DNA from: Candidatus Ryanbacteria bacterium CG10_big_fil_rev_8_21_14_0_10_43_42 | GTDB lineage: Bacteria > Patescibacteriota > Minisyncoccia > Ryanbacterales > 2-02-FULL-48-12 | Length of the DNA: 64,000 nt | Direction: 5' to 3' | Assembly: GCA_002793915.1 (NCBI GenBank) | Contig: PFEF01000006.1 | Span: 97,368-161,367, forward strand | Shown: positions 1 through 64,000 of the stretch, piece after piece | How the letters are laid out: each line of letters starts with the position of its first letter | Position numbering within the stretch: the stretch's first letter is position 1 | Program-made: the position numbers and the translations under genes | Notes under the pieces: model-generated | Database searches by the model: none | Told to the model about the DNA's origin: nothing | Seen by the model: the letters and a program-made list of their open reading frames with translations, nothing else

Positions 1-98
1 GTCTTTCAACATACGCACCTGAAGCGTACGCGTCTACCAATTCCGCCACTCCGGCAATAAATAATTTTTAGCAGAGCTTTTATAGATTTCACCGCTTA

Positions 99-1841
99 CT
101 ACATTCCGCTTGTTTGCCAGACATTCTTCGTTTTTATATACCATGTATGTATATCAGTGAATCTATCTGAAGGAAGAACGACATTTTTAATGGAGATATT
201 GTGTACCGAGGAAGCGGGAACATATAAGTAATATGGACTATACAGAAACAGTGCCGGCATATCAGTAGCGATATATTCTCCGAATGTACGATATTTTTCT
301 TCGCGCTCTTCCGGAGAGGGTAGTGCATGAGCATCTGTAAGCAGGGTATCTACGCGCGGGTTTGTATACATGGCTATATTCAGTCCGGGATCGTTTCTTT
401 GGGAGGAGTGCCAGAATGCAAATGGATCGGGATCATGCGCCATAGCCTGGCCAAATAGTACGGCATCGTAGCGGCGCGGACGCAAGACATTTTGTTCAAA
501 ATCTCCAATTTCAAATACGGAAATTTCCACTTTTGCGCCAAGTTCATTCCACATGGTCTGTAAGAGGCGCGCCGTTTCCACGAGGTCGGGCGTGTCGGAT
601 GTGCTGATGGTAAAGGAAAGATGGATAGTTTCATCTTTGGATATTTTTTTATCACGTATGCCGTCCTCATCTATATCAATCCAGTCATTATCGGTCAATA
701 GCTGTTTTGCGCGTTCAAGATCAAATGCGCGATCACTGTAAAAATCCTGATCCAATGCACCAAATGTTTCCGGTGGGATAGGACCATAAGCGGGCGTACC
801 TTCTCCTTCAAGTACATTTGCAACAAGCATGTTTTTATCGATACTTAACTCGAGAGCGTCCCGCACCACATCATCGGTTAATGTTTTCGATGTGTTCTGG
901 TTAAGAAAGAGGCCAAACACGCGAGACAGAGGTAGACGAAGGATGGGGAATGATTCATGGATATGTGCGGCGGCGGAAGGAGGAACGGCACTCGCTGAAT
1001 CAATGCGTCTATTTTCAAGGGCAAGGAGAAGTTCTTCGGGTGAGGGAAAAAAGTGGAGTTCCAGGGTATTAATTAATGGTGTTCCCAGCACGTAGTGAGT
1101 GTTTGCTTCAAGAATGTACGTAGTAATGCCTCCCGTGCTGTTTTTTTCGAGCGAAACAACACGAAACGGTCCGGCGCCTATCGGCTCTATATTAAGCGGT
1201 GTTAAGGTAAATTCTTCCGCAGATACGGCGCTCCATATATGACGGGGGAGAATGCCTACGGTTGTATTTTCAAGGAATGGCGCGTACGGTTTTGCAAGTG
1301 TAAATTGTACGGTATAATCATCAATTTTTTCTGTGGCAACACCTTCCCAATTTGCCCGTAAAGGACTGCGATATGACGGATTGGTGGCAAGAGATATGGT
1401 AAATATCACATCATCCGCCGTTACGGGTGTTCCATCGCTAAAACGTGCGTCTTTGCGAATATGAAAGGTGTACACAATGCCATCTTCGGAAATGGTGTAA
1501 TCTTCTGCAAGATTCGGTATCACCGTTCCTGTGGAATCCAGTCGCATAAGGCCCGCATAGGTAAGGGCCGTCATATCTCTGTCGGTGTTTGATACGGCAA
1601 GAAGAGGGTTGATAAATCGGGGGATGCCGATGATGCCTTCACGCAACGTACCTCCGTTTGCAGGTACGGGTACGGAGTAAGCGCGACTAATCGAACCACC
1701 AAGGTAGATACCGGAAGCTATCAATAAAACAACAAAAAGCGCATATATACCTTTCTCACTTCGTGTTAAGAGGCGAGTTGCGGCGCGAAAGCGTAGTATA
1801 CGCGAAGGTTTTTGTAAATGATTATCGGAATCTTCTTGCAC
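99..1841 (-). CDS. ABC transporter substrate-binding protein, family 5 (Opp/Dpp-like), with an N-terminal membrane anchor
   Basis: 580 aa ORF with an N-terminal hydrophobic helix followed by a long periplasmic-type domain. The overall pattern matches oligopeptide/nickel SBP_bac_5 proteins, judged from the translation only. Confidence 0.55.
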   Translation of the reverse strand: MQEDSDNHLQKPSRILRFRAATRLLTRSEKGIYALFVVLLIASGIYLGGSISRAYSVPVPANGGTLREGIIGIPRFINPLLAVSNTDRDMTALTYAGLMRLDSTGTVIPNLAEDYTISEDGIVYTFHIRKDARFSDGTPVTADDVIFTISLATNPSYRSPLRANWEGVATEKIDDYTVQFTLAKPYAPFLENTTVGILPRHIWSAVSAEEFTLTPLNIEPIGAGPFRVVSLEKNSTGGITTYILEANTHYVLGTPLINTLELHFFPSPEELLLALENRRIDSASAVPPSAAAHIHESFPILRLPLSRVFGLFLNQNTSKTLTDDVVRDALELSIDKNMLVANVLEGEGTPAYGPIPPETFGALDQDFYSDRAFDLERAKQLLTDNDWIDIDEDGIRDKKISKDETIHLSFTISTSDTPDLVETARLLQTMWNELGAKVEISVFEIGDFEQNVLRPRRYDAVLFGQAMAHDPDPFAFWHSSQRNDPGLNIAMYTNPRVDTLLTDAHALPSPEEREEKYRTFGEYIATDMPALFLYSPYYLYVPASSVHNISIKNVVLPSDRFTDIHTWYIKTKNVWQTSGM

Positions 1842-1943
1842 GATAAATTAAAGAAGTGACAAAAATAAGGAAACAGAGATCGGTTTAGAGTATCGAACAC
1901 AAGATTATTATGGTAATAATCCCAAATTCCATGCTCCAAAATA

Positions 1944-2297
1944 TTATTCGTTTGATTCCCCTGTAGGTACGGCGTTCGGTATTGTGTTGATGGAAGGAAT
2001 AGTTGGTGCGCCGGATTCATCCGTTAGGGGGACGGTTTCTATATTGATCGACTCGGTTGTCGCCGGCTGAATTGTCTTGCTTACCACAATGGTAAGAAGG
2101 CCAACAAGCAAAAAGAGCGCACTTAGTATAATAGTAGCAATTAGGAGTCCTTTTTCAACACCTCGTTTGCTCTGATAAAATCCGCCTCCGCCAAATGTTG
2201 AAGAAAGACCCGTCCCTTTTTGTTGTAAGAGGATAACAGCGCCAAGTGTGATGGATATGCCGACTTCCGCATAGATCAAGATTTGTCCAAGATTCAT
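1944..2297 (-). CDS. secG: preprotein translocase subunit SecG
   Basis: 117 aa with two transmembrane segments and an LLQQ-KG...FGGGG motif typical of SecG. Confidence 0.55.
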   Translation of the reverse strand: MNLGQILIYAEVGISITLGAVILLQQKGTGLSSTFGGGGFYQSKRGVEKGLLIATIILSALFLLVGLLTIVVSKTIQPATTESINIETVPLTDESGAPTIPSINTIPNAVPTGESNE

Positions 2298-2480
2298 TCC
2301 CGTAGCGTACTACAGGTTGCTTGATAAGTCAAATGGTTTATTACAATAATATACACCAAGAATAGCGCAACCAAGGATAAGAATATGAATACTTTTCTTT
2401 GATGAAATAAATGACAATCACTTACTTTAAATAACGGTGTTTATGGTTTCCTATCTACTGCGGTATACTCAAAGTATAGC

Positions 2481-3086
2481 ATGAAACGCAAATATATTAT
2501 TGGTATAGATGAAGTAGGACGCGGACCGTTGGCAGGGCCCCTTACCCTTGGTGCCGTTGCCTTTTTCGGAGAAGGGGAAGAGCTTTCGAATGATTTCGGT
2601 TTAGGTGGCATAAAAGATTCAAAAAAACTAAGTCATAAAAGAAGGGTTGAATGGGCGATGAAAATAACAAAACAGCTTCCTTATGCGGTTTCATCAATAC
2701 ATGCTGGCGAAATTGATAGCGGTGGCATAAGTCGTGCGCTTAGAAAAGCGGTAGCGGATGTTTTGGAAAAACTGTTAACGGAAAACCCATCAATTTTTCA
2801 TTCAGAGTGTGTTGTTCAGTTGGATGGAGGATTGCATGCGCCTGACTTATTTACCCACCAGGAAACTATTATAAAAGGGGACGAAACTAATGCGCTTATA
2901 TCCGCCGCGTCCATTGTAGCCAAGGTATGCCGAGATGCCTATATGTGCCGGCTTCATGAAAAATATCCCGTATATGGTTTTGATAAGCATAAGGGGTACG
3001 GCACGCGATTGCATATGGATAATATTATTAAACATGGTCTCTCGCGTCACCATCGCAAGTCTTTTTGCCGGAATTTTATAAAATAA
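2481..3086 (+). CDS. rnhB: ribonuclease HII
   Basis: N-terminal GIDEVGRGPLAGPL motif and the typical length (201 aa). Confidence 0.85.
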   Translation: MKRKYIIGIDEVGRGPLAGPLTLGAVAFFGEGEELSNDFGLGGIKDSKKLSHKRRVEWAMKITKQLPYAVSSIHAGEIDSGGISRALRKAVADVLEKLLTENPSIFHSECVVQLDGGLHAPDLFTHQETIIKGDETNALISAASIVAKVCRDAYMCRLHEKYPVYGFDKHKGYGTRLHMDNIIKHGLSRHHRKSFCRNFIK

Positions 3087-3162
3087 GCGAACTATATACT
3101 ACAAAGTTACCCCAACTTTATACCCCCTTGCTCTTTATTTTTTTATGTTGTAGAGTGTTCGT

Positions 3163-3444
3163 ATGTCTATACGCATGAGGCACACAAAGGCTCATAGAAA
3201 CGAACGGCGGGCTCATCACGGGCTTAAGCCTCTTCAGGCGGGTACATGTCCGAAATGTAAATCAATAATAATGCCGCATAATGTATGCGCAAATTGCGGT
3301 ACGTATCGTGGGCGGGAAGAAATTGACGTACTTGCAAAGCTCACGAAAAAAGAACGAAAACAGAAAGAGAAAGAACTTGCCGCCACCGAACCGAGTAACC
3401 AGCCGCAAGGCGAACCTAGTATGGAAGAAATGTCCAAAAGTTAA
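3163..3444 (+). CDS. rpmF: 50S ribosomal protein L32 with a C-terminal charged extension
   Basis: Basic N-terminus, a CxxC...CxxC zinc ribbon and YRGRE motif. 93 aa, versus about 57 typical, with a K/E-rich tail. Confidence 0.8.
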   Translation: MSIRMRHTKAHRNERRAHHGLKPLQAGTCPKCKSIIMPHNVCANCGTYRGREEIDVLAKLTKKERKQKEKELAATEPSNQPQGEPSMEEMSKS

Positions 3445-3513
3445 TTAAACAAAGAAAGACGGGTTTATTTTCTCAATGTAAGCTAAATCTACTATCTAAA
3501 CTAGTTCCTTAAA

Positions 3514-4419
3514 ATGGCTTCACGACATCTTGCGCGATCTATTGCCATGCAGACGCTTTACGAATGGGACTTTAAAGAAACCATCGGTATTTTGGTTTCG
3601 CGTGAAGATGTGTCCTCCATATTAAAGCGGGATATTGACGAGTTTGGTCCCGGACTTGAGGAAAAAGCGTTTGCTAAAAATTTAGTAGACGGTGTGCTTG
3701 ATCATGCAAGTGATATTGATGCCATTATTGAGAAGGCCGCACCCGAGTGGCCCATTAAACAAGTGGCAATTGTAGACCGCAATGTTCTTCGCATCGGTCT
3801 TTTTGAGCTTCTGTTTGGAAAATATGGAGAAGTGCCGCCCAAGGTTGCCATTAATGAATCTATTGAGCTTGCGAAAACATTTGGCGGGCCAAATTCCGGC
3901 AAGTTTATTAACGGTGTGCTGGGAACGGTATATCGGGAAATTGGTGAACCGGGCAAAGAGGATAAAGTACGCAGAGACTTGTCTCCCGAAGAGCGTGCCG
4001 AGCTTCCTGTGGAAAATAAAGTAGGGGCGGTTGTATTTCGGAAAGAAAAAAATACCAATCATTTCGCGCTTGTACATGATGTTTTTGGATATTGGACGCT
4101 CGCGAAAGGAAGCCCTGAAGAGCACGAAAAATTGGAAGACACCGCAATCCGGAAAGTTTTGGATGAAGCCGGGCTGGGGCATTCCCATGTAGTGGAGAAA
4201 TTGGGCGAGAATGAATACGTGGCGCATGATCCCGAAAAAGGGCGTGTGCGTCGACGTGTTACCTATTTTTTACTGGAAACAGCGGACACAAAACTCACAC
4301 TTAAGGAAACGGGCGGTCTTGATGATGTACGGTGGTTTGCGGAAAAAGAACTTTCCGATCTGAAAATGTACGATGATGTTCGTGGATTTTTTGCGAAAGC
4401 GCTTGAAATTATAAATTAG
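3514..4419 (+). CDS. nusB: NusB antitermination factor fused to a C-terminal Nudix hydrolase domain
   Basis: The N-terminal 150 aa are NusB-like (MQTLYEWDF..., FELLF). The C-terminal 130 aa carry a Nudix box, GSPEEHEKLEDTAIRKVLDEAGL (Gx5Ex7R.u.EE.Gu). Confidence 0.7.
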   Translation: MASRHLARSIAMQTLYEWDFKETIGILVSREDVSSILKRDIDEFGPGLEEKAFAKNLVDGVLDHASDIDAIIEKAAPEWPIKQVAIVDRNVLRIGLFELLFGKYGEVPPKVAINESIELAKTFGGPNSGKFINGVLGTVYREIGEPGKEDKVRRDLSPEERAELPVENKVGAVVFRKEKNTNHFALVHDVFGYWTLAKGSPEEHEKLEDTAIRKVLDEAGLGHSHVVEKLGENEYVAHDPEKGRVRRRVTYFLLETADTKLTLKETGGLDDVRWFAEKELSDLKMYDDVRGFFAKALEIIN

Positions 4420-4490
4420 TTTGTAGGTTGTAGGTGTCAGGTTAGAGGGGAAACTCTAAAGCTTGGCACCTAAAACCTAATATTTCTCTT

Positions 4491-5180
4491 ATGAAAGACG
4501 TAACTAAACTTGAAGAAATTCTTGGGGTAACTTTTAACGACAAAGATCTTTTAAAATCAGCCCTGACGCATCGATCGTATTTAAATGAAAATCCGTCATG
4601 GCCGCTTCCGCAAAATGAGCGTCTTGAGTTTTTAGGTGACGCTGTTTTGGAACTGGCGGTAACGCGTTATTTGTATCTTAATTTTGAGAATCCGGAAGGC
4701 GAGCTTACGAGTTATCGTGCGGCATTGGTAAATTCTATCATGCTTACGCGTTTGGCGGCCGATCTGAATCTTAACGATTTTTTACTTCTTTCTCGCGGTG
4801 AAGCCAAGGATGAAGGCAAGGCGCGCATGTATATTTTGGCAAATACGGTGGAAGCCGTTATAGGTGCAATCTATCTGGACGGGGGGTATGATGTTGCGGA
4901 GGCCTTCATTATGCGTGTCCTTATTCCTTATATGGATGAGGTTCTGGAAAAGAAATTATATCGGGATGCAAAAAGTTATTTTCAAGAAAAAGCACAGGAA
5001 GTTGAAGGTATTACGCCTACGTATCATGTTATAAAAGAATGGGGACCTGATCATGCCAAAAACTTTATTGTGGGAGTATATATCGGAGATAATCTTGTTG
5101 CCGAAGGAGAAGGGTCGTCAAAACAAATTGCGCAACAGCATGCCGCAGAAAATGGTATTAAGATAAAGGAGTGGGAGTGA
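4491..5180 (+). CDS. rnc: ribonuclease III
   Basis: RNase III signature ERLEFLGDAVLELAV and a C-terminal dsRBD-like region. Confidence 0.85.
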   Translation: MKDVTKLEEILGVTFNDKDLLKSALTHRSYLNENPSWPLPQNERLEFLGDAVLELAVTRYLYLNFENPEGELTSYRAALVNSIMLTRLAADLNLNDFLLLSRGEAKDEGKARMYILANTVEAVIGAIYLDGGYDVAEAFIMRVLIPYMDEVLEKKLYRDAKSYFQEKAQEVEGITPTYHVIKEWGPDHAKNFIVGVYIGDNLVAEGEGSSKQIAQQHAAENGIKIKEWE

Positions 5181-5234
5181 TGTATCTATCCTTTTTTCCT
5201 TACCACTTCCGATTTTCTACGGTATACTAATTTT

Positions 5235-7454
5235 GTGAGCATCCTTAAACAACTGGAAATTACCGGATTTAAATCGTTTGCCAAGCCGGTAACGATAGAG
5301 TTTGACGCGCCCATTACCGGTGTTGTCGGCCCGAACGGTTCGGGAAAATCAAATGTATCAGAGGCTATCAAATGGGTACTGGGCGAACAATCCATGAAGT
5401 CTTTGCGTGGAAAGCGCGGGGAAGATCTTATTTTCAACGGTTCGGGTTCGGTGTCTCAGCTCGGCAAAGCAAAGGTTTCCATTACGTTCGATAATAGTAG
5501 TAAGGTGCTTCCTCTTGATTTTGATGAGGTGATTGTTTCGCGTGAGGTATATCGGGACGGAGCGAATGAATATAAATTAAACGGATCTTCCGTGCGCCTA
5601 AAGGATGTTGTGGAACTTATGAGTAATGTGGGCGTAGGCGGATCGGGGCATCATATTATAAGCCAGGGGGAGGCGGATAGGATTTTACATGCATCACCCA
5701 AAGAAAAGCGCGCCATGCTGGAGGATGCGCTGGGGCTTAAAATTTATCAGATAAAGAAAGCGGAAACGGAGCGCAAGCTTGAGCATACGGAAACAAACAT
5801 GGTCCAAGTGGAGGCTCTTCGTCGCGAAGTGGCGCCGCATCTGACATTTTTACGCACGCAGGCGAAAAAAGTGGAAGCATCAAGTAAGTTACGGGAAGAG
5901 CTTAGGCAAAACGTTGCGGAATATATTGCACGGGAAAAGCATGCCATTGATAAAGAATATGCTCGTGTGGAGGCGGAGGAGGCGCCGTATAAAAAAGCAT
6001 ATGAAGAACTTGAAAAAGATTTGCATCTCATACGTTCGTCTTTTCCGAAAGGAGATGAGAAAATAGATACGGCTCACCAAAAAAAACAAGAGACGTACCG
6101 GCATGAGATGAATGAAATAGAGGAGCAGTATCGTGGATTAGAGCGTGAATTCGGCCGTTTGGAAGGACAACTTGCTGTTCTGGCAAAATCTTCCGCACCT
6201 ATTGTCTCATCACACGATGAACGCCATATTGCGGTCGGGGAGGTTAAGGACATTTTAGAGGAAATGCTTTCAATGCTTGCCGATATGGAGAACAGTAGTT
6301 CCGTAAGGGATGTGCAGGAAATTATTACACGCATACGCACGCACGCGGAGTCATTTTTGGAGCGTCTTTCCGTAAAGAAACCAAAAGAGGATATTGACAG
6401 TCAGCCCGCGGAGGAAATACATACTCTCACGAAAGAGAAGGAGTTTATGAATGATGCTATGCGGAAGCTGGCGGAGAAACGGGATGAAATGAGCCTGGTG
6501 ATGCAAAAAGAGAATGAGGACTTTATATCTTCGCGTCGGGCGCACGCGGACGCGGAGCGGCGCATGCACGATCGGGAAGCGGAATTATATACGGTAAAGG
6601 AGACGCTTCAGAAGTATGCGTTTATGAAAGAGCGTGTTCGGCTTCGGGAAGATGAATGGACGCGCGAGCATGAAGAAATGAAGCATATAGTGGAACAAGC
6701 GGACATGGGACGTTATACAGAGGCGTTTTCCCGGGAGGAACGTGAGCAACTTCGCCGGTCTATCCAACGGCTTAAGATAAAACTGGAAGAAGTGGGCGGT
6801 ATTGATACTGCTGTTTTGGAGGAATATAACGAAGTCGCCGAGCGCGATCAATTTTTAGAAAAAGAACTTTCCGATTTGCGGGAATCGGACGAATCTCTTC
6901 GCGCGCTGATGGAAGAATTACAAACACACCTCGAACATGATTTTCAAAAGGGTATTACGCAGATTAATATCGAGTTTGCTCATTTGTTTCAGACAATGTT
7001 TGGGGGAGGCAACGCTTCTCTTATTACCGTTAAAGAAAAAAAACGAAAACAAAACCGCGAGGAAGAATATGAGCAGGAAGAAAATGGCGTTGAGGATGAT
7101 GGGGAAGCCGGTATAGAGATAGCTGTAGATCTTCCGCGGAAACGTATTAAAAATCTTGATATGCTTTCCGGCGGAGAGCGCGCTCTTACCTCAATTGCTC
7201 TTTTATTTGCGATGTCTATTGTCAATCCGCCGCCGTTTTTGGTGCTTGATGAAACGGATGCGGCGCTCGATGAAGCAAATTCACAGCGGTACGGTGCCAT
7301 GCTTCAGCAACTTTCCAAAGAAACACAGCTTATTGTCATAACGCATAATCGTCAAACAATGAAAGAAGCGGGTATTCTTTACGGGGTTACAATGGGATCG
7401 GACGGTATCTCGAAGATATTATCGGTTAAATTTAATGAAGAAAAAACGCCATAA
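5235..7454 (+). CDS. smc: chromosome segregation SMC-like ATPase (short, 739 aa)
   Basis: N-terminal Walker A (GPNGSGKSN), a long coiled-coil region, and a C-terminal ABC signature LSGGERALTSIALLFA with Walker B VLDETDAALD. Sits at the conserved rnc-smc position. Confidence 0.7.
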   Translation: MSILKQLEITGFKSFAKPVTIEFDAPITGVVGPNGSGKSNVSEAIKWVLGEQSMKSLRGKRGEDLIFNGSGSVSQLGKAKVSITFDNSSKVLPLDFDEVIVSREVYRDGANEYKLNGSSVRLKDVVELMSNVGVGGSGHHIISQGEADRILHASPKEKRAMLEDALGLKIYQIKKAETERKLEHTETNMVQVEALRREVAPHLTFLRTQAKKVEASSKLREELRQNVAEYIAREKHAIDKEYARVEAEEAPYKKAYEELEKDLHLIRSSFPKGDEKIDTAHQKKQETYRHEMNEIEEQYRGLEREFGRLEGQLAVLAKSSAPIVSSHDERHIAVGEVKDILEEMLSMLADMENSSSVRDVQEIITRIRTHAESFLERLSVKKPKEDIDSQPAEEIHTLTKEKEFMNDAMRKLAEKRDEMSLVMQKENEDFISSRRAHADAERRMHDREAELYTVKETLQKYAFMKERVRLREDEWTREHEEMKHIVEQADMGRYTEAFSREEREQLRRSIQRLKIKLEEVGGIDTAVLEEYNEVAERDQFLEKELSDLRESDESLRALMEELQTHLEHDFQKGITQINIEFAHLFQTMFGGGNASLITVKEKKRKQNREEEYEQEENGVEDDGEAGIEIAVDLPRKRIKNLDMLSGGERALTSIALLFAMSIVNPPPFLVLDETDAALDEANSQRYGAMLQQLSKETQLIVITHNRQTMKEAGILYGVTMGSDGISKILSVKFNEEKTP

Positions 7455-7523
7455 TGTTATGTATCATGTCTTTTCGGGAGTACTGTGTATGTGGGGGGAC
7501 TTGATTTTTAGCGGATATCCTGT

Positions 7524-7949
7524 ATGATAGGCACCATGGTAACTATACGACTCCAACGCGTGGGAAAACGGAACGATCCGAGTTATCGGGTTGTTTTGAC
7601 GGATACCCGTCGCGGACCAAAAAGTGGTGGGTTTATCGAGATTCTAGGATCTTACAATCCCAAACAAAAAGGGTCTTTCCGCGTGAAGGAAGATCGTGTT
7701 TCGCATTGGATTGCATCCGGCGCACAGGCATCGGATACGGTGCATAATTTGCTTGTCAGTGCAAAAGTAATTGATAAGCCAAAAAGGAATGTTGTACCGC
7801 CCGCAAAACCAAAAGCGGAAAGCGAAGAAAAGGAAGCAGTAAAGGAAAAAGAAGAAAGCGTGGAAGATAAACCGTCTGAATCTAAGACGGCAGATGAGAA
7901 AAAAGATGAGAATCCTCCGGCGGAACAGGAAGTATCGGAAGAAAAATAA
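7524..7949 (+). CDS. rpsP: 30S ribosomal protein S16 with a C-terminal K/E-rich extension
   Basis: MVTIRLQRVGKRNDPSYRVV is an S16 N-terminus. 141 aa, with an acidic/basic tail after about residue 85. Confidence 0.85.
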   Translation: MIGTMVTIRLQRVGKRNDPSYRVVLTDTRRGPKSGGFIEILGSYNPKQKGSFRVKEDRVSHWIASGAQASDTVHNLLVSAKVIDKPKRNVVPPAKPKAESEEKEAVKEKEESVEDKPSESKTADEKKDENPPAEQEVSEEK

Positions 7950-7954
7950 AATAG

Positions 7955-7982
7955 TTGACTTTTTAATAATATATGCTATAAT
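7955..7982 (+). promoter_or_regulatory. sigma70-like promoter (TTGACT, 16 nt spacer, TATAAT) upstream of the KH-protein gene
   Basis: Exact consensus hexamers read directly in the sequence. Confidence 0.35.
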
Positions 7983-8077
7983 TTTTGTTATTCATACAGG
8001 AAGGTCGATTTACAGATTATCGGAATCGGAGCATATCCAAGTAAATCTCGGTTAGTGGCAGAAAAACAGATTTTCGG

Positions 8078-8416
8078 ATGTGTTCTCTAGCGAATGAATC
8101 AATGGCATATTCTGATCAGGATTTCCTTGAATTCGTTGTAAAGGCTCTTGTAGACAACCCCGAAGAAGTTTCGGTTGACCGCAAGGTTGATGAGATGGGA
8201 GTTCTTCTTACTCTCAAAGTAGCTCCTTCAAACATGGGGCAGATCATCGGCCGTAACGGTGCTACAGCAAAAGCCATTCGCAGTCTTCTCCGTGTTGTGG
8301 GCATTAAAAATAATGCACGCGTAAACCTCAAGATAGAGGAACCGGAAGGCCGCGAAGAACGAATACGGGAAAGCAGCAGAGGCGTTGACGACGTTGTTGA
8401 CGATCTAAAGCTCTAA
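8078..8416 (+). CDS. KH-domain RNA-binding protein (UPF0109/YlqC-like)
   Basis: KH-type GxxG region (IIGRNGATAKAIRSL) and the conserved rpsP-KH-trmD neighbourhood. The true start is probably the ATG at 8102. Confidence 0.7.
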   Translation: MCSLANESMAYSDQDFLEFVVKALVDNPEEVSVDRKVDEMGVLLTLKVAPSNMGQIIGRNGATAKAIRSLLRVVGIKNNARVNLKIEEPEGREERIRESSRGVDDVVDDLKL

Positions 8417-8435
8417 TACGTATCTTTAATAAAAA

Positions 8436-8470
8436 TCACCGCGACAATTGCCGCGGTGATTTTTCTTTGT
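8436..8470 (+). terminator. rho-independent terminator after the KH-protein gene
   Basis: atcaccgcg...cgcggtgat stem followed by a T-run. Confidence 0.4.
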
Positions 8471-8505
8471 ATGTTGTATGCGAAAAATAAAAAAGGCGAA
8501 ATGCC

Positions 8506-8739
8506 TTATTTGTGTACCACTATAATATCATTATGTCTTGGCGAAAAATGAAGCTCCGCCGGCGAATCCGCCGGTGCGATAATTCTTGTCGCTATCGGCA
8601 TGCCGATAGTGCATACGCCTATAATAACGGCGCATATTTCAGATCCTAAACAGTAAACACCGTGTGATAAAGAGCAAGCCATAATCCCAAGAGTGGCTAT
8701 GTTCGCCGCAACCAAAGAGAGAAAGATATATACCTTCAT
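8506..8739 (-). CDS. hypothetical small Cys-rich membrane protein
   Basis: 77 aa ORF with two hydrophobic helices. No recognisable family. Confidence 0.25.
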   Translation of the reverse strand: MKVYIFLSLVAANIATLGIMACSLSHGVYCLGSEICAVIIGVCTIGMPIATRIIAPADSPAELHFSPRHNDIIVVHK

Positions 8740-8852
8740 AGACCTCCCCTATAGATACAATATACATCTACTCTCTATAATACATTATATTTTAAAATAG
8801 AAAAGGATATAGATTATTTTCTATATGGCATTCGCTAGTATATACTATCATT

Positions 8853-9560
8853 ATGCGATTCGACATAATAACAATCTTTCCGCGTATATTTGATTCCTAT
8901 TTTGGAGAGTCAATTATTAAGCGTGCACAGGAAACAAAAAAAGTATCTTTTCATGTGCACAATCTGCGCGATTATGCAGAAAATAAGCATCATCAGGTTG
9001 ATGATAAGCCGTATGGGGGCGGTGCCGGTATGGTTCTGATGGCGGAACCGATTTTAAAAGCATGTGTCAATCTTAAGAAAAAGAAAAGATCGGAGCAGGA
9101 GAAGGAAAAAGTGGTTATCTTTTCGGCAAAAGGAAAGCTGTTTACGCAAAAAATGGCGCAAGACTGGGCAAAAAAATATGACCGGCTTATTTTTATCACC
9201 GGACGATATGAAGGAATTGATGAGCGTGTGAAAAAAGTGTTGAAGGCGGAGGAGGTTTCTATAGGACCATACGTTCTTACCGATGGGGATGTGGCGGTTA
9301 TGGTGGCGGTGTCTGCTGTAACGCGCCTTATTCCCGGTGTTATTACATTTGAATCACTGAAAGAGGAATCGCATTGGGCGCGCGTATTATCCAAGGAAAA
9401 GAAAGGAGATCATATGCCTTCGAGCGGTACATTGGAATATCCGCACTATACGCGTCCGGAAGTGCTTGAATATAACGGAAAAAAGTATCGCGTTCCCAAG
9501 GTGTTATTATCGGGGAATCATAAAGATATAGAGAAGTGGCGCAGTGAACACAGAACATAA
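8853..9560 (+). CDS. trmD: tRNA (guanine37-N1)-methyltransferase
   Basis: MRFDIITIFP... N-terminus and the SPOUT TrmD pattern. Confidence 0.85.
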   Translation: MRFDIITIFPRIFDSYFGESIIKRAQETKKVSFHVHNLRDYAENKHHQVDDKPYGGGAGMVLMAEPILKACVNLKKKKRSEQEKEKVVIFSAKGKLFTQKMAQDWAKKYDRLIFITGRYEGIDERVKKVLKAEEVSIGPYVLTDGDVAVMVAVSAVTRLIPGVITFESLKEESHWARVLSKEKKGDHMPSSGTLEYPHYTRPEVLEYNGKKYRVPKVLLSGNHKDIEKWRSEHRT

Positions 9561-9579
9561 GCACTCCCTTCTTCGTGGG

Positions 9580-9608
9580 GTTGACCGCCGGGCAGGATAT
9601 GTATATAA
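9580..9608 (+). promoter_or_regulatory. canonical sigma70 promoter (TTGACC, 17 nt spacer, TATAAT) upstream of the 16S rRNA gene
   Basis: Consensus hexamers with optimal spacing, about 140 nt upstream of the 16S 5' end. Confidence 0.45.
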
Positions 9609-9744
9609 TGGACGCACACTCATATTTTGCAAGATCGTTGAAAATCTATTCTATTGTTCCGGTCGAACACGGTGCGCACTTTTTGTGTGCTGTGTTCATA
9701 TTCTGAATATTATAATGAGTAATATCACTATGGTATTTGGATTT

Positions 9745-11215
<1,471 letters not shown>

Positions 11216-11344
11216 TAAGGATATACATCTCATGCTAACGGCATGAGTATGGTCGTTCGAATATTTGCGGATATATGGCAAGTATTTGAAACGGTTTGGT
11301 CGTCACCAATCAGAAAACGACTCCGGAACAATAGAATAGGCGTT

Positions 11345-11386
11345 CAACACAAAAAGCCGCCGTCAAACGGCGGTTTTTTGTGTTGG
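11345..11386 (+). terminator. long perfect hairpin with a T-run in the 16S-tRNA spacer
   Basis: caacacaaaaagccgcc / ggcggttttttgtgttgg, a 17 bp stem with a 7 nt loop. Confidence 0.4.
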
Positions 11387-11544
11387 TGGGAGTAAGTAAA
11401 TGGAATGCAGGAAATGGCAATAATCGTTTATGGGCGGTTATCATATTGAAAAATAGAGTAAAACAGTGTAGGCTATGTTCTATAGATACGGGTGTTCAGC
11501 TCAAGCCGGTTTAATCCGTTCTGAACAAGTGCCTTATAATTAAT

Positions 11545-11618
11545 GGGCGTGTAGCTCAGCTGGTTAGAGCGCGTCACTGATAATGACGAGGTCGGAGGTT
11601 CGAGTCCTCCCACGCCCA
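11545..11618 (+). tRNA. tRNA-Ile (anticodon GAT)
   Basis: Cloverleaf read by hand: acceptor gggcgtg/cacgccc, anticodon loop ctGATaa, T-loop ttcgagt. No encoded CCA. Confidence 0.9.
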
Positions 11619-11628
11619 CAGAATGGAT

Positions 11629-11717
11629 TTAGAGCGGAGAAGAGTAATAGGAATTACTCTTCTCCTGATAACTAGAAAATACCTGTGATATTTTCTAGAG
11701 GTCGGAGGTTCGGAGTA
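11629..11717 (+). pseudogene. degenerate tRNA-Ile-derived element: a copy from the D-arm 3' side to the T-loop, with both anticodon-stem halves replaced by perfect hairpins
   Basis: It shares ttagagcg, ctgataa and a 14 nt exact aggtcggaggttcg with the upstream tRNA-Ile. In place of the anticodon-stem halves it has inserted hairpins gagaagagtaat/attactcttctc and ctagaaaata/tattttctag. Confidence 0.5.
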
Positions 11718-11792
11718 ACGTAATCCAAGTGGACATAAAGATACACACAGTAATAAATGCGCTTCTTGCGTATTTTTTTGTATACTATATCT

Positions 11793-12764
11793 ATGAAGCA
11801 GAATAAATTAAAAATTGGTGTTGTAATGGGCGGACCGTCGAGCGAGCATGATATTTCATTAATGACGGGTAGGAATGTTATAGATACTCTTCGCGGATTA
11901 GGGCATACGGTAACACAGGTATATGTTACCAAATCGGGCAATTGGCTCTATAACAACAGTGCTTCCGCTTTCGATCCGGTAGAGATATGCGCACGTCATG
12001 ATGTTATGTTCAATGCTATGCACGGGGAATATGGTGAGGATGGGCAGGTACAGCAAATTTTTGACAGATGCAATGTGCGGTATACGGGATCTCGCACAAC
12101 GGCGGCGGCACTTGCGATGAACAAAATAATCAGCAAAGATATTTTTAATAAGGCGGGAATCCTTACGCCAAGAGCCGTAGCGTTCGAGCGGAATAATTTT
12201 GATATGAAGGAGGCTCTTTCTCGCGTGCATCTCATGACGGCACCTCCCTGGGTAGTGAAGCCCGCAAGTCGCGGTTCTTCCGTGGGTGTTACCATAGCAC
12301 GCACACTTCCGGGGTTAGCCGACGGTTTGGAAACCGCATTCGGGTATGATAATCATGTTGTAGTGGAAGAATTTATAAAAGGACGGGAGATTACCTGTGG
12401 AGTACTTCAGGATTTTGCCGGAGAGGATGTGCACGCGCTTCACCCGCTGGAGATTATTCCGCCGGACGGAAAGTTCTTTGATTATGAAGTAAAGTATGAT
12501 GGTTCTACAAAAGAAGTTCCAGCACCGTTCTTCGGCGAAATGCTTAAAAATATTAAGGCACAGGCCGTTGCGGCTCATAATGCGCTCGGATGTCGGCATT
12601 ATTCCCGTACGGATATGATTATTAAGGGAACGAAAATATACGTTTTGGAAACGAATACCCTACCGGGACTCACAAGCGAATCGCTTTTCCCGAAACAGGC
12701 GCGATTAGCTAAAATGGAATTTCCGCAGTTACTGGAACATTTGGTGCGTTTGGCAACGGCATAA
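11793..12764 (+). CDS. ddl: D-alanine--D-alanine ligase
   Basis: MKQNKLKIGVVMGGPSSEHDISL N-terminus and an ATP-grasp pattern. The ORF track starts at 11757, but the ATG at 11793 fits the family N-terminus. Confidence 0.8.
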   Translation: MKQNKLKIGVVMGGPSSEHDISLMTGRNVIDTLRGLGHTVTQVYVTKSGNWLYNNSASAFDPVEICARHDVMFNAMHGEYGEDGQVQQIFDRCNVRYTGSRTTAAALAMNKIISKDIFNKAGILTPRAVAFERNNFDMKEALSRVHLMTAPPWVVKPASRGSSVGVTIARTLPGLADGLETAFGYDNHVVVEEFIKGREITCGVLQDFAGEDVHALHPLEIIPPDGKFFDYEVKYDGSTKEVPAPFFGEMLKNIKAQAVAAHNALGCRHYSRTDMIIKGTKIYVLETNTLPGLTSESLFPKQARLAKMEFPQLLEHLVRLATA

Positions 12765-12792
12765 CAGATCTTTTACAAGGAGGAAGTGTTTT

Positions 12793-13536
12793 ATGAGACG
12801 CATGCGATGGCAGAGTTGGGCTTTGGGATTTTCTCTTTTATATATTTTAGTTAAGGGATTTGGTTCATCTGAATATGCGAGTATGGTAACGCCCGCACGC
12901 TTTTATATACAGTCTTATTTTGTAGAAACGCGCCTGGTTGTATACGAAGGGGAATACTGGCGTGTTGTACTACACGAAAAGCAGAATCCGCATTTCTTGC
13001 GGAGCATCGTGCGTTTAAAACGGGTATGCGAATCTCCCGTATGCCTAACGTCTGCTGAAAGGCGAGAACGGGATGAGATAGAACTCGTACTACATACTTT
13101 GGTACTTAGATATGGCGCCACCTACACCAACTTTATGCGTCTTATGAATAATGCTTATCGTTCGCCGATTCCTATGCCGGTAATGCATTATCACTTTATT
13201 CCGCGCTACAAAACCCCATTTTCTTTTGGAGAGATATATTTTCATGATAAGGCGTATGGGCGTCATTATTCTGAAAACGAAGAAAAGCCGGTTCCTCCCG
13301 CACTTATGCTTCTCATAAAAAATATTGTAGGGAAAGAATTTAAAGACCGTATGCCAAAGCCATCCGCAGAGGTGGCTTTTTTCTTGAAAAAAAGGAAGAA
13401 CCATGGTATGGTTTTTTGTAGATTTCAAATTAAAATATTTCGAAATTTACGAGGGCGAATTTCGGTAGCTCATCTGGTAGAGCGGTTTGATATGCCCCCA
13501 GCATATCAAACTTGCACTGCGGAGGGTGGAAAGTAA
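12793..13536 (+). CDS. hypothetical protein (possible HIT-like fold); the 3' end runs into the tRNA-like element
   Basis: 247 aa ORF with no family recognised with confidence. The last 27 codons are translated from the tRNA-Ala-like sequence, so the true C-terminus or the gene's integrity is uncertain. Confidence 0.3.
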   Translation: MRRMRWQSWALGFSLLYILVKGFGSSEYASMVTPARFYIQSYFVETRLVVYEGEYWRVVLHEKQNPHFLRSIVRLKRVCESPVCLTSAERRERDEIELVLHTLVLRYGATYTNFMRLMNNAYRSPIPMPVMHYHFIPRYKTPFSFGEIYFHDKAYGRHYSENEEKPVPPALMLLIKNIVGKEFKDRMPKPSAEVAFFLKKRKNHGMVFCRFQIKIFRNLRGRISVAHLVERFDMPPAYQTCTAEGGK

Positions 13537-13566
13537 CGGGGTTACTTTCCACGGTTCGAGTCCTAG
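13465..13566 (+). pseudogene. degenerate tRNA-Ala-derived element with two perfect hairpin insertions
   Basis: Its D-arm gtagctcatctggtagagcg, the cttgcactgcgg segment and the T-loop ggttcgagtcc are identical to tRNA-Ala 150 nt downstream. The 5' anticodon-stem half is replaced by tttgatatgc/gcatatcaaa, and gtggaaagtaa/ttactttccac is inserted before the T-arm. No acceptor pairing is present. Confidence 0.5.
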
Positions 13567-13611
13567 GAGGGTAAAAGACTTTAATAATAGGTTTAGAGAC
13601 GTAAATAATAT

Positions 13612-13684
13612 GGGCCCGTAGCTCATCTGGTAGAGCGCCGCACTTGCACTGCGGAGGTGGCAGGTTCGAGTCCTGTCGGGTCCA
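13612..13684 (+). tRNA. tRNA-Ala (anticodon TGC)
   Basis: Acceptor gggcccg/cgggtcc with a G3:U70 pair, anticodon loop ctTGCac, T-loop ttcgagt. Confidence 0.9.
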
Positions 13685-13812
13685 CATCGTAAATCTCAAT
13701 AACCGTTTTTAACCTCCCGCTGTCCGCGTGCCGGCAAGGCGGAAAGAGGGAGTTTTTGGTTTGCTTAGCCGCTTTCTTGTTTACAAAACCCCTTAAATCC
13801 GATATGATTTAA

Positions 13813-13848
13813 ATATAGATATTCCATACTTTATATTATAATCTATAT
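13813..13848 (+). promoter_or_regulatory. inverted repeat (atatagat ... atctatat) spanning a TATAAT-like box upstream of the XRE gene; candidate operator
   Basis: 8 bp inverted-repeat arms separated by about 20 nt, 25-60 nt upstream of the ATG at 13872. Confidence 0.3.
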
Positions 13849-13871
13849 ACCAATTTATATAACAGAAAGTT

Positions 13872-14069
13872 ATGAAAATTGCAGATAACCTCAAAAAAAT
13901 AAGAGCGGAAAAGAGCTACTCTCTCGAAAAAGTGGCGCGGTTAGCTGATTTGTCGCTCAATACGGTTGTAAAGATAGAAAGCGGGGTCAATAAGAATCCT
14001 ACTATCGATACTCTTTCCAAAATCGCCAAGGCGCTTGAGGTTGATGTTGATGATTTAATACAGAAGTAG
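13872..14069 (+). CDS. XRE-family helix-turn-helix regulator (controller/C-protein-like)
   Basis: 65 aa with an HTH_XRE pattern (SLEKVARLADLSLNTVVKIESG). The stop codon lies 2 nt before the methyltransferase ATG. Confidence 0.7.
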   Translation: MKIADNLKKIRAEKSYSLEKVARLADLSLNTVVKIESGVNKNPTIDTLSKIAKALEVDVDDLIQK

Positions 14070-14071
14070 TT

Positions 14072-15190
14072 ATGAACACCCAAACCTTAAACATGGGCCT
14101 TAACAAGGCTGGTCAAGCAAAGAAAGATGAGTTTTATACTCAGCTCGTTGATATTGAAAAAGAGTTGAAGCATTACAAAAATCAATTTCGAGGCAAGGTT
14201 GTTTATTGCAACTGCGACGATCCGTTTGAGAGTAACTTTTTTAAATATTTCGCTGGTAATTTTAATGCACTGGGATTGAAAAAACTAATTGCGACGAGCT
14301 ACAAGCCGTCACCTATTGCAAATACACAGCTTGGACTATTTGGTGACGAAGAAGTGCTGACAAAATCCAAAGGCCGTCCAAAAGTGACTGCCAATAAATT
14401 TATCATCAACGAAGTTGATGATTTTGATGGCGACGGTGCTTTTGATTTACGTGATGTCGCTGAACAGCTCAAAGCAAACAAAAACAACGAATGGGCACCG
14501 TTAGATAGCGAGGGAGATTTTAGAAGTCCAGAAAGTATAGAGTTGCTTAAACAAGCTGACATTGTAGTGACAAATCCGCCATTTTCACTCTTTCGTGAGT
14601 ATGTAGCCCAACTTGTTGAATACGATAAGAAATTTTTAATACTTGGGGACCAAAACGCCATAACATACAAGGAGATTTTTAAGTTAATTAGCGACGATAA
14701 AATATGGCTCGGTTACGATAATGGAGGCACGAAATGGTTTCAAGTCCCGATGGATTACGACATTCCAACTGAATCAAGAAAGAAAATCGTAAACGGCGTG
14801 AAGTATTTCAGTATGGGAAGAATTATGTGGTTTACAAATCTTGAGACCACAAAACGTCACGAGAGACTGACTTTGTATAAAACATACACCGCACAAGAAT
14901 ATCCTAAATACGACAACTATCCTGCAATAAACGTTGATAAAGTCTCTGATATTCCAATGGACTACGATGGAATAATGGGTGTCCCTATTACTTTCATCGA
15001 TAAATACAATCCAGAGCAGTTTGAAATATTAGGCATTACTGATAGACAAAACACGTCTGGTCTCCGAACGAAAAAATATACAGAAGCGGACAATCCTAAA
15101 TACAACGACTTAAATGCTCGTAGCGTGATAAAAACTGGCAATACTTACAAAGCTGTGTACGCGCGACTTTTAATAAGAAATAAAAAATAA
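14072..15190 (+). CDS. N6-adenine DNA methyltransferase (NPPF motif; EcoRI-methylase-like family)
   Basis: VVTNPPFSL is catalytic motif IV of amino-methyltransferases. The N-terminal DEFYT..CDDPFES region is as in the EcoRI-methylase family, recalled from memory. Translationally coupled to its neighbours. Confidence 0.55.
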   Translation: MNTQTLNMGLNKAGQAKKDEFYTQLVDIEKELKHYKNQFRGKVVYCNCDDPFESNFFKYFAGNFNALGLKKLIATSYKPSPIANTQLGLFGDEEVLTKSKGRPKVTANKFIINEVDDFDGDGAFDLRDVAEQLKANKNNEWAPLDSEGDFRSPESIELLKQADIVVTNPPFSLFREYVAQLVEYDKKFLILGDQNAITYKEIFKLISDDKIWLGYDNGGTKWFQVPMDYDIPTESRKKIVNGVKYFSMGRIMWFTNLETTKRHERLTLYKTYTAQEYPKYDNYPAINVDKVSDIPMDYDGIMGVPITFIDKYNPEQFEILGITDRQNTSGLRTKKYTEADNPKYNDLNARSVIKTGNTYKAVYARLLIRNKK

Positions 15191-15192
15191 TT

Positions 15193-16296
15193 ATGAAAAT
15201 TGAACTACACAGAATCAAAATACGTGAGGTAGTCAATGGCTACGCAGACAATCATGAAGAAGGTGTGGTTGCTTATGGTGGCAAGCTCGATATTCGACCT
15301 AAATATCAACGTGAATTTGTCTATAAAGATAAACAGCGCGATGCGGTCATTGATACCGTAAAGAAAAATTTTCCGCTCAATGTGATGTATTGGGTAAAAA
15401 GCGACGACGATAGCTTTGAGGTGTTAGACGGACAGCAAAGAACAATCAGTATCGGGCAATTTGCGAATGGAGATTTTTCGGTGGACTTTAATGGTCGCAC
15501 TGCTATGTTCCACAACCTTACTAAAGAAGAACAGGGGCAAATCCTCGATTACGAATTGATGGTGTACTTCTGTGAAGGAACAGATAAGGAAAAGTTAGAT
15601 TGGTTCAAGATTATCAACATCGCAGGCGAACGTCTTACCGATCAAGAATTGCGAAATGCTGTTTACACTGGCACATGGCTTTCGGACGCAAAACTTAAGT
15701 TTAGTAAATCTGGCTGCGCGGCATATCTTTTGGCAAATGATGGCGGCGCATTGCTTACAGGTTCACCAATTAGACAAGAGTACCTAGAAACTGCACTCTC
15801 GTGGATCAATAGCGGCGAAATTGCCGAATATATGGCAAAGCATCAGCACGACAAGAATGCCGATGAGCTGTGGAAGTATTTCCAAAATGTTATTGCGTGG
15901 GTGCGTCAGACATTTCCGAACTATCGCAAAGAAATGGCGCACGTAAATTGGGGCGAGTTGTACAACCAATTCAAGGATAAAAAGCTAAACGCCAAGAAAC
16001 TTGAAACAGAAGTTGCAGAATTTATGAAAGACGAAGATGTAACAAAAAAATCTGGTATCTATCCGTATGTTTTGACGCGAAATGAGCGGCATTTAAATAT
16101 CCGTTCATTTACTGACAATATGAAGCGAGAGGCGTACGAGAGGCAGAAAGGTATTTGTGCATTCTGCAAAGAAAAGTTTGATATTTCTGATATGGAAGCT
16201 GATCACATTACCCCTTGGCATGAGGGCGGCAAAACTAACGCAAAAAATTGCCAGTTGTTGTGCAAAGACGATAACCGAAGGAAATCTGGAAAGTAA
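15193..16296 (+). CDS. DUF262 (ParB-like, DGQQR) domain fused to a C-terminal HNH endonuclease
   Basis: LDGQQRTISIGQF is the DUF262 hallmark. The C-terminus CAFCKEKF...ADHITPWHEGGKTNAKNCQLLCKDDNRRK is an HNH motif. Its start overlaps the methyltransferase stop (taattATG). Confidence 0.7.
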   Translation: MKIELHRIKIREVVNGYADNHEEGVVAYGGKLDIRPKYQREFVYKDKQRDAVIDTVKKNFPLNVMYWVKSDDDSFEVLDGQQRTISIGQFANGDFSVDFNGRTAMFHNLTKEEQGQILDYELMVYFCEGTDKEKLDWFKIINIAGERLTDQELRNAVYTGTWLSDAKLKFSKSGCAAYLLANDGGALLTGSPIRQEYLETALSWINSGEIAEYMAKHQHDKNADELWKYFQNVIAWVRQTFPNYRKEMAHVNWGELYNQFKDKKLNAKKLETEVAEFMKDEDVTKKSGIYPYVLTRNERHLNIRSFTDNMKREAYERQKGICAFCKEKFDISDMEADHITPWHEGGKTNAKNCQLLCKDDNRRKSGK

Positions 16297-16306
16297 CACT
16301 AACACC

Positions 16307-19300
16307 ATGAGGCTACCTCCCCAAACAATACGAACACTGTTAGAGGCAATTTTTTGGGGATCTGCTGTTTCGTTTACCTTTATTCTTGGATCCGCTATTG
16401 GATCATGGTTTTCGTTGAATATTCTCCCAGACTATTCATGGTTGATTACTCGTAAGGGCGAGGCATTTTATATTTTTGTATTCGCTCTTTTATTCTCTTA
16501 TCTTTACTTTCGAGATTTTCTACAAGTAGTATGGAAGGTCATAAAGAGTTCGAGATTTGATATTTTTATTGCGGCAGGATTAAGTGCATTGGTGGTCTTT
16601 AGCAATAAAAATATACTTTCTACATACATACAGGAGCATGTAATGGAACTAAACAGCGACAGCGTATTACTTTTCTTTATTATTGTATTTATTTTGTCGC
16701 TATCATGCGTACTGTATGTGATACTGCAAATGTTTAACCGCAGAAAGAAAGTGGACTCAAAATTTGCAAATGATAACCCAATTAGGGATTCCGAAGGCGA
16801 TCTCCTGGATTTTAGTACAAAAGCAAATTCGTTCGCAGAGAATATCTTTCATGCTTCACAGGGTAAGGGTTTAGTGTTTGGTGTAGATGCCCCTTGGGGA
16901 TCTGGTAAGTCATCATTTTTAAATCTCTGTAAGAGGTATTGGGAAATCAAACATAAAAACGAGTTAATTGTGTACGAATTTAGTCCCTTACACTATTCAA
17001 CAGATGCTAATTTACTTGAGAGATTTGTGGATGGTCTAATAAAAGAAATACAAAAGAATGTTTTTATTCCTGAGATACGCCCACTTTTTTCTCAATATTC
17101 TAAGCTCATCAAGATAGTAAATGGATTTAGTATTTTTGGGGTAAAAATTCCAGAATTTGCTAGTAGGCGCACCATTAACGATGTACATAATGATTTAGAG
17201 TGTGCACTAAATGGAATCAATAGGAGAATAATCGTTATTGTAGACGACCTAGACCGCATAGAATTAAAAGAGATTAAGAACGTATTGTTTGCAATACGTG
17301 AAAGTTTTAAATTCCCCAATATTTCGTATGTCTTATGTTACGACACAGAGAATATAAATGCATTGGAGGCAGATACGCCAGAGATTGAGACGGTGAATGA
17401 ATTCCTGGAGAAATTCGTCAATATTAAGATAAGTATTTTCCTCGATAAGAAAAACCTAGAGAATTTCGTTTCAAAAGAATTGAAAAAGGTAATTGAGGAC
17501 AAAACAACAGATCCAGAACTTGTTGCTGTCGTATTAAGCGGACTACGCGACATATTTCAATCACCTGAATTTCATCGTTATACGTCCTTTGTCGGAGACA
17601 TTAGAAAATTGAAGCGACTTGTGAATACGGTGGTTCTTTTAGAGTTGTATAAAGTAAACTTCGATAAAGCAGATATTGATAAGTTTGATTTAGCTCATTT
17701 ACTACTGATTTATATTAATTATCCAAGTATTTTCAGAAAAATTTATAACACCGAAACTGCAGGTGGTTATGGTTTTTTCTCTGCAGTTGGTCCCTATGAC
17801 AGTGAGTTTTATCCAAAAGATAAGAAGAGAAACAATGGAGAAAGGAGCGACACATATGAAAATTCTGATGTATACAACGAATATCTAGAGGACTTAACAG
17901 ATAATCAAAAGTTTCTCATTGAGCAGATATTTAATGTCACTAGGCGACTTAAGCGAGCAAAAAATAATGATAGTGCAAACCACTACATCAATAATGAAGA
18001 TTCATATCGAAAGATAGACAGTGTATCGGAAGACATAAAAACTTCCCTGGCATGTTTCAATGGTGACAAATTTACTGGTTCTGGTCGCAATCTAGAAGAT
18101 TATTTGCGTTTAATTGCTCATCTAGCGCCGCCAGAAGAAGAAAAGCAATTTGCACCTTTCAAAAACTGGCGAGACAAGATCATTAGCGAAGATATAACTA
18201 TAGAACAACTTTTTAATCAACCAGAATTTTCTGTTGAACTTGGCGAGCAAAAGCGACAAAAACTTTGGCGTCTCATTGTAAACAACACAAGGAAACTGAA
18301 TCAAAATGTTGCTGGTAATTTAATAAGGTATCTGACACAAAATATATCTAAATATTCCCTGTTTGAAAACGAGGTTCTTGGCGTAGGACTACGTCATCAT
18401 GATCTTCCTTATTTTTTGGTACGACTGCTTAATGATGCTGGATATAAAGGTAGCATGAATGGTAATAATACGGAGGAAAACATCAAAGAAATCGCTGATT
18501 GGATTTTCGGTGAAGACACCCACAAAGATGAAGGAATACTAGACGCCTTGTTAGAAGATGAGCGAGGTATTCTTGGTCTATATGATTCACTTAGTTTGAG
18601 ATTGATCTGCTGTTCCGATAGAGGTGGCGATATTTTCAACGTATCTAGAGCAATAGCAAAACACGGTAATAAAGAAGCTCCTACTGCGGGGGACACGAGA
18701 ATCATTGTAAAAGAAGAAATGCGTGAAATTTCACAGAAAATTTTTGGTGTGTTTAAATCACGATACATTGACAAAAAGATTAACATTTTTTCGGAAGTTC
18801 AAAAGTTGTCTTTGGATAATATAACGGGAGAATATTCCACTTATGTGCGAAATCAAGTGAAAGGCGGTGTTATATCTGAAGATAAGTTACAGGCAGATGT
18901 TGAATATACAAAATTTAATGCTTTAGGTTTTATTGTTTACCAGCTAGGTGATGACCAGATAAATCACGGGGTTGGTTGTGGTCTTTATGATCCTCTCGGA
19001 AATGCTGACAAAGGAATGATCAAAAACTTGATGAATAAGTATCTATTTGAGAGGTGCTTTAATCCGACAACCAGTGAGAATAATTATGAGAATCTTTTAA
19101 GTTTGCTTTTGAGGAATATTCCATTTGATGCTCTCAGGGAAGATCATTTTGGTAAAATTCCTGACTTTAAGTTAAAAACGATTGTTGGTGTTCTTGATAT
19201 ACAAACTCTCTCTGAATTTTGGAAGGAACATAGAGAAAAAATCAAGAAACTAAACTTTGAGAATTCAGGTAAAAAAATATTTATGGGAACACGATATGTA

Positions 19301-19414
19301 AATTCAGATTCTGAGGATATTTTTGCGTCCTATCAAAACGACTTGCCACGTGTATATAAGGCACTCGATGATTATATCGATAACCCTACTGGCAAAGGGG
19401 AGTCGCCCGCATAG
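16307..19414 (+). CDS. KAP-family P-loop NTPase with an N-terminal 4-5 helix transmembrane region
   Basis: Walker A GVDAPWGSGKSSFLNL and Walker B IIVIVDDLDR within a KAP-like region, preceded by about 180 aa of transmembrane helices. The ORF track begins at 16157, but the ATG at 16307 sits just after the upstream stop. Confidence 0.7.
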   Translation: MRLPPQTIRTLLEAIFWGSAVSFTFILGSAIGSWFSLNILPDYSWLITRKGEAFYIFVFALLFSYLYFRDFLQVVWKVIKSSRFDIFIAAGLSALVVFSNKNILSTYIQEHVMELNSDSVLLFFIIVFILSLSCVLYVILQMFNRRKKVDSKFANDNPIRDSEGDLLDFSTKANSFAENIFHASQGKGLVFGVDAPWGSGKSSFLNLCKRYWEIKHKNELIVYEFSPLHYSTDANLLERFVDGLIKEIQKNVFIPEIRPLFSQYSKLIKIVNGFSIFGVKIPEFASRRTINDVHNDLECALNGINRRIIVIVDDLDRIELKEIKNVLFAIRESFKFPNISYVLCYDTENINALEADTPEIETVNEFLEKFVNIKISIFLDKKNLENFVSKELKKVIEDKTTDPELVAVVLSGLRDIFQSPEFHRYTSFVGDIRKLKRLVNTVVLLELYKVNFDKADIDKFDLAHLLLIYINYPSIFRKIYNTETAGGYGFFSAVGPYDSEFYPKDKKRNNGERSDTYENSDVYNEYLEDLTDNQKFLIEQIFNVTRRLKRAKNNDSANHYINNEDSYRKIDSVSEDIKTSLACFNGDKFTGSGRNLEDYLRLIAHLAPPEEEKQFAPFKNWRDKIISEDITIEQLFNQPEFSVELGEQKRQKLWRLIVNNTRKLNQNVAGNLIRYLTQNISKYSLFENEVLGVGLRHHDLPYFLVRLLNDAGYKGSMNGNNTEENIKEIADWIFGEDTHKDEGILDALLEDERGILGLYDSLSLRLICCSDRGGDIFNVSRAIAKHGNKEAPTAGDTRIIVKEEMREISQKIFGVFKSRYIDKKINIFSEVQKLSLDNITGEYSTYVRNQVKGGVISEDKLQADVEYTKFNALGFIVYQLGDDQINHGVGCGLYDPLGNADKGMIKNLMNKYLFERCFNPTTSENNYENLLSLLLRNIPFDALREDHFGKIPDFKLKTIVGVLDIQTLSEFWKEHREKIKKLNFENSGKKIFMGTRYVNSDSEDIFASYQNDLPRVYKALDDYIDNPTGKGESPA

Positions 19415-19468
19415 CGGGCGGTTTGCGCGCGCACTGGGAGGGTGGGGCAAACGCAAAGACATTTTTTG
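19404..19468 (+). terminator. GC-rich tandem hairpins ending in a T-run; the KAP gene stop codon lies in the first loop
   Basis: cgcccgc-atag-gcgggcg, then gtttgc..gcaaac, then attttttg. Confidence 0.4.
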
Positions 19469-19542
19469 CCTACTTTGTTATAATTCACAAAAAGCGGACA
19501 TGTCGACCCGCTCTCATATAAATCAACTAACCTTTTATAACT

Positions 19543-19887
19543 ATGGCTAAAAAAATTTCAACTGAAGAAGTAAAGAGTAAATTGGATAAAAACGAGAACT
19601 TTTATCTCATTGATACATTGGCGGCCAACAGCTTTGAGGCGCGCCACATCCCCGGAGCAAAAAGCATGCCGTATGGAACTGATTTTATAAAACAATTTGA
19701 GCAAGTAATTAACGCCCAGAAAGACGCAGAGATCATAACTTATTGCGCCTCAAATGGATGTCAGCTATCAGCGTTGGCCGCCAATGCTCTTGAAGAAGCC
19801 GGCTATACGAATGTTGGTCATTATGTTGACGGTCTCGCAGGTTGGCAAAACGCAGGCCATAAATTTGAAGGAGAAGCGACGAAATAG
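19543..19887 (+). CDS. rhodanese-domain sulfurtransferase
   Basis: Active-site loop YCASNGCQ in a 114 aa single-domain protein. Confidence 0.7.
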   Translation: MAKKISTEEVKSKLDKNENFYLIDTLAANSFEARHIPGAKSMPYGTDFIKQFEQVINAQKDAEIITYCASNGCQLSALAANALEEAGYTNVGHYVDGLAGWQNAGHKFEGEATK

Positions 19888-19985
19888 TTTGGATTAAGGG
19901 AGTAAAATTATGCGCACACTGGGCGAGTGTGGCAAGCACAATATGGTAAACTACAAGGGTCGATTAATAACTAACCATAAAAACT

Positions 19986-20186
19986 ATGAAAACTCTAAAA
20001 TGTGATATGTGCGACCATGAAGCACAGGGCGAAACGTTTGGGGAGTGGATGAATAATCTCAAGCCACATTATACCGAGGCGCATGCTGAAGTTATGAAGG
20101 GAAAGGCAGATCTAACTCCCGAACAACAAAAGACGGAAATGCAGAAGTGGATGGACGAGAACAAGGCAAGATTCGAAGCCGCGTAG
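19986..20186 (+). CDS. small DUF1059-like protein
   Basis: 66 aa, MKxLKCDMCDHEAQGET...HYTEAHAEVM pattern resembling DUF1059 (recalled from memory). Confidence 0.35.
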   Translation: MKTLKCDMCDHEAQGETFGEWMNNLKPHYTEAHAEVMKGKADLTPEQQKTEMQKWMDENKARFEAA

Positions 20187-20304
20187 TTTTGCCGCACAAA
20201 CATCGCCGAAGCCACAGAGCGAACACGAAGCAAACACCGAGCTCCATTTAGTAAATACCCGGAAAAGTCCTTATTTTAAATCATGTCATGCCTCTTTTGA
20301 TCCT

Positions 20305-20326
20305 CTATATCACTAGATTGATATAG
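20305..20326 (+). promoter_or_regulatory. palindrome ctatatca-ctagat-tgatatag upstream of the fic gene; candidate operator
   Basis: Perfect 8 bp inverted arms, about 160 nt upstream of the Fic start. Confidence 0.25.
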
Positions 20327-20487
20327 TAAAAATGCTTGATTTATCAGTGGATACTAGGCCAGTTTTTTAGGGCTGATTATGTCGGCTTTTTGCACCAAGT
20401 CGTAATACAAATATCCTTATTGCACTTTTTGTGGATATCTGGTAATATGGGAATACGTGTTTCAACTTAGACAAAACAAGTAAAACT

Positions 20488-21651
20488 ATGGAGAACAAAG
20501 CACAGCAAAATGACAAATTTATGGCAGGTACTCACAAAAAGCACTTCTGGGGTAAGGATTATGAATACCAGAGTTTTTTGCCGTCTCCGGTAAATCATCC
20601 CTACGAGTGGCAAGATAAAAGAATTCCTGTTCTCCTTGAAGAGGCAATTAGACTTGTCGGAGAATTAAATGCTTATTCCATCCTTGTGCCGGATGTAGAT
20701 TTTTTCATTCAAATGCATGTGCGCAATGAAGCGGTAAAATCCAGTCGCATTGAAGGCACTCGCACTGGTATGGATGAAGCTGTTTTGCCGGAAGAAGAAA
20801 TCTCTCCGGAAAAAAGAGATGACTGGACTGAGGTACAAAATTATATTGCCGCAATGAATAAGAGTATTGCCCGATTGAATGAGCTCCCGATCTCGATGAG
20901 GCTTTTACAAGAAGCTCATAAGATTTTATTGTCCGGCGTTCGTGGTGAACACAAACAACCGGGAGAAGTTCGCACCGCACAAAATTGGATTGGCGGCACA
21001 AGTATTCAGACCGCCGCTTTTATTCCACCCCATCCGGAAGATATGGGAGAGGCCTTAAAGGACCTTGAATTTTTTTGGCATAACAAAGGATTGAATATGC
21101 CCCACTTAATCAAGATGGCTATTTCGCATTATCAGTTTGAGACGATTCACCCGTTCAATGACGGCAACGGGAGAATTGGCCGTATGCTCATCGGGCTTCA
21201 TCTCATCGAGCTTGGAATTTTGCGAAAACCAACCCTGTATCTTTCGGACTTCTTTGAAAGAAATAAAGGTGCGTATTATGACGCGCTTACTTTTGTGCGA
21301 GAGAGGAATGATCTGGATCAATGGATAGTCTTTTTCCTCTCGGCAGTTATTGAGACGGCCAAAAAAGGCAAAGATACGTTCGAGAAAATTATCGATCTGC
21401 GTGCTCGCTACGAGAAACAAACTATGGAGCTCGGACGCCGGGCAAAACTGGCTCATAAACTTTTATTACAGTCATTTTCCATGCCTGCTTTTAAAGTTTC
21501 TGATGCATCAAAGTATCTTAACGCTTCAAACACGGCGACCAACACCCTTGTCGGCGAAATGGAGCGCGTTGGTATTCTTAAGGAAATTACCGGTTTTTCC
21601 CGTAACCGGATTTTTGTCCTGCACGAGTATCTGGAACTTTTTAAGAGATAA
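20488..21651 (+). CDS. fic: Fic-family protein (AMPylator/toxin-like) with an intramolecular inhibitory motif
   Basis: Fic motif [12 protein letters not shown], an N-terminal SSRIEG ([ST]xxxE[GN]) inhibitory helix, and a C-terminal winged-helix-like tail. Confidence 0.85.
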
Positions 21652-21857
21652 AGCTATGAAAAAGGAAATCGCCACAACAACTAAACAGGAAAGCTACTAC
21701 AGATTTGGATTTGTGGGATTAGGATTTAGTGTCAGCCACTATTGAATTTAATTCCCGTCAGGTCCACCCTGTTTTGATAAAATCAACTTTATGTTATATT
21801 ATCTAAACGATTGACAGTCAGGTGAGGAGAGTCAATTTCTCCAAAAACTTAAAACAG

Positions 21858-21888
21858 TCCCGTGGAATCCACGGGGCTGTTTTTATTG
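21858..21888 (+). terminator. hairpin cccgtgg-aat-ccacggg followed by ctgttttta
   Basis: Read directly in the sequence, 200 nt downstream of fic in a gene-free A+T-rich stretch. Confidence 0.3.
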
Positions 21889-22002
21889 GGCACACAGAAA
21901 AACTAAAAGGAAAGCCGGCCATCCTTCTATTTTTGCCTCTGGTTCCGTATTCTGTCGCACGGGCGTATTTCTTCATATACGATATTCTGGTACATTTAAG
22001 AT

Positions 22003-22527
22003 ATGAAAATAGTTGTAGCTTCTCAAAATCCGGTTAAAGTAGAATCCGTAAAACGCGCTTTTGAAAGCATGTTTCCGGAAGAAGTGTTTGAAATAGCCGG
22101 CACTCCTGCTGTGTCCGGTGTACGTGATCAGCCGTGCAGTGATAAAGAAACATTGGAGGGCGCGTATAATAGAGTGGCACACGTTGTAAAAATGACGGAT
22201 GCGGATTTTTGGGTTGGTTTAGAGGGCGGAATAGAAGATAAGGGCACCGAAATGGAAGCATTTGCGTGGGTGGTAGTGAAGGCAAAAGATAATAAAATAG
22301 GGAAAGGCCGGACGGGTGTATATATTTTGCCCCCGAGAGTAGCGGAGCTTATTCGGCAAGGGAAAGAATTGGGAGAAGCAGATGATATTGTATTTAAGAG
22401 AACAAATTCGAAACAAGAAAACGGCTCGGTGGGTATTCTAACGGCGGACAGCATAGACAGAACGAAGTATTATACGGCCGCCGCCATACTTGCCCTTATT
22501 CCTTTTAAGAATAAAGAGTTATATTAA
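22003..22527 (+). CDS. yjjX: inosine/xanthosine triphosphatase (non-canonical purine NTP phosphatase, YjjX family)
   Basis: MKIVVASQNPVKV..., DFWVGLEGGIE and a C-terminal ILALIPF closely parallel E. coli YjjX. Confidence 0.7.
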   Translation: MKIVVASQNPVKVESVKRAFESMFPEEVFEIAGTPAVSGVRDQPCSDKETLEGAYNRVAHVVKMTDADFWVGLEGGIEDKGTEMEAFAWVVVKAKDNKIGKGRTGVYILPPRVAELIRQGKELGEADDIVFKRTNSKQENGSVGILTADSIDRTKYYTAAAILALIPFKNKELY

Positions 22528-22697
22528 ATTCTATCGATACGGGAATTCTTGAGCTTATTTATAAAGAATATATGTTTTTAAAGCGCAACGAGTCAGCTTT
22601 GGCGGAATGGTATACATTTTACACACAGTCTGGTACTATGGGCAGTAATACATGTAATTATGTATAAGGGAATATTAGATTTAGTAGCTATATTATA

Positions 22698-23384
22698 ATG
22701 GATAATACACATATGGACGATGCAAACACACAAGAAAGTATGGAGGAAAACATATCATCTTCGGCTAAAGATATGTCGAGCCAGGTAAATATAACAATGA
22801 AGAAATCCAAGCTGGTTTATATTATAATCGCAGGCGTGATCGTTCTTATTCTTGTCGGACTGTTCTTCGCTAAAAGTCTTTTTGTAGCGGCAACGGTAAA
22901 CGGTAGTCCGATAAGTCGTTTTTCCGTTATTAGCGAGCTTGAAAAACAAAGTGGTGCGCAGGTGCTTGGAGCCATAATAGATCAAAAGCTTATTAAGGCC
23001 GAACTTGATAATCAGGGTGTAAGCGTGGCGGAGGAAGAGATAGATGCGGAAATTAAAAAAATTGAAGAACAAATTGCAAGCCAGGGCGGAGAACTAAGTC
23101 AGATTCTCGCCGCGCAAGGCGTTACAGAAACGGAACTTCGTGAACAGATTAGTATCCAGAAACGATTGGAAAAAATATTAGCAGATAAAATTGTTGTTTC
23201 AGATGAGGAGGTAAATGCGTATATCACGGATAACGCCATTACTCTTCCGGAGGGAATGACAATGGAGGTGTTTGTCGGACAGATTAAAGAGCAGTTAAAA
23301 AATCAGAAATTTCAGCAGGAAGCAGGGCAATGGGTATCTGATGTAACGGCAAGTGCGGACATCAAATATTATATCGAATATTAA
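22698..23384 (+). CDS. membrane-anchored SurA-N-terminal-domain chaperone-like protein
   Basis: An N-terminal acidic region, one transmembrane helix, then a SurA_N-like helical domain. No PPIase domain was recognised. Confidence 0.45.
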   Translation: MDNTHMDDANTQESMEENISSSAKDMSSQVNITMKKSKLVYIIIAGVIVLILVGLFFAKSLFVAATVNGSPISRFSVISELEKQSGAQVLGAIIDQKLIKAELDNQGVSVAEEEIDAEIKKIEEQIASQGGELSQILAAQGVTETELREQISIQKRLEKILADKIVVSDEEVNAYITDNAITLPEGMTMEVFVGQIKEQLKNQKFQQEAGQWVSDVTASADIKYYIEY

Positions 23385-23431
23385 ACAAATAAAATAAGCA
23401 TGTTTCTTGGAATGAGTAAGTACTGCAGAAT

Positions 23432-23456
23432 AAACCGCCTTATTGGCGGTTTATTG
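23432..23456 (+). terminator. rho-independent terminator (aaccgcc-ttat-tggcggttt)
   Basis: Stem-loop plus a T-rich tail after the SurA-like gene. Confidence 0.4.
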
Positions 23457-23461
23457 TTGTT

Positions 23462-24511
23462 ATGGAAAAATTGATAATTTATAATGGCGTATATATGGAA
23501 TCTGTAAAAAATACCGATAAAAATATACACGCCGTCTTTGAAGGGGGCGGCGTAAAAGGGACGGGACTTGTAGGGGCCGTGCAGGTAACGGAGGATCACG
23601 GATATATATTTGACCGTGTCGCGGGTACTTCGGCGGGTGCTATTATAGCCGCTCTTATAGCGGCCGGTTATACGGCAAGCGAAATGAAAGAAATTATGTT
23701 TGCATTGGATTATAGGAAGTTTAAAGATAAGGGACTGGGAGACAGTATACCGCTTGTAGGACCTCTTGCGAGTTTGCTTATTACAAAAGGTATTTATGAA
23801 GGAGATTATTTTGAAAACTGGTTAAGAGATTTGCTCTTACAAAAGAATATCAGAACTTTCAAGGATCTTTTGATTGATGAAAACATCAAAGACTCGACGT
23901 ACAGATACAAGCTTCAGGTCATAGCGTCGGATGTTTCGCGCGGAAGACTTATTACACTTCCGCATGACGTGAGCGAATATGGTTTTGTACCCAATGATTT
24001 TGATGTTGCAAGAGCTGTTAGAATGAGTATGAGCATTCCTTTTTTCTATAAGCCGGTTATCATGAAAAATGCAAAAGGGGACGCTTCATTCATTGTAGAC
24101 GGAGGAATTTTAAGTAATTATCCCGTTGGAATTTTTGATCCCGTGGGAAATACGAGTCCTCTCTGGCCAACATTCGGCTATAAACTGGTGGAACCGGATG
24201 AATATAAGCCACACAATATCAACGGTCCGGTAAGCCTTTTAGCGGCACTGTTTTCGACCATGATGGAGGCGCATGATGCAAGATATATTAAGGATACGAA
24301 TTTCCAGCGTACGATACCCATAGAAACGCTGGGTGTCCAAACCACCGATTTTGATACGACCATAGAGAAAAAACAGGAGCTTTATGAAAGCGGAAAAAAG
24401 GCCGCAGAGGAATTTTTCCAAAAGTGGAACTTTGAAGAATACAATCAAAAGCGTGGAAAAGGAGAAAGCCGCAGACAGCAAGTTTGGAAATCGAAAGAAG
24501 AGGCGGGATGA
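23462..24511 (+). CDS. patatin-like phospholipase
   Basis: GGGVKG oxyanion motif, GTSAG serine-nucleophile motif and DGG. Confidence 0.8.
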
Positions 24512-24558
24512 TTATTAATTGATTTATCTCTGCTTTTTGTATATACTGTACCCACAGT

Positions 24559-27432
24559 ATGGCAAAAAAAGCATCAAAAAAGAGTACGTCACGCAAAAAG
24601 AGCGTATTGTCGAAGGCAGAACTACCCCCCCTCGGCAATGCCCATGCTATACAGGTGCGTGGCGCACGTGCGCACAATTTGAAAAATGTCTCTGTTGATA
24701 TTCCGCGTGATAAATTTGTTGTTATTACGGGACTTTCCGGATCAGGGAAATCATCGCTTGCTTTCGACACCGTTTATGCCGAAGCCGAACGACGGTTTGT
24801 TGAATCTCTTTCTGCGTATGCGCGTCAGTTCTTGGGTGTAAAAGAAAAGCCGGATGTGGATTCCATAGAAGGCCTTTCACCCGCTATTGCCATTGATCAA
24901 AAAAGTGTTTCGCGTAATCCGCGTTCTACCGTAGGCACCATCACGGAGATTTATGATTATCTGCGTATCTTATATGCGCGTATTGGTATTCCGCATTGTC
25001 CGGAGTGCGGAAAACCCGTTCGCCGGCAAAGCGTGGATGAAATTATCGCCCGTATTCTTTCCATGCCGGTCCGTACACAGGCGATATTATTAGCTCCCAT
25101 TGTGCGCGGCCGCAAAGGAGAGCATAAGGGGGTGCTTGAAGAAATACAAAAGAAAGGATTTGCCCGCGTGCGGATTGATGGTGTCGTGATACGAACGGAG
25201 GAAGCGGTGGATAAAGCGCTTGATCCGAAAAGAAAACATAGTATTGAGGTTGTGGTGGATCGTATTGTGGTGGACGATGGACTGGATCGTCCGCGTCTTG
25301 CTGATTCATTGGAGACTGCCCTTAAAATAGGAAAAGGTATTGCGGCGGTGGATACCGGAAAAGAGGAACTTATGTTCTCGGAACATTTTGCATGTCCCGA
25401 TTGCGGTGTTTCGTTGCCGGAATTGGAGCCGCGGCTTTTTTCGTTTAACAGTCCGTATGGTGCTTGTCCGGCATGTACCGGCATTGGACATACGCTTGAA
25501 ATTGATGCCGATTTAGTATTTCCCAATAAGACACTCACGCTTGCGGAAGGTGCAATACAGCCGTGGGCGAAAGCATCGCATAGGGTGGGGCGCCAGTCAT
25601 GGTATTGGTGGATGCTGGAAGATGTAAGCGAGCGGCATAAATTTTCTTTGCATACTCCTATAAAAGATCTCCCAAAGTCGGCGGTGAATGTTATTTTAAA
25701 TGGCGACGACACCGATTCGAAAGAAGGAAAACAGGGGTTTGAGGGTGTGATTTCGAACTTAAAGCGGAGGTGGAAAGAAACAGATTCGGAATGGACGCGT
25801 GCCGAAATTGAAAAATATATGCGTTCGCAGGTATGTCCGGCATGTAATGGAGCACGCCTTAAGCCGGAATCGTTGGGAGTTAAAATTAATAAGAAAAATA
25901 TTGCAGATATTGGCCGCATGGACGTGCAATCCGCGGCACCGTTTTTTGAAGATATTCTTGAGCAGTCATCTTTCGAGCAGAAAAAGATTACACGTCCTCT
26001 TGTTAAAGAAATTGTGGGTCGTCTTACGTTTCTTATTGATGTTGGTCTTGAATACGTTACCCTTGATAGGGAATCCACAACTCTTTCGGGCGGAGAAGCG
26101 CAACGCGTGCGTCTTGCCACGCAGATAGGATCCCGTCTTACGGGAGTTACTTATGTATTGGATGAGCCCTCTATCGGACTTCATCCGCGGGACCACGGAC
26201 GTCTTATCGAAACACTCAAAAAATTACGAGATTTAGGAAATACTATTCTGGTGGTTGAGCATGATCGTGAGACAATGCAGGAAGCCGATTGGATTATTGA
26301 TCTGGGTCCGGGTGCCGGAAAGCATGGGGGTATGATAATTTTTGAGGGTACGGCAGAGGAGCTTTTGAAGGCATCAACGCTTACCGGGCATTATCTTTCT
26401 CATAGAAAACATATAGCGATACCGGTAAGCACGCCACCGAAAAGCAAGAAAACATATCTCACCATAAAGGGAGCTTCGGGGAATAATTTAAAAAACATTA
26501 CAACAAAAATTCCATTGGGTGAATTTGTGTGTATTGCGGGCGTTTCCGGATCCGGTAAAAGTACGCTTGTAAATGATACGCTGGGAAGAGCGCTTATGCA
26601 GTATTTCTATCGTTCAAAGGCGGAACCGTCGCCCCATAAAAGTATAGAGGGACTTGAGCATATCGATAAGGTTGTTATTGTGGATCAGTCTCCTATTGGG
26701 CGTACGCCGCGATCAAATCCGGCAACATACACGGGAGCTTTTTCTTTCATAAGGGAAGCGTTTGCGCGTACAAGAGAGGCACGCTCGCGGGGATATAAAG
26801 CGGGACGATTCAGCTTTAATGTAAAAGGAGGGCGATGTGAAGTATGTGAGGGGCAGGGAGTGCGAAAGATAGAAATGTATTTTCTCCCCGATATTTATAT
26901 CGAGTGCGAAGAATGTCGCGGTAAGCGGTATAACCAAGAAGCGCTTTCCATTTTATATAATGAACGCACGATAGCGGATGTACTTGAAATGCCCATTGAA
27001 GAAGCGTATATATTTTTTAAAGATATTCCGGCAATTGCCTCACGCCTTGAAACGCTTGTTCATGTTGGTTTGGGGTATATGCACCTGGGACAGCCGGCAA
27101 CCACTCTTTCCGGCGGGGAGGCACAGCGTGTAAAATTGGCAACGGAGCTTGCAAAAAAGGCAACGGGAAAAACGTTGTATATTTTGGACGAGCCAACCAC
27201 GGGGCTTCATTTTGAGGATATCAGGCGACTTTTAGAGGTACTGCGCGCCCTTGTGGAAAAGGGAAATAGTGTTCTTGTAATTGAACATAATACGGATGTT
27301 CTTAAAAATGCCGATTGGATTATTGAATTAGGTCCCGAAGGAGGATCCGCGGGAGGGATAATTGTTGCCGAAGGAACACCGAAAGATATCGCAAGTACAA
27401 AGAAATCCCCTACTCAAAAATGGCTTATATAA
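24559..27432 (+). CDS. uvrA: excinuclease ABC subunit A
   Basis: Two ABC ATPase modules with zinc-finger CxxC pairs, LSGGEAQR signatures, and 957 aa length. Confidence 0.95.
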
Positions 27433-27495
27433 AGAGCTTTTAGTGCTTTAAGGGGGGAAGTTGACCTTTTTTATGGATTATGTTATTATGCGCAC

Positions 27496-28521
27496 ATGGT
27501 ATCAATGCATCCACAAAAGGCGGTAGAAATACTTACGGCGGAATTACCTAAACGATCGGGAGCTGTTCTCGAGAAGCGTTTTGGTTTGGGTAAAACCGGC
27601 AAGCGTCAAACGCTTGAAGCTATTGGAAAAGGGTATGGCATAACACGGGAACGTGTACGCCAGATTGAGCGCGATAGCATAATACGTATTAAAAAGAGTG
27701 CGGCATATAAGGATGTTATGCCGGTGTTTTTTGTATTTGAGGAATATATAACACAGAAGGGAGGTATTGTTGCGGAAGATCAGCTGGTACGCCAGTTTGA
27801 TACGGACGGAAAGTCGCAAAATCATATCGTTTTTTTGCTCACATTAGCACCGGCAATAGATCACAAGCCGGAGAACGATGAACTTGCAAGTCGGTGGATA
27901 ACCAATACTGAAAAAATGACTGCCGTAGAAAACGCTCTTAATGCCGTACATGCCGACATCGAGCAAAGCACAAGTCTTCTTTCGCGTGATGAATTGGTAA
28001 GCAAGGTGCAAAACCATATGGAGGCGCATAATGTATCGGCAGACTCCGATGAGCTTGATCGGTACATTGGTATTTCAAAATGCATCGGAGAGAATTGCTT
28101 TGGTCAGTGGGGACACGCAAGTTCGAGTCTTGTGCGTCCGCGCGGCGTGCGCGATATGGCTTATTTGGTATTTCAGCGGGAAGGGAAGCCTCTTCATTTT
28201 TTGAGTGTGGCAAATCTTATCCGTGATCTTGTAGCGGAACGCAGTGTTCATGCGCAAACAGTGCATAATGAGCTTATTAAAGATAGCCGTTTTGTGTTGG
28301 TGGGGCGCGGTATGTATGGTCTTCGGGAGTGGGGGTACGAACCGGGTACGGTACGGGATATTATTATGCGCATGCTCCGAAAAGATTCGCTTACCAAGGA
28401 AGAAATTGTGGATAAGGTGCTTGATAAACGGCAGGTAAAAGCTAATACCATTCTTATTAATTTGCAAAATAAAAAGTTTTTTAAAAAGCTTTCTGACGGC
28501 CGGTATACGGCGGTGGCATAA
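27496..28521 (+). CDS. sigma-70 region-4 HTH domain protein with an uncharacterised 260 aa C-terminal extension
   Basis: The N-terminal LEAIGKGYGITRERVRQIE matches the region 4.2 HTH of sigma70 factors. No region 2 was recognised. Confidence 0.5.
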   Translation: MVSMHPQKAVEILTAELPKRSGAVLEKRFGLGKTGKRQTLEAIGKGYGITRERVRQIERDSIIRIKKSAAYKDVMPVFFVFEEYITQKGGIVAEDQLVRQFDTDGKSQNHIVFLLTLAPAIDHKPENDELASRWITNTEKMTAVENALNAVHADIEQSTSLLSRDELVSKVQNHMEAHNVSADSDELDRYIGISKCIGENCFGQWGHASSSLVRPRGVRDMAYLVFQREGKPLHFLSVANLIRDLVAERSVHAQTVHNELIKDSRFVLVGRGMYGLREWGYEPGTVRDIIMRMLRKDSLTKEEIVDKVLDKRQVKANTILINLQNKKFFKKLSDGRYTAVA

Positions 28522-28618
28522 AGAACAATGTCGATATCTTATTGGTTTGGCGGGCGCCTTTCATGATATACTTATCATGCAGGGAGGGAAACTCATAAGA
28601 TAACGATGTGCGTGTATT

Positions 28619-29899
28619 GTGGAAACTCAATTGACAATTTCTCTTTTTAAGGCGGCGGTAACTACATGGTTCATTTGGTTGCCTGTTTTGTCGTTCCTTG
28701 TTCTTGTGGTTACATGGCTTGATTATAAGCGCACGATATTTATTGCCGATGTTGAGTACGTTTTTTTGGAGGTACGCGTGCCTCGTGAAATTAGGCGCGG
28801 ACCCAAGGCAATGGAGCAGTTATTTACCTCTATTTACAGTATTCTTAACTCTACGGTTCCGAGCCATATTATTGACGGTCTTTTATATGGAGAGATAGCG
28901 CTTACTATGTCGTTTGAAATTGTTTCCATTGGCGGAGAAGTACATTTTTTTATTAAGACGCCTAAGAAATTTAAAAATATTCTCGAAGCAAATTTGTTTG
29001 GATGTTATGCCGATCTGGAAATTGCCGTGGTTCCCGATTACACCGAGCGTATGCCGAGTACGTATGCCGACCTTGCCGAAAATAATTATGAGTTGTGGGG
29101 ATCGGAGCTTGTCTTGATGACGGACGATGTTTATCCCATTCGTACATATGTGGAGTTTGAATCCATGGATGAATATGCTCAGTTGGATCCCATTGCCACG
29201 CTCGTTGAAATGTTGAGTAAGTTGCAGGTGGAAGAGGAGCTTTGGATACAGTTTATTATTGTTCCGGCGGGTATGGAATGGCGCGCAAAAGGGCAAAAAG
29301 TGGTTGAAGGGTTGCGTACTCAGTCAAGCAAAACAACTATAATAGGAGGAGAGAGTACGGTATCCATGGTGGATAGAACACCCGGACAAACAGATATTAT
29401 AAAAGCAATAGAGCGTAATATTTCAAAGCCGGGATATTATACCGTTATTCGCTATGTTTATATAGCACCTAAAAGTATCTACAATAAGGATCTTGCACGA
29501 ACCGGTATCCCAAGCGCGTTTAATCAGTATCAAGCACAAACACTAAATGCCTTTCGGCATGATTTTAGTGTACGCACGCAAACAATATGGCATAAGCATC
29601 CTTATTTTTTCCCCACCTGGCGGCTTTTACAAAGACGAAAGTCTATTTACGATTCATTTATAAAGCGTTCATTTCCGGAAGCGCCATTCTTTAAGCAATT
29701 ATTCACCGGACAAACACTGTCGGCGGATATTCCCATTTTTAACACAGAAGAACTGGCAACGTTGTATCATTATCCAACAGATATTGTTCTTACCGCGCCG
29801 TCAATGAAGCGCGTGGAGTCGAAGAAGGTGGGTCCTCCCGCGGGACTTCCTATTTTTCAGGAAACGGGAGATAGTATTCAGGGTTTTAAGAATAAATAA
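28619..29899 (+). CDS. hypothetical membrane-anchored protein (first gene of an ATPase module)
   Basis: 426 aa with an N-terminal transmembrane helix and no family recognised. Tightly spaced with the two downstream genes. Confidence 0.4.
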   Translation: METQLTISLFKAAVTTWFIWLPVLSFLVLVVTWLDYKRTIFIADVEYVFLEVRVPREIRRGPKAMEQLFTSIYSILNSTVPSHIIDGLLYGEIALTMSFEIVSIGGEVHFFIKTPKKFKNILEANLFGCYADLEIAVVPDYTERMPSTYADLAENNYELWGSELVLMTDDVYPIRTYVEFESMDEYAQLDPIATLVEMLSKLQVEEELWIQFIIVPAGMEWRAKGQKVVEGLRTQSSKTTIIGGESTVSMVDRTPGQTDIIKAIERNISKPGYYTVIRYVYIAPKSIYNKDLARTGIPSAFNQYQAQTLNAFRHDFSVRTQTIWHKHPYFFPTWRLLQRRKSIYDSFIKRSFPEAPFFKQLFTGQTLSADIPIFNTEELATLYHYPTDIVLTAPSMKRVESKKVGPPAGLPIFQETGDSIQGFKNK

Positions 29900-29908
29900 A
29901 GAAACGAT

Positions 29909-30424
29909 ATGGATGGATCGGTGTCATATACCATACTTGCTGTCATAAAATCACTTGCGCTTCTTATTACGTTATTTTCATGGGTAATGATTGTTTATGC
30001 TATTATGAAAAAGCGGGAATTTATGGAAGCTCGTCCCGGAGACATGCTGGCGAAGAATACGGAACCAAAAAAAGATCCCGATTTACAGAATAATATTCGT
30101 ACCCAAAAAATTGCCCGCGAAGGATGGACGCGTATCACCGGCAAGATAGATGCAACAGAACAAAAAGATTTTAAATCGGCAATTATTGAAGCGGATGCAT
30201 TGGTTGATGCCGTACTAAAAGCGTATAATTATTCGGGTGAAACCATGGGAGATCGTATGAAATCCATAAAAAAGGATGAACTGCCAAGTCTGGATGATTT
30301 ATGGCAAATACATAAACTGCGCAATACTGTTGCGCACCATCCTACGTACGAAATTACCTCAAAGAGGGGAGAAAGTGCTCTTAAAACATACGAAAAAATA
30401 CTGCGGGAATTGGGGGCAATATAA
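29909..30424 (+). CDS. hypothetical small membrane protein
   Basis: 171 aa with an N-terminal transmembrane helix (LAVIKSLALLITLFSWVMIVYAIM), 9 nt after the previous stop. Confidence 0.4.
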   Translation: MDGSVSYTILAVIKSLALLITLFSWVMIVYAIMKKREFMEARPGDMLAKNTEPKKDPDLQNNIRTQKIAREGWTRITGKIDATEQKDFKSAIIEADALVDAVLKAYNYSGETMGDRMKSIKKDELPSLDDLWQIHKLRNTVAHHPTYEITSKRGESALKTYEKILRELGAI

Positions 30425-30455
30425 ATACAAAAACTATGTATACTAATCTTTAAAA

Positions 30456-32219
30456 ATGGATGACAGCGTAGCCTATTTTGCAAAAACAAATTTCCGCAAT
30501 AAAGAGCGGATGTTTGGTATACAAAAAAAAGACCGCCGCCAGCACATGTATGTTATCGGACAGACCGGTACGGGGAAATCGACGTTTCTTAAAAATATTG
30601 CGCTTCAAGATATACGATCGGGGCATGGTATTTGTATTGTTGATCCGCACGGAGAATTTGTGGAAGAAGTTCTCGAAATGATTCCATCGGAGCGCATTCG
30701 AGACGTTATTTATTTTAACCCGGCCGATAGTAATAATCCGGTAGGTTTTAATGTCCTCGAAGTGCCGGAACAGACAACGAATACGGATTACCGTACCATT
30801 GCCGCCTCGGGTCTTATGGGGATTTTTACCAAAATTTGGGCGAATGTCTGGTCATCGCGAATGGAATATATTCTCAATAACGCCGTACTTGCCCTTCTTG
30901 AAATGCCGGGCGCAACGCTTTTGGGTATTCAACGTATTCTTATCGATAAAGAATACCGCAAAGAAGTGCTCTCTCATGTGAAAAACGATCAAGTGCGCGC
31001 TTTTTGGACGCAGGAATACGATTTATGGGAGCCGCGATTTCGTAATGAAGCCATAGCGGCCATTCAAAACAAAGTGGGACAATTTTTATCTTCTCCCCTT
31101 ATTCGTAATATCGTAGGACAGCCAAAAACATCACTTAATCTGTATGATGCGATGAATCAAGAGAAGATTATTTTGGTAAATGTATCGAAGGGGCGTATCG
31201 GGGAAGATAATTCCCAGCTTTTGGGAGCTATGATTATTACCAAAATTCAGTTGGCAGCCATGGAGCGTGTACAAATTCCTGAAGATGATCGGAAGGATTT
31301 TTACTTATATGTTGATGAGTTTCAAAATTTTGCAACGGATTCATTTGCGTCCATTCTTTCCGAGGCGCGTAAATATCGTCTGAATATTATCATTGCTCAT
31401 CAATACATCGGACAACTCGTTACCGAAACAAGCACCAAAGTGCGGGACGCTGTTTTTGGAAACGTGGGCACAATGGTTACGTTTCGCGTGGGTGCTACGG
31501 ATGCGGAGTTTTTGGAAAAAGAATTTGCGCCGGAAGTAACCATTCAGGATTTAGTCGGTCTTCCTAATCATAATATTTTTCTAAAACTTATGATTAACAA
31601 TGTGCGGTGCGCGCCGTTTTCAGCAACAACTCTGCCGCCATTAGCTATTGATACCGAAGAGCGTACAGCGGAAAAAATAATAGAATATTCTCGAAAGACC
31701 TATGCACGTAATAAAGATGAGGTAGAAACGGAAATACGTGCACTAAGCAAGATAATTGATGCCATACCCCAGTCCAAGTCGCATAAGCCGATATCGCCTG
31801 TAAGGTCGGACCACGCACCTGCGCGTCCTGTTATCGTGCCTCGGCGAGAACCGCCCAAACAGCATGAGTCGTATTCTTCATCGCACGTAAAAAAGGAGAA
31901 GGAAGATGTTCCTGTTCCGCAACCAACAAAACCGGTAGAGCCCAAAAAAGTTCTTTCACTGGCATCTCTTCTTCCCAAAAAAGAAGAAAAGAATGACGCT
32001 ACTGATATAAGAAAAGAGTACACATCACGAAAGGAAGAAAAAAAGCCGGAACGGAAAAAGAGGCCGGCAGGTATGACAGATTTAAGAGAAGCTCTTCATC
32101 GCGCACTGCAAAAAAAGAATTCTCCTGTGCGGGAAAACACGCAAACATCTTCGTCAAAAGAAACAAAGCAAGAAGTGCGCGGAGAACGGCTTGAGCCCGG
32201 GCAAAGTGTAAAGCTGTAA
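30456..32219 (+). CDS. FtsK/HerA-superfamily P-loop ATPase (HerA/DUF87- or VirD4/TraG-like) with a disordered K/E/P-rich C-terminal tail
   Basis: Walker A GQTGTGKST, DPHGEF motif, Walker B YLYVDEFQNF and IIAHQ...QL motif. The last 160 aa are low-complexity. Confidence 0.6.
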   Translation: MDDSVAYFAKTNFRNKERMFGIQKKDRRQHMYVIGQTGTGKSTFLKNIALQDIRSGHGICIVDPHGEFVEEVLEMIPSERIRDVIYFNPADSNNPVGFNVLEVPEQTTNTDYRTIAASGLMGIFTKIWANVWSSRMEYILNNAVLALLEMPGATLLGIQRILIDKEYRKEVLSHVKNDQVRAFWTQEYDLWEPRFRNEAIAAIQNKVGQFLSSPLIRNIVGQPKTSLNLYDAMNQEKIILVNVSKGRIGEDNSQLLGAMIITKIQLAAMERVQIPEDDRKDFYLYVDEFQNFATDSFASILSEARKYRLNIIIAHQYIGQLVTETSTKVRDAVFGNVGTMVTFRVGATDAEFLEKEFAPEVTIQDLVGLPNHNIFLKLMINNVRCAPFSATTLPPLAIDTEERTAEKIIEYSRKTYARNKDEVETEIRALSKIIDAIPQSKSHKPISPVRSDHAPARPVIVPRREPPKQHESYSSSHVKKEKEDVPVPQPTKPVEPKKVLSLASLLPKKEEKNDATDIRKEYTSRKEEKKPERKKRPAGMTDLREALHRALQKKNSPVRENTQTSSSKETKQEVRGERLEPGQSVKL

Positions 32220-32235
32220 TACTCTTAGGTACGCG

Positions 32236-32799
32236 TTATGTAACCCGCTCAACGTACGCCCCCGTTTCTGTGTTAATGCGTACGATATCTCCGGGCTCAA
32301 TAAACATGGGAGTATTTATTACAGCCCCTGTTTCGAGAGTAACCTGTTTAACGCCTCCTTGTGCTGTATTTCCCTTTACGGCCGGTGGTGCTTCTTTTAC
32401 GGCAATATCCACTTTTATGGGAAGGACGATATCCAGGAGCTTATCGTTGATGTAGCGTGCGAGTATTTCGGATTGCGGCTTCAAGTATTTTATTTTGTCT
32501 CCCAACGCATCTATTGCTATAACAAAGCGCTCGCCGGGTTTACCGGAGGGGTAAAATGTGCAGGTATCTTTATTGCAAAATACAAAGATAGCGGATTTTT
32601 TCTCTATGGACAACTCCTTAAAGGTGTCCGATTGCTTGAATGTCTGGCTTGATACGGATCCCGTTTTAAGGTTGCGTATTTTTGTTTGTGCCACGGGACG
32701 GCGCTGTTGCATGCGCATAAAATTATACTCAACCACTTCGTAGGGTTCGCCGTTCCATTCGAAAAGAGTTCCTTTTTTTAGCTCGTTATAGTCCAGCAT
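32236..32799 (-). CDS. efp: elongation factor P
   Basis: MLDYNELKKGTLFEWNGEPYEVVEY... is a typical EF-P N-terminus, and the protein is 187 aa. Confidence 0.9.
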   Translation of the reverse strand: MLDYNELKKGTLFEWNGEPYEVVEYNFMRMQQRRPVAQTKIRNLKTGSVSSQTFKQSDTFKELSIEKKSAIFVFCNKDTCTFYPSGKPGERFVIAIDALGDKIKYLKPQSEILARYINDKLLDIVLPIKVDIAVKEAPPAVKGNTAQGGVKQVTLETGAVINTPMFIEPGDIVRINTETGAYVERVT

Positions 32800-32915
32800 T
32801 ATGTTATGTGTAGTTTATAACAATATCTCAAAAATAACGGGATATATTACATGTTGCATACGGTGTATTTTGAGTGCAGGTTGATTTTACGCCATTTTTA
32901 GCTACAATTCAACCT

Positions 32916-34391
32916 ATGGCAGAATCAAGTACAAAAACGGAATATGAAGTCGTTGTTGGTATTGAGGTGCATGCGGAGTTAAATACGCGCACGAAGATGT
33001 TTTGTTCATCCCGGAATGATCCGCATGAGTCTCATCCCAATATGAATATTTGTCCGGTATGTATGGGGCATCCCGGGACATTGCCGGTTATTAACAGGGA
33101 AGCTGTAATGAAGGTTATTCGGGTTGGACTTGCTTTGAGAGGAGAAATTAATGCGTTTTCACAATTTGACCGTAAGAATTACTTTTATCCTGACTTGCCA
33201 AAAGGATATCAGATATCACAGTTTGAATATCCCATCGTAACGGGGGGCATGTTAGACGGTGTTCATATAACGCGTGTTCACTTGGAGGAAGATGCCGGAC
33301 GGCTTCAGCACATGCCGGACAACACGCTCGTGGACTATAACCGTGCCGGCGTGCCTCTTATGGAACTAGTAACGGAGCCGGATATTCGTTCCGCCGCGGA
33401 TGCAAAACATTTTGCAGAAGAGCTTCGCGCGCTTCTTCGATATGTCGGTGCGTCGGATGCCGATATGGAAAAGGGGCAAATGCGCATAGAAGCAAATATC
33501 AGTTTGCGTCCCAAAGGAGAAGAAGTATTCGGCACGAAGGTGGAAGTTAAAAATATTAATTCATTCCGTGCGGTAGAGAAAGCTATTGAATATGAAATGG
33601 ACCGACAGGCTGTATTATTGGATGCGGGAGAGAATATAACACAGGAAACGCGCGGATGGAATGACGTAAAGGGGATAACGGTATCTCAACGTAAGAAGGA
33701 AGGGTCGTCCGATTATCGCTACTTTCCGGAGCCGGACTTACCGCCTCTCCATCTTACCAAAGAGGAAGGATGGGACATTGAGGCTATTCGAAATACATTA
33801 CCGGAACTCCCCGCGGAAAAGCGAGAGCGTTTTTCAAAACAGTACCCTATAAATGAAAAACAGCGCGAAACACTTATCGCCGATAAAGCATATGCGGATT
33901 ATTTTGAGCAGGCGGCATCGGAACTTCGTGAATGGCTGAACGGCAAACAAGAATCGAAAGGTGAAGAAAGGGCTATTACGCTCTTGGCGAATTATCTTAC
34001 ATCGGACGTTCAGGCTCTGATGATTGAAAAAAGTGCACACATATCACAAATTCTCATAACACCGGAGAATCTTGCCGAGCTTGTAAAAATGATTTTCACC
34101 AATGAAATATCCTCACGAGTAGCAAAAGATGTGCTCATGCGCATGTTTGCCGATGGGTCCGATCCGTCCGTTATTGTACACGAAGAAGGGCTTGCGCAGG
34201 TGAGCGACGCGGGCGCTCTCGAGACGGTTGCAAAAGAAGTTGTAGAGGAGAACGTAAAGATGGCGGAAGATTATAAGAACGGGAAAGAACCTGCTTTGCA
34301 GGCGCTAGTCGGAAAAGTAATGGCAAAAACAAAGGGAGCCGCCAATCCGCAGGTGGTACGAGACGTATTGACGCAATTATTACAGGAGTAA
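32916..34391 (+). CDS. gatB: Asp/Glu-tRNA(Asn/Gln) amidotransferase subunit B
   Basis: YEVVVGIEVHAELNTRTKMFC... and a GatB/YqeY tail. The ORF track starts at 32874; the ATG at 32916 fits the family. Confidence 0.9.
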   Translation: MAESSTKTEYEVVVGIEVHAELNTRTKMFCSSRNDPHESHPNMNICPVCMGHPGTLPVINREAVMKVIRVGLALRGEINAFSQFDRKNYFYPDLPKGYQISQFEYPIVTGGMLDGVHITRVHLEEDAGRLQHMPDNTLVDYNRAGVPLMELVTEPDIRSAADAKHFAEELRALLRYVGASDADMEKGQMRIEANISLRPKGEEVFGTKVEVKNINSFRAVEKAIEYEMDRQAVLLDAGENITQETRGWNDVKGITVSQRKKEGSSDYRYFPEPDLPPLHLTKEEGWDIEAIRNTLPELPAEKRERFSKQYPINEKQRETLIADKAYADYFEQAASELREWLNGKQESKGEERAITLLANYLTSDVQALMIEKSAHISQILITPENLAELVKMIFTNEISSRVAKDVLMRMFADGSDPSVIVHEEGLAQVSDAGALETVAKEVVEENVKMAEDYKNGKEPALQALVGKVMAKTKGAANPQVVRDVLTQLLQE

Positions 34392-34462
34392 TATTATGCA
34401 TGCATGAGTCTTCGACGCCTCCTCATCATAAGAGGAAAGTAGGCGGAACGACCATTATAGCG

Positions 34463-34489
34463 GAGGCATGGTTATCGTAACCATGCCTC
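34463..34489. terminator. perfect 12 bp hairpin between the convergent gatB and miaA genes
   Basis: gaggcatggtta-tcg-taaccatgcctc. Confidence 0.4.
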
Positions 34490-34570
34490 ATTTACGTCTA
34501 GATTACTTATTGCATAAGTTTAAGCTCTGCTGGGTATGCTGGAAGGGGTGTTGCATGTATGTAACGCCTT

Positions 34571-35509
34571 TTAATATGCAAGAAATACCTGTATAAGATC
34601 TTCCGCTTCTTCTTGGCTGGAAATCCATCGAATATTTTTATCTCTCTTAAACCATGTCATTTGGCGTTTTGCGTATTGCCAGTTTTTTTGTATGAGAACA
34701 TGCTCCAGCTCTTGTAAGCTTCCGAAGACCTCATTCTCGGGAGCTTTTAAATACTCCAATGCATAAGAATATTCAAAGCCAAGTTCGCGGATGCGTTCTT
34801 TTGGTATGCCGTTTTTTATAAGACTCTGCACTTCATTAATGAGGCCGTTTTCCAGCATGTCATGCACCATATGAGTAATGCGTTTTTTTGTTTCTTCTTC
34901 GGTTCGTTTTATACCGAGCATAAGCGTGTTATATTGCGGATCCTTTTTTATGAGAGGGACCGATCCGAGTGCCGTTGTAATTTCTATCGCGCGTATAAGG
35001 CGCCGTGGATTATCAGGATCAATAGCGTCCGCACGCGCCGGATCGCATTTTTGCAGGAGTGCAAAAAGTTCTTTCGTTGTTTTTTCGGATAAGTCTTCAC
35101 GGAGTTTTTTATTGGGAGGTACTTTCGGCGGTACGATGCCGTATACAACGGCATCTATATAGAGTCCGGTACCGCCAACGAGGAAGGGTGTTTTGTCGCG
35201 CGAGAGAATGTCTTTTATTGCTTTGTCGGCACAGTTTTTAAATTCAGCGACTGTATATGTTTCTTTTGGATCTATAAAATCAATGCAATAATGGGGAATA
35301 TTCTTATAGGTGAATGTCGTTTTTTCCATTCCATCTCTTTTTTGCCATTGCCCGGAAATTTTATTCGTACCAATAGCAAGGTCTCTATACACTTGCCGGG
35401 AGTCAGCCGATATAATTTCACCGTCATATTTTTTAGCCAAAAAAACCGCCAACTCGGATTTTCCGGATGCGGTTGGTCCTACGATTGCAATAAGGGAGCG
35501 TGCCGGCAT
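34571..35509 (-). CDS. miaA: tRNA dimethylallyltransferase
   Basis: P-loop IVGPTASGKS and SADSRQVYRDLAIGTNK. Confidence 0.85.
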   Translation of the reverse strand: MPARSLIAIVGPTASGKSELAVFLAKKYDGEIISADSRQVYRDLAIGTNKISGQWQKRDGMEKTTFTYKNIPHYCIDFIDPKETYTVAEFKNCADKAIKDILSRDKTPFLVGGTGLYIDAVVYGIVPPKVPPNKKLREDLSEKTTKELFALLQKCDPARADAIDPDNPRRLIRAIEITTALGSVPLIKKDPQYNTLMLGIKRTEEETKKRITHMVHDMLENGLINEVQSLIKNGIPKERIRELGFEYSYALEYLKAPENEVFGSLQELEHVLIQKNWQYAKRQMTWFKRDKNIRWISSQEEAEDLIQVFLAY

Positions 35510-35515
35510 TTTTAT

Positions 35516-37261
35516 CTACAAAATATGTTCAAATTTTTTAAGCAGTGCGTCAATTTTTTGTACGCCGCCGTCTTTATTGCCATGTTCGCGTACGCTCACC
35601 GTTTCGGCATCTTTTTCTTTTTCACCGATAATAAGAAGATAAGGAATCTTTTCTTTTTCGCCCTCGCGGATTTTTTTACCGATAGATTCATTGCGCGTAT
35701 CAAGTTCCACACGAATATTATGTTCTACAAGTTTTTGCATAACGGTATGGGCATAGTCATGTACTTTGTCGTTTATTGAAAGTACTTTTACCTGAACCGG
35801 CGCGAGCCAGAATGGAAATGCACCGGCGTAATGCTCAATTAAGAGTCCGAAAAAACGCTCGGGAGATCCGGTAATGGCGCTATGCACCATAACGGGGCGC
35901 CGTTTTTTGCCTTTTTCATCGATATATTCGAGATTAAAGCGTTCCGGCTGATTGAAATCTATTTGAATGGTGGAAATTTGCCATTCCCGTGCGAGTGCGT
36001 CTTTCACAATAAGATCCATTTTAGGGCCGTAAAAAGCCGCTTCGCCTTCTGCGGTAACAAAGTCTATGGCATTATTTTTAAGAAGTTTTTTGAGTGTTGC
36101 CTGTGATTTTTTCCATACGGCATCAGTGCCAAGATATCCTTCTTTATTTTTTTCATCACGAAGGGATAGGCGGATATAATAAGAAAGCCCGTAGCGCTTC
36201 ATGGCAGTATTAATGCTGGTAAGAACATTTTTAAATTCTTGTTCTACTTGATCTTCCCGTAGAAATGCGTGTCCGTCATCCTGGGAAAAGGATCGAAGGC
36301 GAGTAAGACCGGAAAGCTCTCCCGGTTTTTCATCCCGATAAAGAAGAGAGAAGTCGGCATAACGAACGGGCAGATCCTTATAGCTCCGTATTTCCGAAGC
36401 ATAAATTTGCGTATGCTGGGGACAATTCATGGGCTTTAGAAAATACGCTTCTTTTGAATAGTTTGATGATACATGAAACATATCATCCTTGAACTTTTCA
36501 TAATGTCCCGAATTCATGAAAAGTTTGTCTTTATTTATTTGGGGTGTTTGCACTTCTTCATACCCGATTTCGGTACGAAGCGCATGCGAGAAGTTTTTAA
36601 TGCGACGCAATATACCGGCGCCCTTGGGGGTGTAAAGAGGAAGACCGGGACCAACTATGTCCGAAAATACAAAAAGTCCAAGCTCGCGGCCGAGTTTTCT
36701 ATGATCGCGCCGTACGGCCTCTTCCAAAAGCATAAGGTGGTCTTCCAGTTCTTTTACTGTTGAAAATGCCACGCCGTATATGCGGGTAAGTTGGGGATTT
36801 TTTTCATCACCGCGCCAGTATGCCCCTGCGAGTTTCAAAAGCTTGAACGCATCGGGATTGATTTCCTTTGTGTTTTTAACATGTCCGCCCTTGCAAAGAT
36901 CCACAAAATTACCGGTTGTATATGCGGTTAAATCTTTTTTATCTTTCGTGAATTCTTTTATTAAATCAAGTTTAAACGGTTGGTTTTTAAAAAGAGAACG
37001 CGCTTTTTGGGGAGTAATTTTTTCGCTGGAGAACGGAAGATTTTCATTGATAATTTCTCGCATGCGTTTTTCAATGGCAGGAAGCTCATCTTCGCTTATT
37101 GGTTTGGAAAATTTAATATCGTAGTAAAAACCGGTATCAATAGCGGGTCCAATGCCCAGCTCCGCCTTGGGATACTTTTCCAAAACGGCGGTGGCCAAAA
37201 TATGCGCCAGTGAGTGGCGGATATGCTCTATATTGGTGTTCGATTTTTTGTTTTGAGTCAT
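35516..37261 (-). CDS. thrS: threonyl-tRNA synthetase (lacking the N-terminal TGS domain)
   Basis: HxxxH editing-domain motif (HIRHSLAHIL), a class II core and an anticodon-binding tail. 581 aa. Confidence 0.8.
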   Translation of the reverse strand: MTQNKKSNTNIEHIRHSLAHILATAVLEKYPKAELGIGPAIDTGFYYDIKFSKPISEDELPAIEKRMREIINENLPFSSEKITPQKARSLFKNQPFKLDLIKEFTKDKKDLTAYTTGNFVDLCKGGHVKNTKEINPDAFKLLKLAGAYWRGDEKNPQLTRIYGVAFSTVKELEDHLMLLEEAVRRDHRKLGRELGLFVFSDIVGPGLPLYTPKGAGILRRIKNFSHALRTEIGYEEVQTPQINKDKLFMNSGHYEKFKDDMFHVSSNYSKEAYFLKPMNCPQHTQIYASEIRSYKDLPVRYADFSLLYRDEKPGELSGLTRLRSFSQDDGHAFLREDQVEQEFKNVLTSINTAMKRYGLSYYIRLSLRDEKNKEGYLGTDAVWKKSQATLKKLLKNNAIDFVTAEGEAAFYGPKMDLIVKDALAREWQISTIQIDFNQPERFNLEYIDEKGKKRRPVMVHSAITGSPERFFGLLIEHYAGAFPFWLAPVQVKVLSINDKVHDYAHTVMQKLVEHNIRVELDTRNESIGKKIREGEKEKIPYLLIIGEKEKDAETVSVREHGNKDGGVQKIDALLKKFEHIL

Positions 37262-37317
37262 GGGTGGATTGTAGCAAAAATTGAGAGAAAGGGAATATCG
37301 GCATTTTTTATCCTTAG

Positions 37318-40300
37318 CTATACCATAACTATAATTTCGTCGCAGATAATGGAAGTTTCACCCTCCCGTTCGTTTGTTTTTCCTTTTATGGATATGCAAT
37401 TTTCTTCTTTTAAGTGTTCGCCATATTTTTTAAGCGCACTGGGGAATACGACAGCTTCGATGGTATCGGACAGATCCTCAATGCGAAGGAATGCCATGGT
37501 GTCTCCTTTTTTCGTGAGAATTTTTTTCATGTTTGAAATAAGCCCCGCCGTTGTAATGGCGGCACCGGAGCGGAATTGTTTTACGGTCGCTATGCTGGAA
37601 TTCGATCGCGGAATTTTTTCTTTGAATGGATCAAGCGGATGTCCGGATACATACAATCCCAAGAGTTCCTTTTCCCAGCGAAGGCGTTCGGTCATAGACG
37701 CGGCTTCTACGGACGGAAGGCGGAGAAGAGGTGCTGTTTGTTCGGCGGGAAGAAGGGTAAACAGGGAAGACTGATTTTGCATTTTTGCCCTGCCGGCTTC
37801 ACGTACATAATCCAAAATGGCATCCATATTAAGAAGTATGCGATTACGTTCCTCCAGATCATCAAACGTACCCGATTTTACGAGTGCCTCAAGGGATTTT
37901 TTATTGATGGTGCCCGCATTCATCCGGTTAAGAAAGTCTTCAAACGAAGTGAATACGCCGCCGGCTTTGCGTTCTTCTATAATGGCATCCGTAGTATTAC
38001 TGCCTAAATTTTTAATGGCGGCAAATCCGAAGCGTATTTCATGTTCGGATACGATGGTAAAATCTCTATTGCTGGCATTTATGCTCGGTGGGGATACTGT
38101 TATATTAATGTTTTTGCATTCGCCTACCAAAAAAGCCATACGCTCAACATTTTTAGCATCGGCATTCATAATGGCGGCCATAAATTCTGCCGGATAGTGT
38201 ACTTTAAGATATGCGGTTTGGTATGCAATAAGTGCATAACACGCCGCATGACTGCGGTTAAAACCATATCGGGCGAATGGCGGAAATAATTCCCATATGG
38301 CTTCGGCGGTTTCTTTCGGAATATCATTTTTCACCATGCCCGATATAAGTTTTTCTTGCTGTTCGGCAAGGAGATCCACAATTTTTTTACCGATTGCCTT
38401 TCGGAGCGTATCGGCTTCGGCAAGTGTGAAGCCGGCAAGGTCGCGCGCTATACGCATCATTTGTTCCTGATAGATACCAATGCCATAGGTACTGCGAAGT
38501 ATGGGTTCCAGTTTGGGGTGCAGATGGGTAATTTTTTCCTCTCCGTGTTTTCGCTTAATGTATGATGGAATAAGTTCCATCGGGCCGGGACGATATAAGG
38601 AAACCATGGCAATAAGATCTTCAAATTCACTCGGACGAAGTTCTTTTAAGTATCTGCGCATACCTGCCGATTCAAACTGAAAGAATCCCGTCGTTTCTCC
38701 GCTTTTAAAAGGTTCAAATACACGCTCATCATCCAGAGGGATATCGTCAATTACAAGGGTAACGCCATGGCGTTCTTTAATGCGCAAAAGAGCATCTTCA
38801 ATAATGCTTAAGTTGGCAAGACCGAGAAAATCCACTTTCAAAAGTCCCAAATCTTCCACGGCATGCATTTCGTACTGCGTAACAAGCGATTTTGCCGATT
38901 CTTCTCCGCCGCCGCTGGTGGCATACTGAAGCGGCATAACGTCCGTCAGGGAATCTTTGGTAATAACAACACCGCACGCATGCGTGGAGGCGTGCCGCAC
39001 AACGCCTTCCAGTTTTTTAGCGGCATCCAGAAGTTCTTTTGTTTGCGGATCTTTTTTGTATAATTCTTCCAATTCGGCAACTTCGGCGAGAGCTTTTTCA
39101 AGACCGTATCCAAACGGGATGAGTTTTGCAATGCGGTCACAGAATCCATATGGAAGCCCCATAGCGCGTCCGGTGTCCCGTATAGCGGCTCGTGCCGCCA
39201 TGGTGCCAAAGGTGATAATTTGCGCCACATGGTCGCGCCCGTATTTTCGGGAAACATATTCAATAACTTCATCACGGCGTGTATCGGCAAAATCCAGGTC
39301 AATATCGGGTGGACTGATGCGGTCCGGATTCATAAACCGCTCAAAGAGAAGATTATAATAAATAGGGTCAACGTTCGTGATGCCGAGAATATACGCCACT
39401 ATGGATCCGGCGGCGGAACCGCGTCCGGGACCCACTACAATACCTTGATCTTTCGCCCAATTTACGAAATCCTGCACCATCAGAAAATAGGTGGTAAATC
39501 CGGTTTTCTCAAATACGGAAAGCTCATAGTGCATGCGGTCATAAATTTCCTTTGCAGGTTCGGGGTATCGGTTTTTAATACGACTTTCACACATTTCTTT
39601 AAGATATTCGGCATCTGTTTTTCCATCGGGGATAGGGTAATGGGGAAGTTGTATGGTGCCGAGCTCAAGTTTGAGATTGCATTTTTCTGCAACACGCAGA
39701 GTATTTTCAACAGCCTCCGGTATATGAGGAAATAATTCCTTCATTTCTTCCGGTGCCCGCACGGAATAATCATCCGATTTCATAGACATACGATTTGGAT
39801 CACCCACGTGGGAGTTTGTTTGTATGGCGAGAAGCACGTCATGAGCGGCGGCATCTTCGGTATGGAGATAATGCGCATCCTGCGTTGCAACGAGGGGTAT
39901 GGCGTTTGCGCGCGCGAATACGATAAGATCATCCACTACTTTTGGGTAATTCGGTACATTGGGATGATTGCCGATTTCAATATAAAAATTATCCGCACCG
40001 AAAATACTTCTATATTCGTCGGCAAGCTCTTTAGCTCTTTCTTGATCGTTTATTAAAAGGGCTTGCGGAATCTCGCCCGACAAACATCCCGAAAGGGCGA
40101 TAAGGCCGTCGGCATGTTTCTTAAGAAGATTCTTGTCCATGCGGGGTTTGTAGTAATAGCCCTCCAGATTAGATGCCGTTACAAGTTTAAGAAGGTTTTT
40201 GTACCCGGTTTGATTTTTTGCCAACAAGATAAGATGAAAGCGCTTATCATCAATGCCGGCAATCTTACTCGTCATGTCGCCCGCCGTTATATATGCCTCC

Positions 40301-40494
40301 ACACCGATAATGGGTTTAATACCTGCCTTGGTTGCTTTCTGATAAAATTCAATGGCGCCGTACAAATTGCCATGATCCGTAAGGGCAAGTGCCGGCATGT
40401 TCTTTTCTTTTGCGTGTGCGACAAGTTCATCGATCTTAGAGAGACCGTCGAGGAGACTGTAGTGGGAGTGGGTATGCAGATGTACAAATGACAT
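37318..40494 (-). CDS. dnaE: DNA polymerase III alpha subunit
   Basis: PHP domain start MSFVHLHTHSHYSLLDG and a polymerase core. 1058 aa. Confidence 0.95.
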   Translation of the reverse strand: MSFVHLHTHSHYSLLDGLSKIDELVAHAKEKNMPALALTDHGNLYGAIEFYQKATKAGIKPIIGVEAYITAGDMTSKIAGIDDKRFHLILLAKNQTGYKNLLKLVTASNLEGYYYKPRMDKNLLKKHADGLIALSGCLSGEIPQALLINDQERAKELADEYRSIFGADNFYIEIGNHPNVPNYPKVVDDLIVFARANAIPLVATQDAHYLHTEDAAAHDVLLAIQTNSHVGDPNRMSMKSDDYSVRAPEEMKELFPHIPEAVENTLRVAEKCNLKLELGTIQLPHYPIPDGKTDAEYLKEMCESRIKNRYPEPAKEIYDRMHYELSVFEKTGFTTYFLMVQDFVNWAKDQGIVVGPGRGSAAGSIVAYILGITNVDPIYYNLLFERFMNPDRISPPDIDLDFADTRRDEVIEYVSRKYGRDHVAQIITFGTMAARAAIRDTGRAMGLPYGFCDRIAKLIPFGYGLEKALAEVAELEELYKKDPQTKELLDAAKKLEGVVRHASTHACGVVITKDSLTDVMPLQYATSGGGEESAKSLVTQYEMHAVEDLGLLKVDFLGLANLSIIEDALLRIKERHGVTLVIDDIPLDDERVFEPFKSGETTGFFQFESAGMRRYLKELRPSEFEDLIAMVSLYRPGPMELIPSYIKRKHGEEKITHLHPKLEPILRSTYGIGIYQEQMMRIARDLAGFTLAEADTLRKAIGKKIVDLLAEQQEKLISGMVKNDIPKETAEAIWELFPPFARYGFNRSHAACYALIAYQTAYLKVHYPAEFMAAIMNADAKNVERMAFLVGECKNINITVSPPSINASNRDFTIVSEHEIRFGFAAIKNLGSNTTDAIIEERKAGGVFTSFEDFLNRMNAGTINKKSLEALVKSGTFDDLEERNRILLNMDAILDYVREAGRAKMQNQSSLFTLLPAEQTAPLLRLPSVEAASMTERLRWEKELLGLYVSGHPLDPFKEKIPRSNSSIATVKQFRSGAAITTAGLISNMKKILTKKGDTMAFLRIEDLSDTIEAVVFPSALKKYGEHLKEENCISIKGKTNEREGETSIICDEIIVMV

Positions 40495-40511
40495 AATTTT
40501 TCGATTCCTAT

Positions 40512-40615
40512 ATTTGGCGCGCTACTGCGTTGCAAGCTCCAGGGGCTCGACACCGTATACCCGATACGGCTTTCTCGCCGCTTCGCTTGCGCCTTGTATC
40601 GCATCCAAATCTAGA
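40512..40615 (-). ncRNA. candidate structured 5' leader or small RNA upstream of dnaE
   Basis: Nested complementary segments: atttgg/ccaaat, gcaagc/gcttgc and ccgtat-accc-gatacgg. GC-rich relative to its surroundings. No known family was recognised. Confidence 0.2.
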
Positions 40616-40846
40616 AATCTCTTAGTTTAGTTAAGGTCTCTGATTATTTTACCTTCGCGCCCTTGTCTATCCGGTAGGTAGGTTGAGTTTCATCCAAACA
40701 TGCGAATCCTTACAATAATGAAAATAAGATTACTCGAATATATTTATTGTAAGTTAAATTTGAAAGAATTTCATCTTTCTATTATAAACAATCGTATACG
40801 GTAATTTTTATTGACTATGGTATCTATGGGCGTATAGTATAGGCAT

Positions 40847-41167
40847 ATGAATGAACAAGACATTCAAAAGCTTATAGGCGCGATGAAAGAGGTTTTTCCT
40901 ACCGCCGAGATGGTACAAACCGGCTTTACGGAAGCATCAACAGACTGCCAAACCATGAAAACTGATATCGCGGAAGTACGCGCCGATCTCGGACACCTTA
41001 CCAGTACCGTTGAAGACCTACGCGAACGTGTCGCAGTTATGCCAACCACGCATGATATGGAAGCCATTCTAGAACGAACTTACGGTTTCAATCAGATGAA
41101 AGCCGAACATAAGAGTATTAAACATGCAAGTAAAATAAATATATGCCCACTTGGATTATATTTGTAA
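40847..41167 (+). CDS. hypothetical protein
   Basis: 106 aa ORF in an A+T-rich stretch with no family recognised. Confidence 0.3.
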   Translation: MNEQDIQKLIGAMKEVFPTAEMVQTGFTEASTDCQTMKTDIAEVRADLGHLTSTVEDLRERVAVMPTTHDMEAILERTYGFNQMKAEHKSIKHASKINICPLGLYL

Positions 41168-41478
41168 AAATATTTGATATTATAACGATCCTTCTAGTAT
41201 CTGCATCTGTCGTTTGGCTTTTCGCTACTTATAATGAAGAATTTTCGAGGACCCCATTCTTTTTAGGGATCTTTGTTCTGGCGGCTAGAGGGTTGGTGGT
41301 TGGATCTCTATATTATAGGGATATAAGAAAAACTTGGAACAAAAGTGTTTTCGATGCAATTGCGAGCACTATTCTTATTCTCCGATTCCCTTTCTATTCC
41401 AATGTATATTTCCGGGAGCGAGAGAAAGATTTGAAGAATCGGAGTTCTGTTAAATCAGAAGATTCATACGGGCTATAA
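41143..41478 (+). CDS. hypothetical membrane protein
   Basis: 111 aa with three predicted transmembrane helices. Overlaps the previous ORF. Confidence 0.3.
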   Translation: MPTWIIFVKIFDIITILLVSASVVWLFATYNEEFSRTPFFLGIFVLAARGLVVGSLYYRDIRKTWNKSVFDAIASTILILRFPFYSNVYFREREKDLKNRSSVKSEDSYGL

Positions 41479-41594
41479 TAAACCTCATACTTTTGTATAT
41501 GAAATATGACATCATATCTCTAACTTTCTTCTTAACCAACTTTTAAAATTTGCCGACAAAATGAGTGGTGTAATTTCTAATCGCCCAAAACACT

Positions 41595-41630
41595 GAAAAA
41601 AGAGCCGTGCAATACGGCTCTTTTTTTCAA
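41595..41630. terminator. bidirectional rho-independent terminator (A-tract, agagccgt-gcaat-acggctct, T-tract)
   Basis: Read directly in the sequence, between convergent genes. Confidence 0.5.
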
Positions 41631-41707
41631 CAATATCCACACCTGTCTTTGCTCTCACTGCTCAAAAGATGCATTATGGGTGGTTTATGTGAGAAGACAT
41701 GTTTATA

Positions 41708-42445
41708 TTATTTATCTTCCTGTTTCTTTCGGAACGCTTTTACAATTTTCTCGAAATCGCCGGCGATGACATTTTCGATGTCGTGCCAATTTTTCTTGAT
41801 GCGGTGATCGGTTATACGATCCTGCATAAAGTTATAGGTGCGGATTTTTTCAGAACGGTCTCCCGTACCTATTTGGTCTTTGCGGCTTTGCGCCACGTCA
41901 CCAACATTTTTACGCTGTTCCTCCTCGTATACCTTTGCGCGCAATATGCCCATAGCACGTTCACGATTTTGGGTCTGTGACCGCTCCGCTTGAGAACGAA
42001 CTATAATGCCGGTAGGTTTATGTAAAATACGTACCGCTGTTTCCACCTTATTTACATTCTGGCCGCCCGCTCCTCCGGCACGTGAAAAAGTGACCTCAAT
42101 ATCTTCGGGCTTAATATCCATTTCCGCCTGTTCCACTTCGGGGAGTACGGCCACCGATATGGTTGAGGTATGTACGCGTCCCGATTTTTCCGTTTTGGGA
42201 ACGCGTTGTACTCGGTGCACGCCCGATTCATGTTTAAAATCTTCGTATACATTCTCGCCTCGAATAGCGAACACCACTTCTTTGTATCCGCCAAGGTCAT
42301 TGCCGGATTCATCAATTTTAGTAAGTTTCCATCCTTTTTTTTCGGCATGACGCATGTACATCTGCGCTAATTCGTATGCAAAAAGAGCGGCCTCGTTTCC
42401 GCCGGCGCCGGCACGAATTTCCATAATAATAGAGTTGCGTGTCAT
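41708..42445 (-). CDS. prfA: peptide chain release factor, RF1-like (PxT motif PKT), lacking the N-terminal domain 1
   Basis: GGQ motif ([11 protein letters not shown]), PKT tripeptide and an RF1-like C-terminus ([12 protein letters not shown]). Only 245 aa. The start is 50 nt from the rpmE stop, so no room exists for an N-domain. Confidence 0.75.
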
Positions 42446-42495
42446 GAGGGGACAGGGGTTAGATGAGTAGAGGCGGATTAATGTCGAGTGAGAAA

Positions 42496-42744
42496 TTATT
42501 TGCGTACTTTGCGCGCAGTCGTTTTCTTTTCTTTTTGTTTTGCGGCTTTTTCCACTTTAGTGCGGAATTTTTCAACGCGGCCCGCCGTGTCTACCAATTT
42601 TTCTTTTCCGGTGTAAAAGGGATGACAATTACTGCAGATTTCAACGCTTGTGGATTCTTTCGTGGAGCCAACGGAAATAACATTTCCGCATACGCAGGAA
42701 ATTTTTGCACCGGCAAAATATGGTGGATGAATATCCTTTTTCAT
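42496..42744 (-). CDS. rpmE: 50S ribosomal protein L31
   Basis: MKKDIHPPY..., a CxC...CxxCHPFYTG zinc ribbon, 82 aa. Confidence 0.85.
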
Positions 42745-42854
42745 GAGTGCTATAATACACCATATGGCTCATTCATGCAAGTATAATGGTCTATTTGCCT
42801 ATGCAGAGCACAAAACTCTTGCGCGTGGCAATGCTCTATGGTAATGTGTTTCTT

Positions 42855-43661
42855 ATGATATCTCCTATAAGCGAGGAAGAGAAAATAGCCGTAAGTCCTG
42901 AGATTTCCGCCATGTTCAAGGCAGGTATGCATATTGGATATGCAAAAACACGTCGTCATCCAAAAATGCGGCCGTTTATTTATGGCACAAAAAATAATGT
43001 TGAGGTTTTTGATCTGCAAAAAGTTCTTCCCAAATTTGAAGAGGCAAAAAATGTTATGCGTACGCTTGCTATGGAGCGAAAAACGATTCTTTTTGTAGCA
43101 ACTAAAGCTTCGGCAAAAGATTGTATTCGCAAAATGGCGATGGAGCTTGGTATGCCGTATGTGGTGGAGAGGTGGCTGGGAGGAACGCTTACCAACTTTA
43201 AAATTATTCTCGAACGCGTGCAGTATTGGCAGGATTTGGAGCGCCAACAGGCGGAAGGAGAATTTAAAAAGTATACAAAACATGAAGCGCTTAAGCTCTC
43301 TCAACAAATTGAAAAGTTTCGATACATGTTTGGCGGGCTTGAAACAATGTCTCGTCTTCCGCATGCTATGGTTGTGATCGATATAAAAGAAGAGGAGCTT
43401 GCAGTTCGGGAAGCCGAGAAAAAAGGCATCCCCATTTTAGCCCTCTCAAATAGCGATACGGATCCTACGCATATTGCTCATGTTATTCCGGCGAATGATA
43501 ATGCTAAAAGCAGTATAGAGTTTGTATGCGAAGCACTTAAAAAGGCCTATCAGGACGGACTTACGAAACAGATTCCGCTTCCTGAAGTTGTTCCGGCTCC
43601 TATTTCCGCGGAAAAAAATGGCGGAAAAGATGTTAAGCCTAAAATTGACACGGCGGCATAA
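42855..43661 (+). CDS. rpsB: 30S ribosomal protein S2
   Basis: AGMHIGYAKTRRHPKM is the S2 signature region. The ORF track begins at 42786, but the ATG at 42855 gives a typical 268 aa S2. Confidence 0.85.
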   Translation: MISPISEEEKIAVSPEISAMFKAGMHIGYAKTRRHPKMRPFIYGTKNNVEVFDLQKVLPKFEEAKNVMRTLAMERKTILFVATKASAKDCIRKMAMELGMPYVVERWLGGTLTNFKIILERVQYWQDLERQQAEGEFKKYTKHEALKLSQQIEKFRYMFGGLETMSRLPHAMVVIDIKEEELAVREAEKKGIPILALSNSDTDPTHIAHVIPANDNAKSSIEFVCEALKKAYQDGLTKQIPLPEVVPAPISAEKNGGKDVKPKIDTAA

Positions 43662-43698
43662 TAAAAATTATTAAGAGACCTTTTAAGATTATGGTATT

Positions 43699-44148
43699 AT
43701 GGTAGACGTAGCAGTACTTAAAGAACTACGTGATCGCACCGATGCGCCGATTAACCGGTGCAAAGAAGCGCTTGAAAAAGCAGAGGGAGATATTCAAAAA
43801 GCGATTATCCTCTTAAGCGAAGAAGGCGTAAAGGTGGCTGCCAAAAAATCCACCCGCGAAACGGGTACGGGTATTGTGGAAGCATATATACACGGTGCCG
43901 GACGTATTGGCGTTCTTCTTGAAATCCGCAGTGAAACGGATTTCGTCGCACGTAACCCGGCATTCAAGCAGGTGGCGCATGATATTGCTATGCATATTGC
44001 CGCTGCAAATCCCGCAACGACGGAGGAAATGAACGAGCAACCCTTTGTAAAGGATGAATCGAAAACGGTTGGCGATGTGATAAAAGAAACCATTGCCCGT
44101 TTTGGAGAAAATATACAGGTCACGCGATTTACCCGGTTTGACGCCTAA
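43699..44148 (+). CDS. tsf: elongation factor Ts (short form)
   Basis: N-terminal UBA-like VLKELRDRTDAPINRCKEAL. 149 aa. Confidence 0.8.
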   Translation: MVDVAVLKELRDRTDAPINRCKEALEKAEGDIQKAIILLSEEGVKVAAKKSTRETGTGIVEAYIHGAGRIGVLLEIRSETDFVARNPAFKQVAHDIAMHIAAANPATTEEMNEQPFVKDESKTVGDVIKETIARFGENIQVTRFTRFDA

Positions 44149-44211
44149 TGCGTTACCCTCGCTTTAGAGTATGTTTGATATCATAATCCGCTCTAGAGAT
44201 ATGATCTTCAT

Positions 44212-44676
44212 ATGATTATTCCGGCTTCTATTATTTTTGGCGTAAGTTTAGTGGGTATCATTGCTCTTTTGGTGCGGCGTATACGAAGTGCGTCATATAT
44301 GAGCGATACCCAATTGCGGTACCTTCTCTTAAAAGAACCGCCTCTTTTTTTGCAAATGGTATATATGGTGCGGCATGGTATTCAGATATTCTGGTATCGT
44401 TATTGTCGCGATATATTATTTGCATTTATTATGAGGCAAATTTCGCGCGTGCGGATTTTTGTCTTGCATATTGAACATAATCTTTTTCGTATGGGCCATA
44501 CAATACGGGAACGTAGTATTAGGCGAAAGCCTTCGGTTTATTGGCGCGATTTGCATGGGTGGCATAAAGCGGCGCGATGGAGTAAAAGAAAAAAGAATGT
44601 TATGAGTGAAAAACGAATTGAGGTGCGTGAATATACGCCGGATGATTTTGCTCCGGTTGAAATAAGCCGTAAATAA
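44212..44676 (+). CDS. doubtful ORF / hypothetical protein upstream of tRNA-Thr
   Basis: 154 aa ORF with an N-terminal hydrophobic segment and otherwise atypical R/H/W-rich composition. It may be non-coding. Confidence 0.2.
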   Translation: MIIPASIIFGVSLVGIIALLVRRIRSASYMSDTQLRYLLLKEPPLFLQMVYMVRHGIQIFWYRYCRDILFAFIMRQISRVRIFVLHIEHNLFRMGHTIRERSIRRKPSVYWRDLHGWHKAARWSKRKKNVMSEKRIEVREYTPDDFAPVEISRK

Positions 44677-44748
44677 GCCACCTTAGCTCAGTGGCAGAGC
44701 AACACTTTTGTAAAGTGAAGGTCCTCGGTTCGAATCCGAGAGGTGGCT
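44677..44748 (+). tRNA. tRNA-Thr (anticodon TGT)
   Basis: Acceptor gccacct/aggtggc is perfect. D-arm gctcagtggcagagc, anticodon loop ttTGTaa, T-loop ttcgaat. Confidence 0.85.
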
Positions 44749-44792
44749 CTATTTTATAGAAAAAGATAAGGAAGATTCCAAGGCGTTGGACG

Positions 44793-44842
44793 CGCGAAGC
44801 GCGTGATGGCTTGAAACTGTCGTGTACGCTCCACGCGCTTCG
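44793..44842. repeat. GC-rich 12 bp perfect inverted repeat (gcgaagcgcgtg ... cacgcgcttcgc) with a 26 nt spacer, just downstream of tRNA-Thr
   Basis: Read directly in the sequence. The local GC content is much higher than the surrounding A+T-rich spacer. Confidence 0.4.
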
Positions 44843-45044
44843 CATGCGCTATGGTCATCATTACGAATTTTTAATAAAGTAAGTTTGAGTAAAGTCATAA
44901 AGAAACGACGCTCATGAAAAATTACGCTAAGAAACAAACACATAAAGGGAAAACGGCATACCGGACACCATCCGTTTTTCGATATAAAAAAACGGTGGAA
45001 TATGGTAAGCTGAAAAAGGCAAAAAATGTAAATCGACCGCATTC

Positions 45045-46448
45045 ATGATGTCTTCTCTTAAATTTGCCTATGCAAGGAAAGATGCCCCTTTACCAAAGGG
45101 GGTTGTTTGTGTGCGCATTACCGAAAAGAAAGAAAATATATTAGTACGATCCCCGGATACGCATGACGTTCTTGAAATCGGCATAGGGAAGGAAGGTGTT
45201 ATAACGAGGCGACGCCTTGTTCTTGCGGCACGGAGAATTATTATATTTGCAAAATCTCAGGCTATTTCTCGTATCGCCATTTCCTTTTCAGATTTTTTAT
45301 TTCCGCAGGTGACTATATCAAAAGAAGAGATTGCGGAACTTATTGCTGTTAATATGGAGATGGCAAATTTTGATTTTGTGGATTATAAAACGAAACCGAA
45401 AAACGGATGGCCGTGGGTTTTGAGTGTGGTGGTTATGGGTGATATTTCTAAAAGTGTCCGGGCGGCGTTTGTTAAAGGAAGTATTATAGGAGAAGAAGTT
45501 AATGCGTGCCGGCACCTCGCGAATATTCCCGGTGGAGAAATGACACCGAAACGTCTTGCGGAGGAAGCAAAAAAAGCCGCAAAGGGTACACCAATACGCG
45601 TAACCGTTTTTGATGAAAAAGAGATAGCGCAAAAAAAGATGGGAGGCATAATAGGGGTTTCCCGCGGTTCGGGTGAAGTACCGCGGTTTATCATCATGGA
45701 GTATGCGCCACCCAACGCAAAAGGAAATCCTATTGTGTATATCGGTAAGGGCGTTACATTTGATACGGGAGGACTTAATTTAAAACCCGCCGATGGCATG
45801 TATGAGATGCATATGGATATGTCGGGAGGGGCGGCTGTTATGCATGCCGTCGTAGCGGCGGCAAAACTGAAATTAAAGCGCCATGTTATCGCCCTTATTC
45901 CTGCGGTGGAAAATATGCCGTCCGGGTCAGGGTATCGTCCGGGAGACGTACTTATATCACTTTCAGGCCGCACTATTGAGGTTCTCAATACGGATGCCGA
46001 AGGGCGTATTATTTTGGCGGACGCCATAACATATGCAAAAAAATATAACCCTTCTCTTATGGTAGATGTAGCCACGCTTACCGGAGCTTCTATGGTGGCG
46101 CTTGGTATGCGGTGCAGTGCTTTATTTACGACAGATGCGCAAACTGAAAACATGATCCGCAAAGCGGGAGAAGAGTCGGGAGATTATGTGTGGCCGCTTC
46201 CGTTATGGGATGAGTATGATGAAGATATTGCCGGCACGTTCGGGGATATTGCGAATACCGGAAAAAATAAGTATGGAGGCGCTATAACGGCTGCTAAGTT
46301 TTTACATGCATTTGCAAAAGATGTCGATTCTCCGTGGGCTCATATTGATATAGCTCCCCGCATGACATCCATTGAAGGGGATTACCTGGCTAAGGGAGCC
46401 GCCGGTGCGCCGGTGCGGTTATTGGTTAAATTACTCGAAACGTATTAG
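45045..46448 (+). CDS. pepA: leucyl aminopeptidase (M17 family)
   Basis: NTDAEGRIILADAITYA signature and metal-binding residues. Confidence 0.85.
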   Translation: MMSSLKFAYARKDAPLPKGVVCVRITEKKENILVRSPDTHDVLEIGIGKEGVITRRRLVLAARRIIIFAKSQAISRIAISFSDFLFPQVTISKEEIAELIAVNMEMANFDFVDYKTKPKNGWPWVLSVVVMGDISKSVRAAFVKGSIIGEEVNACRHLANIPGGEMTPKRLAEEAKKAAKGTPIRVTVFDEKEIAQKKMGGIIGVSRGSGEVPRFIIMEYAPPNAKGNPIVYIGKGVTFDTGGLNLKPADGMYEMHMDMSGGAAVMHAVVAAAKLKLKRHVIALIPAVENMPSGSGYRPGDVLISLSGRTIEVLNTDAEGRIILADAITYAKKYNPSLMVDVATLTGASMVALGMRCSALFTTDAQTENMIRKAGEESGDYVWPLPLWDEYDEDIAGTFGDIANTGKNKYGGAITAAKFLHAFAKDVDSPWAHIDIAPRMTSIEGDYLAKGAAGAPVRLLVKLLETY

Positions 46449-46488
46449 TATTGAAGTATAGTCGAATATAATAAACCAAGTCGGTACT

Positions 46489-46962
46489 ATGAAATTAGTC
46501 AGTAGTGCATTTGAAGACACAACACCTATTCCGCCGGAATATACATGCGACGGGAACAATATAAATCCGCCGCTCTCTATCCAAACCGCACCGCCGGGAA
46601 CAAAGAGTTTTACACTTATCATGAGTGACCCCGATGCTCCGGGAGAAATATGGATTCACTGGACAATGTGGAATATTCCGCCGGATACATCCGAAATAGC
46701 GGCGGGTATTTCTCCAAAAAATGCTTCAATTCCCGGCACGTCCAATATAGCGCGTCATGCCGTTGAGGGGACGACAAGTTTTAATACAAAAGGATACGGC
46801 GGTCCGTGTCCGCCGAGCGGGACTCACCGGTATATATTCCGCCTGTATGCACTCGATATTCCTCTTAATATTCCTCTTACGTCGCGTGTTTTTCAAATAG
46901 AGGAGGCAATGAGGGGGCACGTATTGGGAGATGCTTCTCTTATGGGTACTTATTCCAAGTAA
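46489..46962 (+). CDS. YbhB/YbcL-family (PEBP-like) protein
   Basis: SDPDAPGE...HW and GGPCPPSGTHRY motifs of bacterial PEBP proteins. Confidence 0.8.
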   Translation: MKLVSSAFEDTTPIPPEYTCDGNNINPPLSIQTAPPGTKSFTLIMSDPDAPGEIWIHWTMWNIPPDTSEIAAGISPKNASIPGTSNIARHAVEGTTSFNTKGYGGPCPPSGTHRYIFRLYALDIPLNIPLTSRVFQIEEAMRGHVLGDASLMGTYSK

Positions 46963-46990
46963 GAACAATCTTACCCATTAACAAACATGT

Positions 46991-47788
46991 ATGTTTGAAG
47001 CCATTATACTAGGAACCATACAAGGCGTAACGGAATGGCTTCCAATTAGTTCGGAGGGCATTACAACACTTGTGTACACGGCTCTTACGAAAAATACCGT
47101 ACCTCTTGAGGAAATTATTCGCCTTTCTTTGTTTTTACATGGCGGCACTTTTTTGGCCGCCTTGGTATATTTTTGGAAAGATGTGCGAGACATTATACTG
47201 GCTCTTTTCTGGCGGGAGAAAACGGAGGAAATACATCACCTTGTCCGATTTCTTATTATCGCAACGGGTGTTTCGGGTAGCGTGGGATTGATATTATTTT
47301 CCGGCATTAAAATAGCAAGTGACTGGTTACAGGTGGGCGGGAGTGGTATTACGGGACTTATTGGTATGTTTCTTATTATAACGGGCGTACTTCAGCTTAC
47401 TCAAAAAAAGGAACATAGTAACATACGAGAAACAAGGGACTTGACCATGAAGGATGCTTTAGTGTTGGGTGTTGTGCAGGGATGCGCTGTTCTGCCCGGT
47501 CTTTCCCGTTCCGGTATTACAGTAGCGGCGCTTTTATTTCGATCATACGCCACAGCATCCGCCTTGCGCGTAAGTTTTTTAATGAGTTTACCGATAGTAT
47601 TGGGAGGAAATATTCTTTTAAATAGTAAAGAATTTGCCATTACACCGCCTCTTATGGCAGGTTTTTTTGTTTCGTTTTTCTTTGGATTCCTCACTATTAA
47701 CGGCCTTCTTAAGCTTGCTCAAAAAATAAACTTCGGTTATTTTGCGCTTGGATTTGGCGTACTTGCGTTACTGGCGGCATTTATATAA
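46991..47788 (+). CDS. uppP: undecaprenyl-diphosphatase
   Basis: Its N-terminus (ILGTIQGVTEWLPISSEG) is typical of BacA/UppP, and it has about 8 transmembrane helices. Confidence 0.85.
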   Translation: MFEAIILGTIQGVTEWLPISSEGITTLVYTALTKNTVPLEEIIRLSLFLHGGTFLAALVYFWKDVRDIILALFWREKTEEIHHLVRFLIIATGVSGSVGLILFSGIKIASDWLQVGGSGITGLIGMFLIITGVLQLTQKKEHSNIRETRDLTMKDALVLGVVQGCAVLPGLSRSGITVAALLFRSYATASALRVSFLMSLPIVLGGNILLNSKEFAITPPLMAGFFVSFFFGFLTINGLLKLAQKINFGYFALGFGVLALLAAFI

Positions 47789-47812
47789 AAACACCTCCGG
47801 AGAGGTGTAAAC
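47789..47812. terminator. hairpin acacctc-cggag-aggtgt between convergent genes
   Basis: Read directly in the sequence. Confidence 0.35.
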
Positions 47813-47821
47813 AAGACGATA

Positions 47822-48163
47822 TTACGACATTCTTTTTTCGCGGGCGTGTATAAGTGTTTTGCGCAATGATTCAGTTTGAAGCCCGAATGTCTCACAGAGA
47901 CTCTCGAACGCAAAAGGCCACTCACGTTCTTTCGAGAGTATCCACCGCTCTTCTTCCCAAAAATCAGTCTCACCATTCGGAAGAACAAAATTCTCTATTC
48001 CGTCGGTAAACACCAACCATTTAAACACCAACTCATTGGTCATGAATCCCGATAATTTTTTGTCAGATAAGAGACTTTCAAAACATGGGAAAAATGGAAA
48101 TGAAGTGAGGGGTTCCATCGCTGTGGGGGAGTTGGTAAAGATGGACTCTTTTTGGCATGGCAT
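47822..48163 (-). CDS. hypothetical protein
   Basis: 113 aa ORF with no family recognised. Confidence 0.3.
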   Translation of the reverse strand: MPCQKESIFTNSPTAMEPLTSFPFFPCFESLLSDKKLSGFMTNELVFKWLVFTDGIENFVLPNGETDFWEEERWILSKEREWPFAFESLCETFGLQTESLRKTLIHAREKRMS

Positions 48164-48207
48164 TCTACACCTCCCAAGGATTTCTTTTTTTATAATACAT
48201 CATTAAT

Positions 48208-49956
48208 TTAATTTGTCAATTCATATATGCGAAATGCTTCATTTCCGCGTTTGTTAGCGATGATGCGCGTCGGCATAATGCCGGACGCATGCAATTGATT
48301 CTCAAAATTTCTGCCGACAGGCGTGAGGAATTTTTGCGTTTTAAGGGGTATGCCTTCTGCCGGTATGATAATAATTGTTTTTGTAACACCAACACGGTCA
48401 AATAAATCAGGACCCTGCTCACTAAGAAAACTAAGATACTGGTCAATGGGAATTACAGGCCATGCATGATAAATCTGCAATCTATCTAGTATCCATAACT
48501 GTCCCATACTTTGGATGTTTCGGTCGTATAATATAAGAAGCGGATAAGGTTCTTTCCCTGCGCGTTCCGCTTCAGTAAGAGATTTTTTATGAATTTCGCT
48601 GATGAATGCATACTGTGATTCAAAGGCGAATGCCGGCATGCGCCCGTCCAGTTCTTTTGTGATATACGCATTAAGTTCATTGTATCCCCAGGCATAGTTA
48701 TCGAATCTGCTTTGCGAGAATGTCCATAATTTAGCACCGTAGGGATATGATATTAATTGAGTATTTACTGAATATAGAAATTCAATCAATAAAAACACAC
48801 TAATAATTCCCACACGCATTCCTATGCGGAAGTTAGACTTTCGTATTGCTGTCGAAAGAAAGTAAGCTATGCCAAGCGCCATGAATGGCGTAAGAAATGA
48901 TATGAAGCGAAGGGAGGGGCCGATAAGCCCAATAATTAAAAGGAGAATCCATCCAAATGAAAGAAGTAAAAGGGTATGTTTACGGAGAATTTCTACACAA
49001 TTCTTTTTACATGTAAAAAGAAATCCCATAATACTTACCGCAAACATAGAGAGAAAAATCCAGGAATTAAAACCGATAGTATTAGGAACAAATGACGCAA
49101 GGCGCGCATTTATGGTTGGAAATTGTTCTTTGCCCGGTGCGATCTGCCATACAGCCGGATGTTGTCCAAATATATATGAGAGCTGAAAGTCAAAATGACC
49201 GACGGTCTTCCATAAATGGTAATTGTATAAAAGTACGGGACTAAAAATTATAGTTCCGATTCCGGCACCGATCCATAATTGCCGCGACCATAAATAATCC
49301 CGATGAAACAAAAGGAGATAACTTCCAAATATAGGTATTAGCACAAAAAGCGTATATTTTGTAAGAAAAGCTAATCCAAGAATCGCTCCTAAGACGGTAA
49401 GATATGATTTATTTTCGCGCGCACGAATAAAGACATAGTACGAAAGCAGAAGAAAAAACATAACGTATGCTTCCTGTAAGCCAAGACGGGATATGGTAAC
49501 GGGATTTACCGTAACGGCAAATATGCCGGCCGCAAGAAGACCTGCATCATCATCGTATAGGCGTCGCCCGATAAGATACAGAATGTATACCGATGCTATG
49601 CCCAGAAGAGCAGACGGAAACCGAAACGCAAAATTACGCTCGCCAAACACGGTTATAAATGCATGCTGTACCCAAAATACGAGCGGCGGATGATCATGGA
49701 AAGAAAGCTTTGTCCAGGAAGGTATATCCGGATCAAACCATTCAAGCGGCGTTGTTTGGTCGCCCGCTTCGTCAAAATCCAGAAGCCCCACTGACCGGAA
49801 TGCGTATCCGACTTCATCCGTAAGAGGGTCTCCGGAACTTATGGCGGTAAGGCGTAAAAATGCCGCCAAAAGAAGAATACTTATAAGAATAAGGGTGTGA
49901 TATTTTTTTAGCATGATATATATGGTCAACGATAACATGTATGGTAAAGTAATCAC
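48208..49956 (-). CDS. ArnT/PMT-like glycosyltransferase (GT39/GT83-type, polytopic membrane protein)
   Basis: DEVGYA motif in the first loop, more than 10 transmembrane helices, and a C-terminal soluble domain. Confidence 0.55.
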   Translation of the reverse strand: MITLPYMLSLTIYIMLKKYHTLILISILLLAAFLRLTAISSGDPLTDEVGYAFRSVGLLDFDEAGDQTTPLEWFDPDIPSWTKLSFHDHPPLVFWVQHAFITVFGERNFAFRFPSALLGIASVYILYLIGRRLYDDDAGLLAAGIFAVTVNPVTISRLGLQEAYVMFFLLLSYYVFIRARENKSYLTVLGAILGLAFLTKYTLFVLIPIFGSYLLLFHRDYLWSRQLWIGAGIGTIIFSPVLLYNYHLWKTVGHFDFQLSYIFGQHPAVWQIAPGKEQFPTINARLASFVPNTIGFNSWIFLSMFAVSIMGFLFTCKKNCVEILRKHTLLLLSFGWILLLIIGLIGPSLRFISFLTPFMALGIAYFLSTAIRKSNFRIGMRVGIISVFLLIEFLYSVNTQLISYPYGAKLWTFSQSRFDNYAWGYNELNAYITKELDGRMPAFAFESQYAFISEIHKKSLTEAERAGKEPYPLLILYDRNIQSMGQLWILDRLQIYHAWPVIPIDQYLSFLSEQGPDLFDRVGVTKTIIIIPAEGIPLKTQKFLTPVGRNFENQLHASGIMPTRIIANKRGNEAFRIYELTN

Positions 49957-51174
49957 ATGACACCTGATACCATGCGCCGCATTGATTATTGGGTGGGGAT
50001 CCCGCTCTGTTTTCTGGTAACGATATGGTATCGTGTCCTTCGGTTTTTGGGGTTAAAAAATCCGCAGTATGACAATAATCCTAAGCGCATACTGTTCATA
50101 GAATTAGCGGAAATGGGAAGTACGATTATCGCATATCCGGCAATGCGAAAGGCGCAGGAGTTGTACCCCGATGCAACATTTTATTTTCTTCTATTTAAGC
50201 AGAATAAAGCTACGATGCAGGTACTGGATGTGGTAGACGCGGAACATACGCTCATAATAGATGCTTCCGATATAATTTCTTTTATACGCGACACGCTTCG
50301 TATTCTTATTATTTGCCGTAAACGGAAGATCGACACGGTTATTAATCTTGAAATGTTTGTCCGCTACAGTACCCTTCTTTCATATTTTTCGGGGGCGCGG
50401 AAGCGAGTTGGATTTTTCCGGTATTTTAATGAAGGGATGTATATCGGGAATTTTTTAACACATAAAGTGCCGTATAATAATCACATTCATACAGCACATT
50501 CGTACATAGCGCTTGTACGTGCACTTACAGAATCGTCGAGCGATATTCCTTTAAGTAAATTTTCCATAGCGGAGGATGATATTTCTTTACCGGTACGACA
50601 CCCCGATACAAAAGCAAAGGATCGCGTATGGGAAATTTTAATGGGGATTAATCCGCGTGTTAGTAAAACTGACCGACTTATTGTCATCAATCCAAATGCA
50701 AGTAAGTTGGTGAAAATGAGAAAGTGGCCGCTTGAGAATTATGCGGCATTGGCAAAAAAATTATCGGCGGAAAATGGTGTGTTTATTGTTATAACCGGCG
50801 TGGAGGAAGAACGGGAAGAAGCGGAATATATTGCAAAAGCTGTGGGGGTGGAGCGCGCCATAAATGTTGCCGGTAAAACATCTCTCACCGAACTCATCGA
50901 TCTTTTTTCGCTATCACACGCACTTATTACAAATGACTCCGGTCCGGCGCATTTTGCATCTCTTACCGACACTCCTTTATTTGTCTTTTTTGGTCCGGAA
51001 ACGCCTGCTCTCTATAGGCCACTTTCTCAAAACTGTACCGTGCTATATTCACGGTTTGCTTGTAGTCCCTGCGTATCGGTGCAAAATCAGCGTCGGACAC
51101 CGTGCACACTTAATGCATGTCTTCAAAGTATTGAAGTAGAGGGGGTATTTCGGAAAGTATTGGAGGGAATATAG
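49957..51174 (+). CDS. glycosyltransferase family 9 (heptosyltransferase-like)
   Basis: The C-terminal ITNDSGPAHFASLTDTPLFVFFGPETP pattern matches the GT9 signature. Divergently adjacent to the GT39 gene. Confidence 0.65.
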   Translation: MTPDTMRRIDYWVGIPLCFLVTIWYRVLRFLGLKNPQYDNNPKRILFIELAEMGSTIIAYPAMRKAQELYPDATFYFLLFKQNKATMQVLDVVDAEHTLIIDASDIISFIRDTLRILIICRKRKIDTVINLEMFVRYSTLLSYFSGARKRVGFFRYFNEGMYIGNFLTHKVPYNNHIHTAHSYIALVRALTESSSDIPLSKFSIAEDDISLPVRHPDTKAKDRVWEILMGINPRVSKTDRLIVINPNASKLVKMRKWPLENYAALAKKLSAENGVFIVITGVEEEREEAEYIAKAVGVERAINVAGKTSLTELIDLFSLSHALITNDSGPAHFASLTDTPLFVFFGPETPALYRPLSQNCTVLYSRFACSPCVSVQNQRRTPCTLNACLQSIEVEGVFRKVLEGI

Positions 51175-51245
51175 AGCCAAAAAACCGTTATTTTATAGGG
51201 GTAAAATGACTACTTTCTGAATATGTATAAGGCGCTCTGCTTGTA

Positions 51246-51274
51246 TTGACTTTTATACCCTTTTTGTGTATAAT
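51246..51274 (+). promoter_or_regulatory. canonical sigma70 promoter (TTGACT, 17 nt spacer, TATAAT) upstream of the LysM/RlpA gene
   Basis: Exact consensus hexamers. Confidence 0.4.
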
Positions 51275-51346
51275 GCTCCCATCGATGAATATGGCGTTTG
51301 GAAGAATAGGAGACAGATTTTCTCCTATGTCTGCGAATAGGATTCG

Positions 51347-52060
51347 GTGTCTATGAACGAAAACAAAACAATTTTACGTAATTGTAGGGGTACGTGTATT
51401 ACATATAGTAAACAGTCGCAATTCTCGAGAAAGGTACTCGCTGGATTTTTCGGAGTATCCACATTTTTACAAAATATTCTTTTACCTGTTCCGGCACCGG
51501 AGGATCTTCAAAAAGAAATAGAAAACGTTGTTGCTTATATTGAATCAAGTACGCCTAAACCCATAGGAGAGCATTACACTATTGTAGAGTCATTTGATTA
51601 TACGGTAGAGGATGGTGATAATATTCATAGCATTGCGCGTGATCTTAAAAAGGAAAACATATGGGTAACACCAAAGCAGATTATTGAATGGAATAATCTG
51701 AATGGACCGCGGTATTATCTGGATCCGGGACGAATTATCAAAATCAATAAACTTTCATGGGACAAGCAGATCGTAGAGGCGTCATGGTACGGACCCGGAT
51801 TTCAAGGGCGTCCCATGGCAAATACGAAGATTTTTGATCAGAATGATATAGTTGCGGCGCATATGCACTTACCTCTTAATATGAAGGTGCGGGTAACTAA
51901 TTTGGAAAACGGAAAATCTCTCGTCATTCCCATTACTGATCGTGGTAATTTTGAAAAATATAATCGCGGTATTGATCTTTCAAAGCAGGCGGCCAAGGAA
52001 CTTGGGTATCAGGGTGCCGGCGTAACACAGGTGCTGATAGAACCGTTGCATACGCTGTAG
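51347..52060 (+). CDS. LysM domain plus RlpA-like (DPBB) domain protein
   Basis: LysM (VEDGDNIHSIARDL...WNNL) followed by ASWYGPGFQG...VRVTNLENGKSLVIPITDRG. Confidence 0.7.
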   Translation: MSMNENKTILRNCRGTCITYSKQSQFSRKVLAGFFGVSTFLQNILLPVPAPEDLQKEIENVVAYIESSTPKPIGEHYTIVESFDYTVEDGDNIHSIARDLKKENIWVTPKQIIEWNNLNGPRYYLDPGRIIKINKLSWDKQIVEASWYGPGFQGRPMANTKIFDQNDIVAAHMHLPLNMKVRVTNLENGKSLVIPITDRGNFEKYNRGIDLSKQAAKELGYQGAGVTQVLIEPLHTL

Positions 52061-52096
52061 TATATACGGTAGTATATGTGAAGAGCAGAAAGCTGA

Positions 52097-52137
52097 AATG
52101 GGTTTTTGTGTAAAAACAAAAATCGCTTTCAGCTTTT
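52097..52137 (+). terminator. nested hairpin terminator (aagctgaaa ... tttcagctt followed by tttttg)
   Basis: Read directly in the sequence. Confidence 0.35.
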
Positions 52138-52176
52138 TTGCTGAAATATAGTTCTTTGAAGGAAAGGAAGTACGGA

Positions 52177-52584
52177 ATGGTGAAGGTCCTTGGGATAATG
52201 GCAGTGGTTATTATTGCGTATGTGATGTGTGTCGTAGAGGTTGGTGCGCGCGTGAAGGGTATGTTTATAGCAACAACATACCGACAGCAAAAAATTGCTT
52301 CTTGGTACGGTCCGGGCTTTTGGGGGAAGCGTACTGCGTGCGGTAATATTTACACAGGCCGGCAATTAACCGCCGCGCATATGGATTTGGGAGATAAATT
52401 TCCGTGTGGAACGCGCATACGCGTAACCAATCTGCGTAATGGAAAAAGTGCCGTTCTTACCATCGACGACACGGGAAACTTTGCTCGATATGGGAGAGTT
52501 TTGGACGTTTCCTATGCCGCCGCAAAAAAATTGGGCTTTTTAACTCAAGGAACGGCTCCCGTACAAATTAATGTCCTTCCTTAA
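52177..52584 (+). CDS. RlpA-like lytic transglycosylase-family protein (second copy)
   Basis: ASWYGPGFWGKRTACG...IRVTNLRNGKSAVLTIDDTG. The ORF track starts at 52138; the ATG at 52177 precedes the signal-like helix. Confidence 0.65.
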   Translation: MVKVLGIMAVVIIAYVMCVVEVGARVKGMFIATTYRQQKIASWYGPGFWGKRTACGNIYTGRQLTAAHMDLGDKFPCGTRIRVTNLRNGKSAVLTIDDTGNFARYGRVLDVSYAAAKKLGFLTQGTAPVQINVLP

Positions 52585-52648
52585 ACTCTTTTGCCTCTTA
52601 CATTTTAAGGTAAGGGGTTCTTTTTTTACGTGGACTCTGTGGTATAAT

Positions 52649-53125
52649 AGATGCATGAAATTAAAAGAAGGAAAAAAGGCGCCTGCCATAAAACTTCCCG
52701 ATCAAAACGGGAACATATGCCGTTTAGCGGATTACAAAGGCGTATGGGTGCTTGTTTATTTCTATCCAAAGGATGATACGCCCGGATGTACCGTGCAGGC
52801 GTGCGGAATTAGAGACAATTACGCCGCCTTTAAAAAAGCAAAAATTACAGTTTTTGGTATTAGTAAAGACCCCGTAAAAAAACATAAAAAGTTTGAAGAA
52901 AAATATAATCTTCCCTTTACGCTCCTTTCAGATGAAGGATTGACTGTTCTTAAGGCGTATGATGTGTGGGGAACAAAAAAATTCATGGGACGTGAGTATA
53001 TGGGTATTTCCCGTACGTCATTTCTCATAGACCCGGAAGGCAATATTGCGAAAATATATGAAAATGTAAAACCTAATGAGCATGCGGATATGATCCTTAA
53101 AGATGTAAAAATGCTTCGGACATAA
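52649..53125 (+). CDS. bcp: peroxiredoxin, Bcp-type
   Basis: FYPKDDTPGCTVQAC active-site motif. The ORF track starts at 52571; the ATG at 52649 fits the family. Confidence 0.8.
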   Translation, partial: RCMKLKEGKKAPAIKLPDQNGNICRLADYKGVWVLVYFYPKDDTPGCTVQACGIRDNYAAFKKAKITVFGISKDPVKKHKKFEEKYNLPFTLLSDEGLTVLKAYDVWGTKKFMGREYMGISRTSFLIDPEGNIAKIYENVKPNEHADMILKDVKMLRT

Positions 53126-53151
53126 ATCTTTATTTTTAATTTTCAAAAAAC

Positions 53152-53424
53152 ATGGGAATCTTTTTTACCGGTAAAAAGAAAATAACACGCGAAGAATTTC
53201 GTGATTCACTAAATGCACTTCGTCACGAGAGACTTAACGATTCGGATATTAATGATCTTAAAAATATTTTTAGCGGTTCTCTTAATGAAAAACATGATGA
53301 TAAGGGAATTGACGGAGATGAGTTGAAAAAAACCATCGAACTGCTGAAAAAGAATAAGGGAACGCATAATCTCTCAAAAGCACAAATAGAAAAAGCTGAA
53401 AAAAATCTCAAAAAGCGTCTGTAA
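53152..53424 (+). CDS. hypothetical small charged protein
   Basis: 90 aa, K/E-rich. No family recognised. Confidence 0.3.
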   Translation: MGIFFTGKKKITREEFRDSLNALRHERLNDSDINDLKNIFSGSLNEKHDDKGIDGDELKKTIELLKKNKGTHNLSKAQIEKAEKNLKKRL

Positions 53425-53488
53425 CTTACGTGTCGCGTAAGAGTGGTTTTAAATTGCCTTTACGGCTCATTTATAATACAATGTCGCC

Positions 53489-54121
53489 ATGAATATAAAA
53501 AAGACAGCCGTACTGATAATCGTTTTTATAGCCATTGCGGTAACGGGTGCGTTGGTATTTAGGTCGGAATATCAACCTATCAATGTTCCAGACGAACCCA
53601 TAATTAGCGAAGAAGACAAGTACGAAGAACTTACATTTCCGGACAATACCCTTGATACGTCGGATTGGGAGATGTACCGCAATGAAGAATTCGGGTTTGA
53701 GATTCGGTATCCGAGAGGGTGGAAGATAAATGCACCTTTGATACACCGTGGTACAGCAGTAAGTAGTTTTTCTGAAAGTGGATATGGGGGCGAATTGCGG
53801 TTTTTCCCTGATGGTATTCCAAGTTCCGATTACTTGGTATTTATGCGTGTTCGGAATATTTCGCTCGAAAATCAAATTGAGAATGTAGAAAACAGCGAAA
53901 TGTTTCCAATGGCTGGTGTAAAAGAATATATAAAAGTGAATAACACTGTTGGTATTGAAACAAAAGATTTTGAAGGCCCAGGATTTTATGTGTATGAAAG
54001 GTACATTTTAGAAGGGCAAAATAACATAACTTACGAATTTGGTGAACTTAACGAGCCGAACGCAGATAAATATAAATCAGAAATGGAGCAAATGCTCCTT
54101 TCGTTCAAACTCATCAAGTAA
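53489..54121 (+). CDS. secreted/membrane-anchored hypothetical protein, paralog A
   Basis: An N-terminal transmembrane/signal helix, then a shared motif block (EELTFPDNTLDTSDWE, FEIRYPRGWKI, ...LLSFKLIK) with the gene at 54365. Confidence 0.45.
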   Translation: MNIKKTAVLIIVFIAIAVTGALVFRSEYQPINVPDEPIISEEDKYEELTFPDNTLDTSDWEMYRNEEFGFEIRYPRGWKINAPLIHRGTAVSSFSESGYGGELRFFPDGIPSSDYLVFMRVRNISLENQIENVENSEMFPMAGVKEYIKVNNTVGIETKDFEGPGFYVYERYILEGQNNITYEFGELNEPNADKYKSEMEQMLLSFKLIK

Positions 54122-54167
54122 TCCATAGAAATTACTTATTGCAAAAAAATGATAGTATACTATCATC

Positions 54168-54203
54168 GCAAGGTCGGTTAATTGGTAACCGACCTTGTTC
54201 TTT
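54168..54203 (+). repeat. terminator hairpin repeat, copy 1 (ggtcggttaa-ttgg-ttaaccgacc followed by ttgttcttt); copy 2 is at 55100..55135
   Basis: A roughly 35 nt segment repeated identically after each of the two paralogous genes. Confidence 0.5.
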
Positions 54204-54223
54204 ATGTCGCACGCCTTATTTAG

Positions 54224-54343
54224 ATAGAAGTGCATCACGGAACCATTCGCGCCGAACCGGGAGGTGCTGATAGGGGGAGCGCGTTTATTATCGAACTGCC
54301 GTTGGAGGGTATTGAGAAAAATAAAAAAGGTGTTATGGTGTAA
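54224..54343 (+). pseudogene. 3' remnant of a histidine kinase gene (HATPase_c C-terminus only)
   Basis: Translates to IEVHHGTIRAEPGGADRGSAFIIELPLEGIEKNKK*, matching the HK terminal motif HGGxIxxES..GxGSxFxxxLP. It is preceded by in-frame stops and has no upstream kinase sequence. Confidence 0.45.
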
Positions 54344-54364
54344 AGATTATATTCAAGTACATTT

Positions 54365-55054
54365 TTGATACTATACATGCACTGGAACAAAAAATATATA
54401 ATTATACTAATCATAGTCACCATTACTTTAGCGGGGACGCTGTTTTTGAAATCGGAAAACGGGCTTATGCCAGAGGATTCAATGGAAGAACCGGTAAATG
54501 GAATAATGCCTAAAGACAGAATGGAGAAACCGCCCGCCACTACCCCGGATAGTACATACGAGGAACTTGCATTTCCGGATAACACGCTTGATACGTCAGA
54601 TTGGGAGACGTATAAGCCAAGCAGTTTTGATAATAATATCGCATTTGAAATAAGATATCCAAGAAACTGGAAAATCCAATCTCATGGGGAAAAACAGGCC
54701 GGACCAAATGCAACTATGGTTCTTTACGATAAGAGAATAGGTCACGGAGCCGATAACGGTATCTACATGGTAGTAGAAATAATACCTATTGAGCAATACG
54801 TTAGTGAAAGCACGAAATCTTCAGAATATAGAAAAATTAAGGCAGGTACTGTTTATGGGTACGCGCTTTCCGATGAAGCCCAAAAGAACTTTTCAGCATC
54901 AAGTGCATTATCAGATGTAATATTTGGAAACACGAAAGGGAATAGGACGTATACGTTTCGTATAATTGGACCAGATCTGAAAAATCCTTCTGATCCCGAT
55001 TATTATTTAGATGTTCTAGAACAAATCCTTCTCTCTTTCAAGCTTACTCCGTAG
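54365..55054 (+). CDS. secreted/membrane-anchored hypothetical protein, paralog B
   Basis: Same architecture and motif blocks as 53489..54121 (EELAFPDNTLDTSDWE, FEIRYPRNWKI, ...LLSFKLTP). Confidence 0.45.
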   Translation: MILYMHWNKKYIIILIIVTITLAGTLFLKSENGLMPEDSMEEPVNGIMPKDRMEKPPATTPDSTYEELAFPDNTLDTSDWETYKPSSFDNNIAFEIRYPRNWKIQSHGEKQAGPNATMVLYDKRIGHGADNGIYMVVEIIPIEQYVSESTKSSEYRKIKAGTVYGYALSDEAQKNFSASSALSDVIFGNTKGNRTYTFRIIGPDLKNPSDPDYYLDVLEQILLSFKLTP

Positions 55055-55099
55055 ATTCCGGAGGATATTGCAAAGAGGGTATTAATTTAGTAAAATATT

Positions 55100-55135
55100 A
55101 CGGTCGGTTAATTGGTAACCGACCTTGTTCTTTCA
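55100..55135 (+). repeat. terminator hairpin repeat, copy 2
   Basis: acggtcggttaattggtaaccgaccttgttcttt, identical to 54168..54203. Confidence 0.5.
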
Positions 55136-55155
55136 CAACTAGAGGAGGGTAAATG

Positions 55156-56380
55156 TATGAAGATTAGATTGTTCTTGACTGGCACGGTTTTTATCGGTGC
55201 GTTTATTGGATCTGTATACGCAGGATCAATTAATCCTGTAAGTTCTCCGACTGGGACGTTTGATGTACCGCAAGATGAGGATTATTCAGGACCATATTGT
55301 AGTCAGAGTGGATTTAAACTGGATTACGATCAGTACCATATGCAATGGAATGGTATTATCAGTAAATACCATATGGGCGAAGATTGGAACGGAATGTGTG
55401 GTGACGACACGGATGAGGGTTACCCCCTACGAGCAATTGCATTCGGAAAAGTTGTGTATGTGGATGACACGGGCAATTCCACAAAAGGCAAACAGCTTCA
55501 CATTCGGTATTCTTTTCCGTATGCACTGGCACCGAATGATGTGCAAACATTTGATAGCGTGTATTTACACATTACCGGGATTAATCCGAGTGAAGTTTCT
55601 TTTTCCGGATCGGGTACGGGAAGTTTTGTTTCGAAAGGGGATGTTGTCGCATATCTTGGTGGAACTGGTGGGACAGTGGGATGGCCTGCGCATCTTCATT
55701 GGGAGGCATTGTGGGATGATAGTATTTCGCTTACCGAAAATACCTACCAAAATCCACTCACGGTGGATCACGCATTAAAATATCGTGCTCCATCGCTGAT
55801 TGTTGATGATCGGCGCGATATCGTCGGCCATAGCACTCCTGCTCCGGGTAACTGGTATACATTCACCATGCAGGGTAATGCGCCATCATCTACAATGTAC
55901 ATTTGGCATAATGGAGAGCGCAAGAGTTTGAGAAATGCCATTGCGGCTGGATGGATACCGTCAAAGCCCATTCTCCATGAGAGGGATGGAACATGGTACT
56001 ATTACATTGATGTCGACAATAACTTCTTTGAAAACGGTAAAAGGTATGCCATTAAAACACTTATTTCCGGCCCTGTTTTCTACATCCTTATTCCGGGAAA
56101 CGGCTTTACGGAAGACCGTGCCCGACTTGATATGCTTCATGCAGTGGAGAATGATAATGGATACGATTCGGTAAAAACGGAGACGTATAGTGTTGATTAT
56201 AACTGGATGAGTAGTTTTGAGCTTTATCAAATGGAGTTTAAATTATCAAATGGCGATACCGCATATGTATATCAAGCGACAAGCAAGACTAACCCACTAA
56301 TCCGGTATACCAGCCATTATGACACCAGTAGCAGTACCTATTCCGGATGGGTACCGGTGAATTGGAACCGAATGTACTAA
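55156..56380 (+). CDS. secreted M23-family metallopeptidase-like protein with a C-terminal extension
   Basis: Signal peptide from the ATG at 55156, then HMGED (HxxxD) and HLHWE (HxH) motifs. The ORF track starts at 55112. Confidence 0.55.
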
Positions 56381-56661
56381 TGTGTCTACTTTTTAACCTG
56401 TTGTTATATAATCAAATCTTTTAGCTTTCTTGTATTTAGGAAGGCTTTTTATTTTAACGAAGTCCGTATAAAAAAATTTATATAATGGGACATAAGTTTG
56501 AGCTTAGGGTGGGAATTCTTTAATCGCATGTCACTGAATGAAGTGTGAAGTAGATTGGATTCTGATTAAAGCAACTAATTCCTCTAATTGTTTCTTAGTA
56601 GTATCAGGAGTAGGTAGCGTTTCTTATCGTACAAAAGTTCAAAAACTACTCTGTAAAATTA

Positions 56662-56690
56662 TTGACATATAATATATTTTATATTATAAT
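56662..56690 (+). promoter_or_regulatory. canonical sigma70 promoter (TTGACA, 17 nt spacer, TATAAT) abutting the start codon, implying a leaderless transcript
   Basis: The -10 hexamer ends at 56690, and ATG codons lie at 56691 and 56697. Confidence 0.4.
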
Positions 56691-57746
56691 ATGACCATGA
56701 AATATCTCACGGTCATATGTTCGGTAGGAATACTTTTTTTCATTTTTTCTTTTGTTTTTACGGCATATGCCGAATCTGCAAGCCTTTCTCATAGGGGAGA
56801 ACCGGTGGTTTTTAGTGATGTCGGAACACGAAACGAACAAAACGTAACCATGCGGGGAATGGTGCGTCCGGAGGGGAAATCCACCATTGCGTGGTTTGAG
56901 TGGGGATTATCTCCCGATAGTCTTCCCAATGCAACGCCCGGCATATCCCTGGACGCGGCTTCTTCGTGGCAGGGTTATTCTTATAATATTACCTCAATTA
57001 TTATCCCCGTTTATTATCGGTCCGTTGCTTATAATGAAAATGGTATTTCTCGCGGCGGTATAGTAACAACCGACTATGGATATGTACTGTCGGAAGAAAA
57101 AGATGAGGTATTTATTCAACCTGATAATAATCCGTGTGTGTGCGATTTTTCCGGCAGTGACATGCCCTTGGAGAAAGTGTCGGAATGGGATATAGAAAAA
57201 GATATACGTCTTTCCGGTAATTCCATTATTACGTATGCTATTCACGTTACAAATAAAGGACCAAAAGAACTGCATGATATTGTCATAACAGACACGCTTG
57301 CCTTTTCCGTGCCGCCTCCCATACTTTCCATATCGGATAAGGGTGTATATAGCAAAAAAGACAAGACTGTACTATGGACAATAAATCGCATGGAGTCGCA
57401 TGAAACGCGCATACTAATGTATGTAGTTGCGGTGGATGAACATGAGCCGTACGCCATTCTTGCGGGAGGACAAACAACATTAAAGCAAAACGACACATCG
57501 TTTAAGGTGTCTACCTCCACAATAAGTACATCCTCCGGAACATATGAATATATATACGAAGAGCAATCTACAGATTCCGGCATCGCAGGGAAACATATTT
57601 TATCCCCACCTTCTCGGAAGGCATCTTTCTTTTCCGGTTTTATCGGGATGGCGATTGGCGGTTTGGGTATTCTTCTTATATTTCTTCTTATTTCTTTGGG
57701 AGGAATTATAGCCTATGAAAAACGCTTGAATCGTTTGCGGGCGTAA
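56691..57746 (+). CDS. cell-surface protein with a DUF11-like repeat domain and a C-terminal transmembrane anchor
   Basis: Signal peptide, TYAIHVTNKGPKELHDIVITDTL (the DUF11 'TNxGP...VxDTL' pattern), and a C-terminal GGLGILLIFLLISLGGIIAY helix. Confidence 0.45.
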   Translation: MTMKYLTVICSVGILFFIFSFVFTAYAESASLSHRGEPVVFSDVGTRNEQNVTMRGMVRPEGKSTIAWFEWGLSPDSLPNATPGISLDAASSWQGYSYNITSIIIPVYYRSVAYNENGISRGGIVTTDYGYVLSEEKDEVFIQPDNNPCVCDFSGSDMPLEKVSEWDIEKDIRLSGNSIITYAIHVTNKGPKELHDIVITDTLAFSVPPPILSISDKGVYSKKDKTVLWTINRMESHETRILMYVVAVDEHEPYAILAGGQTTLKQNDTSFKVSTSTISTSSGTYEYIYEEQSTDSGIAGKHILSPPSRKASFFSGFIGMAIGGLGILLIFLLISLGGIIAYEKRLNRLRA

Positions 57747-57821
57747 AGGAGCTAAGGAATACGTAGAATAATAAGGGTTTTTCTTGCGTATATCCCCGCA
57801 GTATGGTAGAAAATAAGCATT

Positions 57822-58574
57822 ATGCATGAAATTTTTCTCAGTGCCGAACCTATTTTTTCTGTGGGAACTTTTTCCGTAACAAACGCTCTTATTCTTTCCG
57901 TGGTTGTGGTTCTTTTTTTGCTGATTGGCAGTATATTATTACAGAGGCGTATACGGCTTGTTCCGGGCGGATTTCAAAGCGTGGCGGAGATTGTTTACGA
58001 AGAGGGACTTTTTTTAATGGACTCCGTTTTGGGTGAGCGCCGTAAATCCGAAAAATATCTTCCGTTTGTTGCCACGATATTTCTTTTTATTCTTTTTTCC
58101 AACTGGTTTGGTATTTTGCCCGGCGTTGGTTCTATCGGGTTTTATGAAGAGGTCGCTTTGCATGGGGAGCATCATATGACATTTACTCCTTTATTACGCG
58201 CACCTTCCAGCGATCTTAATTTTACTCTTGCGCTTGCCATACTTACCGTTGTTATGGTGAATGTTTTTGGTATAGCGGCTATAGGAGTAAAAGCGCATAT
58301 CGGAAAGTTCCTTAACTTTAAAAGCCCCATAGGTTTTTTTATAGGGATACTTGAACTTATTTCAGAAATTGCTAGAATGATATCGTTTGCGTTTCGTCTT
58401 TTCGGAAACGTTTTTGCAGGCGAGGTATTGCTTGTCGTAATTGCTTTTTTAGTACCGCTTATAGCTCCGGTACCCTTTTTCTTTCTTGAAATTTTTGTGG
58501 GTTTTATTCAGGCGTTTGTATTTGCAATGCTTGCCTTGGTTTTTATTTCCATGGCGACGATAGAGCATCATTAG
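57822..58574 (+). CDS. atpB: ATP synthase F0 subunit a
   Basis: Polytopic membrane protein with the conserved R in LFGNVFAGE and position at the head of the atp operon. Confidence 0.85.
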   Translation: MHEIFLSAEPIFSVGTFSVTNALILSVVVVLFLLIGSILLQRRIRLVPGGFQSVAEIVYEEGLFLMDSVLGERRKSEKYLPFVATIFLFILFSNWFGILPGVGSIGFYEEVALHGEHHMTFTPLLRAPSSDLNFTLALAILTVVMVNVFGIAAIGVKAHIGKFLNFKSPIGFFIGILELISEIARMISFAFRLFGNVFAGEVLLVVIAFLVPLIAPVPFFFLEIFVGFIQAFVFAMLALVFISMATIEHH

Positions 58575-58613
58575 AACTTTCTCATGTGTCTTACTGTAAA
58601 GTCACATGAGTGA

Positions 58614-58901
<288 letters not shown>

Positions 58902-58911
58902 TAAGGACTTC

Positions 58912-59406
58912 ATGGAAGAATTTGTAAGACAATTTGGCATAGATGGCCGCTTTCTGTTAAGTCAGGTGGTAAACTTTGCTATTGTTCTTGCGGCACTGCG
59001 GTTTTTTGCCTTTAAGCCCCTGGCTCATATTCTTAAATCACGGCGGGAGCGTATTGAAGAAGGGCTTGCAAAAGCGGATGCCGCCGATAAGCGTATGGAG
59101 GATGTACAGCAGATGGCCAAGAATAAATTGCGGAAGGCTGAACAAGAGGCAATGGAGGTTCTACGTGCTGTTGATGTTCGCGCAAAAGAAACAGAGGAAG
59201 CTCTTTTGGAATCTTCTCGTAAAAAGGGAGAGGTACTTCTTCGCGAAGCTGTTCAATCTATAGAAGCCGAACGTCAAAAAACGCGGGGGGAAGTAGAAAA
59301 AGAGGCGCGTACGCTGGTGCGTGATGCTGTACTTGCCGTCGCGGACATATCTCCGGATAGTATTGACGAGGCGCTTATTGGAAAAGCGCTTCAGCGCATA
59401 AAATAA
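58912..59406 (+). CDS. atpF: ATP synthase F0 subunit b
   Basis: A single N-terminal transmembrane helix, then a long charged helix. The ORF track starts at 58876; the ATG at 58912 does not overlap atpE. Confidence 0.7.
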   Translation: MEEFVRQFGIDGRFLLSQVVNFAIVLAALRFFAFKPLAHILKSRRERIEEGLAKADAADKRMEDVQQMAKNKLRKAEQEAMEVLRAVDVRAKETEEALLESSRKKGEVLLREAVQSIEAERQKTRGEVEKEARTLVRDAVLAVADISPDSIDEALIGKALQRIK

Positions 59407-59408
59407 GC

Positions 59409-59786
59409 ATGAAATACGCCCCCGTATTATACGCACGCGCATTTGCATCTGCCATGGAGGAATATCCGAAAATGGCGCATGATCTTGTTAAAAATATGCT
59501 TACCGTACTTAAGCGTACGGGAGATATTTCTCATGCGGAACGTATTATATACGCTATCGAGCGCGAACTTACACGAAAAAACGGCGGACATGTTATTACG
59601 GTACAGACAGCGCGAACCGTATCCGACATTCTACAAAAGAAAATTACCGAATCATTTACAAAAGAAGATATAATAAAAGAGCAGATACGTCCTGAGTTGG
59701 GGGCGGGTATACGTGTTGTTGTGGATGATGAGAGAGAATACAATGCTTCACTGCAGTATAAATTAAAACGACTATTAGGCGTCTAG
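59409..59786 (+). CDS. atpH: ATP synthase delta (OSCP) subunit, short form
   Basis: Position between atpF and atpA and a helical OSCP-like N-terminus. Only 125 aa. Confidence 0.6.
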   Translation: MKYAPVLYARAFASAMEEYPKMAHDLVKNMLTVLKRTGDISHAERIIYAIERELTRKNGGHVITVQTARTVSDILQKKITESFTKEDIIKEQIRPELGAGIRVVVDDEREYNASLQYKLKRLLGV

Positions 59787-59817
59787 TGTTATAGACTCTG
59801 TATCTAAAATCTAAACA

Positions 59818-61350
59818 ATGAGCTACGAAATTGTAGAAAAATTAAAAAAAGAGATAGCGGGTTTTACCGATTCTGCCGAATGGCGGGATGTGGGTTCTGT
59901 TATTGAAGTTGCGGACGGTATTGCAAAAGTATCGGGGCTTCGGAATGTAATGAGTCAGGAGCTTCTCGTAATTGAAACACGGCAGGGAGAATGTTCTGCT
60001 CTTGCTCTTAATTTGGAGGAAGAAACAATTGGTGTATTGGTGCTCGGCGGGTATGAATCCATCGAGGCGGGAAATACTGTTCGCAGTACCGGAAACGTAC
60101 TTTCCTTGGATGTTGGTCCGGATATTGTGGGGCGTGTAATTGATCCTCTGGGTCGTCCTCTTGATGGGGCCGGACCGCTATATAAAGAGGGGAGCAATAA
60201 AAAGCGCCAATTGTTGGAGGAGAACGCACCCTCTGTTATTGATCGTGAGTCGGTTAATGTTCCGCTTCACACGGGTATAAAAGCTATCGACAGCATGATT
60301 CCTATCGGGCGCGGACAGCGCGAGCTTATTATTGGAGATCGGCAGACGGGGAAAACAGCTATTGCTCTTGATGTTATTATCAACCAGAAAAAAGAGGGCG
60401 GCGAGCCACCTGTTTGTATCTACGTTGCTATCGGACAAAAGGAATCTAAAATTGCCCGTACTATTGAAACATTGAAAAAACATGGCGCTATGGATTATAC
60501 GGTTGTTGTTTCCGCGCCGGCGGCATCTGGTGCGGCGCATTGGTATCTGGCACCTTTTGCGGGCGCGGCAGTGGGAGAATATTTTCGTGATAGCGGCAAG
60601 GATGCGGTAATCATCTATGACGATCTTTCCAAACATGCATCCGCTTATCGTCAAATAGCACTTTTACTGCGCCGTCCGCCCGGACGAGAAGCATATCCGG
60701 GAGATATTTTTTATCTGCATTCCCGCTTATTGGAGCGTGCCGCGAAACTATCAAAAGAAAAAGGCGGCGGATCTCTTACCGCCCTTCCTATTATTGAAAC
60801 ACAACTTGGCGATGTTACCGCCTATGTGCCCACAAACGTAATTTCCATTACAGACGGACAAATTTATTTGGAATCCGATTTGTTTAATAAAGGCATGCGT
60901 CCGGCTATTAATGCGGGTCTTTCCGTTTCGCGCGTGGGTTCGGCGGCACAAACAAAAGCCATAAAAAAAGTAGCAGGGAAATTGCGTCTTACACTTGCAC
61001 AATTCCGGGAATTGCAGTCGTTCGTACAGTTTGCGTCTGATGTAGATGAACAGACACGTTCCCGTATTCAAGAGGGGCGTATTATGACGGAACTTTTGAA
61101 GCAATCCGACTTATCTCCCGTTCCGTTTGAATATCAGGCCGTTTTGTTTTTTGCCGCTATAAATGGTTATCTTGCAAAACTTGATCCCGATATTATCCCG
61201 GCGTTTGAAAAAGCATTTATGGAGCACATGGAAAGATTGCATGAAAAAGATATCTTGATACCGATTCGAGAAAAGAAAACGATTGATGAAGAATTGGAAA
61301 AAACATTGAGGGATATTATTCAAACGTTCGTAGAGGGTTACAAAAACTAA
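59818..61350 (+). CDS. atpA: ATP synthase F1 alpha subunit
   Basis: Walker A GDRQTGKT and alpha-subunit signature. Confidence 0.95.
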   Translation: MSYEIVEKLKKEIAGFTDSAEWRDVGSVIEVADGIAKVSGLRNVMSQELLVIETRQGECSALALNLEEETIGVLVLGGYESIEAGNTVRSTGNVLSLDVGPDIVGRVIDPLGRPLDGAGPLYKEGSNKKRQLLEENAPSVIDRESVNVPLHTGIKAIDSMIPIGRGQRELIIGDRQTGKTAIALDVIINQKKEGGEPPVCIYVAIGQKESKIARTIETLKKHGAMDYTVVVSAPAASGAAHWYLAPFAGAAVGEYFRDSGKDAVIIYDDLSKHASAYRQIALLLRRPPGREAYPGDIFYLHSRLLERAAKLSKEKGGGSLTALPIIETQLGDVTAYVPTNVISITDGQIYLESDLFNKGMRPAINAGLSVSRVGSAAQTKAIKKVAGKLRLTLAQFRELQSFVQFASDVDEQTRSRIQEGRIMTELLKQSDLSPVPFEYQAVLFFAAINGYLAKLDPDIIPAFEKAFMEHMERLHEKDILIPIREKKTIDEELEKTLRDIIQTFVEGYKN

Positions 61351-61359
61351 TTTTAAACT

Positions 61360-62304
61360 GTGGAATCCCTGCAAAACATAAAACGTCGTCTCAAGACCGT
61401 AAAAAACATCGGCCAGATAACAAAGGCCATGGAACTTGTTGCGGCGACAAAAATGCGCAAGAGTCAGGATGTGGCGCTTGCATCTCGCCCGTATGTATAT
61501 ACTGTTCTTGAACTCCTTGCCCAACTTTCGCGCGTAGAGATGCCCTATACGCCTCCCTTGCTGAAGGAGCGGGTAATAAAACGTACCGCCGTTGTTGTAA
61601 TTGCGTCCGATAAGGGGCTCACGGGATCTTTTAATAGTGCCGTGTTTCGTGCTTGTGAAAAATACATGGAAACTAAGCATACGAATGTATCCTCGGTGTA
61701 TATTGCCGTAGGGACCAAGTCCGCTCAATTTCTTCAAAGAAAGGGTTACCCGACGGAGGCATCATTTACGCAATATGGTGATATTACTACGGTAGAAGGA
61801 GTGCGTCCTCTTGCCACCATGCTTTTAAACGGATATCTTTCTCATAAATGGGATTCTGTTGTTATTCTTTCCACTAATTTTAAAAGTGCCCTTTCACAGA
61901 ATGTTGTAACACGAGAAGTGTTTCCGATAACGTTTGAGAGTTTGGAAAAAACAGCCCGGGAGATTATTCCCGTAACAAAACGTTTTACGGAAGAATTTAA
62001 TGAAAAAGGATTTTCTTTTTTTGCGCAAGATGAACGCACGGCAAAGGATCAGGAGTATATTATTGAGCCGTCTCCCGAAAAGGCACTCGAAACATTAATT
62101 CCTCATCTTGTCATGATGCAGATATACCACACTATACTGGAAGCAAATGCATCAGAGCATGCATCCCGCCGGATGGCGATGAAGAACGCCTCGGATAATG
62201 CAAATGATATTTTGGATACGCTTTCCATTGAATATAATAAATCCCGTCAAGCAGGTATTACAAGAGAACTCACCGAAATTACGGCGGGAGCGGAAGCGCT
62301 ATAA
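61360..62304 (+). CDS. atpG: ATP synthase F1 gamma subunit
   Basis: Gamma N-terminus (IKRRLKTVKNIGQITKAMELVAATKMRK) and position between atpA and atpD. Confidence 0.9.
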   Translation: MESLQNIKRRLKTVKNIGQITKAMELVAATKMRKSQDVALASRPYVYTVLELLAQLSRVEMPYTPPLLKERVIKRTAVVVIASDKGLTGSFNSAVFRACEKYMETKHTNVSSVYIAVGTKSAQFLQRKGYPTEASFTQYGDITTVEGVRPLATMLLNGYLSHKWDSVVILSTNFKSALSQNVVTREVFPITFESLEKTAREIIPVTKRFTEEFNEKGFSFFAQDERTAKDQEYIIEPSPEKALETLIPHLVMMQIYHTILEANASEHASRRMAMKNASDNANDILDTLSIEYNKSRQAGITRELTEITAGAEAL

Positions 62305-62346
62305 TTATGCATATCATAATATAGTGTCAGAAACTCGAACAGATAA

Positions 62347-63720
<1,374 letters not shown>

Positions 63721-63728
63721 ATACTACT

Positions 63729-63989
63729 ATGAAGCTCCGCATATACTCGCTTAAAAATGTGCTGTATCAGGGAGACGCCGTTTCTCTTAACTGCTCTACC
63801 GTCAGTGGCGATATTACCGTTTTAGATAATCACCGGCCGCTTATTTCGGTTCTAACAGGAAGCACGATGTCTATCAAGAATACGGATGGCACCGATAATT
63901 ACATCCCTATCCGCTCTGGTTTCTTGGAAGTAAAAGGCACTAACGAAGTAAGGGTCTTAGTGGAAGAGGATCCGAAACCGGAGCATTAG
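63729..63989 (+). CDS. atpC: ATP synthase F1 epsilon subunit (short)
   Basis: The beta-sandwich N-domain pattern is recognisable. 86 aa. Confidence 0.75.
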   Translation: MKLRIYSLKNVLYQGDAVSLNCSTVSGDITVLDNHRPLISVLTGSTMSIKNTDGTDNYIPIRSGFLEVKGTNEVRVLVEEDPKPEH

Positions 63990-64000
63990 TTCTGTGTAAG

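Follow-up and report, generated by a model that had tools for sequence, protein, structure and literature searches.

We identified, in a 64-kb stretch of DNA (the window, meaning the whole of the sequence analysed here), a forward-strand gene encoding the transcription factor NusB fused to a Nudix-fold domain (nusB::nudix, 3514..4419), and found the same fusion conserved in at least 80 independently assembled genomes, a number that probably runs into the hundreds. NusB is among the most conserved and best-studied of bacterial transcription factors and is described as a single-domain protein. A major uncultivated lineage, comprising hundreds of species-level genomes, appears instead to use a two-domain NusB, the second domain of which is a Nudix fold that seems to be drifting from enzyme to pseudoenzyme.

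The nusB::nudix gene and its neighbourhood

The gene is a single ORF of 301 codons plus stop, unbroken from ATG to stop in the ORF listing, and its 301 amino acid product contains both Pfam domains. The first-pass annotation had proposed such a fusion, observing correctly that NusB usually stands alone at about 140 amino acids, and had pointed to a stop codon or frameshift at about 3960 as the flaw to look for. None is present near that position, and the junction (Y140-R141-E142-x-G144-E145-P146-G147-K148) is nearly invariant among the 120 closest database homologues, each of about 300 amino acids and each with both NusB and Nudix domains. A public 524-kb contig encodes a protein (P0001) that is 100 % identical to that of the window. 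Species-representative genomes yielded at least 597 pattern-confirmed matches to the fusion, the best 80 of which span residues 1-300 with the ORF intact in 79. The exception, L003, carries an in-frame stop where E142 would be. We found nothing in favour of a sequencing or assembly error joining two adjacent genes. Given a single ORF in the window, in 79/80 independent genomes and in all 120 homologues, such an artefact is exceedingly improbable and was rejected; since the fusion recurs across at least 80 independently assembled genomes, the objection of a hidden stop or frameshift fails and the proposed fusion is genuine. All informatively named genomes among the best 80 species representatives are Parcubacteria/Paceibacterota. 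Sequence conservation shows a genuine fusion of ancient origin, maintained by purifying selection throughout Parcubacteria, and a large group of these ultra-small (Parcubacteria/CPR) bacteria carries it as a standard feature.

Among the best 80 species-representative loci the gene order rpmF – nusB::nudix – rnc – smc is conserved. In the window rpmF, encoding ribosomal protein L32, occupies 3163..3444 (+) and rnc, encoding RNase III, 4491..5180 (+; TIGR02191, 235.6 bits against a cut-off of 166); rpmF is directly upstream in 74 of the 80 loci (tblastn), with Pfam Ribosomal_L32p found on the corresponding gene in L081 and L083, and rnc is directly downstream in 79. No terminator-like site was found on the + strand between 2300 and 5400. 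Family HMMs applied to ORFs in all six frames, in the window and in the 80 related loci (≤ 21 kb), gave no second NusB and, for other Nudix proteins nearby, only two weak matches (L029 and L031). A conserved linkage of the fusion to the 16S gene was rejected, since L070 alone among the 80 loci carries one at a distance of 10 kb or less.

Short top matches that appeared to be stand-alone proteins proved to be contig-edge fragments of the fusion, P0122 for example beginning 39 nt from a contig end and being followed by rnc, and no split nusB and nudix pair of the kind expected of an evolutionary intermediate was found. The nearest true stand-alone Nudix protein, P0167 (38 % identity), is encoded in an unrelated setting, so that there is no sign of an earlier neighbourhood link between nusB and this Nudix gene. 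The fusion itself persists even where domain identity has fallen to about 30 %. Full-text searches on NusB and Nudix, with and without CPR, returned no description of it in the searchable literature, and a survey of the Nudix clan does not mention NusB (PMC5389931). The architecture is under-reported because annotation pipelines label such proteins just as NusB and because Pfam misses the Nudix domain in degenerate members.

The NusB half, its putative RNA target and the linker

The NusB domain (aa 1-146, 3514..3951, +) is complete by Pfam (PF01029; aa 7-141, E 1.3e-33, profile positions 3-133 of 133) and passes the nusB equivalog model TIGR01951 of NCBIfam with 122.7 bits against a cut-off of 88.35. 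By Foldseek it superimposes on E. coli NusB in the NusB-S10 complex 3imq with a target TM of 0.89 and an rmsd of 1.6 Å, the range over E. coli and T. maritima NusB structures being 0.84-0.89. The BoxA RNA binds along the C-terminal helix of NusB; F122 of the Aquifex protein stacks on BoxA U8, Aquifex E81 also contacts BoxA, and Y18 of E. coli NusB is at the NusE interface (PMC3177189). In the HMMER alignment these residues correspond to F131, D88 and Y16 of the window protein respectively, and among 42 divergent members F131 is retained in all 42, D88 in 40 and Y or F at position 16 in 39. To judge from the alignments, the NusB half is canonical and keeps its BoxA- and NusE-binding residues.

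The protein shares with the NusB of E. coli, Aquifex and Thermotoga the full fold and the equivalents of F131, D88 and Y16, with a candidate BoxA-like element in the 16S leader, but differs in carrying an extra C-terminal domain of about 155 amino acids in place of standing alone and in being encoded between rpmF and rnc. RsmB/Sun offers a partial likeness, pairing a helical RNA-binding domain of NusB type with another domain that acts on rRNA, and RsmB models of NCBIfam match the NusB half weakly; its NusB-like domain is however a paralogue and not the NusB of the cell, and its partner is a 16S rRNA m5C methyltransferase rather than a Nudix domain.

A BoxA-like sequence, GATCGTTGAAAATCT, is located at 9633-9647 (+), 97 nt upstream of the 16S rRNA gene (9744-11215) and downstream of a σ70-like promoter candidate (TTGACC-17-TATAAT, 9581-9609, +; 11/12 matches in the promoter scan). 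Presumably it is this element that the NusB half recognises in the RNA. The core TTGAAAATCT and a downstream CTATTGTTCCGGT are common to the metagenomic leaders L090, L116 and L118, and a search of 51 CPR-type leaders gave 14 with a BoxA-like motif, where shuffles gave 0.5. BoxA lies about 17 nt from the predicted leader 5′ end, a distance that rests on promoter prediction in two leaders. We considered this proximity as special support for a role at the RNA 5′ end; that argument is weakened by E. coli, in which BoxA likewise follows just after promoter P2 (PMC10250234).

The two halves are joined by a linker (aa 147-165, 3952..4008, +) that is the least conserved part of the protein, with a mean pairwise identity of 0.44-0.49 compared with 0.68-0.70 for NusB and 0.53-0.55 for Nudix. 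In the AF2 model pLDDT falls below 50 at aa 149-154, and the model of the whole protein has a pTM of 0.53 despite a mean pLDDT of 90.7, with no fixed geometry between the domains. The linker, of about 20 amino acids, is predicted to be flexible.

The Nudix half: box erosion and the nucleotide pocket

The Nudix-fold domain (aa 166-301, 4009..4416, +) was recognised by Pfam NUDIX (PF00293; aa 170-293, E 4e-14) and modelled by AF2 with a pLDDT of about 90. It matches 3i7u and 1vc8 with a target TM of 0.86 (Foldseek), and its sequence matches in the PDB are Thermus Ndx1 (5.6e-9), Chlamydia CT771, the Aquifex Ap4A hydrolase and human NUDT2. On these comparisons the closest solved relatives of the domain are Ap4A/Ap6A hydrolases, and it appears to derive from the NUDT2/Ndx1 branch of them. 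Together these hydrolases (T. thermophilus Ndx1, Aquifex aq_158, CT771, NUDT2 and the N-domain of mycobacterial MutT1/Rv2985) provide the best sequence and structure matches, sharing with the window protein a W-T-x-x-K-G motif, two stacking aromatics, of which the first is a Tyr following the box, and an acidic residue that reads adenine N6; they differ in that the catalytic Glu of the ‘RE’ pair is a Lys here and variable in the family, and in being free-standing, whereas the present domain forms one polypeptide with a transcription factor that binds RNA. The structural resemblance of the MutT1 N-domain (Foldseek) reflects the shared ApnA-type fold. Since the nearest relatives by sequence and fold are of this type, and the best MutT-type match in NCBIfam, the mycobacterial MutT1 model, reached 22.8 bits against a cut-off of 475, the (d)NTP sanitation suggested in the first-pass annotation is unlikely. 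Its other suggestion, an RppH-like activity, found no RppH model among 13 NCBIfam matches at E up to 1; the idea of a role at the RNA 5′ end is plausible, more probably as binding than as efficient hydrolysis in this copy. Pfam NUDIX_2 (PF13869, the CF Im25 family) was also unmatched in the window protein. With a pI of about 5.1 the Nudix half is acidic, and the idea that it binds RNA over a general surface is unsupported.

The Nudix box, originally described as intact, turned out to be degenerate. The sequence GSPEEHEKLEDTAIRKVLDEAGL fits the consensus GX5EX7-R-E-U-X-E-E-X-G-U only in part: in the box (GSPEEHE KLEDTAI R-K-V-L-D-E-A-G-L, G199 to L221, 4108..4176, +) G199, E205, R213, E218 and G220 are present, the ‘RE’ Glu is replaced by Lys214 (codon AAA, 4153-4155) and the first ‘EE’ Glu by Asp217 (codon GAT, 4162-4164). 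K214 aligns to the catalytic Glu of these enzymes, E58 of NUDT2, the residue mutated in the E58A structure 4ijx, and E46 of Thermus Ndx1. Of the 41 database homologues that share 65 % or more identity with the window protein, 40 have K214. Across the family position 214 varies between K, E, V, I and A; the canonical signature GEREEEG is found in only 24 of the 80 best species genomes, and the Arg with all four box Glu in 36 (about 45 %). Clustering the family at 50 % identity gave 42 representatives, of which 10 retain the ‘RE’ Glu, 21 E217, 28 R213 and 30 E205, with losses scattered over their tree, and many orthologues without two to four of the box acids still retain the Nudix domain. Two degenerate-box members (P0203 and P0253), in neither of which Pfam NUDIX is recognised, occupy the same slot between rpmF and rnc on contigs of 169-930 kb. 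Degenerate-box members form only tiny clusters at 90 % identity. The distribution of losses indicates that box erosion is recurrent and independent in many lineages. Because about 45 % of the species genomes keep the canonical box residues, the ancestral protein and many present-day fusion proteins were or are probably active enzymes. The 120 closest relatives also conserve E205 (114/120), R213 (118), E217 (116) and E218 (119) amid neighbouring helix positions that are far less conserved, and therefore point to continued metal or phosphate chemistry, possibly including real hydrolysis by a modified site.

The adenine/phosphate pocket is better preserved. In the 42 representatives W194 is present in 42, K198 in 41, Y251 and Y286 in 41 each, Y235 and K/R247 in 38 each, and D288 in 33. 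By HMMER alignment K198, Y235, R247, Y286 and D288 are equivalent to K42, Y82, K89, F128 and E130 of NUDT2, for which pocket roles, among them stacking by aromatic residues and phosphate binding by Lys, have been described (PMC4734340; PMC2425470). From these alignments the adenine-stacking and phosphate-binding pocket is nearly invariant while the box erodes. CF Im25 itself is a Nudix protein without the second and fourth box Glu that binds Ap4A, and does not hydrolyse it, within an RNA-processing complex (PMC2425470); the window protein has similarly lost the second box Glu and conserved its pocket residues. Both CF Im25/NUDT21, which binds Ap4A/ATP, and NrtR, which binds ADP-ribose, resemble the fusion as Nudix folds lacking box Glu within RNA-processing or nucleic-acid-binding assemblies, but neither has a specific sequence relationship to it, a different set of Glu is lost, and their partners are CF Im68 or a winged helix where the present partner is NusB.

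Possible roles of the tethered domain

We tentatively favour, at a little below an even chance, the reading that the NusB of this organism carries an accessory Nudix module that binds nucleotides or RNA 5′ ends and is weakly catalytic or non-catalytic in this lineage, binding being the likelier function because damage to the catalytic motif is seen both here and in many relatives. In the rRNA antitermination complex the subunit that binds BoxA RNA would be permanently tethered to a Nudix domain whose selected role, we infer, is to bind an adenine-nucleotide polyphosphate. Candidate ligands are free Ap4A/ATP and the end, 5′-triphosphorylated or Np4N-capped, of a nascent rRNA leader carrying BoxA. 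The ligand would be bound next to helix α7 of NusB, where BoxA binds and to which the linker is attached, and the domain would steady or adjust the engagement of NusB/S10 while rRNA is transcribed and processed by RNase III. This copy would hydrolyse little or nothing, whereas orthologues with a canonical box would have kept the activity. A more specific version, in which the domain is a sensor rather than an enzyme, reading Ap4A-type alarmones or the state of the rRNA 5′ end (ppp, Np4N cap or p) and tuning the loading of NusB/S10 on BoxA, is speculative and on balance unlikely.

The domain may instead be a working enzyme, a tethered pyrophosphohydrolase (RppH-like conversion of pppRNA to pRNA, Np4N decapping or ApnA hydrolysis) that would convert the 5′ end of the BoxA leader for degradation after RNase III cleavage. 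Its fold is that of Nudix proteins and the nearest relatives are genuine Ap4A/Ap6A hydrolases; NUDT2, of the same branch, trims PPP-RNA to P-RNA (PMC8616924); its residual box residues E205, R213, E217 and E218 are 95-99 % conserved in near relatives amid variable neighbours, the Arg and four Glu persist in 36 of the 80 species genomes, rnc adjoins the gene in 79 of 80 loci, and BoxA-like RNA lies near the predicted 5′ end of the 16S leader. We consider this a serious but rather less likely alternative, given Lys214 at the position of NUDT2 E58, the flipping of that position between K, E, V, I and A, the many orthologues that keep the domain minus two to four box acids, and the unmatched RppH models. 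Loss of catalytic residues in many lineages would in turn suit a purely structural role, by analogy with SuhB, an enzyme-fold protein without which NusB/E is not stably integrated into the E. coli rrnTAC and which enhances processing by RNase III (PMC6614801; bioRxiv 10.64898/2026.03.17.712431). The Nudix domain would then be a protein-protein scaffold locking NusB/S10 onto RNAP, NusA and NusG, with nucleotide binding irrelevant; that the best-conserved residues of the domain form the NUDT2-type adenine/phosphate pocket and no obvious new surface makes this decidedly unlikely. SuhB is moreover an analogy only, associated with NusB/E on rRNA transcription complexes as a separate polypeptide of unrelated fold (inositol monophosphatase).

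Two housekeeping genes may also simply have merged in a streamlined genome with their domains remaining independent, as the small size of CPR genomes and the unrelated context of the stand-alone P0167 would allow. Retention of the domain at constant length, in the same gene and synteny, after loss of catalytic residues is hard to explain for an independent enzyme, and with a fusion this stable to about 30 % domain identity we regard the uncoupled merger as improbable.

Should the domain, as in the favoured reading, contact the rRNA leader 5′ end or sense Ap4A-type nucleotides, 5′-end chemistry or alarmones would be linked to antitermination and processing, and the fusion would offer a natural parallel to the dependence of E. 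coli on SuhB. If the sensor version were true, Parcubacteria would possess an inbuilt means of coupling rRNA antitermination and RNase III processing to stress or growth, and enzymes would have turned into pseudoenzymes repeatedly across the radiation. RppH and Dcp2 are known to act on RNA 5′ ends with Nudix chemistry, RppH being the family without a model match here. Dcp2 resembles the fusion in architecture only, its Nudix domain likewise coming after a helical N-terminal one: Foldseek aligns 247-267 columns of Dcp2 with the fusion, but at an rmsd of about 15 Å.

A conserved gene joining NusB to a Nudix-fold domain

The nusB::nudix gene (window 3514..4419, + strand) is a single ORF of 301 codons running from ATG to TAG, in which Pfam detects a NusB domain at aa 7-141 (E 1.3e-33, whole profile matched) and a Nudix domain at aa 170-293 (E 4e-14). 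The first-pass annotation had proposed the fusion and asked for a check on a frameshift or stop near 3960; none is present there, and the NusB-Nudix fusion is a real gene and no artefact. Searching about 5.8 billion proteins and taking the best 120 matches, we obtained only proteins of about 300 aa carrying both Pfam domains, at identities from 100% down to 55%, whose named sources were Parcubacteria (Ca. Ryanbacteria, Giovannonibacteria, Niyogibacteria) and whose database name, where given, was 'transcription antitermination factor NusB'. The survey across related genomes, using one genome per species (GTDB representatives), identified at least 597 related stretches, the best 80 of which each span residues 1 to roughly 300, with an uninterrupted ORF in 79 of these 80 loci. 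The only interrupted copy, in species-representative locus L003 (4475..5362), is broken by an in-frame stop precisely at the conserved E142, where the NusB domain ends; a sequencing error, pseudogene formation or a natural split could each account for it.

Informative genome names in this set include Nomura-, Lloyd-, Vogel-, Yonath-, Zambryski- and Kaiserbacteria and 'Paceibacterota/Minisyncoccia'. Many of the TPA_asm loci among L003-L080 are labelled 'uncultured Candidatus Saccharibacteria', and L040 is labelled 'Flavobacteriaceae bacterium'. As these loci share the Parcubacteria-type rpmF-nusB::nudix-rnc-smc block, their labels were treated with caution; they are probably generic or a result of mis-binning. 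The gene order is highly regular, with rpmF directly upstream of the fusion in 74/80 loci and rnc, encoding RNase III, directly downstream in 79/80, usually followed by smc. No + strand terminator-like site was found between rnhB and smc in the window and a promoter-like site lies upstream of rnhB, making co-transcription of the rnhB-to-smc stretch, fusion included, plausible. Full-text literature searches returned no paper describing such a fusion and a survey of the Nudix clan does not mention NusB (PMC5389931); public databases already contain the proteins and annotate them simply as NusB.

The N-terminal half is a bona fide NusB. Its closest solved sequences are the NusB proteins of Thermotoga (1.4e-20), Aquifex and E. 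coli, and the window protein scores 122.7 bits against the NCBIfam NusB equivalog TIGR01951 (curated cut-off 88.35). In an AF2 model of mean pLDDT 90.7 this half superposes on E. coli NusB from the NusB-S10 complex with a target TM of 0.89 and an rmsd of 1.6 Å. HMMER alignment to Aquifex NusB, combined with published residue roles (PMC3177189), equates F131 with Aquifex F122, which stacks on BoxA U8, D88 with Aquifex E81, and Y16 with E. coli Y18, which is the site of nusB5 and lies at the NusE interface. Even members sharing about 40% identity retain F131 (42/42) and D88 (40/42). The protein has the testable features of the NusB family except stand-alone status. The BoxA site of NusB extends along the C-terminal helix alpha7 (PMC3177189), from which the linker to the Nudix domain departs.

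Nucleotide pocket and catalytic box of the Nudix half

Thermus Ndx1, an Ap6A hydrolase, is the nearest solved sequence to the Nudix half (5.6e-9), followed by Chlamydia CT771, the Aquifex Ap4A hydrolase and human NUDT2. Ranking by fold gave the same order (target TM 0.86 to 3i7u and 1vc8), with the N-domain of mycobacterial MutT1/Rv2985, DR1025 and the NrtR Nudix domain next. Within NCBIfam no RppH model was matched by the window protein, and the only MutT-type match was mycobacterial MutT1, far below cut-off. Alignment to NUDT2, with residue roles from PMC4734340 and PMC2425470, equates K198 with K42 (P1 phosphate), Y235 with Y82 (phosphate and adenine stacking; this is the signature Tyr that follows the box), R247 with K89 (near the P1 phosphate site), Y286 with F128 (the second stacking aromatic) and D288 with E130, which reads adenine N6.

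The box itself, which had been described as intact, is not: it aligns as G199-x5-E205-x7-R213-K214-V-L-D217-E218-A-G220-L221, with Lys (codon AAA, window 4153-4155) at the 'RE' Glu and Asp (GAT, 4162-4164) at the first Glu of 'EE'. K214 corresponds to NUDT2 E58, the residue replaced in the E58A mutant of PDB 4ijx. The domain belongs to the Nudix superfamily by fold but departs from its box consensus; its pocket residues are like those of the NUDT2/Ndx1 branch, whose catalytic Glu it lacks. It is a conserved Nudix fold of ApnA-hydrolase type with its nucleotide pocket preserved, and a catalytic box partly lost in the window lineage and more severely in others.

Box erosion and the proposed function

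In the closest 120 homologues E205, R213, E217 and E218 are 95-99% conserved amid freely varying neighbours in the helix; at position 214, 68 proteins have K and 48 have E, and of the 41 proteins sharing at least 65% identity with the window protein, 40 have K214. A fully canonical GEREEEG box is found in only 24/80 species genomes and the Arg with all four Glu in 36/80. In the remainder the 'RE' Glu is replaced by K, V, A, I, D, R, N or S, or the next Glu by K, Q, H, A or D. With the Nudix half as query, an exhaustive HMMER search of 1.84 billion 50%-identity cluster representatives matched 122 at E <= 1e-10, 41 of them full-length NusB-Nudix proteins. Over these 41 and the window protein (n=42; the 50%-cluster set includes some fragments) the box residues E205, R213, 'RE' Glu, E217 and E218 are kept in 30, 28, 10, 21 and 35, and the pocket and core residues W194, K198, Y251, Y286, W274 and Y235 in 42, 41, 41, 41, 40 and 38. 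Degenerate boxes are scattered on a quick, star-like neighbour-joining distance tree, which suggests that the box was lost independently several times. The degenerate-box proteins P0203 and P0253 are true orthologues of the fusion, occupying the same rpmF-X-rnc slot on contigs of 169-930 kb, with NusB the only domain Pfam detects. The Nudix domain as a whole is under constraint, with a mean pairwise identity of 0.53-0.55 versus 0.68-0.70 for the NusB half.

We infer that ligand binding is what selection keeps across the family and that hydrolysis is optional. The ligand would be a polyphosphate-bearing adenine nucleotide, free as Ap4A or ATP or else located at an RNA 5′ end (pppA- or Np4A-capped), and the Nudix domain would act as an accessory part of the rRNA antitermination and processing complex. 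Attachment beside the BoxA site, a linker flexible in the AF2 model (pLDDT <50 at aa 149-154, pTM 0.53) and the constant rnc neighbour fit such a role. Precedents, by analogy, are CF Im25, a component of an RNA-processing factor, whose Nudix box lacks two Glu and which binds Ap4A at ~2.4 µM without hydrolysis (PMC2425470), SuhB, an enzyme fold needed to lock NusB/E into the rrnTAC that raises RNase III processing (PMC6614801; bioRxiv 10.64898/2026.03.17.712431), and NUDT2, which acts on PPP-RNA (PMC8616924). The domain may instead be a still active enzyme, RppH-like or ApnA-cleaving: in the window's own clade E205, R213, E217 and E218 are strongly conserved, and about 45% of species have canonical boxes, both of which favour this reading. 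A broad RNA-binding surface was also considered; the acidity of the Nudix domain (pI about 5.1) argues against it.

Related domains also occur elsewhere. The 1074-aa protein P0262 (L142 5001..8225, single contig at 2x coverage), of the RNase E/G family, carries at its C-terminus two Nudix-like domains in tandem, whose boxes are degenerate and which are relatives of the NusB-fused domain (E 5.6e-10). This again pairs a Nudix domain of this type with an RNA-processing protein sensing RNA 5′ ends. A 577-aa protein (P0193; L143 3605..5338) ends in a partial NusB + Nudix module with a weak cold-shock-domain match upstream. It is flanked by an NB-ARC NTPase gene on one side and by a transposase and then a HEPN_Swt1 gene on the other; a defence-like locus may have recruited its module.

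The 16S leader and neighbouring genes

A candidate RNA target of the NusB half is present in the window. The 16S rRNA gene (9744-11215) is preceded by a promoter-like TTGACC-17-TATAAT (9581-9609, pattern match at 11/12 positions) and, ~17 nt past the predicted transcript start, by a pattern-based BoxA-like GATCGTTGAAAATCT (9633-9647). The TTGAAAATCT core and a downstream CTATTGTTCCGGT are common to the window and the metagenomic 16S leaders L090, L116 and L118, and other leaders have canonical (C/T)TCTTTGAAAA(T) BoxA forms; our ad hoc BoxA pattern matched 14/51 leaders versus 0.5 in shuffles. At 9633..9663, a gap of 3 nt separates TTGAAAATCT from a downstream CTATTGTTCCGG(T), a pair nearly identical in several metagenomic 16S leaders (L090, L116, L118, L120, L137); other CPR-type leaders have TCTTTTATAGTTGTCCTGAT in common instead. 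These may be lineage-specific BoxC-like or leader-helix elements.

Downstream of the 16S gene come tRNA-Ile (11545), the gene for a D-Ala-D-Ala ligase (11757..12764), an ORF of 247 aa matching no family (12793..13536) and only after these tRNA-Ala (13612; region 9744..13685). No 23S rRNA turned up in the whole 64 kb window, so the rRNA operon is split, with protein genes between the spacer tRNAs.

The SMC protein (5235..7454, +) has only 739 aa and scores 604.6 bits with the NCBIfam SMC_prok_B equivalog, above the cut-off of 567, through two stretches matching the head halves of the 1181-position profile. Pfam detects no hinge domain in it, and its relatives are of comparably short length (about 700 aa in related locus L081). 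Ribosomal protein S16 (7524..7949, +; 141 aa) has its Pfam domain at aa 12-70 followed by a long Lys/Glu-rich C-terminal tail. GC content reaches its window minimum (0.367 at 16-20 kb) in a defence-like island at 14072..21651, which encodes an adenine methylase of EcoRI type, a GmrSD_N+HNH protein, a KAP-family NTPase of 1085 aa and a Fic protein.

Follow-up and report, generated by a model that had tools for sequence, protein, structure and literature searches.

Beside the functional tRNA-Ile(GAU) gene of a ribosomal RNA operon lies a second, broken tRNA-Ile, which comparison with the intact gene shows to be the 3' remainder of an old, disrupted tRNA-Ile(GAU) duplicate, predicted to be non-decoding. 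Its core is a perfect hairpin standing where one strand of the anticodon stem should be, and the same arrangement, TTAGAGCG followed by a hairpin of ~13 bp and the sequence CTGATAA beside tRNA-Ile(GAU), recurs in at least 13 CPR lineages. As far as we found, these tRNA-Ile remnants, which bear a hairpin and lie in the rRNA operons of CPR bacteria, form an apparently undescribed family; a search of the literature on CPR pseudo-tRNAs and hairpin-bearing tRNA remnants returned nothing specific. Among the roles proposed in a preliminary description of this DNA, that of a processing or structural element in the transcript leaving the 16S-tRNA unit would be the most plausible functional reading.

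Genomic context

The window (the whole stretch of DNA analysed, 64 kb in length) belongs to an uncultured CPR/Patescibacteria genome of Parcubacteria type. It carries a 16S rRNA gene (9744-11215), the functional tRNA-Ile(GAU) (11545-11619, forward strand; an ARAGORN call and an Rfam RF00005 hit of 75.7 bits), ddl (11793-12764), a HIT-like ORF (12793-13536) and a functional tRNA-Ala(UGC) (13612-13685, forward strand; ARAGORN and Rfam). ARAGORN calls three tRNAs in the window, all of them real genes, and no 23S gene is found within its 64 kb. The 16S gene is flanked by a helix pairing 9636-9656 with 11319-11340, and its leader carries a boxA-like gatcgttgaaaatc. A terminator-like hairpin with a T run occupies 11755-11783 of the forward strand (11755-11775 in the terminator scan), and the same scan reports a second terminator-like site at 13356-13379. 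The first of these, directly 5' of the promoter-like TATACT of ddl, is probably the end of the tRNA-Ile transcription unit; the T run and the TATACT/TATAAT box are kept in relatives L004 and L010. The best named relatives of Ddl belong to Candidatus Ryanbacteria and 'Parcubacteria group' MAGs, and in relatives, too, ddl occupies the gap between the tRNA-Ile and tRNA-Ala of the rRNA operon. Downstream of tRNA-Ala lies a low-GC defence island.

Structure of the tRNA-Ile pseudo-copy

The pseudo-copy, all on the forward strand, begins 9 nt 3' of tRNA-Ile and ~400 nt past the 16S gene with TTAGAGCG (11629-11636), which supplies the end of the D loop, the 3' strand of the D stem and G26 and is identical to the tRNA at 8/8 positions. 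Hairpin 1 (11636-11665) then replaces the 5' anticodon-stem strand; its arms, 11636-11648 and 11653-11665, form 13 bp with the closing G-C pair (12 bp without it) around the loop AGGA, and it is the conserved core of the family. The retained anticodon loop CTGATAA (11665-11671) is followed by hairpin 2 (11672-11698; arms 11672-11681 and 11689-11698, 10 bp, with the 7-nt loop CCTGTGA), which replaces the 3' anticodon-stem strand in the window lineage only. Next comes GAGGTCGGAGGTTCG (11698-11712), a patch that covers variable region, the 5' strand of the T stem and the T loop and matches the tRNA-Ile of the window at 15/15 positions. The tRNA segments are thus exact and in tRNA order, and every part of what had been described beforehand, a tRNA-Ile(GAT) followed by a tRNA-derived copy with two perfect hairpins, is present where it had been placed. 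The ordered series TTAGAGCG, CTGATAA, AGGTCGGAGGTTCG occurs once in the window against 0.00 expected (100 shuffles), more than chance would give. The earlier assertion that the copy is not the product of random decay is supported; hairpin 1 keeps both its position and its length, with extensive covariation, across at least 13 lineages. Perfect hairpins of at least 9 bp number 14 in the 64 kb, and four of these lie inside the pseudo-copies of tRNA-Ile and tRNA-Ala; the 106-nt RNA fold of the tRNA-Ile pseudo-copy has z = -3.8.

The match of GAGGTCGGAGGTTCG includes the lineage-specific T stem CGGAG, where relatives carry CCCTG or CCCAG, and since this is the private T-stem sequence of the window gene we infer that the patch was copied lately from the real gene. 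The window copy has lost the 3' half of its outer T arm and the 3' strand of its acceptor, and a complete outer tRNA-like fold is therefore impossible here. The hairpins are probably not an assembly artefact, since numerous metagenome assemblies unrelated to one another contain the hairpin-1 element and positions 11400-13800 are identical in ENA contig L001, an assembly that may share its source with the window.

A further piece of the duplicate lies upstream. The degenerate sequence gggtgttcagctcaagccgg (11490-11509, forward strand), comprising an acceptor 5' strand and a D-stem 5' strand, agrees by reading with the opening 19 nt of the real tRNA-Ile at ~15/20 positions and represents the 5' part of the 'outer', disrupted copy. 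In L029, L056 and L088 tRNA-Ile is preceded by clean equivalents of 16-21 nt; those of L006, L040 and L091 are shorter. In the minimum free energy (MFE) fold, the real gene is bracketed by a helix whose 5' strand (11510-11523) and 3' strand (11619-11633, both on the forward strand) pair as 11515-11523 with 11619-11627 and 11510-11514 with 11629-11633, so that the helix enters the first bases of the pseudo-copy; the fold around tRNA-Ile that includes this helix has z = -4.2. Helices of differing sequence likewise flank tRNA-Ile in L029, L034, L047, L056, L088 and L091, and of the 90 pairs in these flanking helices, counted on the tRNA strand, 5 are G.U, as is usual for RNA helices.

A family of tRNA-Ile remnants in CPR rRNA operons

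Members of the family were collected by scanning metagenomes with the pattern TTAGAGCGGA-N18-30-TCCTSATAA, which returned 91 stretches, many of them unrelated (a soil repeat family, a gut protein-coding region) and dropped by a local hairpin filter that left ~13 distinct true members. As GCGGA and TCCTSATAA were set by the search pattern, conservation of those bases is partly by construction, and the invariance of TTAGAGCG in the family alignment, a stretch set in the same way, is not independent evidence. CTGATAA is usually followed by TGACGAGGTC. The window element has all parts of the family definition (TTAGAGCG, a ~13-bp hairpin closed by G26-C32, the CTGATAA loop) and its context, adjoining tRNA-Ile(GAU) in an rRNA operon. 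R1, a covariance model trained on the 13-sequence alignment, finds one copy in the window (58.3 bits, E ~2e-12, a match that is partly by construction, the window copy being one of the 13 training sequences) and extra copies in L056 and L057. The 13 aligned variants and these two additional finds adjoin a real tRNA-Ile wherever the contig permits a check, and every locus that reaches an rRNA gene does so in an rRNA-operon context. L091 has the order 16S, eight tRNAs including Ile, the element, tRNA-Met, 23S and 5S, and 16S sequence is also present on the contigs of L011, L017 and L108.

In the closest relative, L004 (Ddl 79% identical), the hairpin-1 element again follows tRNA-Ile. Its hairpin 1 differs from that of the window at 5/13 stem positions, four of them compensated on both sides and one a G.U, and where the window loop reads AGGA it has TCCT, the exact reverse complement. 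L011 (Ddl 70%) has hairpin 1 with further compensated changes, and its element resembles the clade-typical tRNA-Ile, unlike its own divergent neighbour gene. The element is therefore old and not merely gene-converted, and gene conversion from the neighbour is excluded as the sole cause of its conservation. Absence of the hairpins from relatives, which the preliminary description had named as grounds for losing interest in the feature, thus does not apply to hairpin 1, although three of the six ddl-linked relatives do lack it: L017 (Ddl 65%), L006 and L008 carry other tRNA-Ile fragments and other perfect hairpins instead. Hairpin 2 was found in neither L004, L011 nor any other family member; most keep a TGACG-like sequence at that point, and L004 has a 3' anticodon-stem strand, a T arm and an acceptor strand there, all decayed. 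Hairpin 2, one half of the structured rewrite, is accordingly young and lineage-specific, and the claim that the rewrite keeps the loops is right for most members, which have CTGATAA, but not for L004, which has CTCATAA (L034b has CTAATAA). The length of 13 bp at the same tRNA junction is found in 9/13 hairpin-1 variants. Segment-wise pairwise identities from free-end-gap alignments were too unstable to convince, with one clear comparison among them: L018 and L108 are identical at 47/47 positions over the core and only ~60% identical 60-200 nt downstream.

The arrangement of the duplicate varies among lineages. About half of them have a split copy, with the 5' fragment upstream and the hairpin-bearing remainder downstream of the functional tRNA-Ile, itself enclosed by a helix that covaries, and in these the real tRNA is shown to sit within the former D loop of the 'outer' copy. 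L029, L040, L056, L088 and L091 have both pieces; L006 has the upstream 5' fragment but no hairpin-bearing remainder downstream. In L047 and L090 an unsplit copy precedes the real gene, the copies of L034 and L057 are in tandem, and between L040 and L091 the working gene and the pseudo-copy swap between two T-arm types. Such variety indicates that ancient tRNA-Ile duplicates recombined and decayed in different ways. The MFE fold of L056 (z = -7.1) consists of outer acceptor and D stems, a long helix, the cloverleaf of the inner tRNA, hairpin 1 with further hairpins, and an outer T arm. The tRNA-Lys of L091 and L040 is likewise accompanied by a tRNA fragment and a perfect hairpin.

Covariation and template switching

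Across the 13 variants, 90.9% of the helix cells of hairpin 1 are paired, compared with ~50% in slid controls; 10/13 pairs have changed on both sides, with 41 doubly changed cells, and none of 500 shuffles reaches any of these measures (covariation score 0.63 versus 0.14 in shuffles). The stems change at approximately the rate of the neighbouring spacer, yet the changes are nearly always paired. Such covariation is proof that complementarity has been maintained; it is not proof of selection on RNA structure. With one G.U, 149/150 hairpin-1 pairs are Watson-Crick, and G.U is rarer here (1/150) than in the flank helices (5/90; Fisher p = 0.03). Because pairing is so nearly exclusively Watson-Crick, selection on RNA structure need not lie behind the covariation. 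A study of rRNA and microRNA genes describes template-switch mutations that give rise to RNA hairpins and preserve them (Monttinen and Loytynoja, PNAS 2022, PMC8794818); such mutations can produce perfect stems in one event, several simultaneous compensatory changes and inverted loops (PMC8794818). Hairpin 1 bears the marks drawn from that work, namely Watson-Crick arms, multiple paired changes and the loop inversion between the window and L004 (criteria from PMC8794818). The near-exclusive Watson-Crick pairing and the inverted loop point to an origin of the hairpins in DNA-level mutation, not design, and the lineage-specific, young hairpins are all perfect.

A second rewritten copy at tRNA-Ala

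A tRNA-Ala-derived copy, also rewritten, occupies 13453-13564 of the forward strand, starting with gggc and ending 47 nt upstream of tRNA-Ala. Its D arm (13465-13484) is identical to that of tRNA-Ala at 20/20 positions, ACTTGCACTGCGGAGG (13510-13525) at 16/16 and GGTTCGAGTCCT (13553-13564) at 12/12, all on the forward strand. An 11-bp perfect hairpin (13485-13511, forward strand) replaces the 5' anticodon-stem strand and a 12-bp perfect hairpin (13526-13552, forward strand) the 5' strand of the T stem. Neither ARAGORN nor Rfam (E<=10) calls a tRNA in this copy. It is absent from the five relatives with a tRNA-Ala, all of which also lack the HIT-like ORF; the only relative with that ORF, L004, is on a contig that stops short of the region of the tRNA-Ala copy.

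Comparison with established element classes

In a cmscan of 11400-13720 (E<=10) the only hits are 11545-11618 and 13612-13684, the real genes, so neither pseudo-copy is a canonical tRNA (RF00005 at >=29 bits, or an ARAGORN call), and no Rfam family matches either of them even at E<=10. Reading the element as an intron-bearing, split or permuted tRNA fails on removal of the inserts: deletion of hairpins 1 and 2 leaves TTAGAGCG joined to CTGATAA and AGGTCGG..., a product that lacks an anticodon stem as well as the 3' strand of the T stem, and in relatives deletion of hairpin 1 leaves TGACG partnerless. No bulge-helix-bulge motif is evident at the insert boundaries on reading of the sequences of the window and its relatives. 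The four hairpin arms are unrepeated in the 64 kb (<=1 mismatch) save for chance 10-mers, and R1 finds a single copy, which excludes, within the window, a MITE, REP or other dispersed repeat; on the same grounds the small tRNA-derived mobile element once suggested finds no support. Intrinsic terminators are rejected by the lack of T runs after hairpins 1 and 2 and after both hairpins of the tRNA-Ala copy, and a boxB/boxA antiterminator by the sequence following hairpin 1, where CTGATAA stands and nothing like the leader boxA is found.

Possible function and alternative explanations

We give an even chance to the explanation that the tRNA pieces form a co-transcribed, non-decoding leader and trailer around tRNA-Ile, whose hairpins would have been written and kept by template switching. 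The whole unit would be transcribed together up to the terminator-like site at 11755-11783, with the element as a structured trailer of the tRNA-Ile precursor, and leader and trailer would pair around tRNA-Ile to give a processing or stability scaffold from which RNase P and RNase Z could cut the tRNA. The hairpins might lock the leftover tRNA pieces into inert, nuclease-resistant structures unable to form a second tRNA. Template switching during DNA replication would both create the hairpins and keep their complementarity perfect, in the old hairpin 1 and equally in the more recent ones, hairpin 2 and the pair within the tRNA-Ala copy, and short patches would be renewed by copying from the adjacent real gene. 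Both the co-transcription and the processing role are read from sequence, which counts against this explanation, as does the incomplete outer copy of the window lineage, and the loss of hairpin 1, the upstream copies (L047, L090) and the tandem repeats (L034, L057) fit neutral churn equally well. The rationale of inert packaging is weak, since replacement of an anticodon- or T-stem strand leaves in place the strands likeliest to mispair with the real tRNA. A further version, a 'tRNA inside a tRNA' precursor in CPR bacteria, would have an outer non-decoding scaffold (acceptor, D and T arms, with hairpin 1 for the anticodon arm) carry the tRNA-Ile of the rRNA operon on a helix that emerges from its D loop and direct or protect its processing, the window showing a partly eroded form; we regard it as doubtful.

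The strong rival is a neutral relic, possible if somewhat unlikely, in which tandem or nested tRNA duplicates arise at a highly transcribed locus and decay while template switching and gene copying keep hairpins and patches that have no function. Such a history would account for the Watson-Crick pairing (149/150) and the inverted loop between the window and L004, for stems that change at about the rate of the surrounding spacer, for the fast turnover of architecture among relatives and the decayed T and acceptor arms of most copies, for a hairpin 2 and a tRNA-Ala copy not seen in relatives, and for the similar fragment and perfect hairpin at tRNA-Lys (L091, L040). It sits less well with the retention of ~100-300 nt of such material in many small-genome lineages, with a hairpin 1 held at the same tRNA junction at 13 bp in 9/13 variants, with the L018/L108 core (47/47 identical, against ~60% at 60-200 nt downstream), with the persistence of the element in L011, whose neighbour gene is no longer a usable conversion donor, and with the concentration of perfect hairpins in tRNA-derived stretches (4/14 of those in the window). 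A trans-acting mimic or decoy, a processed RNA that shows the tRNA-Ile anticodon loop between hairpins and titrates IleRS, a modification enzyme or an anticodon nuclease, is improbable. CTGATAA, usually with TGACGAGGTC, is indeed single-stranded beside a very stable hairpin in nearly all members, and the window form displays the loop between two hairpins, but the anticodon is changed in L004 (CAT) and L034b (CTAATAA), the rest of the tRNA body needed for recognition has decayed, there is no linkage to ileS or to a tRNA-targeting gene, and no Rfam match, for example to a tRNA-like RNA or Y RNA, was obtained.

The suggestion of an attachment-site remnant, in its fullest form a scar left when an integrase-driven element entered the anticodon or T loop of tRNA-Ile and later tRNA-Ala, leaving partial repeats and element-derived hairpins, is distinctly improbable. 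It can draw on att-like 3'-end repeats of 18 nt (L008) and 19 nt (L017) in relatives, on the segment from anticodon loop to 3' end retained in most copies and on the low-GC defence island after tRNA-Ala. Against it, the copy begins 9 nt past an intact gene with no element body between, D-arm sequence stands 5' of the hairpin, no integrase appears in the Pfam hits of the neighbouring genes examined, and the window has no further downstream repeat of the tRNA-Ala 3' end of at least 10 nt. A scan of viral contigs (IMG/VR) gave four pattern matches, chance only and none with a hairpin or tRNA context, so a phage attP was rejected as well. Enzymes of replication and recombination, including those of the HUH type, recognise a hairpin beside a conserved single-stranded motif, and this, together with the strict Watson-Crick complementarity, would suit palindromes that act at the DNA level, as hairpins or cruciforms in single-stranded DNA; that explanation is nevertheless very improbable indeed, for the neighbouring genes examined include no HUH enzyme, transposase or recombinase, the element is single-copy in the window, its arm sequences are not conserved, and it always lies on the tRNA strand within the transcription unit.

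Relation to known systems and significance

The element resembles tRNA pseudogenes and the partial duplications of att sites in being a non-functional partial copy beside an intact gene, often with the segment from anticodon or T loop to 3' end kept and with plain 3'-end repeats in some relatives. It differs from them in that perfect hairpins replace stem strands, a D-arm piece stands ahead of the hairpin, neither island nor integrase separates the copy from the gene, and one conserved hairpin covaries across many lineages. Williams reportedly described, in 2002, sublocation classes of att-site repeats in tRNA genes. With the RNase III processing stems of rRNA operons the flanking sequences share a leader and trailer paired across a stable RNA gene, with covariation and G.U, whereas the helix here brackets a tRNA, its outer ends are old pieces of a tRNA copy and its cleavage is only putative. 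Perfect Watson-Crick stems, joint compensatory changes and loop inversion are likewise features of template-switch hairpins (PMC8794818) and of bacterial quasipalindrome correction; that work concerns a mutational process and no tRNA-derived element, and the operation of the process here is suggested by sequence patterns. Disrupted tRNA genes of archaea and algae, which may be multi-intron, split or circularly permuted (reviewed in PMC3978253), also have structured inserts at non-canonical positions and, in some lineages, separated pieces that together can form acceptor and D stems. They differ from the present case, in which removal of the insert restores no stems, the host is bacterial, an intact tRNA-Ile lies alongside or inside, and a working tRNA from the outer copy is unsupported. 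Non-decoding tRNA-derived RNAs are known as YrlA/Y RNAs, the tRNA-like domain of tmRNA and the 'tRNA-Other' of B. cereus, a tRNA-like non-coding RNA (PMC3399842), and the outer copy of L056 similarly combines acceptor, D and T arms with a hairpin that is not an anticodon arm. Unlike these, the element has no Rfam match, its T and acceptor arms are lost in the window and a stable trans-acting RNA is unsupported.

If functional, the family would add an undescribed structured RNA element to the rRNA operons of a very large radiation of uncultured bacteria, and would extend nested or disrupted tRNA genes to bacteria; should the 'tRNA inside a tRNA' hold true, the element would represent a previously undescribed class of cis-acting tRNA-derived processing element. 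If neutral, it would be an unusually clean natural record of template switching in a pseudogene, with paired changes, an inverted loop and new hairpins at the stem strands, and a warning that strong 'covariation' can come without selection on RNA structure. Together with ddl, which sits between tRNA-Ile and tRNA-Ala, these elements may also partly explain the frequent contig ends around the rRNA operon in such genomes.

Bracketing helices and putative transcription units

In the window, the 16S gene is enclosed by a leader-trailer processing helix in which 9636-9656 pairs with 11319-11340, and a bidirectional terminator-like hairpin at 11345-11385 then separates it from the tRNA-Ile unit, so that 16S and tRNA-Ile may belong to different transcripts. 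The functional tRNA-Ile is itself flanked by helices of 8-14 bp that prolong its acceptor stem, in some cases two in series, both in the window (11510-11523 with 11619-11633) and in metagenome contigs bearing related tRNA-Ile-derived elements (L029, L034, L047, L056, L088 and L091). Such bracketing resembles an rRNA processing stem and is uncommon for a tRNA. The flanking helices differ wholly in sequence between lineages and include G.U pairs.

The rRNA operon is broken up in the window (9744-13685) and in the relatives L006, L011, L017 and L008. Between the window's tRNA-Ile and tRNA-Ala lie ddl and a HIT-like ORF, and no 23S gene follows downstream within the window; in L017 (652-1293), an AstA-like ORF separates the 16S gene from tRNA-Ile, and a LAGLIDADG ORF lies immediately past the end of the 16S match. 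Several relatives, including L006, L011, L017 and L008, also have ddl adjoining rRNA-operon tRNAs; many of the database contigs with ddl are very short. A TATACT/TATAAT motif preceded by a T run stands 6-7 nt 5' of the ddl ATG (window 11778-11795) and is kept in the related contigs L004, L010 and L011, an arrangement which suggests a leaderless ddl mRNA starting directly 3' of the terminator-like site at 11755-11775.

Rewritten copies of other tRNAs

Besides the tRNA-Ile copy, the window contains a second one rewritten with hairpins, at 13453-13564. It derives from tRNA-Ala and lies 47 nt 5' of the functional tRNA-Ala gene, with perfect hairpins of 11 bp and 12 bp standing for the 5' strands of the anticodon and T stems. 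A comparable copy is absent from all of five relatives with tRNA-Ala. The end of the HIT-like ORF (12793-13536) overlaps it, and since the ORF also runs through a terminator-like hairpin at 13356-13379, the C-terminus as called is probably spurious. This ORF has no Pfam match and just three homologues, with a HIT domain in one of them.

Fragments or copies accompanied by hairpins occur at tRNA-Lys as they do at tRNA-Ile. On the minus strand of L091 (~11400-11520), a perfect 12-bp hairpin, GTCAAAAGCAAA/TTTGCTTTTGAC, comes after a 19-nt piece of the 5' part of tRNA-Lys, and L040, another of the metagenome contigs, holds a pseudo-Lys copy with a hairpin insert (~150-305, tRNA orientation). L091 additionally has a group I intron within its 23S gene (6858-7071, minus strand).

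A low-GC island, a palindrome and a soil repeat

Directly 3' of tRNA-Ala, a low-GC island (0.35-0.40; window 13872-19414), in which neither an integrase nor a tRNA-Ala repeat was found, encodes an XRE regulator, an EcoRI-type adenine methyltransferase, a GmrSD/HNH nuclease and a KAP-family NTPase. Elsewhere, the window has two occurrences (54169-54197 and 55102-55124) of the palindrome GGTCGGTTAATTGGTAACCGACC with TTGTTCTTT after it, both with TTGCAA upstream; it looks like a putative operator or leader element common to two transcription units. The metagenome pattern scan also returned an unrelated soil-metagenome repeat, TTAGAGCGGAATCCGATCATCCTGTATCGTCCTGATAACCGCAGGA..., on many contigs (L022, L024, L025, L032, L035, L042, L045, L046 and ~15 other loci); it is present in two copies of opposite orientation on L046, and may represent one end of an insertion sequence.

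Follow-up and report, generated by a model that had tools for sequence, protein, structure and literature searches.

The element upstream of the tRNA-Ala(TGC) gene is, as read from its sequence, most likely a tRNA pseudogene relic carrying small palindromes, a recurring scar and no new kind of tRNA. Its core (13465-13564, here called the Ala shadow) consists of three collinear blocks of 20, 16, and 12 nt, in which 48 of 48 bases equal those of the intact gene at 13612-13685, and two perfect 27-nt hairpins stand between these blocks. This anatomy bears out the original prediction of a degenerate tRNA-Ala copy in which helix strands are replaced by hairpins. In its fuller form, to which we give roughly even chances, our explanation is that a dead tRNA-Ala copy stands at the ancestral position of the gene, now forms a transcribed leader, and was disabled by palindromic replacements.

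Locus and host

To judge from the titles of related loci and the names attached to Ddl homologues, the window (the whole 64-kb stretch of DNA analyzed) belongs to CPR/Patescibacteria, more precisely to a Parcubacteria genome close to Candidatus Ryanbacteria. Its genes run in the order trmD, 16S rRNA, tRNA-Ile(GAT), ddl, a HIT-like open reading frame (ORF), tRNA-Ala(TGC), and then, 3′ of tRNA-Ala, a defence island (HTH, EcoRI-type methylase, GmrSD/HNH, and KAP NTPase). The 64-kb window contains no 23S rRNA. The order 16S, tRNA-Ile, ddl, tRNA-Ala is common to relatives with 58-70% Ddl identity.

9744-11215: 16S rRNA
11545..11619, + strand: intact tRNA-Ile(GAT), called by ARAGORN and Rfam
11793-12764: ddl
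12793-13536: HIT-like ORF
13356..13379, + strand: terminator-like hairpin with a T run at the end of the ddl-HIT unit, within the called 247-aa ORF
13612..13685, + strand: intact tRNA-Ala(TGC), called by ARAGORN and Rfam (66 bits)

In the related locus L004, the orthologue of the ddl-HIT terminator-like hairpin stands directly before the stop codon. Gene callers translate the tRNA-Ala relic as the C-terminus of the 247-aa protein.

Anatomy of the tRNA-Ala copy

13384..13412, + strand: promoter-like site TTGAAA-17-TATGGT, TG-extended (consensus scan only)
13441..13464, + strand: hairpin 0 (cgaaatt / aatttcg), weaker, 7 bp
13465..13484, + strand: D-arm block GTAGCTCATCTGGTAGAGCG, 20/20 against tRNA-Ala 13618-13637 (tRNA positions 7-26)
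13485..13511, + strand: hairpin 1, GTTTGATATGC-CCCCA-GCATATCAAAC, 11 bp and a 5-nt loop, replacing the 5′ anticodon-stem strand CCGCA
13510..13525, + strand: 16-nt block ACTTGCACTGCGGAGG, 16/16 against tRNA-Ala 13642-13657
13526..13552, + strand: hairpin 2, GTGGAAAGTAAC-GGG-GTTACTTTCCAC, 12 bp and a 3-nt loop, replacing TGGCA, positions 47-51
13553..13564, + strand: 12-nt block GGTTCGAGTCCT, 12/12 against tRNA-Ala 13663-13674
13565..13577, + strand: decayed T-stem end and 3′ acceptor strand, aggagggtaaaag vs. gtcgggtccaca, read from the alignment
13578..13611, + strand: spacer from the dead copy to the working gene

The 16-nt block runs from A31, the final base of the 5′ anticodon-stem strand, through the anticodon loop and the 3′ anticodon-stem strand into the beginning of the variable loop; the 12-nt block takes in the final two 5′ T-stem bases, the T loop, and the beginning of the 3′ T-stem strand. 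Single blocks reached blastn-short E values of 2e-5 and 0.005 in a search space of ~200 kb. Hairpin 2 had been described as an insertion in the variable region; the hairpin is real, but it is not a simple insertion, as the five positions that it replaces comprise the end of the variable loop and three bases at the start of the 5′ T-stem strand. What is left of the 5′ acceptor strand (gggc..cg) is broken up by the loop and 3′ arm of hairpin 0. We considered whether the CCCCA loop of hairpin 1 is the original strand CCGCA and rejected this as a coincidence, since nothing alike occurs in the other three hairpins.

The acceptor remnants cannot pair, as had been predicted. The flanking gagggcgaa and gagggtaaa, earlier read as a possible target duplication, are instead remnants of the acceptor strands GGGCCCG and CGGGTCCA, which look alike because GGGCCC is self-complementary. 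The Ala copy is therefore nearly full length and has no target-site duplication. By eye, identity falls to roughly 60% in the acceptor remnants and flanks, far below that of the 48/48 blocks, and this difference indicates change by block replacement. That 48 nt carry no substitution beside three structural changes requires selection on these blocks, gene conversion, or a rapid generation of palindromes. Only 34-45 nt separate the shadow from the intact gene, and this gap contains no gene.

The Ala shadow is not an assembly artefact, being present with the same sequence in three independent assemblies: L003 (Logan SRR6240789) is 100% identical to the window over 11574-13657, and L002 (ENA ERZ27293412) is identical from 12159 to 14164. 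Our search for strain variants or an empty site thus met only identical sequence across the shadow in these two, and P0001 and P0004 yielded no further contig.

Loss of the tRNA fold and position in the predicted transcription unit

The Ala shadow cannot fold as a tRNA, whether its hairpins are kept or removed. It was called neither by ARAGORN nor by Rfam RF00005, even at E≤10, and in silico removal of the hairpins did not change this; nor did ARAGORN at default thresholds report a tRNA when introns were allowed. Without its hairpins, the copy still lacks the 5′ strands of both the anticodon and T stems, and its acceptor stays unpaired. A wider cmscan of 11200-13800 against Rfam 15 structured RNAs (tmRNA, Y-RNA-like, T-box, and others; E≤10) returned the two tRNAs and noise only.

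Alignment identified a T run, TTGAnn, GTATnGTTTT, and the leader 'gtagatttcaaa' as common to the window, L010, L025, and L006. The promoter and leader of the window align with the sequence directly 5′ of tRNA-Ala in L010 and L006, and in L025 the homologous promoter and leader precede that locus's own Ala shadow. This homology places the Ala shadow at the ancestral gene position. Within the spacer at 13578..13611, the sole promoter-like match would start transcription inside tRNA-Ala. The predicted fold of 13418-13700 has local hairpins in the leader, and the tRNA cloverleaf still forms. A processing stem between an Ile trailer and an Ala leader around ddl-HIT was considered and rejected (duplex −62.1 vs. 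a shuffled mean of −60.4, sd 5.7).

The sister element at tRNA-Ile

The original prediction that the same syndrome occurs at tRNA-Ile held, both in the window and in relatives: L025 has both an Ile and an Ala shadow, and L004, L010, and L019 have orthologous Ile shadows.

11490..11517, + strand: decayed 5′ tRNA-Ile fragment upstream of the intact gene (cleaner orthologue at L006 812-838)
11625..11712, + strand: Ile shadow
11755..11779, + strand: terminator-like hairpin after the Ile shadow

The Ile shadow is made up of a block from the D loop and 3′ D-stem strand, a hairpin at 11636-11665, CTGATAA, a second hairpin at 11672-11698, and a T block at 11698-11712. The terminator-like hairpin on its 3′ side suggests that the Ile shadow is a 3′ trailer. 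Ile hairpin 1 replaces the 5′ anticodon-stem strand, as hairpin 1 does in the Ala shadow. The window, L004, L010, and L019 have this hairpin in orthologous form, invariably 30 nt long. Across these four lineages, whose Ddl proteins are only 64-78% identical, its positions are 94% paired and 7 of 13 pairs have changed on both sides, a result equaled by none of 500 shuffles. In L004, the hairpin is intact, and the surrounding tRNA-like blocks are ~15% decayed. Ile hairpin 1 is the strongest argument that at least some hairpins are maintained. Its upkeep could reflect selection on RNA or DNA structure, arm-to-arm palindrome correction, or the spread of a tRNA module between lineages.

Recurrence in relatives

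Genome and metagenome scans together with six look-ups gave a Ddl-anchored set of 20 loci, none of which has the window's arrangement of HIT gene and tRNA-Ala. No orthologous Ala shadow with the same hairpins was found in the relatives examined. The contigs of the closest relatives, L004 and L018 (Ddl 78-79%), end before the Ala region, and a search for closer relatives via the HIT-like protein found only three homologues, on contigs that stop short of the region. The Ala shadow is absent in L007/L014, L010, and L013, and its absence from several relatives indicates that it is not required.

The richest comparison comes from L025 (Ddl 65-66% identity by BLASTP and global alignment). Its Ile shadow lies directly 3′ of tRNA-Ile, and its Ala shadow, a 5′ half upstream of tRNA-Ala, has a native-looking promoter (TTGAAT-17-TATAGT) in front. 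A GIY-YIG gene (Pfam 8e-15) stands exactly between this Ala shadow and the intact tRNA-Ala. The hairpins of the L025 Ala shadow differ from those of the window in themselves and in their positions. L025 carries four copies of a 22-nt hairpin unit, CG-CCNNNTC-ATTC/GAAT-GANNNGG-CG, in both orientations and only inside the two shadows; these copies are pure insertions at a duplicated CG and show compensatory stem differences. L010/L012 carry a 44-nt palindromic element in three copies, two of them inside tRNA-Ile fragments. Some hairpin families in this group are therefore mobile, occurring as multi-copy palindromic repeats in L025 (four copies) and L010/L012 (three copies).

Fragments at other loci follow a consistent polarity, with 5′ fragments upstream of the gene (L006, L012, and the Ala copy of L025) and 3′ fragments downstream (L004, L008, L009, L010, L019, and the Ile copy of L025). 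L006 and the window both have a 5′ tRNA-Ile fragment upstream of the gene, and in L008, L009, and L019 a hairpin-rich stretch leads into a copy of the tRNA 3′ end. In L010, L019, L006, and L012, fragment and neighboring intact gene differ in sequence type, a mismatch that indicates gene replacement; in L010, the shadow matches at 18 of 18 bases a tRNA-Ile type that the neighboring gene no longer has. In L012, GIY-YIG homologues lie on both sides of tRNA-Ala. The GIY-YIG protein of the relatives is an 87-aa catalytic domain only.

Density and relationships of the hairpins

The 64-kb window has only ~13 distinct perfect hairpins whose stems reach 9 bp or more; shuffled sequence yields 0-7. Of these ~13, four belong to the Ala and Ile shadows and three more are plain terminators. 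Viewed from the relics, all five hairpins in the window's shadows, 4/4 of the L025 units, and two of three copies of the L010/L012 element lie in tRNA-like sequence. Neutral tolerance by itself predicts a far weaker concentration of hairpins in tRNA-like relics, and so the process responsible would seem to prefer tRNA-like helices or to act on tRNA transcripts or genes.

Between the four window hairpins in the Ala and Ile shadows there is no common sequence, which bears on the suggestion to align the two hairpin-bearing elements. Neither the 64 kb nor 20 related loci contained a second copy of any of the four, apart from the 17-nt core ATATGCCCCCAGCATAT of Ala hairpin 1, which recurs in a hairpin of L020. 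The original prediction of a shared mechanism or element family is thus divided: recurrence of the pattern in relatives makes a shared process likely, whereas in this genome a single family is not supported, the four hairpins being mutually unlike and single-copy in 64 kb. The lack of second copies leaves the mobility of these four unproven. Each window hairpin replaces exactly 5 nt, as opposed to the simple insertion seen in L025, and target-site duplications are absent.

Other possible sources and identities of the hairpins fared poorly. Viral contigs gave three matches to the core of Ala hairpin 1, judged rather than computed to be about chance level for a 17-mer in so large a collection, and no match to Ala hairpin 2, the L025 double hairpin, or the L010 palindrome. 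As a template for Ala hairpin 2, uvrA (at 25764, gcggaggtggaaagaaac vs. gcggagggtggaaagtaac in the shadow) was rejected; a second match as good as this turns up for ~1.7% of random 19-mers drawn from the window, and with eight junctions the match is not significant. The hairpins are also not operator sites, as the four differ mutually, in contrast to the true operator-like palindromes at 54172 and 55102. Nor do they form a CRISPR array, since identical repeats are absent and the shadow hairpins differ from each other.

A model for the origin of the relic

In the explanation that we favor, the working tRNA-Ala would be a second copy, 153 nt downstream of the dead one. The dead copy would be co-transcribed as a roughly 190-nt 5′ leader, which RNase P would remove by cutting at 13612, and the copy itself probably lacks a function. 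Its disabling would have come about through short palindromic replacements and not through point decay: in the acceptor, anticodon, and T helices alike, an unrelated perfect hairpin, complete in itself, interrupts one strand or takes its place. Loss of one strand in three of the four helices makes a cloverleaf impossible. The replacements would also have cut the direct repeat into blocks of ≤20 nt, which may protect the duplication from recombinational collapse. The hairpins themselves would stem from a lineage-wide process that places small palindromes in tRNA-like DNA. The copy could have originated by plain tandem duplication or by insertion with replacement by mobile DNA, as in L025.

Several observations run counter to this explanation. 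Shadows persist in compact CPR genomes, among lineages with Ddl only 64-78% identical, and the pairing kept by Ile hairpin 1 in four lineages is not what a purely neutral relic predicts. The 18 of 18 bases kept by the L010 shadow, the exact 5-nt replacements and single-copy state of the window hairpins, and the unsubstituted 48 nt of the blocks weigh on the same side. The concentration of hairpins and the upkeep of this one together point either to an unrecognized tiny palindromic mobile or mutational process, or to selected tRNA leader or trailer structure. We advance only tentatively, as a rather improbable generalization, that the shadows reflect either tiny (18-30 nt) palindromic elements or a palindrome-writing process homing to tRNA-like helices, or else clade-specific tRNA-derived leader and trailer RNAs. 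If the former were true, dead tRNA copies would be sinks for such elements; if the latter, the RNA family would help tRNA precursors of CPR bacteria to fold or to be processed. Across the clade, gene fragments and small palindromes gather at the tRNA-Ile and tRNA-Ala loci, and these genes of the broken-up rRNA locus are turnover hot spots in bacteria usually regarded as static and streamlined. Such tRNA fragments can also confuse tRNA counts in metagenome-assembled genomes.

Alternative explanations

It is possible, although we consider it unlikely, that the hairpins are under selection as part of a functional cis-acting RNA, a tRNA-derived structured leader (at tRNA-Ile, a trailer). Such an RNA might fold the precursor in modules, protect it from nucleases, guide processing, or mimic a tRNA loop for a tRNA-binding factor. 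The compensatory record of Ile hairpin 1 and its survival in L004 amid decaying tRNA-like blocks are what such selection would leave, but DNA arm-to-arm correction or transfer of whole tRNA modules would mimic covariation. Likewise, the shadows lie in the promoter–gene or the gene–terminator interval of tRNA transcription units and endure in compact genomes, but several relatives do without an Ala shadow and an Rfam match is absent. The Ala hairpins have no orthologue in any relative, those in L025 differing in kind and position, and the surviving tRNA parts vary both between the Ile and Ala shadows and between lineages. Slightly more doubtful still is a scar of mobile DNA, in which an integrase-like or free-standing homing-endonuclease-like element entered the tRNA gene bringing a replacement copy, the shadow being the displaced native gene and the intervening element having since been deleted to 34-45 nt. 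The L025 locus, with its GIY-YIG gene between half-gene and gene and its native-looking promoter before the shadow, is close to what this would produce, as are the flanking GIY-YIG homologues in L012, the type mismatches in four relatives, and a fragment polarity that fits insertion with replacement. Fragments left by integration are moreover a known and widespread class (PMC9897764), and a defence island lies 3′ of tRNA-Ala in the window. However, the window's own shadow and intact gene are of the same sequence type at all 48 bases, and the shadow is nearly full length and no half. The window has no element, integrase, or endonuclease gene between the copies and no GIY-YIG gene at all, and no distal tRNA-Ala fragment bounds the island in the 64 kb, where only chance 10-mers match the 3′ part of tRNA-Ala. 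The hairpins inside the copy would also go unexplained.

Far less probable than either is an intron-bearing, split, or permuted tRNA that becomes functional once the hairpins are removed. ARAGORN run with introns at -ps90 does draw a poor 'tRNA-Arg' model across the region. Default ARAGORN and Rfam report nothing, however, an intact tRNA-Ala stands 36-47 nt away, and the explanation is effectively refuted because hairpin removal does not restore the helices: the 5′ strands of the anticodon and T stems and the acceptor pairing are still missing. Taken together, we continue to favor a disabled tRNA-Ala relic.

Comparison with known systems

Mobile-element integration reportedly leaves tRNA gene fragments behind, as Reiter in 1989 and Williams in 2002 are said to have described. 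Such fragments, the attL/attR duplicates, are reviewed in PMC9897764. Classical att-site fragments are the closest known class, and their defining features are not seen here. Partial direct-orientation copies beside an intact gene, the polarity in relatives, and, in some relatives, a fragment and intact gene of different types are all shared with this class. By contrast, att fragments are contiguous and lie kilobases from the gene, whereas the Ala copy is almost full length, interrupted by hairpins, and 36-47 nt away with no element between.

Homing endonucleases offer a related comparison. Phage T4 SegB is a free-standing GIY-YIG homing endonuclease at tRNA loci, and in L025 and L012 a GIY-YIG gene similarly lies beside tRNA-Ala and its fragment. 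The window differs in having no such gene, and the protein of the relatives differs in being confined to its catalytic domain.

Bacteria also harbor small palindromic or MITE-like repeats, among them REP/BIME, Correia elements, and the Rickettsia palindromic elements, the last of which enter genes, including RNA genes. The shadows resemble these in their short hairpin-forming insertions, and the L025 and L010/L012 units behave as repeat families. However, the shadow units, at 18-30 nt, are much smaller than known families; the window hairpins are all different, single-copy in 64 kb, and replace 5 nt without target duplication; and no transposase (RAYT/TnpA) was seen. This class may thus fit the L025 and L010 hairpins, but not demonstrably the four in the window. 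Quasi-palindrome or template-switch mutation (the Ripley model) creates or perfects short inverted repeats in one step. Neither arm of hairpin 1 or hairpin 2 was already present in the local sequence, unlike what this model produces, whereas hairpin 0 does resemble an insertion completing complementarity with pre-existing upstream sequence.

Finally, the RNA sponge 3′ETS(leuZ) of E. coli is a functional tRNA spacer. The shadow differs from it in lacking a recognized target and conservation beyond this clade. Yet both are non-tRNA segments of a precursor, which by analogy may have a life of their own after processing, and the Ile shadow has a similar build of hairpin, single-stranded stretch, and terminator.

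tRNA types and relics

The intact tRNA-Ile(GAT) gene occurs in the clade as two sequence types, with the window copy (11545-11619) on one side and the copies of three related loci (L010 761-835, L012 50-125, and L019 1-40) on the other. In L010 and L019, the intact gene is of type B, which encodes CCA, and the neighboring shadow, a degenerate tRNA copy whose blocks are separated by perfect hairpins, is still of type A. The tRNA-Ala of the window is closer in type to that of the distant locus L009 than to those of nearer relatives. Together, these sequence comparisons suggest that tRNA genes have been exchanged between lineages of the clade.

We also noted a third tRNA relic in the window, a decayed 5' fragment of tRNA-Ile at 11490-11517 (gggtgttcagctcaagccggtttaatcc) that lies ~28 nt 5' of the intact tRNA-Ile. 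Its orthologue in a related locus (L006 812-838) is less decayed.

Organization of the surrounding locus

The position of ddl between tRNA-Ile and tRNA-Ala is common to the whole clade. The rRNA genes are unlinked. In the region 9744-11400, a strong terminator (11345-11385) lies 3' of the 16S rRNA gene, and no 23S was found within the 64-kb window. The HIT-like open reading frame 3' of ddl (12793-13536) is called at 244-247 aa only because its frame crosses a terminator hairpin and continues over the tRNA-Ala promoter into the Ala shadow, most of which it covers. Since its orthologue in L004 stops directly after the terminator hairpin, the final ~50-55 residues of the called protein are probably not real.

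Immediately 3' of tRNA-Ala lies a defence island:

13872-19414: HTH protein; EcoRI-type adenine methylase; GmrSD_N+HNH nuclease; KAP NTPase

A strain variant of the same region (L002) matches the window exactly to 14164 and diverges from there on, within the methylase gene. No tRNA-Ala fragment delimits a distal end of the island.

Hairpins and palindromes

In L010, a 44-nt quasi-palindromic element is present as two inverted copies (231-274 and 899-942, 98% complementary), one in the 16S-tRNA spacer and the other within the T arm of the Ile shadow. In L012, a tRNA-Ile fragment harbors a related copy (~206-250). L020 carries a ~190-nt hairpin 3' of ddl (1369-1563, fold z-score -5.5), whose apex (gaataatatgc-tgggg-gcatattattc) and the first hairpin of the Ala shadow (13485-13511) have the 17-nt core ATATGCCCCCAGCATAT in common, in opposite orientations.

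Elsewhere in the window, the perfect palindrome GGTCGGTTA-ATTGG-TAACCGACC occurs as two identical copies (54172-54194 and 55102-55124), each just 5' of a gene, and looks like an operator for one regulator. An isolated perfect 27-nt hairpin at 34463-34489 (GAGGCATGGTTA-TCG-TAACCATGCCTC) falls into the size class of the shadow hairpins and has neither a T run nor a tRNA-like flank. Within uvrA, the sequence at 25764-25781, gcggaggtggaaagaaac, nearly matches the shadow junction gcggagggtggaaagtaac, a resemblance that was not significant in a test against random 19-mers.

GIY-YIG genes at tRNA-Ala

In L025 (8666-9134), the intact tRNA-Ala is preceded by a 5'-half tRNA-Ala shadow, and a small GIY-YIG gene occupies exactly the interval between the two. 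In L012 (2478-3092), tRNA-Ala has GIY-YIG homologues on either side. This could be a gene of the homing type that is associated with tRNA-Ala.

What the first reader, a model, noticed from the sequence alone, without database searches (positions are those of the whole stretch)
13811..19470. Tightly coupled XRE-controller / N6A-methyltransferase / DUF262-HNH nuclease / TM-KAP NTPase operon: candidate novel R-M-like defence system
Four co-oriented genes run with 2-10 nt gaps or overlaps: XRE stop to methyltransferase ATG is 2 nt, the methyltransferase stop overlaps the next ATG (taattATG), and the KAP ATG is 10 nt after the HNH stop.

The order is a 65 aa XRE HTH, then an NPPF-motif adenine methyltransferase, then a DUF262 (DGQQR)+HNH nuclease. 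This mimics classical controller-regulated Type II R-M operons (C-M-R), with an inverted repeat straddling the -10 region upstream acting as a possible C-box. However, the nuclease is a ParB/Srx-fold DUF262 domain fused to HNH, an architecture best known from GmrSD/SspE-type modification-sensing enzymes. A large membrane-embedded KAP P-loop NTPase is co-transcribed, and the operon ends in GC-rich hairpins.

A methyltransferase paired with a DUF262-HNH nuclease and a transmembrane KAP NTPase is not a textbook system. Two readings are possible. Either the nuclease cuts unmethylated DNA, making this a true R-M system with the NTPase as an accessory effector or sensor. Or the module combines a modification-dependent nuclease with an abortive-infection-like membrane NTPase.
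Basis: partly seen in the sequence, partly recalled or inferred. Interest (0 to 1): 0.85.

Follow-up and report, generated by a model that had tools for sequence, protein, structure and literature searches.

The report
Ordinary restriction-modification cassette plus appended KAP NTPase
The four genes are real and tightly packed, but they are best read as a very common restriction-modification cassette followed by a separate membrane-ATPase defence gene in a slot that holds other defence genes in related genomes, not as a new four-part system.

Summary
Four co-oriented genes with gaps of 2, 2 and 10 nt encode an XRE regulator, an EcoRI-family N6-adenine methyltransferase, a DUF262(DGQQR)+HNH nuclease and a 1035-aa membrane KAP NTPase.

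The "novel four-component system" reading is not supported. The methyltransferase and nuclease match PADLOC's Type II MTase and REase profiles end to end. They are adjacent in 74 of 76 evaluable genomes across many phyla. The KAP gene follows the nuclease in 0 of 80 of those genomes, and DNA homology to related cassettes stops exactly at the nuclease stop codon.

In relatives, the position after the nuclease holds OLD-like ATPases, SIR2+HerA, Shedu, UvrD-like helicases and others. In five loci it is closed by the same ~36-nt GC-rich hairpin.

The KAP protein belongs to a family seen mainly in candidate-phyla-radiation (Patescibacteria) bacteria. It usually has no restriction gene beside it, but it sits directly downstream of restriction systems of Types I, ISP, II, IIG, III and IV in 15 of 50 unique loci, and upstream of none in 46.

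Best reading: a controller-regulated Type II R-M cassette, probably co-transcribed with an independent PifA/Tmn-like defence gene. The recognition sequence and any functional coupling remain untested.

The parts
13612..13685 (+). tRNA-Ala(TGC), the landmark immediately left of the acquired block. No repeat of its 3' end was found downstream.
   Evidence: ARAGORN, Rfam, direct-repeat search.
13747..13871 (+). Conserved 5' regulatory region of the R-M cassette. Contains a promoter-like site (TTTACA-17-TATGAT, 13780-13808), a second -10-like TATAAT near 13836, and inverted repeats (13793-13799/13806-12; 13806-17/13832-43; 13813-20/13841-48). Candidate controller-protein operator (C-box).
   Evidence: Promoter scan, best hit 10/12; inverted repeats; the region is conserved in L009, L012, L058 and L010; homology to relatives begins at 13747.
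13872..14069 (+). 65-aa XRE/HTH_3 regulator, the candidate controller (C) protein.
   Evidence: Pfam HTH_3 E 3.6e-14; PADLOC Control_protein E 5.3e-9. A detectable homologue sits in the same position in 15 of 67 related loci.
14072..15190 (+). 372-aa EcoRI-family N6-adenine DNA methyltransferase with an NPPF motif at residue 168.
   Evidence: Pfam EcoRI_methylase E 8.7e-139 over 2-345/345; PADLOC MTase_II E 2.2e-121; motif.
15193..16296 (+). 367-aa restriction endonuclease: N-terminal DUF262/ParB-like domain (DGQQR at residue 79) plus a C-terminal zinc-ribbon HNH domain.
   Evidence: Pfam GmrSD_N and HNH; PADLOC REase_II PDLC03418 E 5.3e-142 over 1-372/372; HNH match to PDB 4h9d; catalytic residues invariant in 38 homologues.
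16307..19414 (+). 1035-aa KAP-family P-loop NTPase: N-terminal block of hydrophobic helices (~5-144), NTPase core (~170-445) and an alpha-solenoid C-terminal half. A separate defence-gene candidate occupying the variable slot 3' of the R-M cassette.
19404..19469 (+). Three GC-rich hairpins closing the unit. The core 19421-19459 (TTGCGCGCGCACTGGGAGGGTGGGGCAAACGCAAAGA) is a conserved element found right after the different variable genes of L012, L058, L055 and L008.
   Evidence: RNA fold -32.3 kcal/mol, z -2.6; blastn and alignment; consensus stem with 2 compensatory pairs.

Best explanation
The locus is a composite of two defence modules laid out as one probable transcription unit.

Module 1 (13747-16296) is a mobile, controller-regulated Type II restriction-modification cassette.
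- An XRE-type C protein probably autoregulates a promoter that carries conserved inverted repeats (inferred).
- An EcoRI-family methyltransferase N6-methylates adenine in an unknown target sequence on host DNA (inferred from family).
- A DUF262-HNH endonuclease cuts DNA lacking that mark with its HNH active site. Its ParB-like DGQQR domain possibly confers NTP binding or regulation (inferred by analogy with GmrSD/BrxU).

Module 2 (16307-19414) is an autonomous KAP-family NTPase built as membrane anchor, NTPase switch and alpha-solenoid. It probably acts like other single-gene KAP defences (PifA, Tmn, EF_KAP). The solenoid would sense an infection cue. NTP-dependent switching or oligomerisation would then act at or through the membrane to stop phage replication. 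All of this mechanism is inferred.

KAP sits in a variable 'fourth-gene' slot between the nuclease stop codon and a conserved GC-rich hairpin. Near-identical cassettes fill that slot with other defence genes. The 10-nt gap and the absence of a promoter-like site just upstream of the KAP start suggest KAP is read through from the R-M promoter (inferred, not shown).
For: Identity of the M and R genes:
- Both match Type II profiles end to end.
- An EcoRI-family methylase lies upstream on the same strand in 74 of 76 evaluable genomes from many phyla, and within 150 nt in 60. The same pair occurs on plasmids of Proteobacteria, Firmicutes, Actinobacteria and Bacteroidota.

KAP is not part of that cassette:
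- It follows the nuclease in 0 of 80 related loci.
- DNA homology to related cassettes runs from 13747 and ends at 16296 in 13 of the 14 best loci, and at 16326 in the other, L007.

The slot is variable:
- The closest cassettes carry SIR2+HerA (L058), an OLD-like ATPase plus an unknown gene (L012), a 745-aa unknown protein (L009) or an SMC/AAA_21 ATPase (L004) where the window has KAP.
- Other loci carry Shedu, AAA_13 ATPases, UvrD-like helicases, OLD-TOPRIM, DUF2130 or DUF3644. Most sit 0-30 nt after the nuclease on the same strand.
- Five loci with five different inserts end in the same ~36-nt element.

KAP is autonomous:
- About two-thirds of 50 unique KAP loci have no restriction gene upstream.
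- Homologues on Burkholderia plasmids have no restriction genes annotated nearby and sit beside integrases.
- R-M-linked KAPs are scattered across the KAP tree next to unlinked ones.

KAP as a defence gene:
- PADLOC gives PifA and QatA hits, and RdrA of RADAR is the best structural match.
- Single-gene KAP NTPases with uncharacterised C-terminal regions protect against phage experimentally (PMC13552941; Tmn, bioRxiv 2022.08.21.504612).
- A SoFic homologue lies 1 kb downstream.
Against: - No experiment or transcript data exist for this uncultivated Ryanbacteria genome. Co-transcription, methylation specificity and restriction are all inferred.
- I could not name the characterised enzyme behind the PADLOC REase_II profile, nor the recognition site.
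- The four-gene order recurs in one diverged relative (L084-86; KAP 69% identical, 4-nt gap).
- A distant version occurs in L108, with a 55%-identical methylase, a 37%-identical nuclease, a 252-aa gene and then KAP.
- KAP homologues lie directly downstream of restriction genes far more often than upstream of them: 15 of 50 against 0 of 46. Some selected functional link between restriction systems and KAP therefore cannot be excluded.
- The KAP match to PifA covers only part of the profile, and no close homologue has been tested.
Confidence: 0.68

Rival explanations
1. R-M-coupled second line of defence. KAP is not a subunit of the R-M system, but its placement is selected. It is co-expressed with restriction systems and acts as a guard or abortive-infection back-up when restriction fails or is inhibited by phage anti-restriction proteins, as PrrC does with EcoprrI.
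For: - KAP homologues sit immediately downstream of, and co-oriented with, Type I, ISP, II, IIG, III and McrBC systems in 15 of 50 unique loci (19 of 50 within three genes). None of 46 loci has a restriction gene immediately downstream.
- Gaps are often -11 to +60 nt.
- The associations arose repeatedly across the KAP tree.
- The R-KAP junction is kept between the window and L084 despite 31% protein divergence.
- There is a precedent for a KAP NTPase synergising with another system: Tmn with Gabija.
Against: - The same slot behind this R-M cassette holds many unrelated defence genes, so the pattern may reflect a cassette-capture hotspot rather than KAP-specific function.
- These genomes are compact and strand-biased, so short gaps and co-orientation are the default.
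- About two-thirds of KAP loci have no restriction gene upstream.
- Closely related KAPs differ in whether a restriction system is present.
- The up/down asymmetry could arise because serine-recombinase elements occupy the downstream side.
Confidence: 0.17
2. Integrated four-component system. KAP is an obligate accessory, sensor or effector of a new R-M-like system.
For: Tight spacing. The same four-gene order occurs in L084-86.
Against: - KAP follows the nuclease in 0 of 80 nuclease-centred loci.
- Cassette homology ends at the nuclease stop codon.
- The M-R pair alone is widespread on plasmids.
- The window and L084 are sister KAPs, so their shared order is probably a single event.
Confidence: 0.04
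3. Modification-dependent (Type IV, GmrSD-like) nuclease next to an unrelated or orphan methyltransferase, plus an abortive-infection NTPase.
For: The DUF262 domain with DGQQR is best known from GmrSD, BrxU and SspE. The nuclease is more conserved (median 77%) than the methylase (median 60%).
Against: - The methylase partner is present on the same strand in 74 of 76 loci.
- The nuclease matches the Type II REase profile end to end.
- The C-terminal domain is a classical HNH (PF01844), not DUF1524.
- An m6A-dependent nuclease paired with an m6A methylase would be self-destructive unless their targets differ.
Confidence: 0.05
4. KAP is not a defence gene at all. It is a lineage-specific membrane NTPase with a cellular role that merely lies next to mobile DNA.
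For: - Housekeeping genes (ddl, ribonucleotide reductase, a tRNA synthetase, Clp protease) flank many homologues.
- The family is strongly conserved along its whole length (mean column identity 59-61%).
- ddl lies upstream of KAP in the window, L135 and L138.
Against: - Its distribution is sporadic: only 431 proteins were found.
- It associates with restriction systems, Fic proteins, serine recombinases and integrases.
- GC content is low relative to the flanks.
- It resembles PifA, QatA and RdrA.
Confidence: 0.05

Closest known systems
Controller-regulated Type II restriction-modification operons (C-M-R/C-R-M types such as PvuII, AhdI, Esp1396I). Comparison from general knowledge.
   Same: - A small HTH regulator comes first, followed by a tightly spaced methyltransferase and nuclease.
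- Conserved inverted repeats lie over the promoter.
- PADLOC Control_protein, MTase_II and REase_II profiles all hit.
   Different: - The regulator is a generic XRE/HTH_3 protein. Its best solved relatives are SinR and DdrO, not known C proteins.
- Only 15 of 67 related cassettes have a detectable homologue of it.
- No known C-box consensus was recognised.
- The nuclease has an extra ParB-like DUF262 domain.
GmrSD / BrxU / SspE (DUF262-DUF1524 Type IV enzymes)
   Same: N-terminal DUF262 with the DGQQR NTP-binding motif, followed by a His-Me finger nuclease (PMC4619093; PMC12707154).
   Different: - The C-terminal domain is a zinc-ribbon HNH (PF01844), not DUF1524.
- The enzyme is almost always paired with its own methyltransferase.
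- It is catalogued under a Type II REase profile.
- It therefore presumably attacks unmodified DNA, not modified DNA.
Single-gene KAP NTPase defences: PifA (F plasmid), Tmn, EF_KAP and relatives
   Same: - A KAP P-loop domain with intact Walker A and B motifs, membrane helices, and a large C-terminal region with no known domain.
- Located on mobile or defence DNA near recombinases.
   Different: - Only a partial PifA profile match (best stretch covers positions 160-292 of 720); Tmn is not among the four PADLOC families hit.
- The hydrophobic helices form a block N-terminal to the P-loop rather than being inserted in it.
- At 1035 aa it carries an alpha-solenoid C-terminal half.
- The family was found mainly in Patescibacteria.
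RdrA of the RADAR system
   Different: - Sequence identity is 11-13% and TM-scores are low.
- No RdrB deaminase partner is present in the window.
- I did not check whether RdrA has any counterpart to the N-terminal hydrophobic block.
PrrC-EcoprrI and RloC: abortive-infection genes embedded in restriction operons. Comparison from general knowledge.
   Same: An NTPase-containing second-line defence gene placed inside or at the end of a restriction-modification operon. This is the functional analogy for the rival 'guard' reading.
   Different: - KAP has no anticodon-nuclease domain and belongs to a different NTPase family.
- No evidence of physical masking by the R-M enzyme.
- The association here spans all restriction types rather than one.

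Membership tests
Type II restriction-modification system | A DNA methyltransferase with an intact catalytic motif. | tested here: met
   Pfam EcoRI_methylase E 8.7e-139 over the full profile. PADLOC MTase_II E 2.2e-121. NPPF at residue 168.
Type II restriction-modification system | A separate endonuclease with an intact active site that belongs to a catalogued REase family. | tested here: met
   PADLOC REase_II PDLC03418 E 5.3e-142, covering 1-367 of the protein against 1-372/372 of the profile. HNH E 1.8e-11. The D337-H338...N352...N361 and C322/C325/C353/C357 residues are invariant in 38 homologues.
Type II restriction-modification system | Conserved genetic linkage of the methyltransferase and nuclease genes. 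| tested here: met
   The methylase lies upstream on the same strand in 74 of 76 evaluable loci and within 150 nt in 60. The same pair occurs on plasmids.
Type II restriction-modification system | Sequence-specific cleavage of unmodified DNA that is blocked by the cognate methylation. | not testable with these tools
   This needs enzymology or methylome data. Palindrome-avoidance analysis gave no decisive motif.
Controller (C) protein regulation | A small HTH protein encoded first, binding a dyad-symmetric C-box over its own promoter. | tested here: inconclusive
   Position and HTH domain fit. PADLOC Control_protein E 5.3e-9. Conserved inverted repeats lie at the promoter. However, the closest solved relatives are SinR and DdrO, no known C-box consensus was found, and binding is untested.
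GmrSD/BrxU/SspE Type IV family | An N-terminal DUF262 domain with the DGQQR motif. | tested here: met
   Pfam GmrSD_N E 3.4e-18. DGQQR at residue 79.
GmrSD/BrxU/SspE Type IV family | A C-terminal DUF1524 His-Me nuclease domain. | tested here: not met
   No PF07510 hit. The C-terminus matches PF01844 HNH and PF14279 HNH_5 instead.
GmrSD/BrxU/SspE Type IV family | Acts on modified DNA and has no cognate protective methyltransferase. | tested here: not met
   Only the genomic-context half was tested, and it is not met: a methyltransferase partner is present in 74 of 76 loci. Substrate preference itself is untested.
KAP family P-loop NTPases (PF07693) | A KAP-type P-loop domain with Walker A and Walker B motifs. 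| tested here: met
   Pfam KAP_NTPase E 5.2e-44, covering 4-289/293 of the profile. GSGKS and IVIVDD motifs are present and invariant in 61 homologues.
Tmn / membrane-inserted KAP subgroup | Transmembrane helices inserted within the NTPase domain. | tested here: not met
   The hydrophobic helices lie at about residues 5-144, before Walker A at about 198. Tmn is not among the four PADLOC families hit.
PifA (Pif system) | Full-length similarity to F-plasmid PifA. | tested here: inconclusive
   PADLOC PifA E 4.3e-35, but in two partial stretches, the best covering positions 160-292 of 720. The similarity is confined to the NTPase core.
   KAP follows the nuclease in 0 of 80 nuclease-centred loci. 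The EcoRI-family methylase/DUF262-HNH pair lies co-oriented upstream of KAP in only 3 of about 50 unique KAP loci: the window, L084 and L108.

The most novel reading that the evidence does not exclude
Two linked ideas are not excluded.

(a) This KAP family could be a dedicated 'restriction back-up'. It would be repeatedly recruited as the last gene of restriction operons of every type. It would be triggered at the membrane when restriction is overwhelmed or blocked by anti-restriction proteins.

(b) The EcoRI-methylase/DUF262-HNH cassette could act as a gene-capture platform. A defined slot, bracketed by the nuclease stop codon and a conserved ~36-nt GC-rich hairpin, would collect promoter-less defence genes. 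It would be carried around by large serine recombinases.
Probability: 0.15. Interest if true: 0.72.

Novelty: new member of a known kind. Interest (0 to 1): 0.36.

Why it matters
As posed, the finding matters little. The R-M part is a common, already catalogued family, and the KAP gene is one more candidate in a class of single-gene defences that has recently been validated experimentally.

Three things are worth keeping:
- The methylase/DUF262-HNH pair is unusually conserved and extremely widespread across bacteria and archaea. Its nuclease architecture is usually associated with modification-dependent enzymes. I found no solved structure and no named prototype for it.
- Behind this cassette there is a clear variable slot that collects diverse defence genes. 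It could be used as bait to find new ones; several occupants have no Pfam or PADLOC match.
- This KAP family has a marked, polar association with restriction systems of all types. That association is cheap to test for synergy or guarding.

Tried and rejected
- **Recognition sequence from palindrome avoidance.** I analysed the window, 886 kb of R-M-bearing loci and 628 kb of KAP-only controls. There was no decisive signal. GAATTC and CAATTG are not avoided. GGTACC, GACGTC and GTTAAC are only mildly depleted.
- **Naming the characterised enzyme behind the PADLOC REase_II profile.** Literature searches (and the papers read) gave no prototype name.
- **Structure of the nuclease.** The homologue alignment is too shallow (77-89% identity). 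The model has mean pLDDT 54, with only the HNH part confident, so no fold search was run on it.
- **Integration-site repeats of the tRNA-Ala 3' end flanking the block.** None found.
- **Rfam match for the GC-rich 3' element.** None. There were also no exact matches in viral contigs.
- **PDB sequence relatives.** None for the methylase or KAP.
- **Aravind et al. 2004 KAP paper.** It is not held in the library. Its hypothesis is cited only second-hand through PMC13552941.
- **Alternative KAP start.** I rejected the GTG start at 16157, which overlaps the nuclease by 140 nt. Homologues align from the ATG at 16307.

Full report
**1. What is there**

The window comes from a Candidatus Ryanbacteria (Patescibacteria) contig. 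The nuclease is 100% identical to a protein that NCBI names from Candidatus Ryanbacteria bacterium CG10_big_fil_rev_8_21_14_0_10_43_42.

Four + strand ORFs lie at 13872-14069, 14072-15190, 15193-16296 and 16307-19414, with spacers of 2, 2 and 10 nt.

| Gene | Pfam hit | E-value |
|---|---|---|
| XRE regulator | HTH_3 | 3.6e-14 |
| Methyltransferase | EcoRI_methylase | 8.7e-139 |
| Nuclease | GmrSD_N/DUF262 | 3.4e-18 |
| Nuclease | HNH | 1.8e-11 |
| KAP | KAP_NTPase | 5.2e-44 |

The expected motifs are present: NPPF; DGQQR; a CxxC...DH...N...N HNH core; GSGKS and IVIVDD.

The methylase stop and the next ATG are separated by TT rather than overlapping. The KAP hydrophobic helices precede the P-loop rather than being embedded in it.

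The block lies just after tRNA-Ala (13612-13685). Its GC content is 0.34-0.41, against roughly 0.42-0.46 over most of the window.

**2. The first three genes are an ordinary, very common Type II R-M cassette**

PADLOC's Type II profiles match the methylase (E 2.2e-121) and the nuclease (PDLC03418, E 5.3e-142, residues 1-367 on 1-372/372). The XRE protein hits 'Control_protein' models, best E 5.3e-9.

The nuclease family is very large and unusually conserved.

I examined 80 species-representative genomes that carry the nuclease. They include Patescibacteria, Proteobacteria, Firmicutes, Bacteroidota, Elusimicrobia and archaea.
- 74 of 76 evaluable loci have an EcoRI-family methylase upstream on the same strand.
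- In 60 loci it lies within 150 nt.
- In 14 loci, 0.35-4.4 kb is inserted between the methylase and the nuclease.
- An XRE homologue sits in front in 15 of 67 loci.

The same pair occurs on plasmids from several phyla, annotated 'DUF262 domain-containing protein | adenine-specific methyltransferase EcoRI family protein'.

This near-universal pairing argues that the nuclease is protected against by its partner methylase, as in a true R-M system. It argues against a GmrSD-like modification-dependent enzyme. The C-terminal domain points the same way: it is a classical HNH, not DUF1524.

The upstream region holds the best promoter-like site (TTTACA-17-TATGAT, 13780-13808) and several inverted repeats. 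It is conserved in four related cassettes. This fits a C-box-like operator, but binding is untested, and the regulator's closest solved relatives are SinR and DdrO.

**3. KAP is not part of that cassette**
- None of the 80 nuclease-centred loci has a KAP homologue.
- DNA homology between the window and related cassettes starts at 13747. It ends at 16296, the last base of the nuclease stop codon, in 13 of the 14 best loci. In the other, L007, it runs to 16326.

The position just after the nuclease is usually filled, mostly with gaps of 0-30 nt on the same strand, but by different genes:

| Locus | Gene(s) in the slot |
|---|---|
| L058 (closest cassette: XRE 88%, methylase 81%, nuclease 86%) | SIR2 + HerA |
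| L049 | SIR2 + HerA |
| L012 | OLD-like ATPase plus a second, unknown gene |
| L038 | OLD-like ATPase |
| L075 | OLD-TOPRIM |
| L004, L056 | SMC/AAA_21 ATPase with PADLOC Ppl similarity |
| L011, L052 | AAA_13 ATPases |
| L054 | AAA_21 ATPase |
| L067 | Shedu |
| L036, L055 | UvrD-like helicases |
| L007 | DUF2130 |
| L010 | DUF3644 |
| L008 | C5-methylase plus HATPase |
| L005/L039/L042, L009/L081, L013 | Proteins with no Pfam or PADLOC match |

Five loci with five different inserts end in the same element, TTGyGCGCGCACTGGGnGGGTGGGGCAA...CAAAGA. The inserts are KAP, OLD-like plus unknown, SIR2+HerA, UvrD-like, and C5-methylase plus HATPase. The element lies directly after the insert and forms a stem with two compensatory pairs.

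The picture is therefore a conserved frame, made of promoter, C, M, R and the GC-rich hairpin, with a variable slot inside it. KAP is one of many occupants.

Large serine recombinase genes lie 1.3-2.5 kb upstream of the cassette in 9 loci and downstream of it in 3. This is consistent with a mobile element.

**4. What the KAP protein is**

It belongs to a well-conserved family of about 1000-aa proteins. 431 were found, mostly from Patescibacteria. The nearest is 69% identical and the rest are 48% or less.

The AlphaFold model has mean pLDDT 80. It shows three parts:
- an N-terminal helical, hydrophobic block (residues 5-144);
- a P-loop NTPase core;
- an all-alpha C-terminal half.

PADLOC gives partial PifA (E 4.3e-35) and QatA hits.

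Single-gene KAP NTPases with uncharacterised C-terminal regions have been shown to protect against phage in a Walker-B-dependent way (PMC13552941). Tmn, described in that preprint as a KAP NTPase, synergises with Gabija (bioRxiv 2022.08.21.504612).

The most likely mechanism is inferred from these relatives. The solenoid would sense an infection cue, the NTPase would switch or oligomerise, and the membrane block would deliver or localise the response.

**5. Is KAP linked to restriction systems?**

I collected 67 metagenome loci with KAP homologues, together with six contig places found by exact-protein look-ups of three KAP homologues.

The closest homologue (L084-86) has the same XRE-methylase-nuclease-KAP order, with a 4-nt gap and a convergent serine recombinase. 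The window and L084 are sister KAPs, and their DNA aligns continuously across the junction. This is probably one ancestral event.

More broadly, KAP homologues lie directly downstream of, and co-oriented with, very different restriction systems:

| Restriction type | Loci |
|---|---|
| Type I | L090, L091, L106, L145, L150 |
| Type ISP | L121 |
| Type III | L103, L140 |
| N6_N4 methylase + MvaI/BcnI nuclease | L092, L111 |
| N6_N4 methylase + MutH-like nuclease | L101 |
| Type IIG | L100, L124, L153 |
| McrBC | L152 |
| Eco57I-type methylase + XhoI nuclease | L087 |
| A divergent EcoRI-methylase/DUF262-HNH pair | L108 |

After removing duplicates, 15 of 50 loci have a restriction gene immediately upstream and co-oriented, and 19 of 50 have one within three genes. 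None of 46 loci has a restriction gene immediately downstream.

The association is labile. R-M-linked and unlinked KAPs interleave throughout the tree. About two-thirds of loci have housekeeping or unknown genes upstream. Burkholderia plasmid homologues have no restriction genes annotated nearby and sit beside integrases.

My reading is that KAP is an autonomous module that often rides at the 3' end of restriction operons. Whether that reflects selected synergy (a PrrC-like back-up) or only how defence cassettes accumulate in compact, strand-biased genomes cannot be decided here. I give the former about 0.17.

**6. Verdict**
- The domain-level interpretation is right.
- The 'novel R-M-like four-gene system' interpretation is not supported.

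The locus is a new member of known kinds: a catalogued Type II R-M family plus a candidate KAP-type single-gene defence, probably co-transcribed. A SoFic homologue lies 1 kb further on. Together they form a small defence island next to tRNA-Ala.

Untested points:
- the recognition sequence;
- any NTP dependence of the DUF262-HNH nuclease;
- co-transcription of KAP with the R-M genes;
- any R-M/KAP interplay.

Noticed in passing
window 9744-13685: The 16S rRNA gene (9744-11215) and tRNA-Ile (11545-11619) are followed by two protein-coding genes before tRNA-Ala (13612-13685). These are ddl (11757-12764) and a 247-aa ORF with no Pfam or NCBIfam hit (12793-13536). No 23S rRNA is detected anywhere in the 64 kb. 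The usual 16S-Ile-Ala-23S operon is therefore split, with coding genes in the 'spacer'.
   Followed up: partly
window 20488-21651: A Fic-domain protein matches PADLOC SoFic (E 5.1e-112) 1 kb downstream of KAP. Fic homologues also lie near KAP homologues in L109, L112 and L143.
   Followed up: partly
L084 5653-6936, L089 9083-10414, L094 8879-10192, L097 9063-10433, L115 5718-6947: Large serine recombinase genes converge on, and abut or overlap, the 3' end of KAP homologues. In L089, phage-like genes lie beyond (ParB-methylase, HNH). The KAP 3' end may serve as an attachment site for such elements.
   Followed up: partly
L007, L010, L013, L014, L026, L046, L049, L052, L069 (upstream of the R-M cassette): A large serine recombinase gene on the opposite strand lies 1.3-2.5 kb upstream of the EcoRI-methylase/DUF262-HNH cassette in 9 of 80 loci. 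It lies downstream of the cassette in L004, L021 and L025. This suggests the cassette travels on recombinase-borne elements.
   Followed up: no
window 19421-19459; L012 5775-5813; L058 5512-5540; L055 4524-4547; L008 10893-10923: A conserved ~36-nt GC-rich element (core GCGCGCACTGGGnGGGTGGGGCAA inside a 6-7 bp stem with two compensatory pairs) lies directly after five different variable genes. It has no Rfam match and no exact copy in viral contigs. It could be a terminator, a cassette boundary or a recombination site.
   Followed up: partly
L004-L083 (nuclease-centred loci): The nuclease is more conserved than its methyltransferase: median 77% against 60% identity to the window proteins, across many phyla including archaea. 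In my understanding this is the reverse of what is usual for Type II systems. It may mean one fixed specificity spread by transfer.
   Followed up: no
L016, L017, L018, L023, L028, L029, L030, L034, L037, L040, L045, L054, L066, L075: In 14 of 74 loci, 0.35-4.4 kb is inserted between the methylase and the nuclease. Examples are a DUF2130 gene in L017 and a Fic-like gene in L028. There may be a second insertion point inside the cassette.
   Followed up: no
L135 4031-5002, L138 524-1522, window 11757-12764: A ddl gene lies shortly upstream of KAP homologues in two other genomes (KAP identity 35-41%), as it does in the window. This is either a shared hotspot or coincidence.
   Followed up: no
L101 6044-6700, L102 9007-9636, L108 6156-6794, L109 2818-3456, L120 2344-3000: A ~212-aa gene directly follows KAP, with gaps of -20 to +3 nt, in five loci from one KAP clade. 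It has a weak DUF5677 hit only and no PADLOC hit. It may be a partner gene for that subfamily, and it is absent from the window.
   Followed up: partly
L005 4648-6396, L009 8093-10330, L013 8089-9771, L012 4333-5736, L032 8139-9242: Several occupants of the slot after the nuclease (367-745 aa) have no PADLOC match. Four have no Pfam match either. The fifth, L005, has only one sub-threshold Pfam hit. Given the company they keep, they are candidate uncharacterised defence genes.
   Followed up: no
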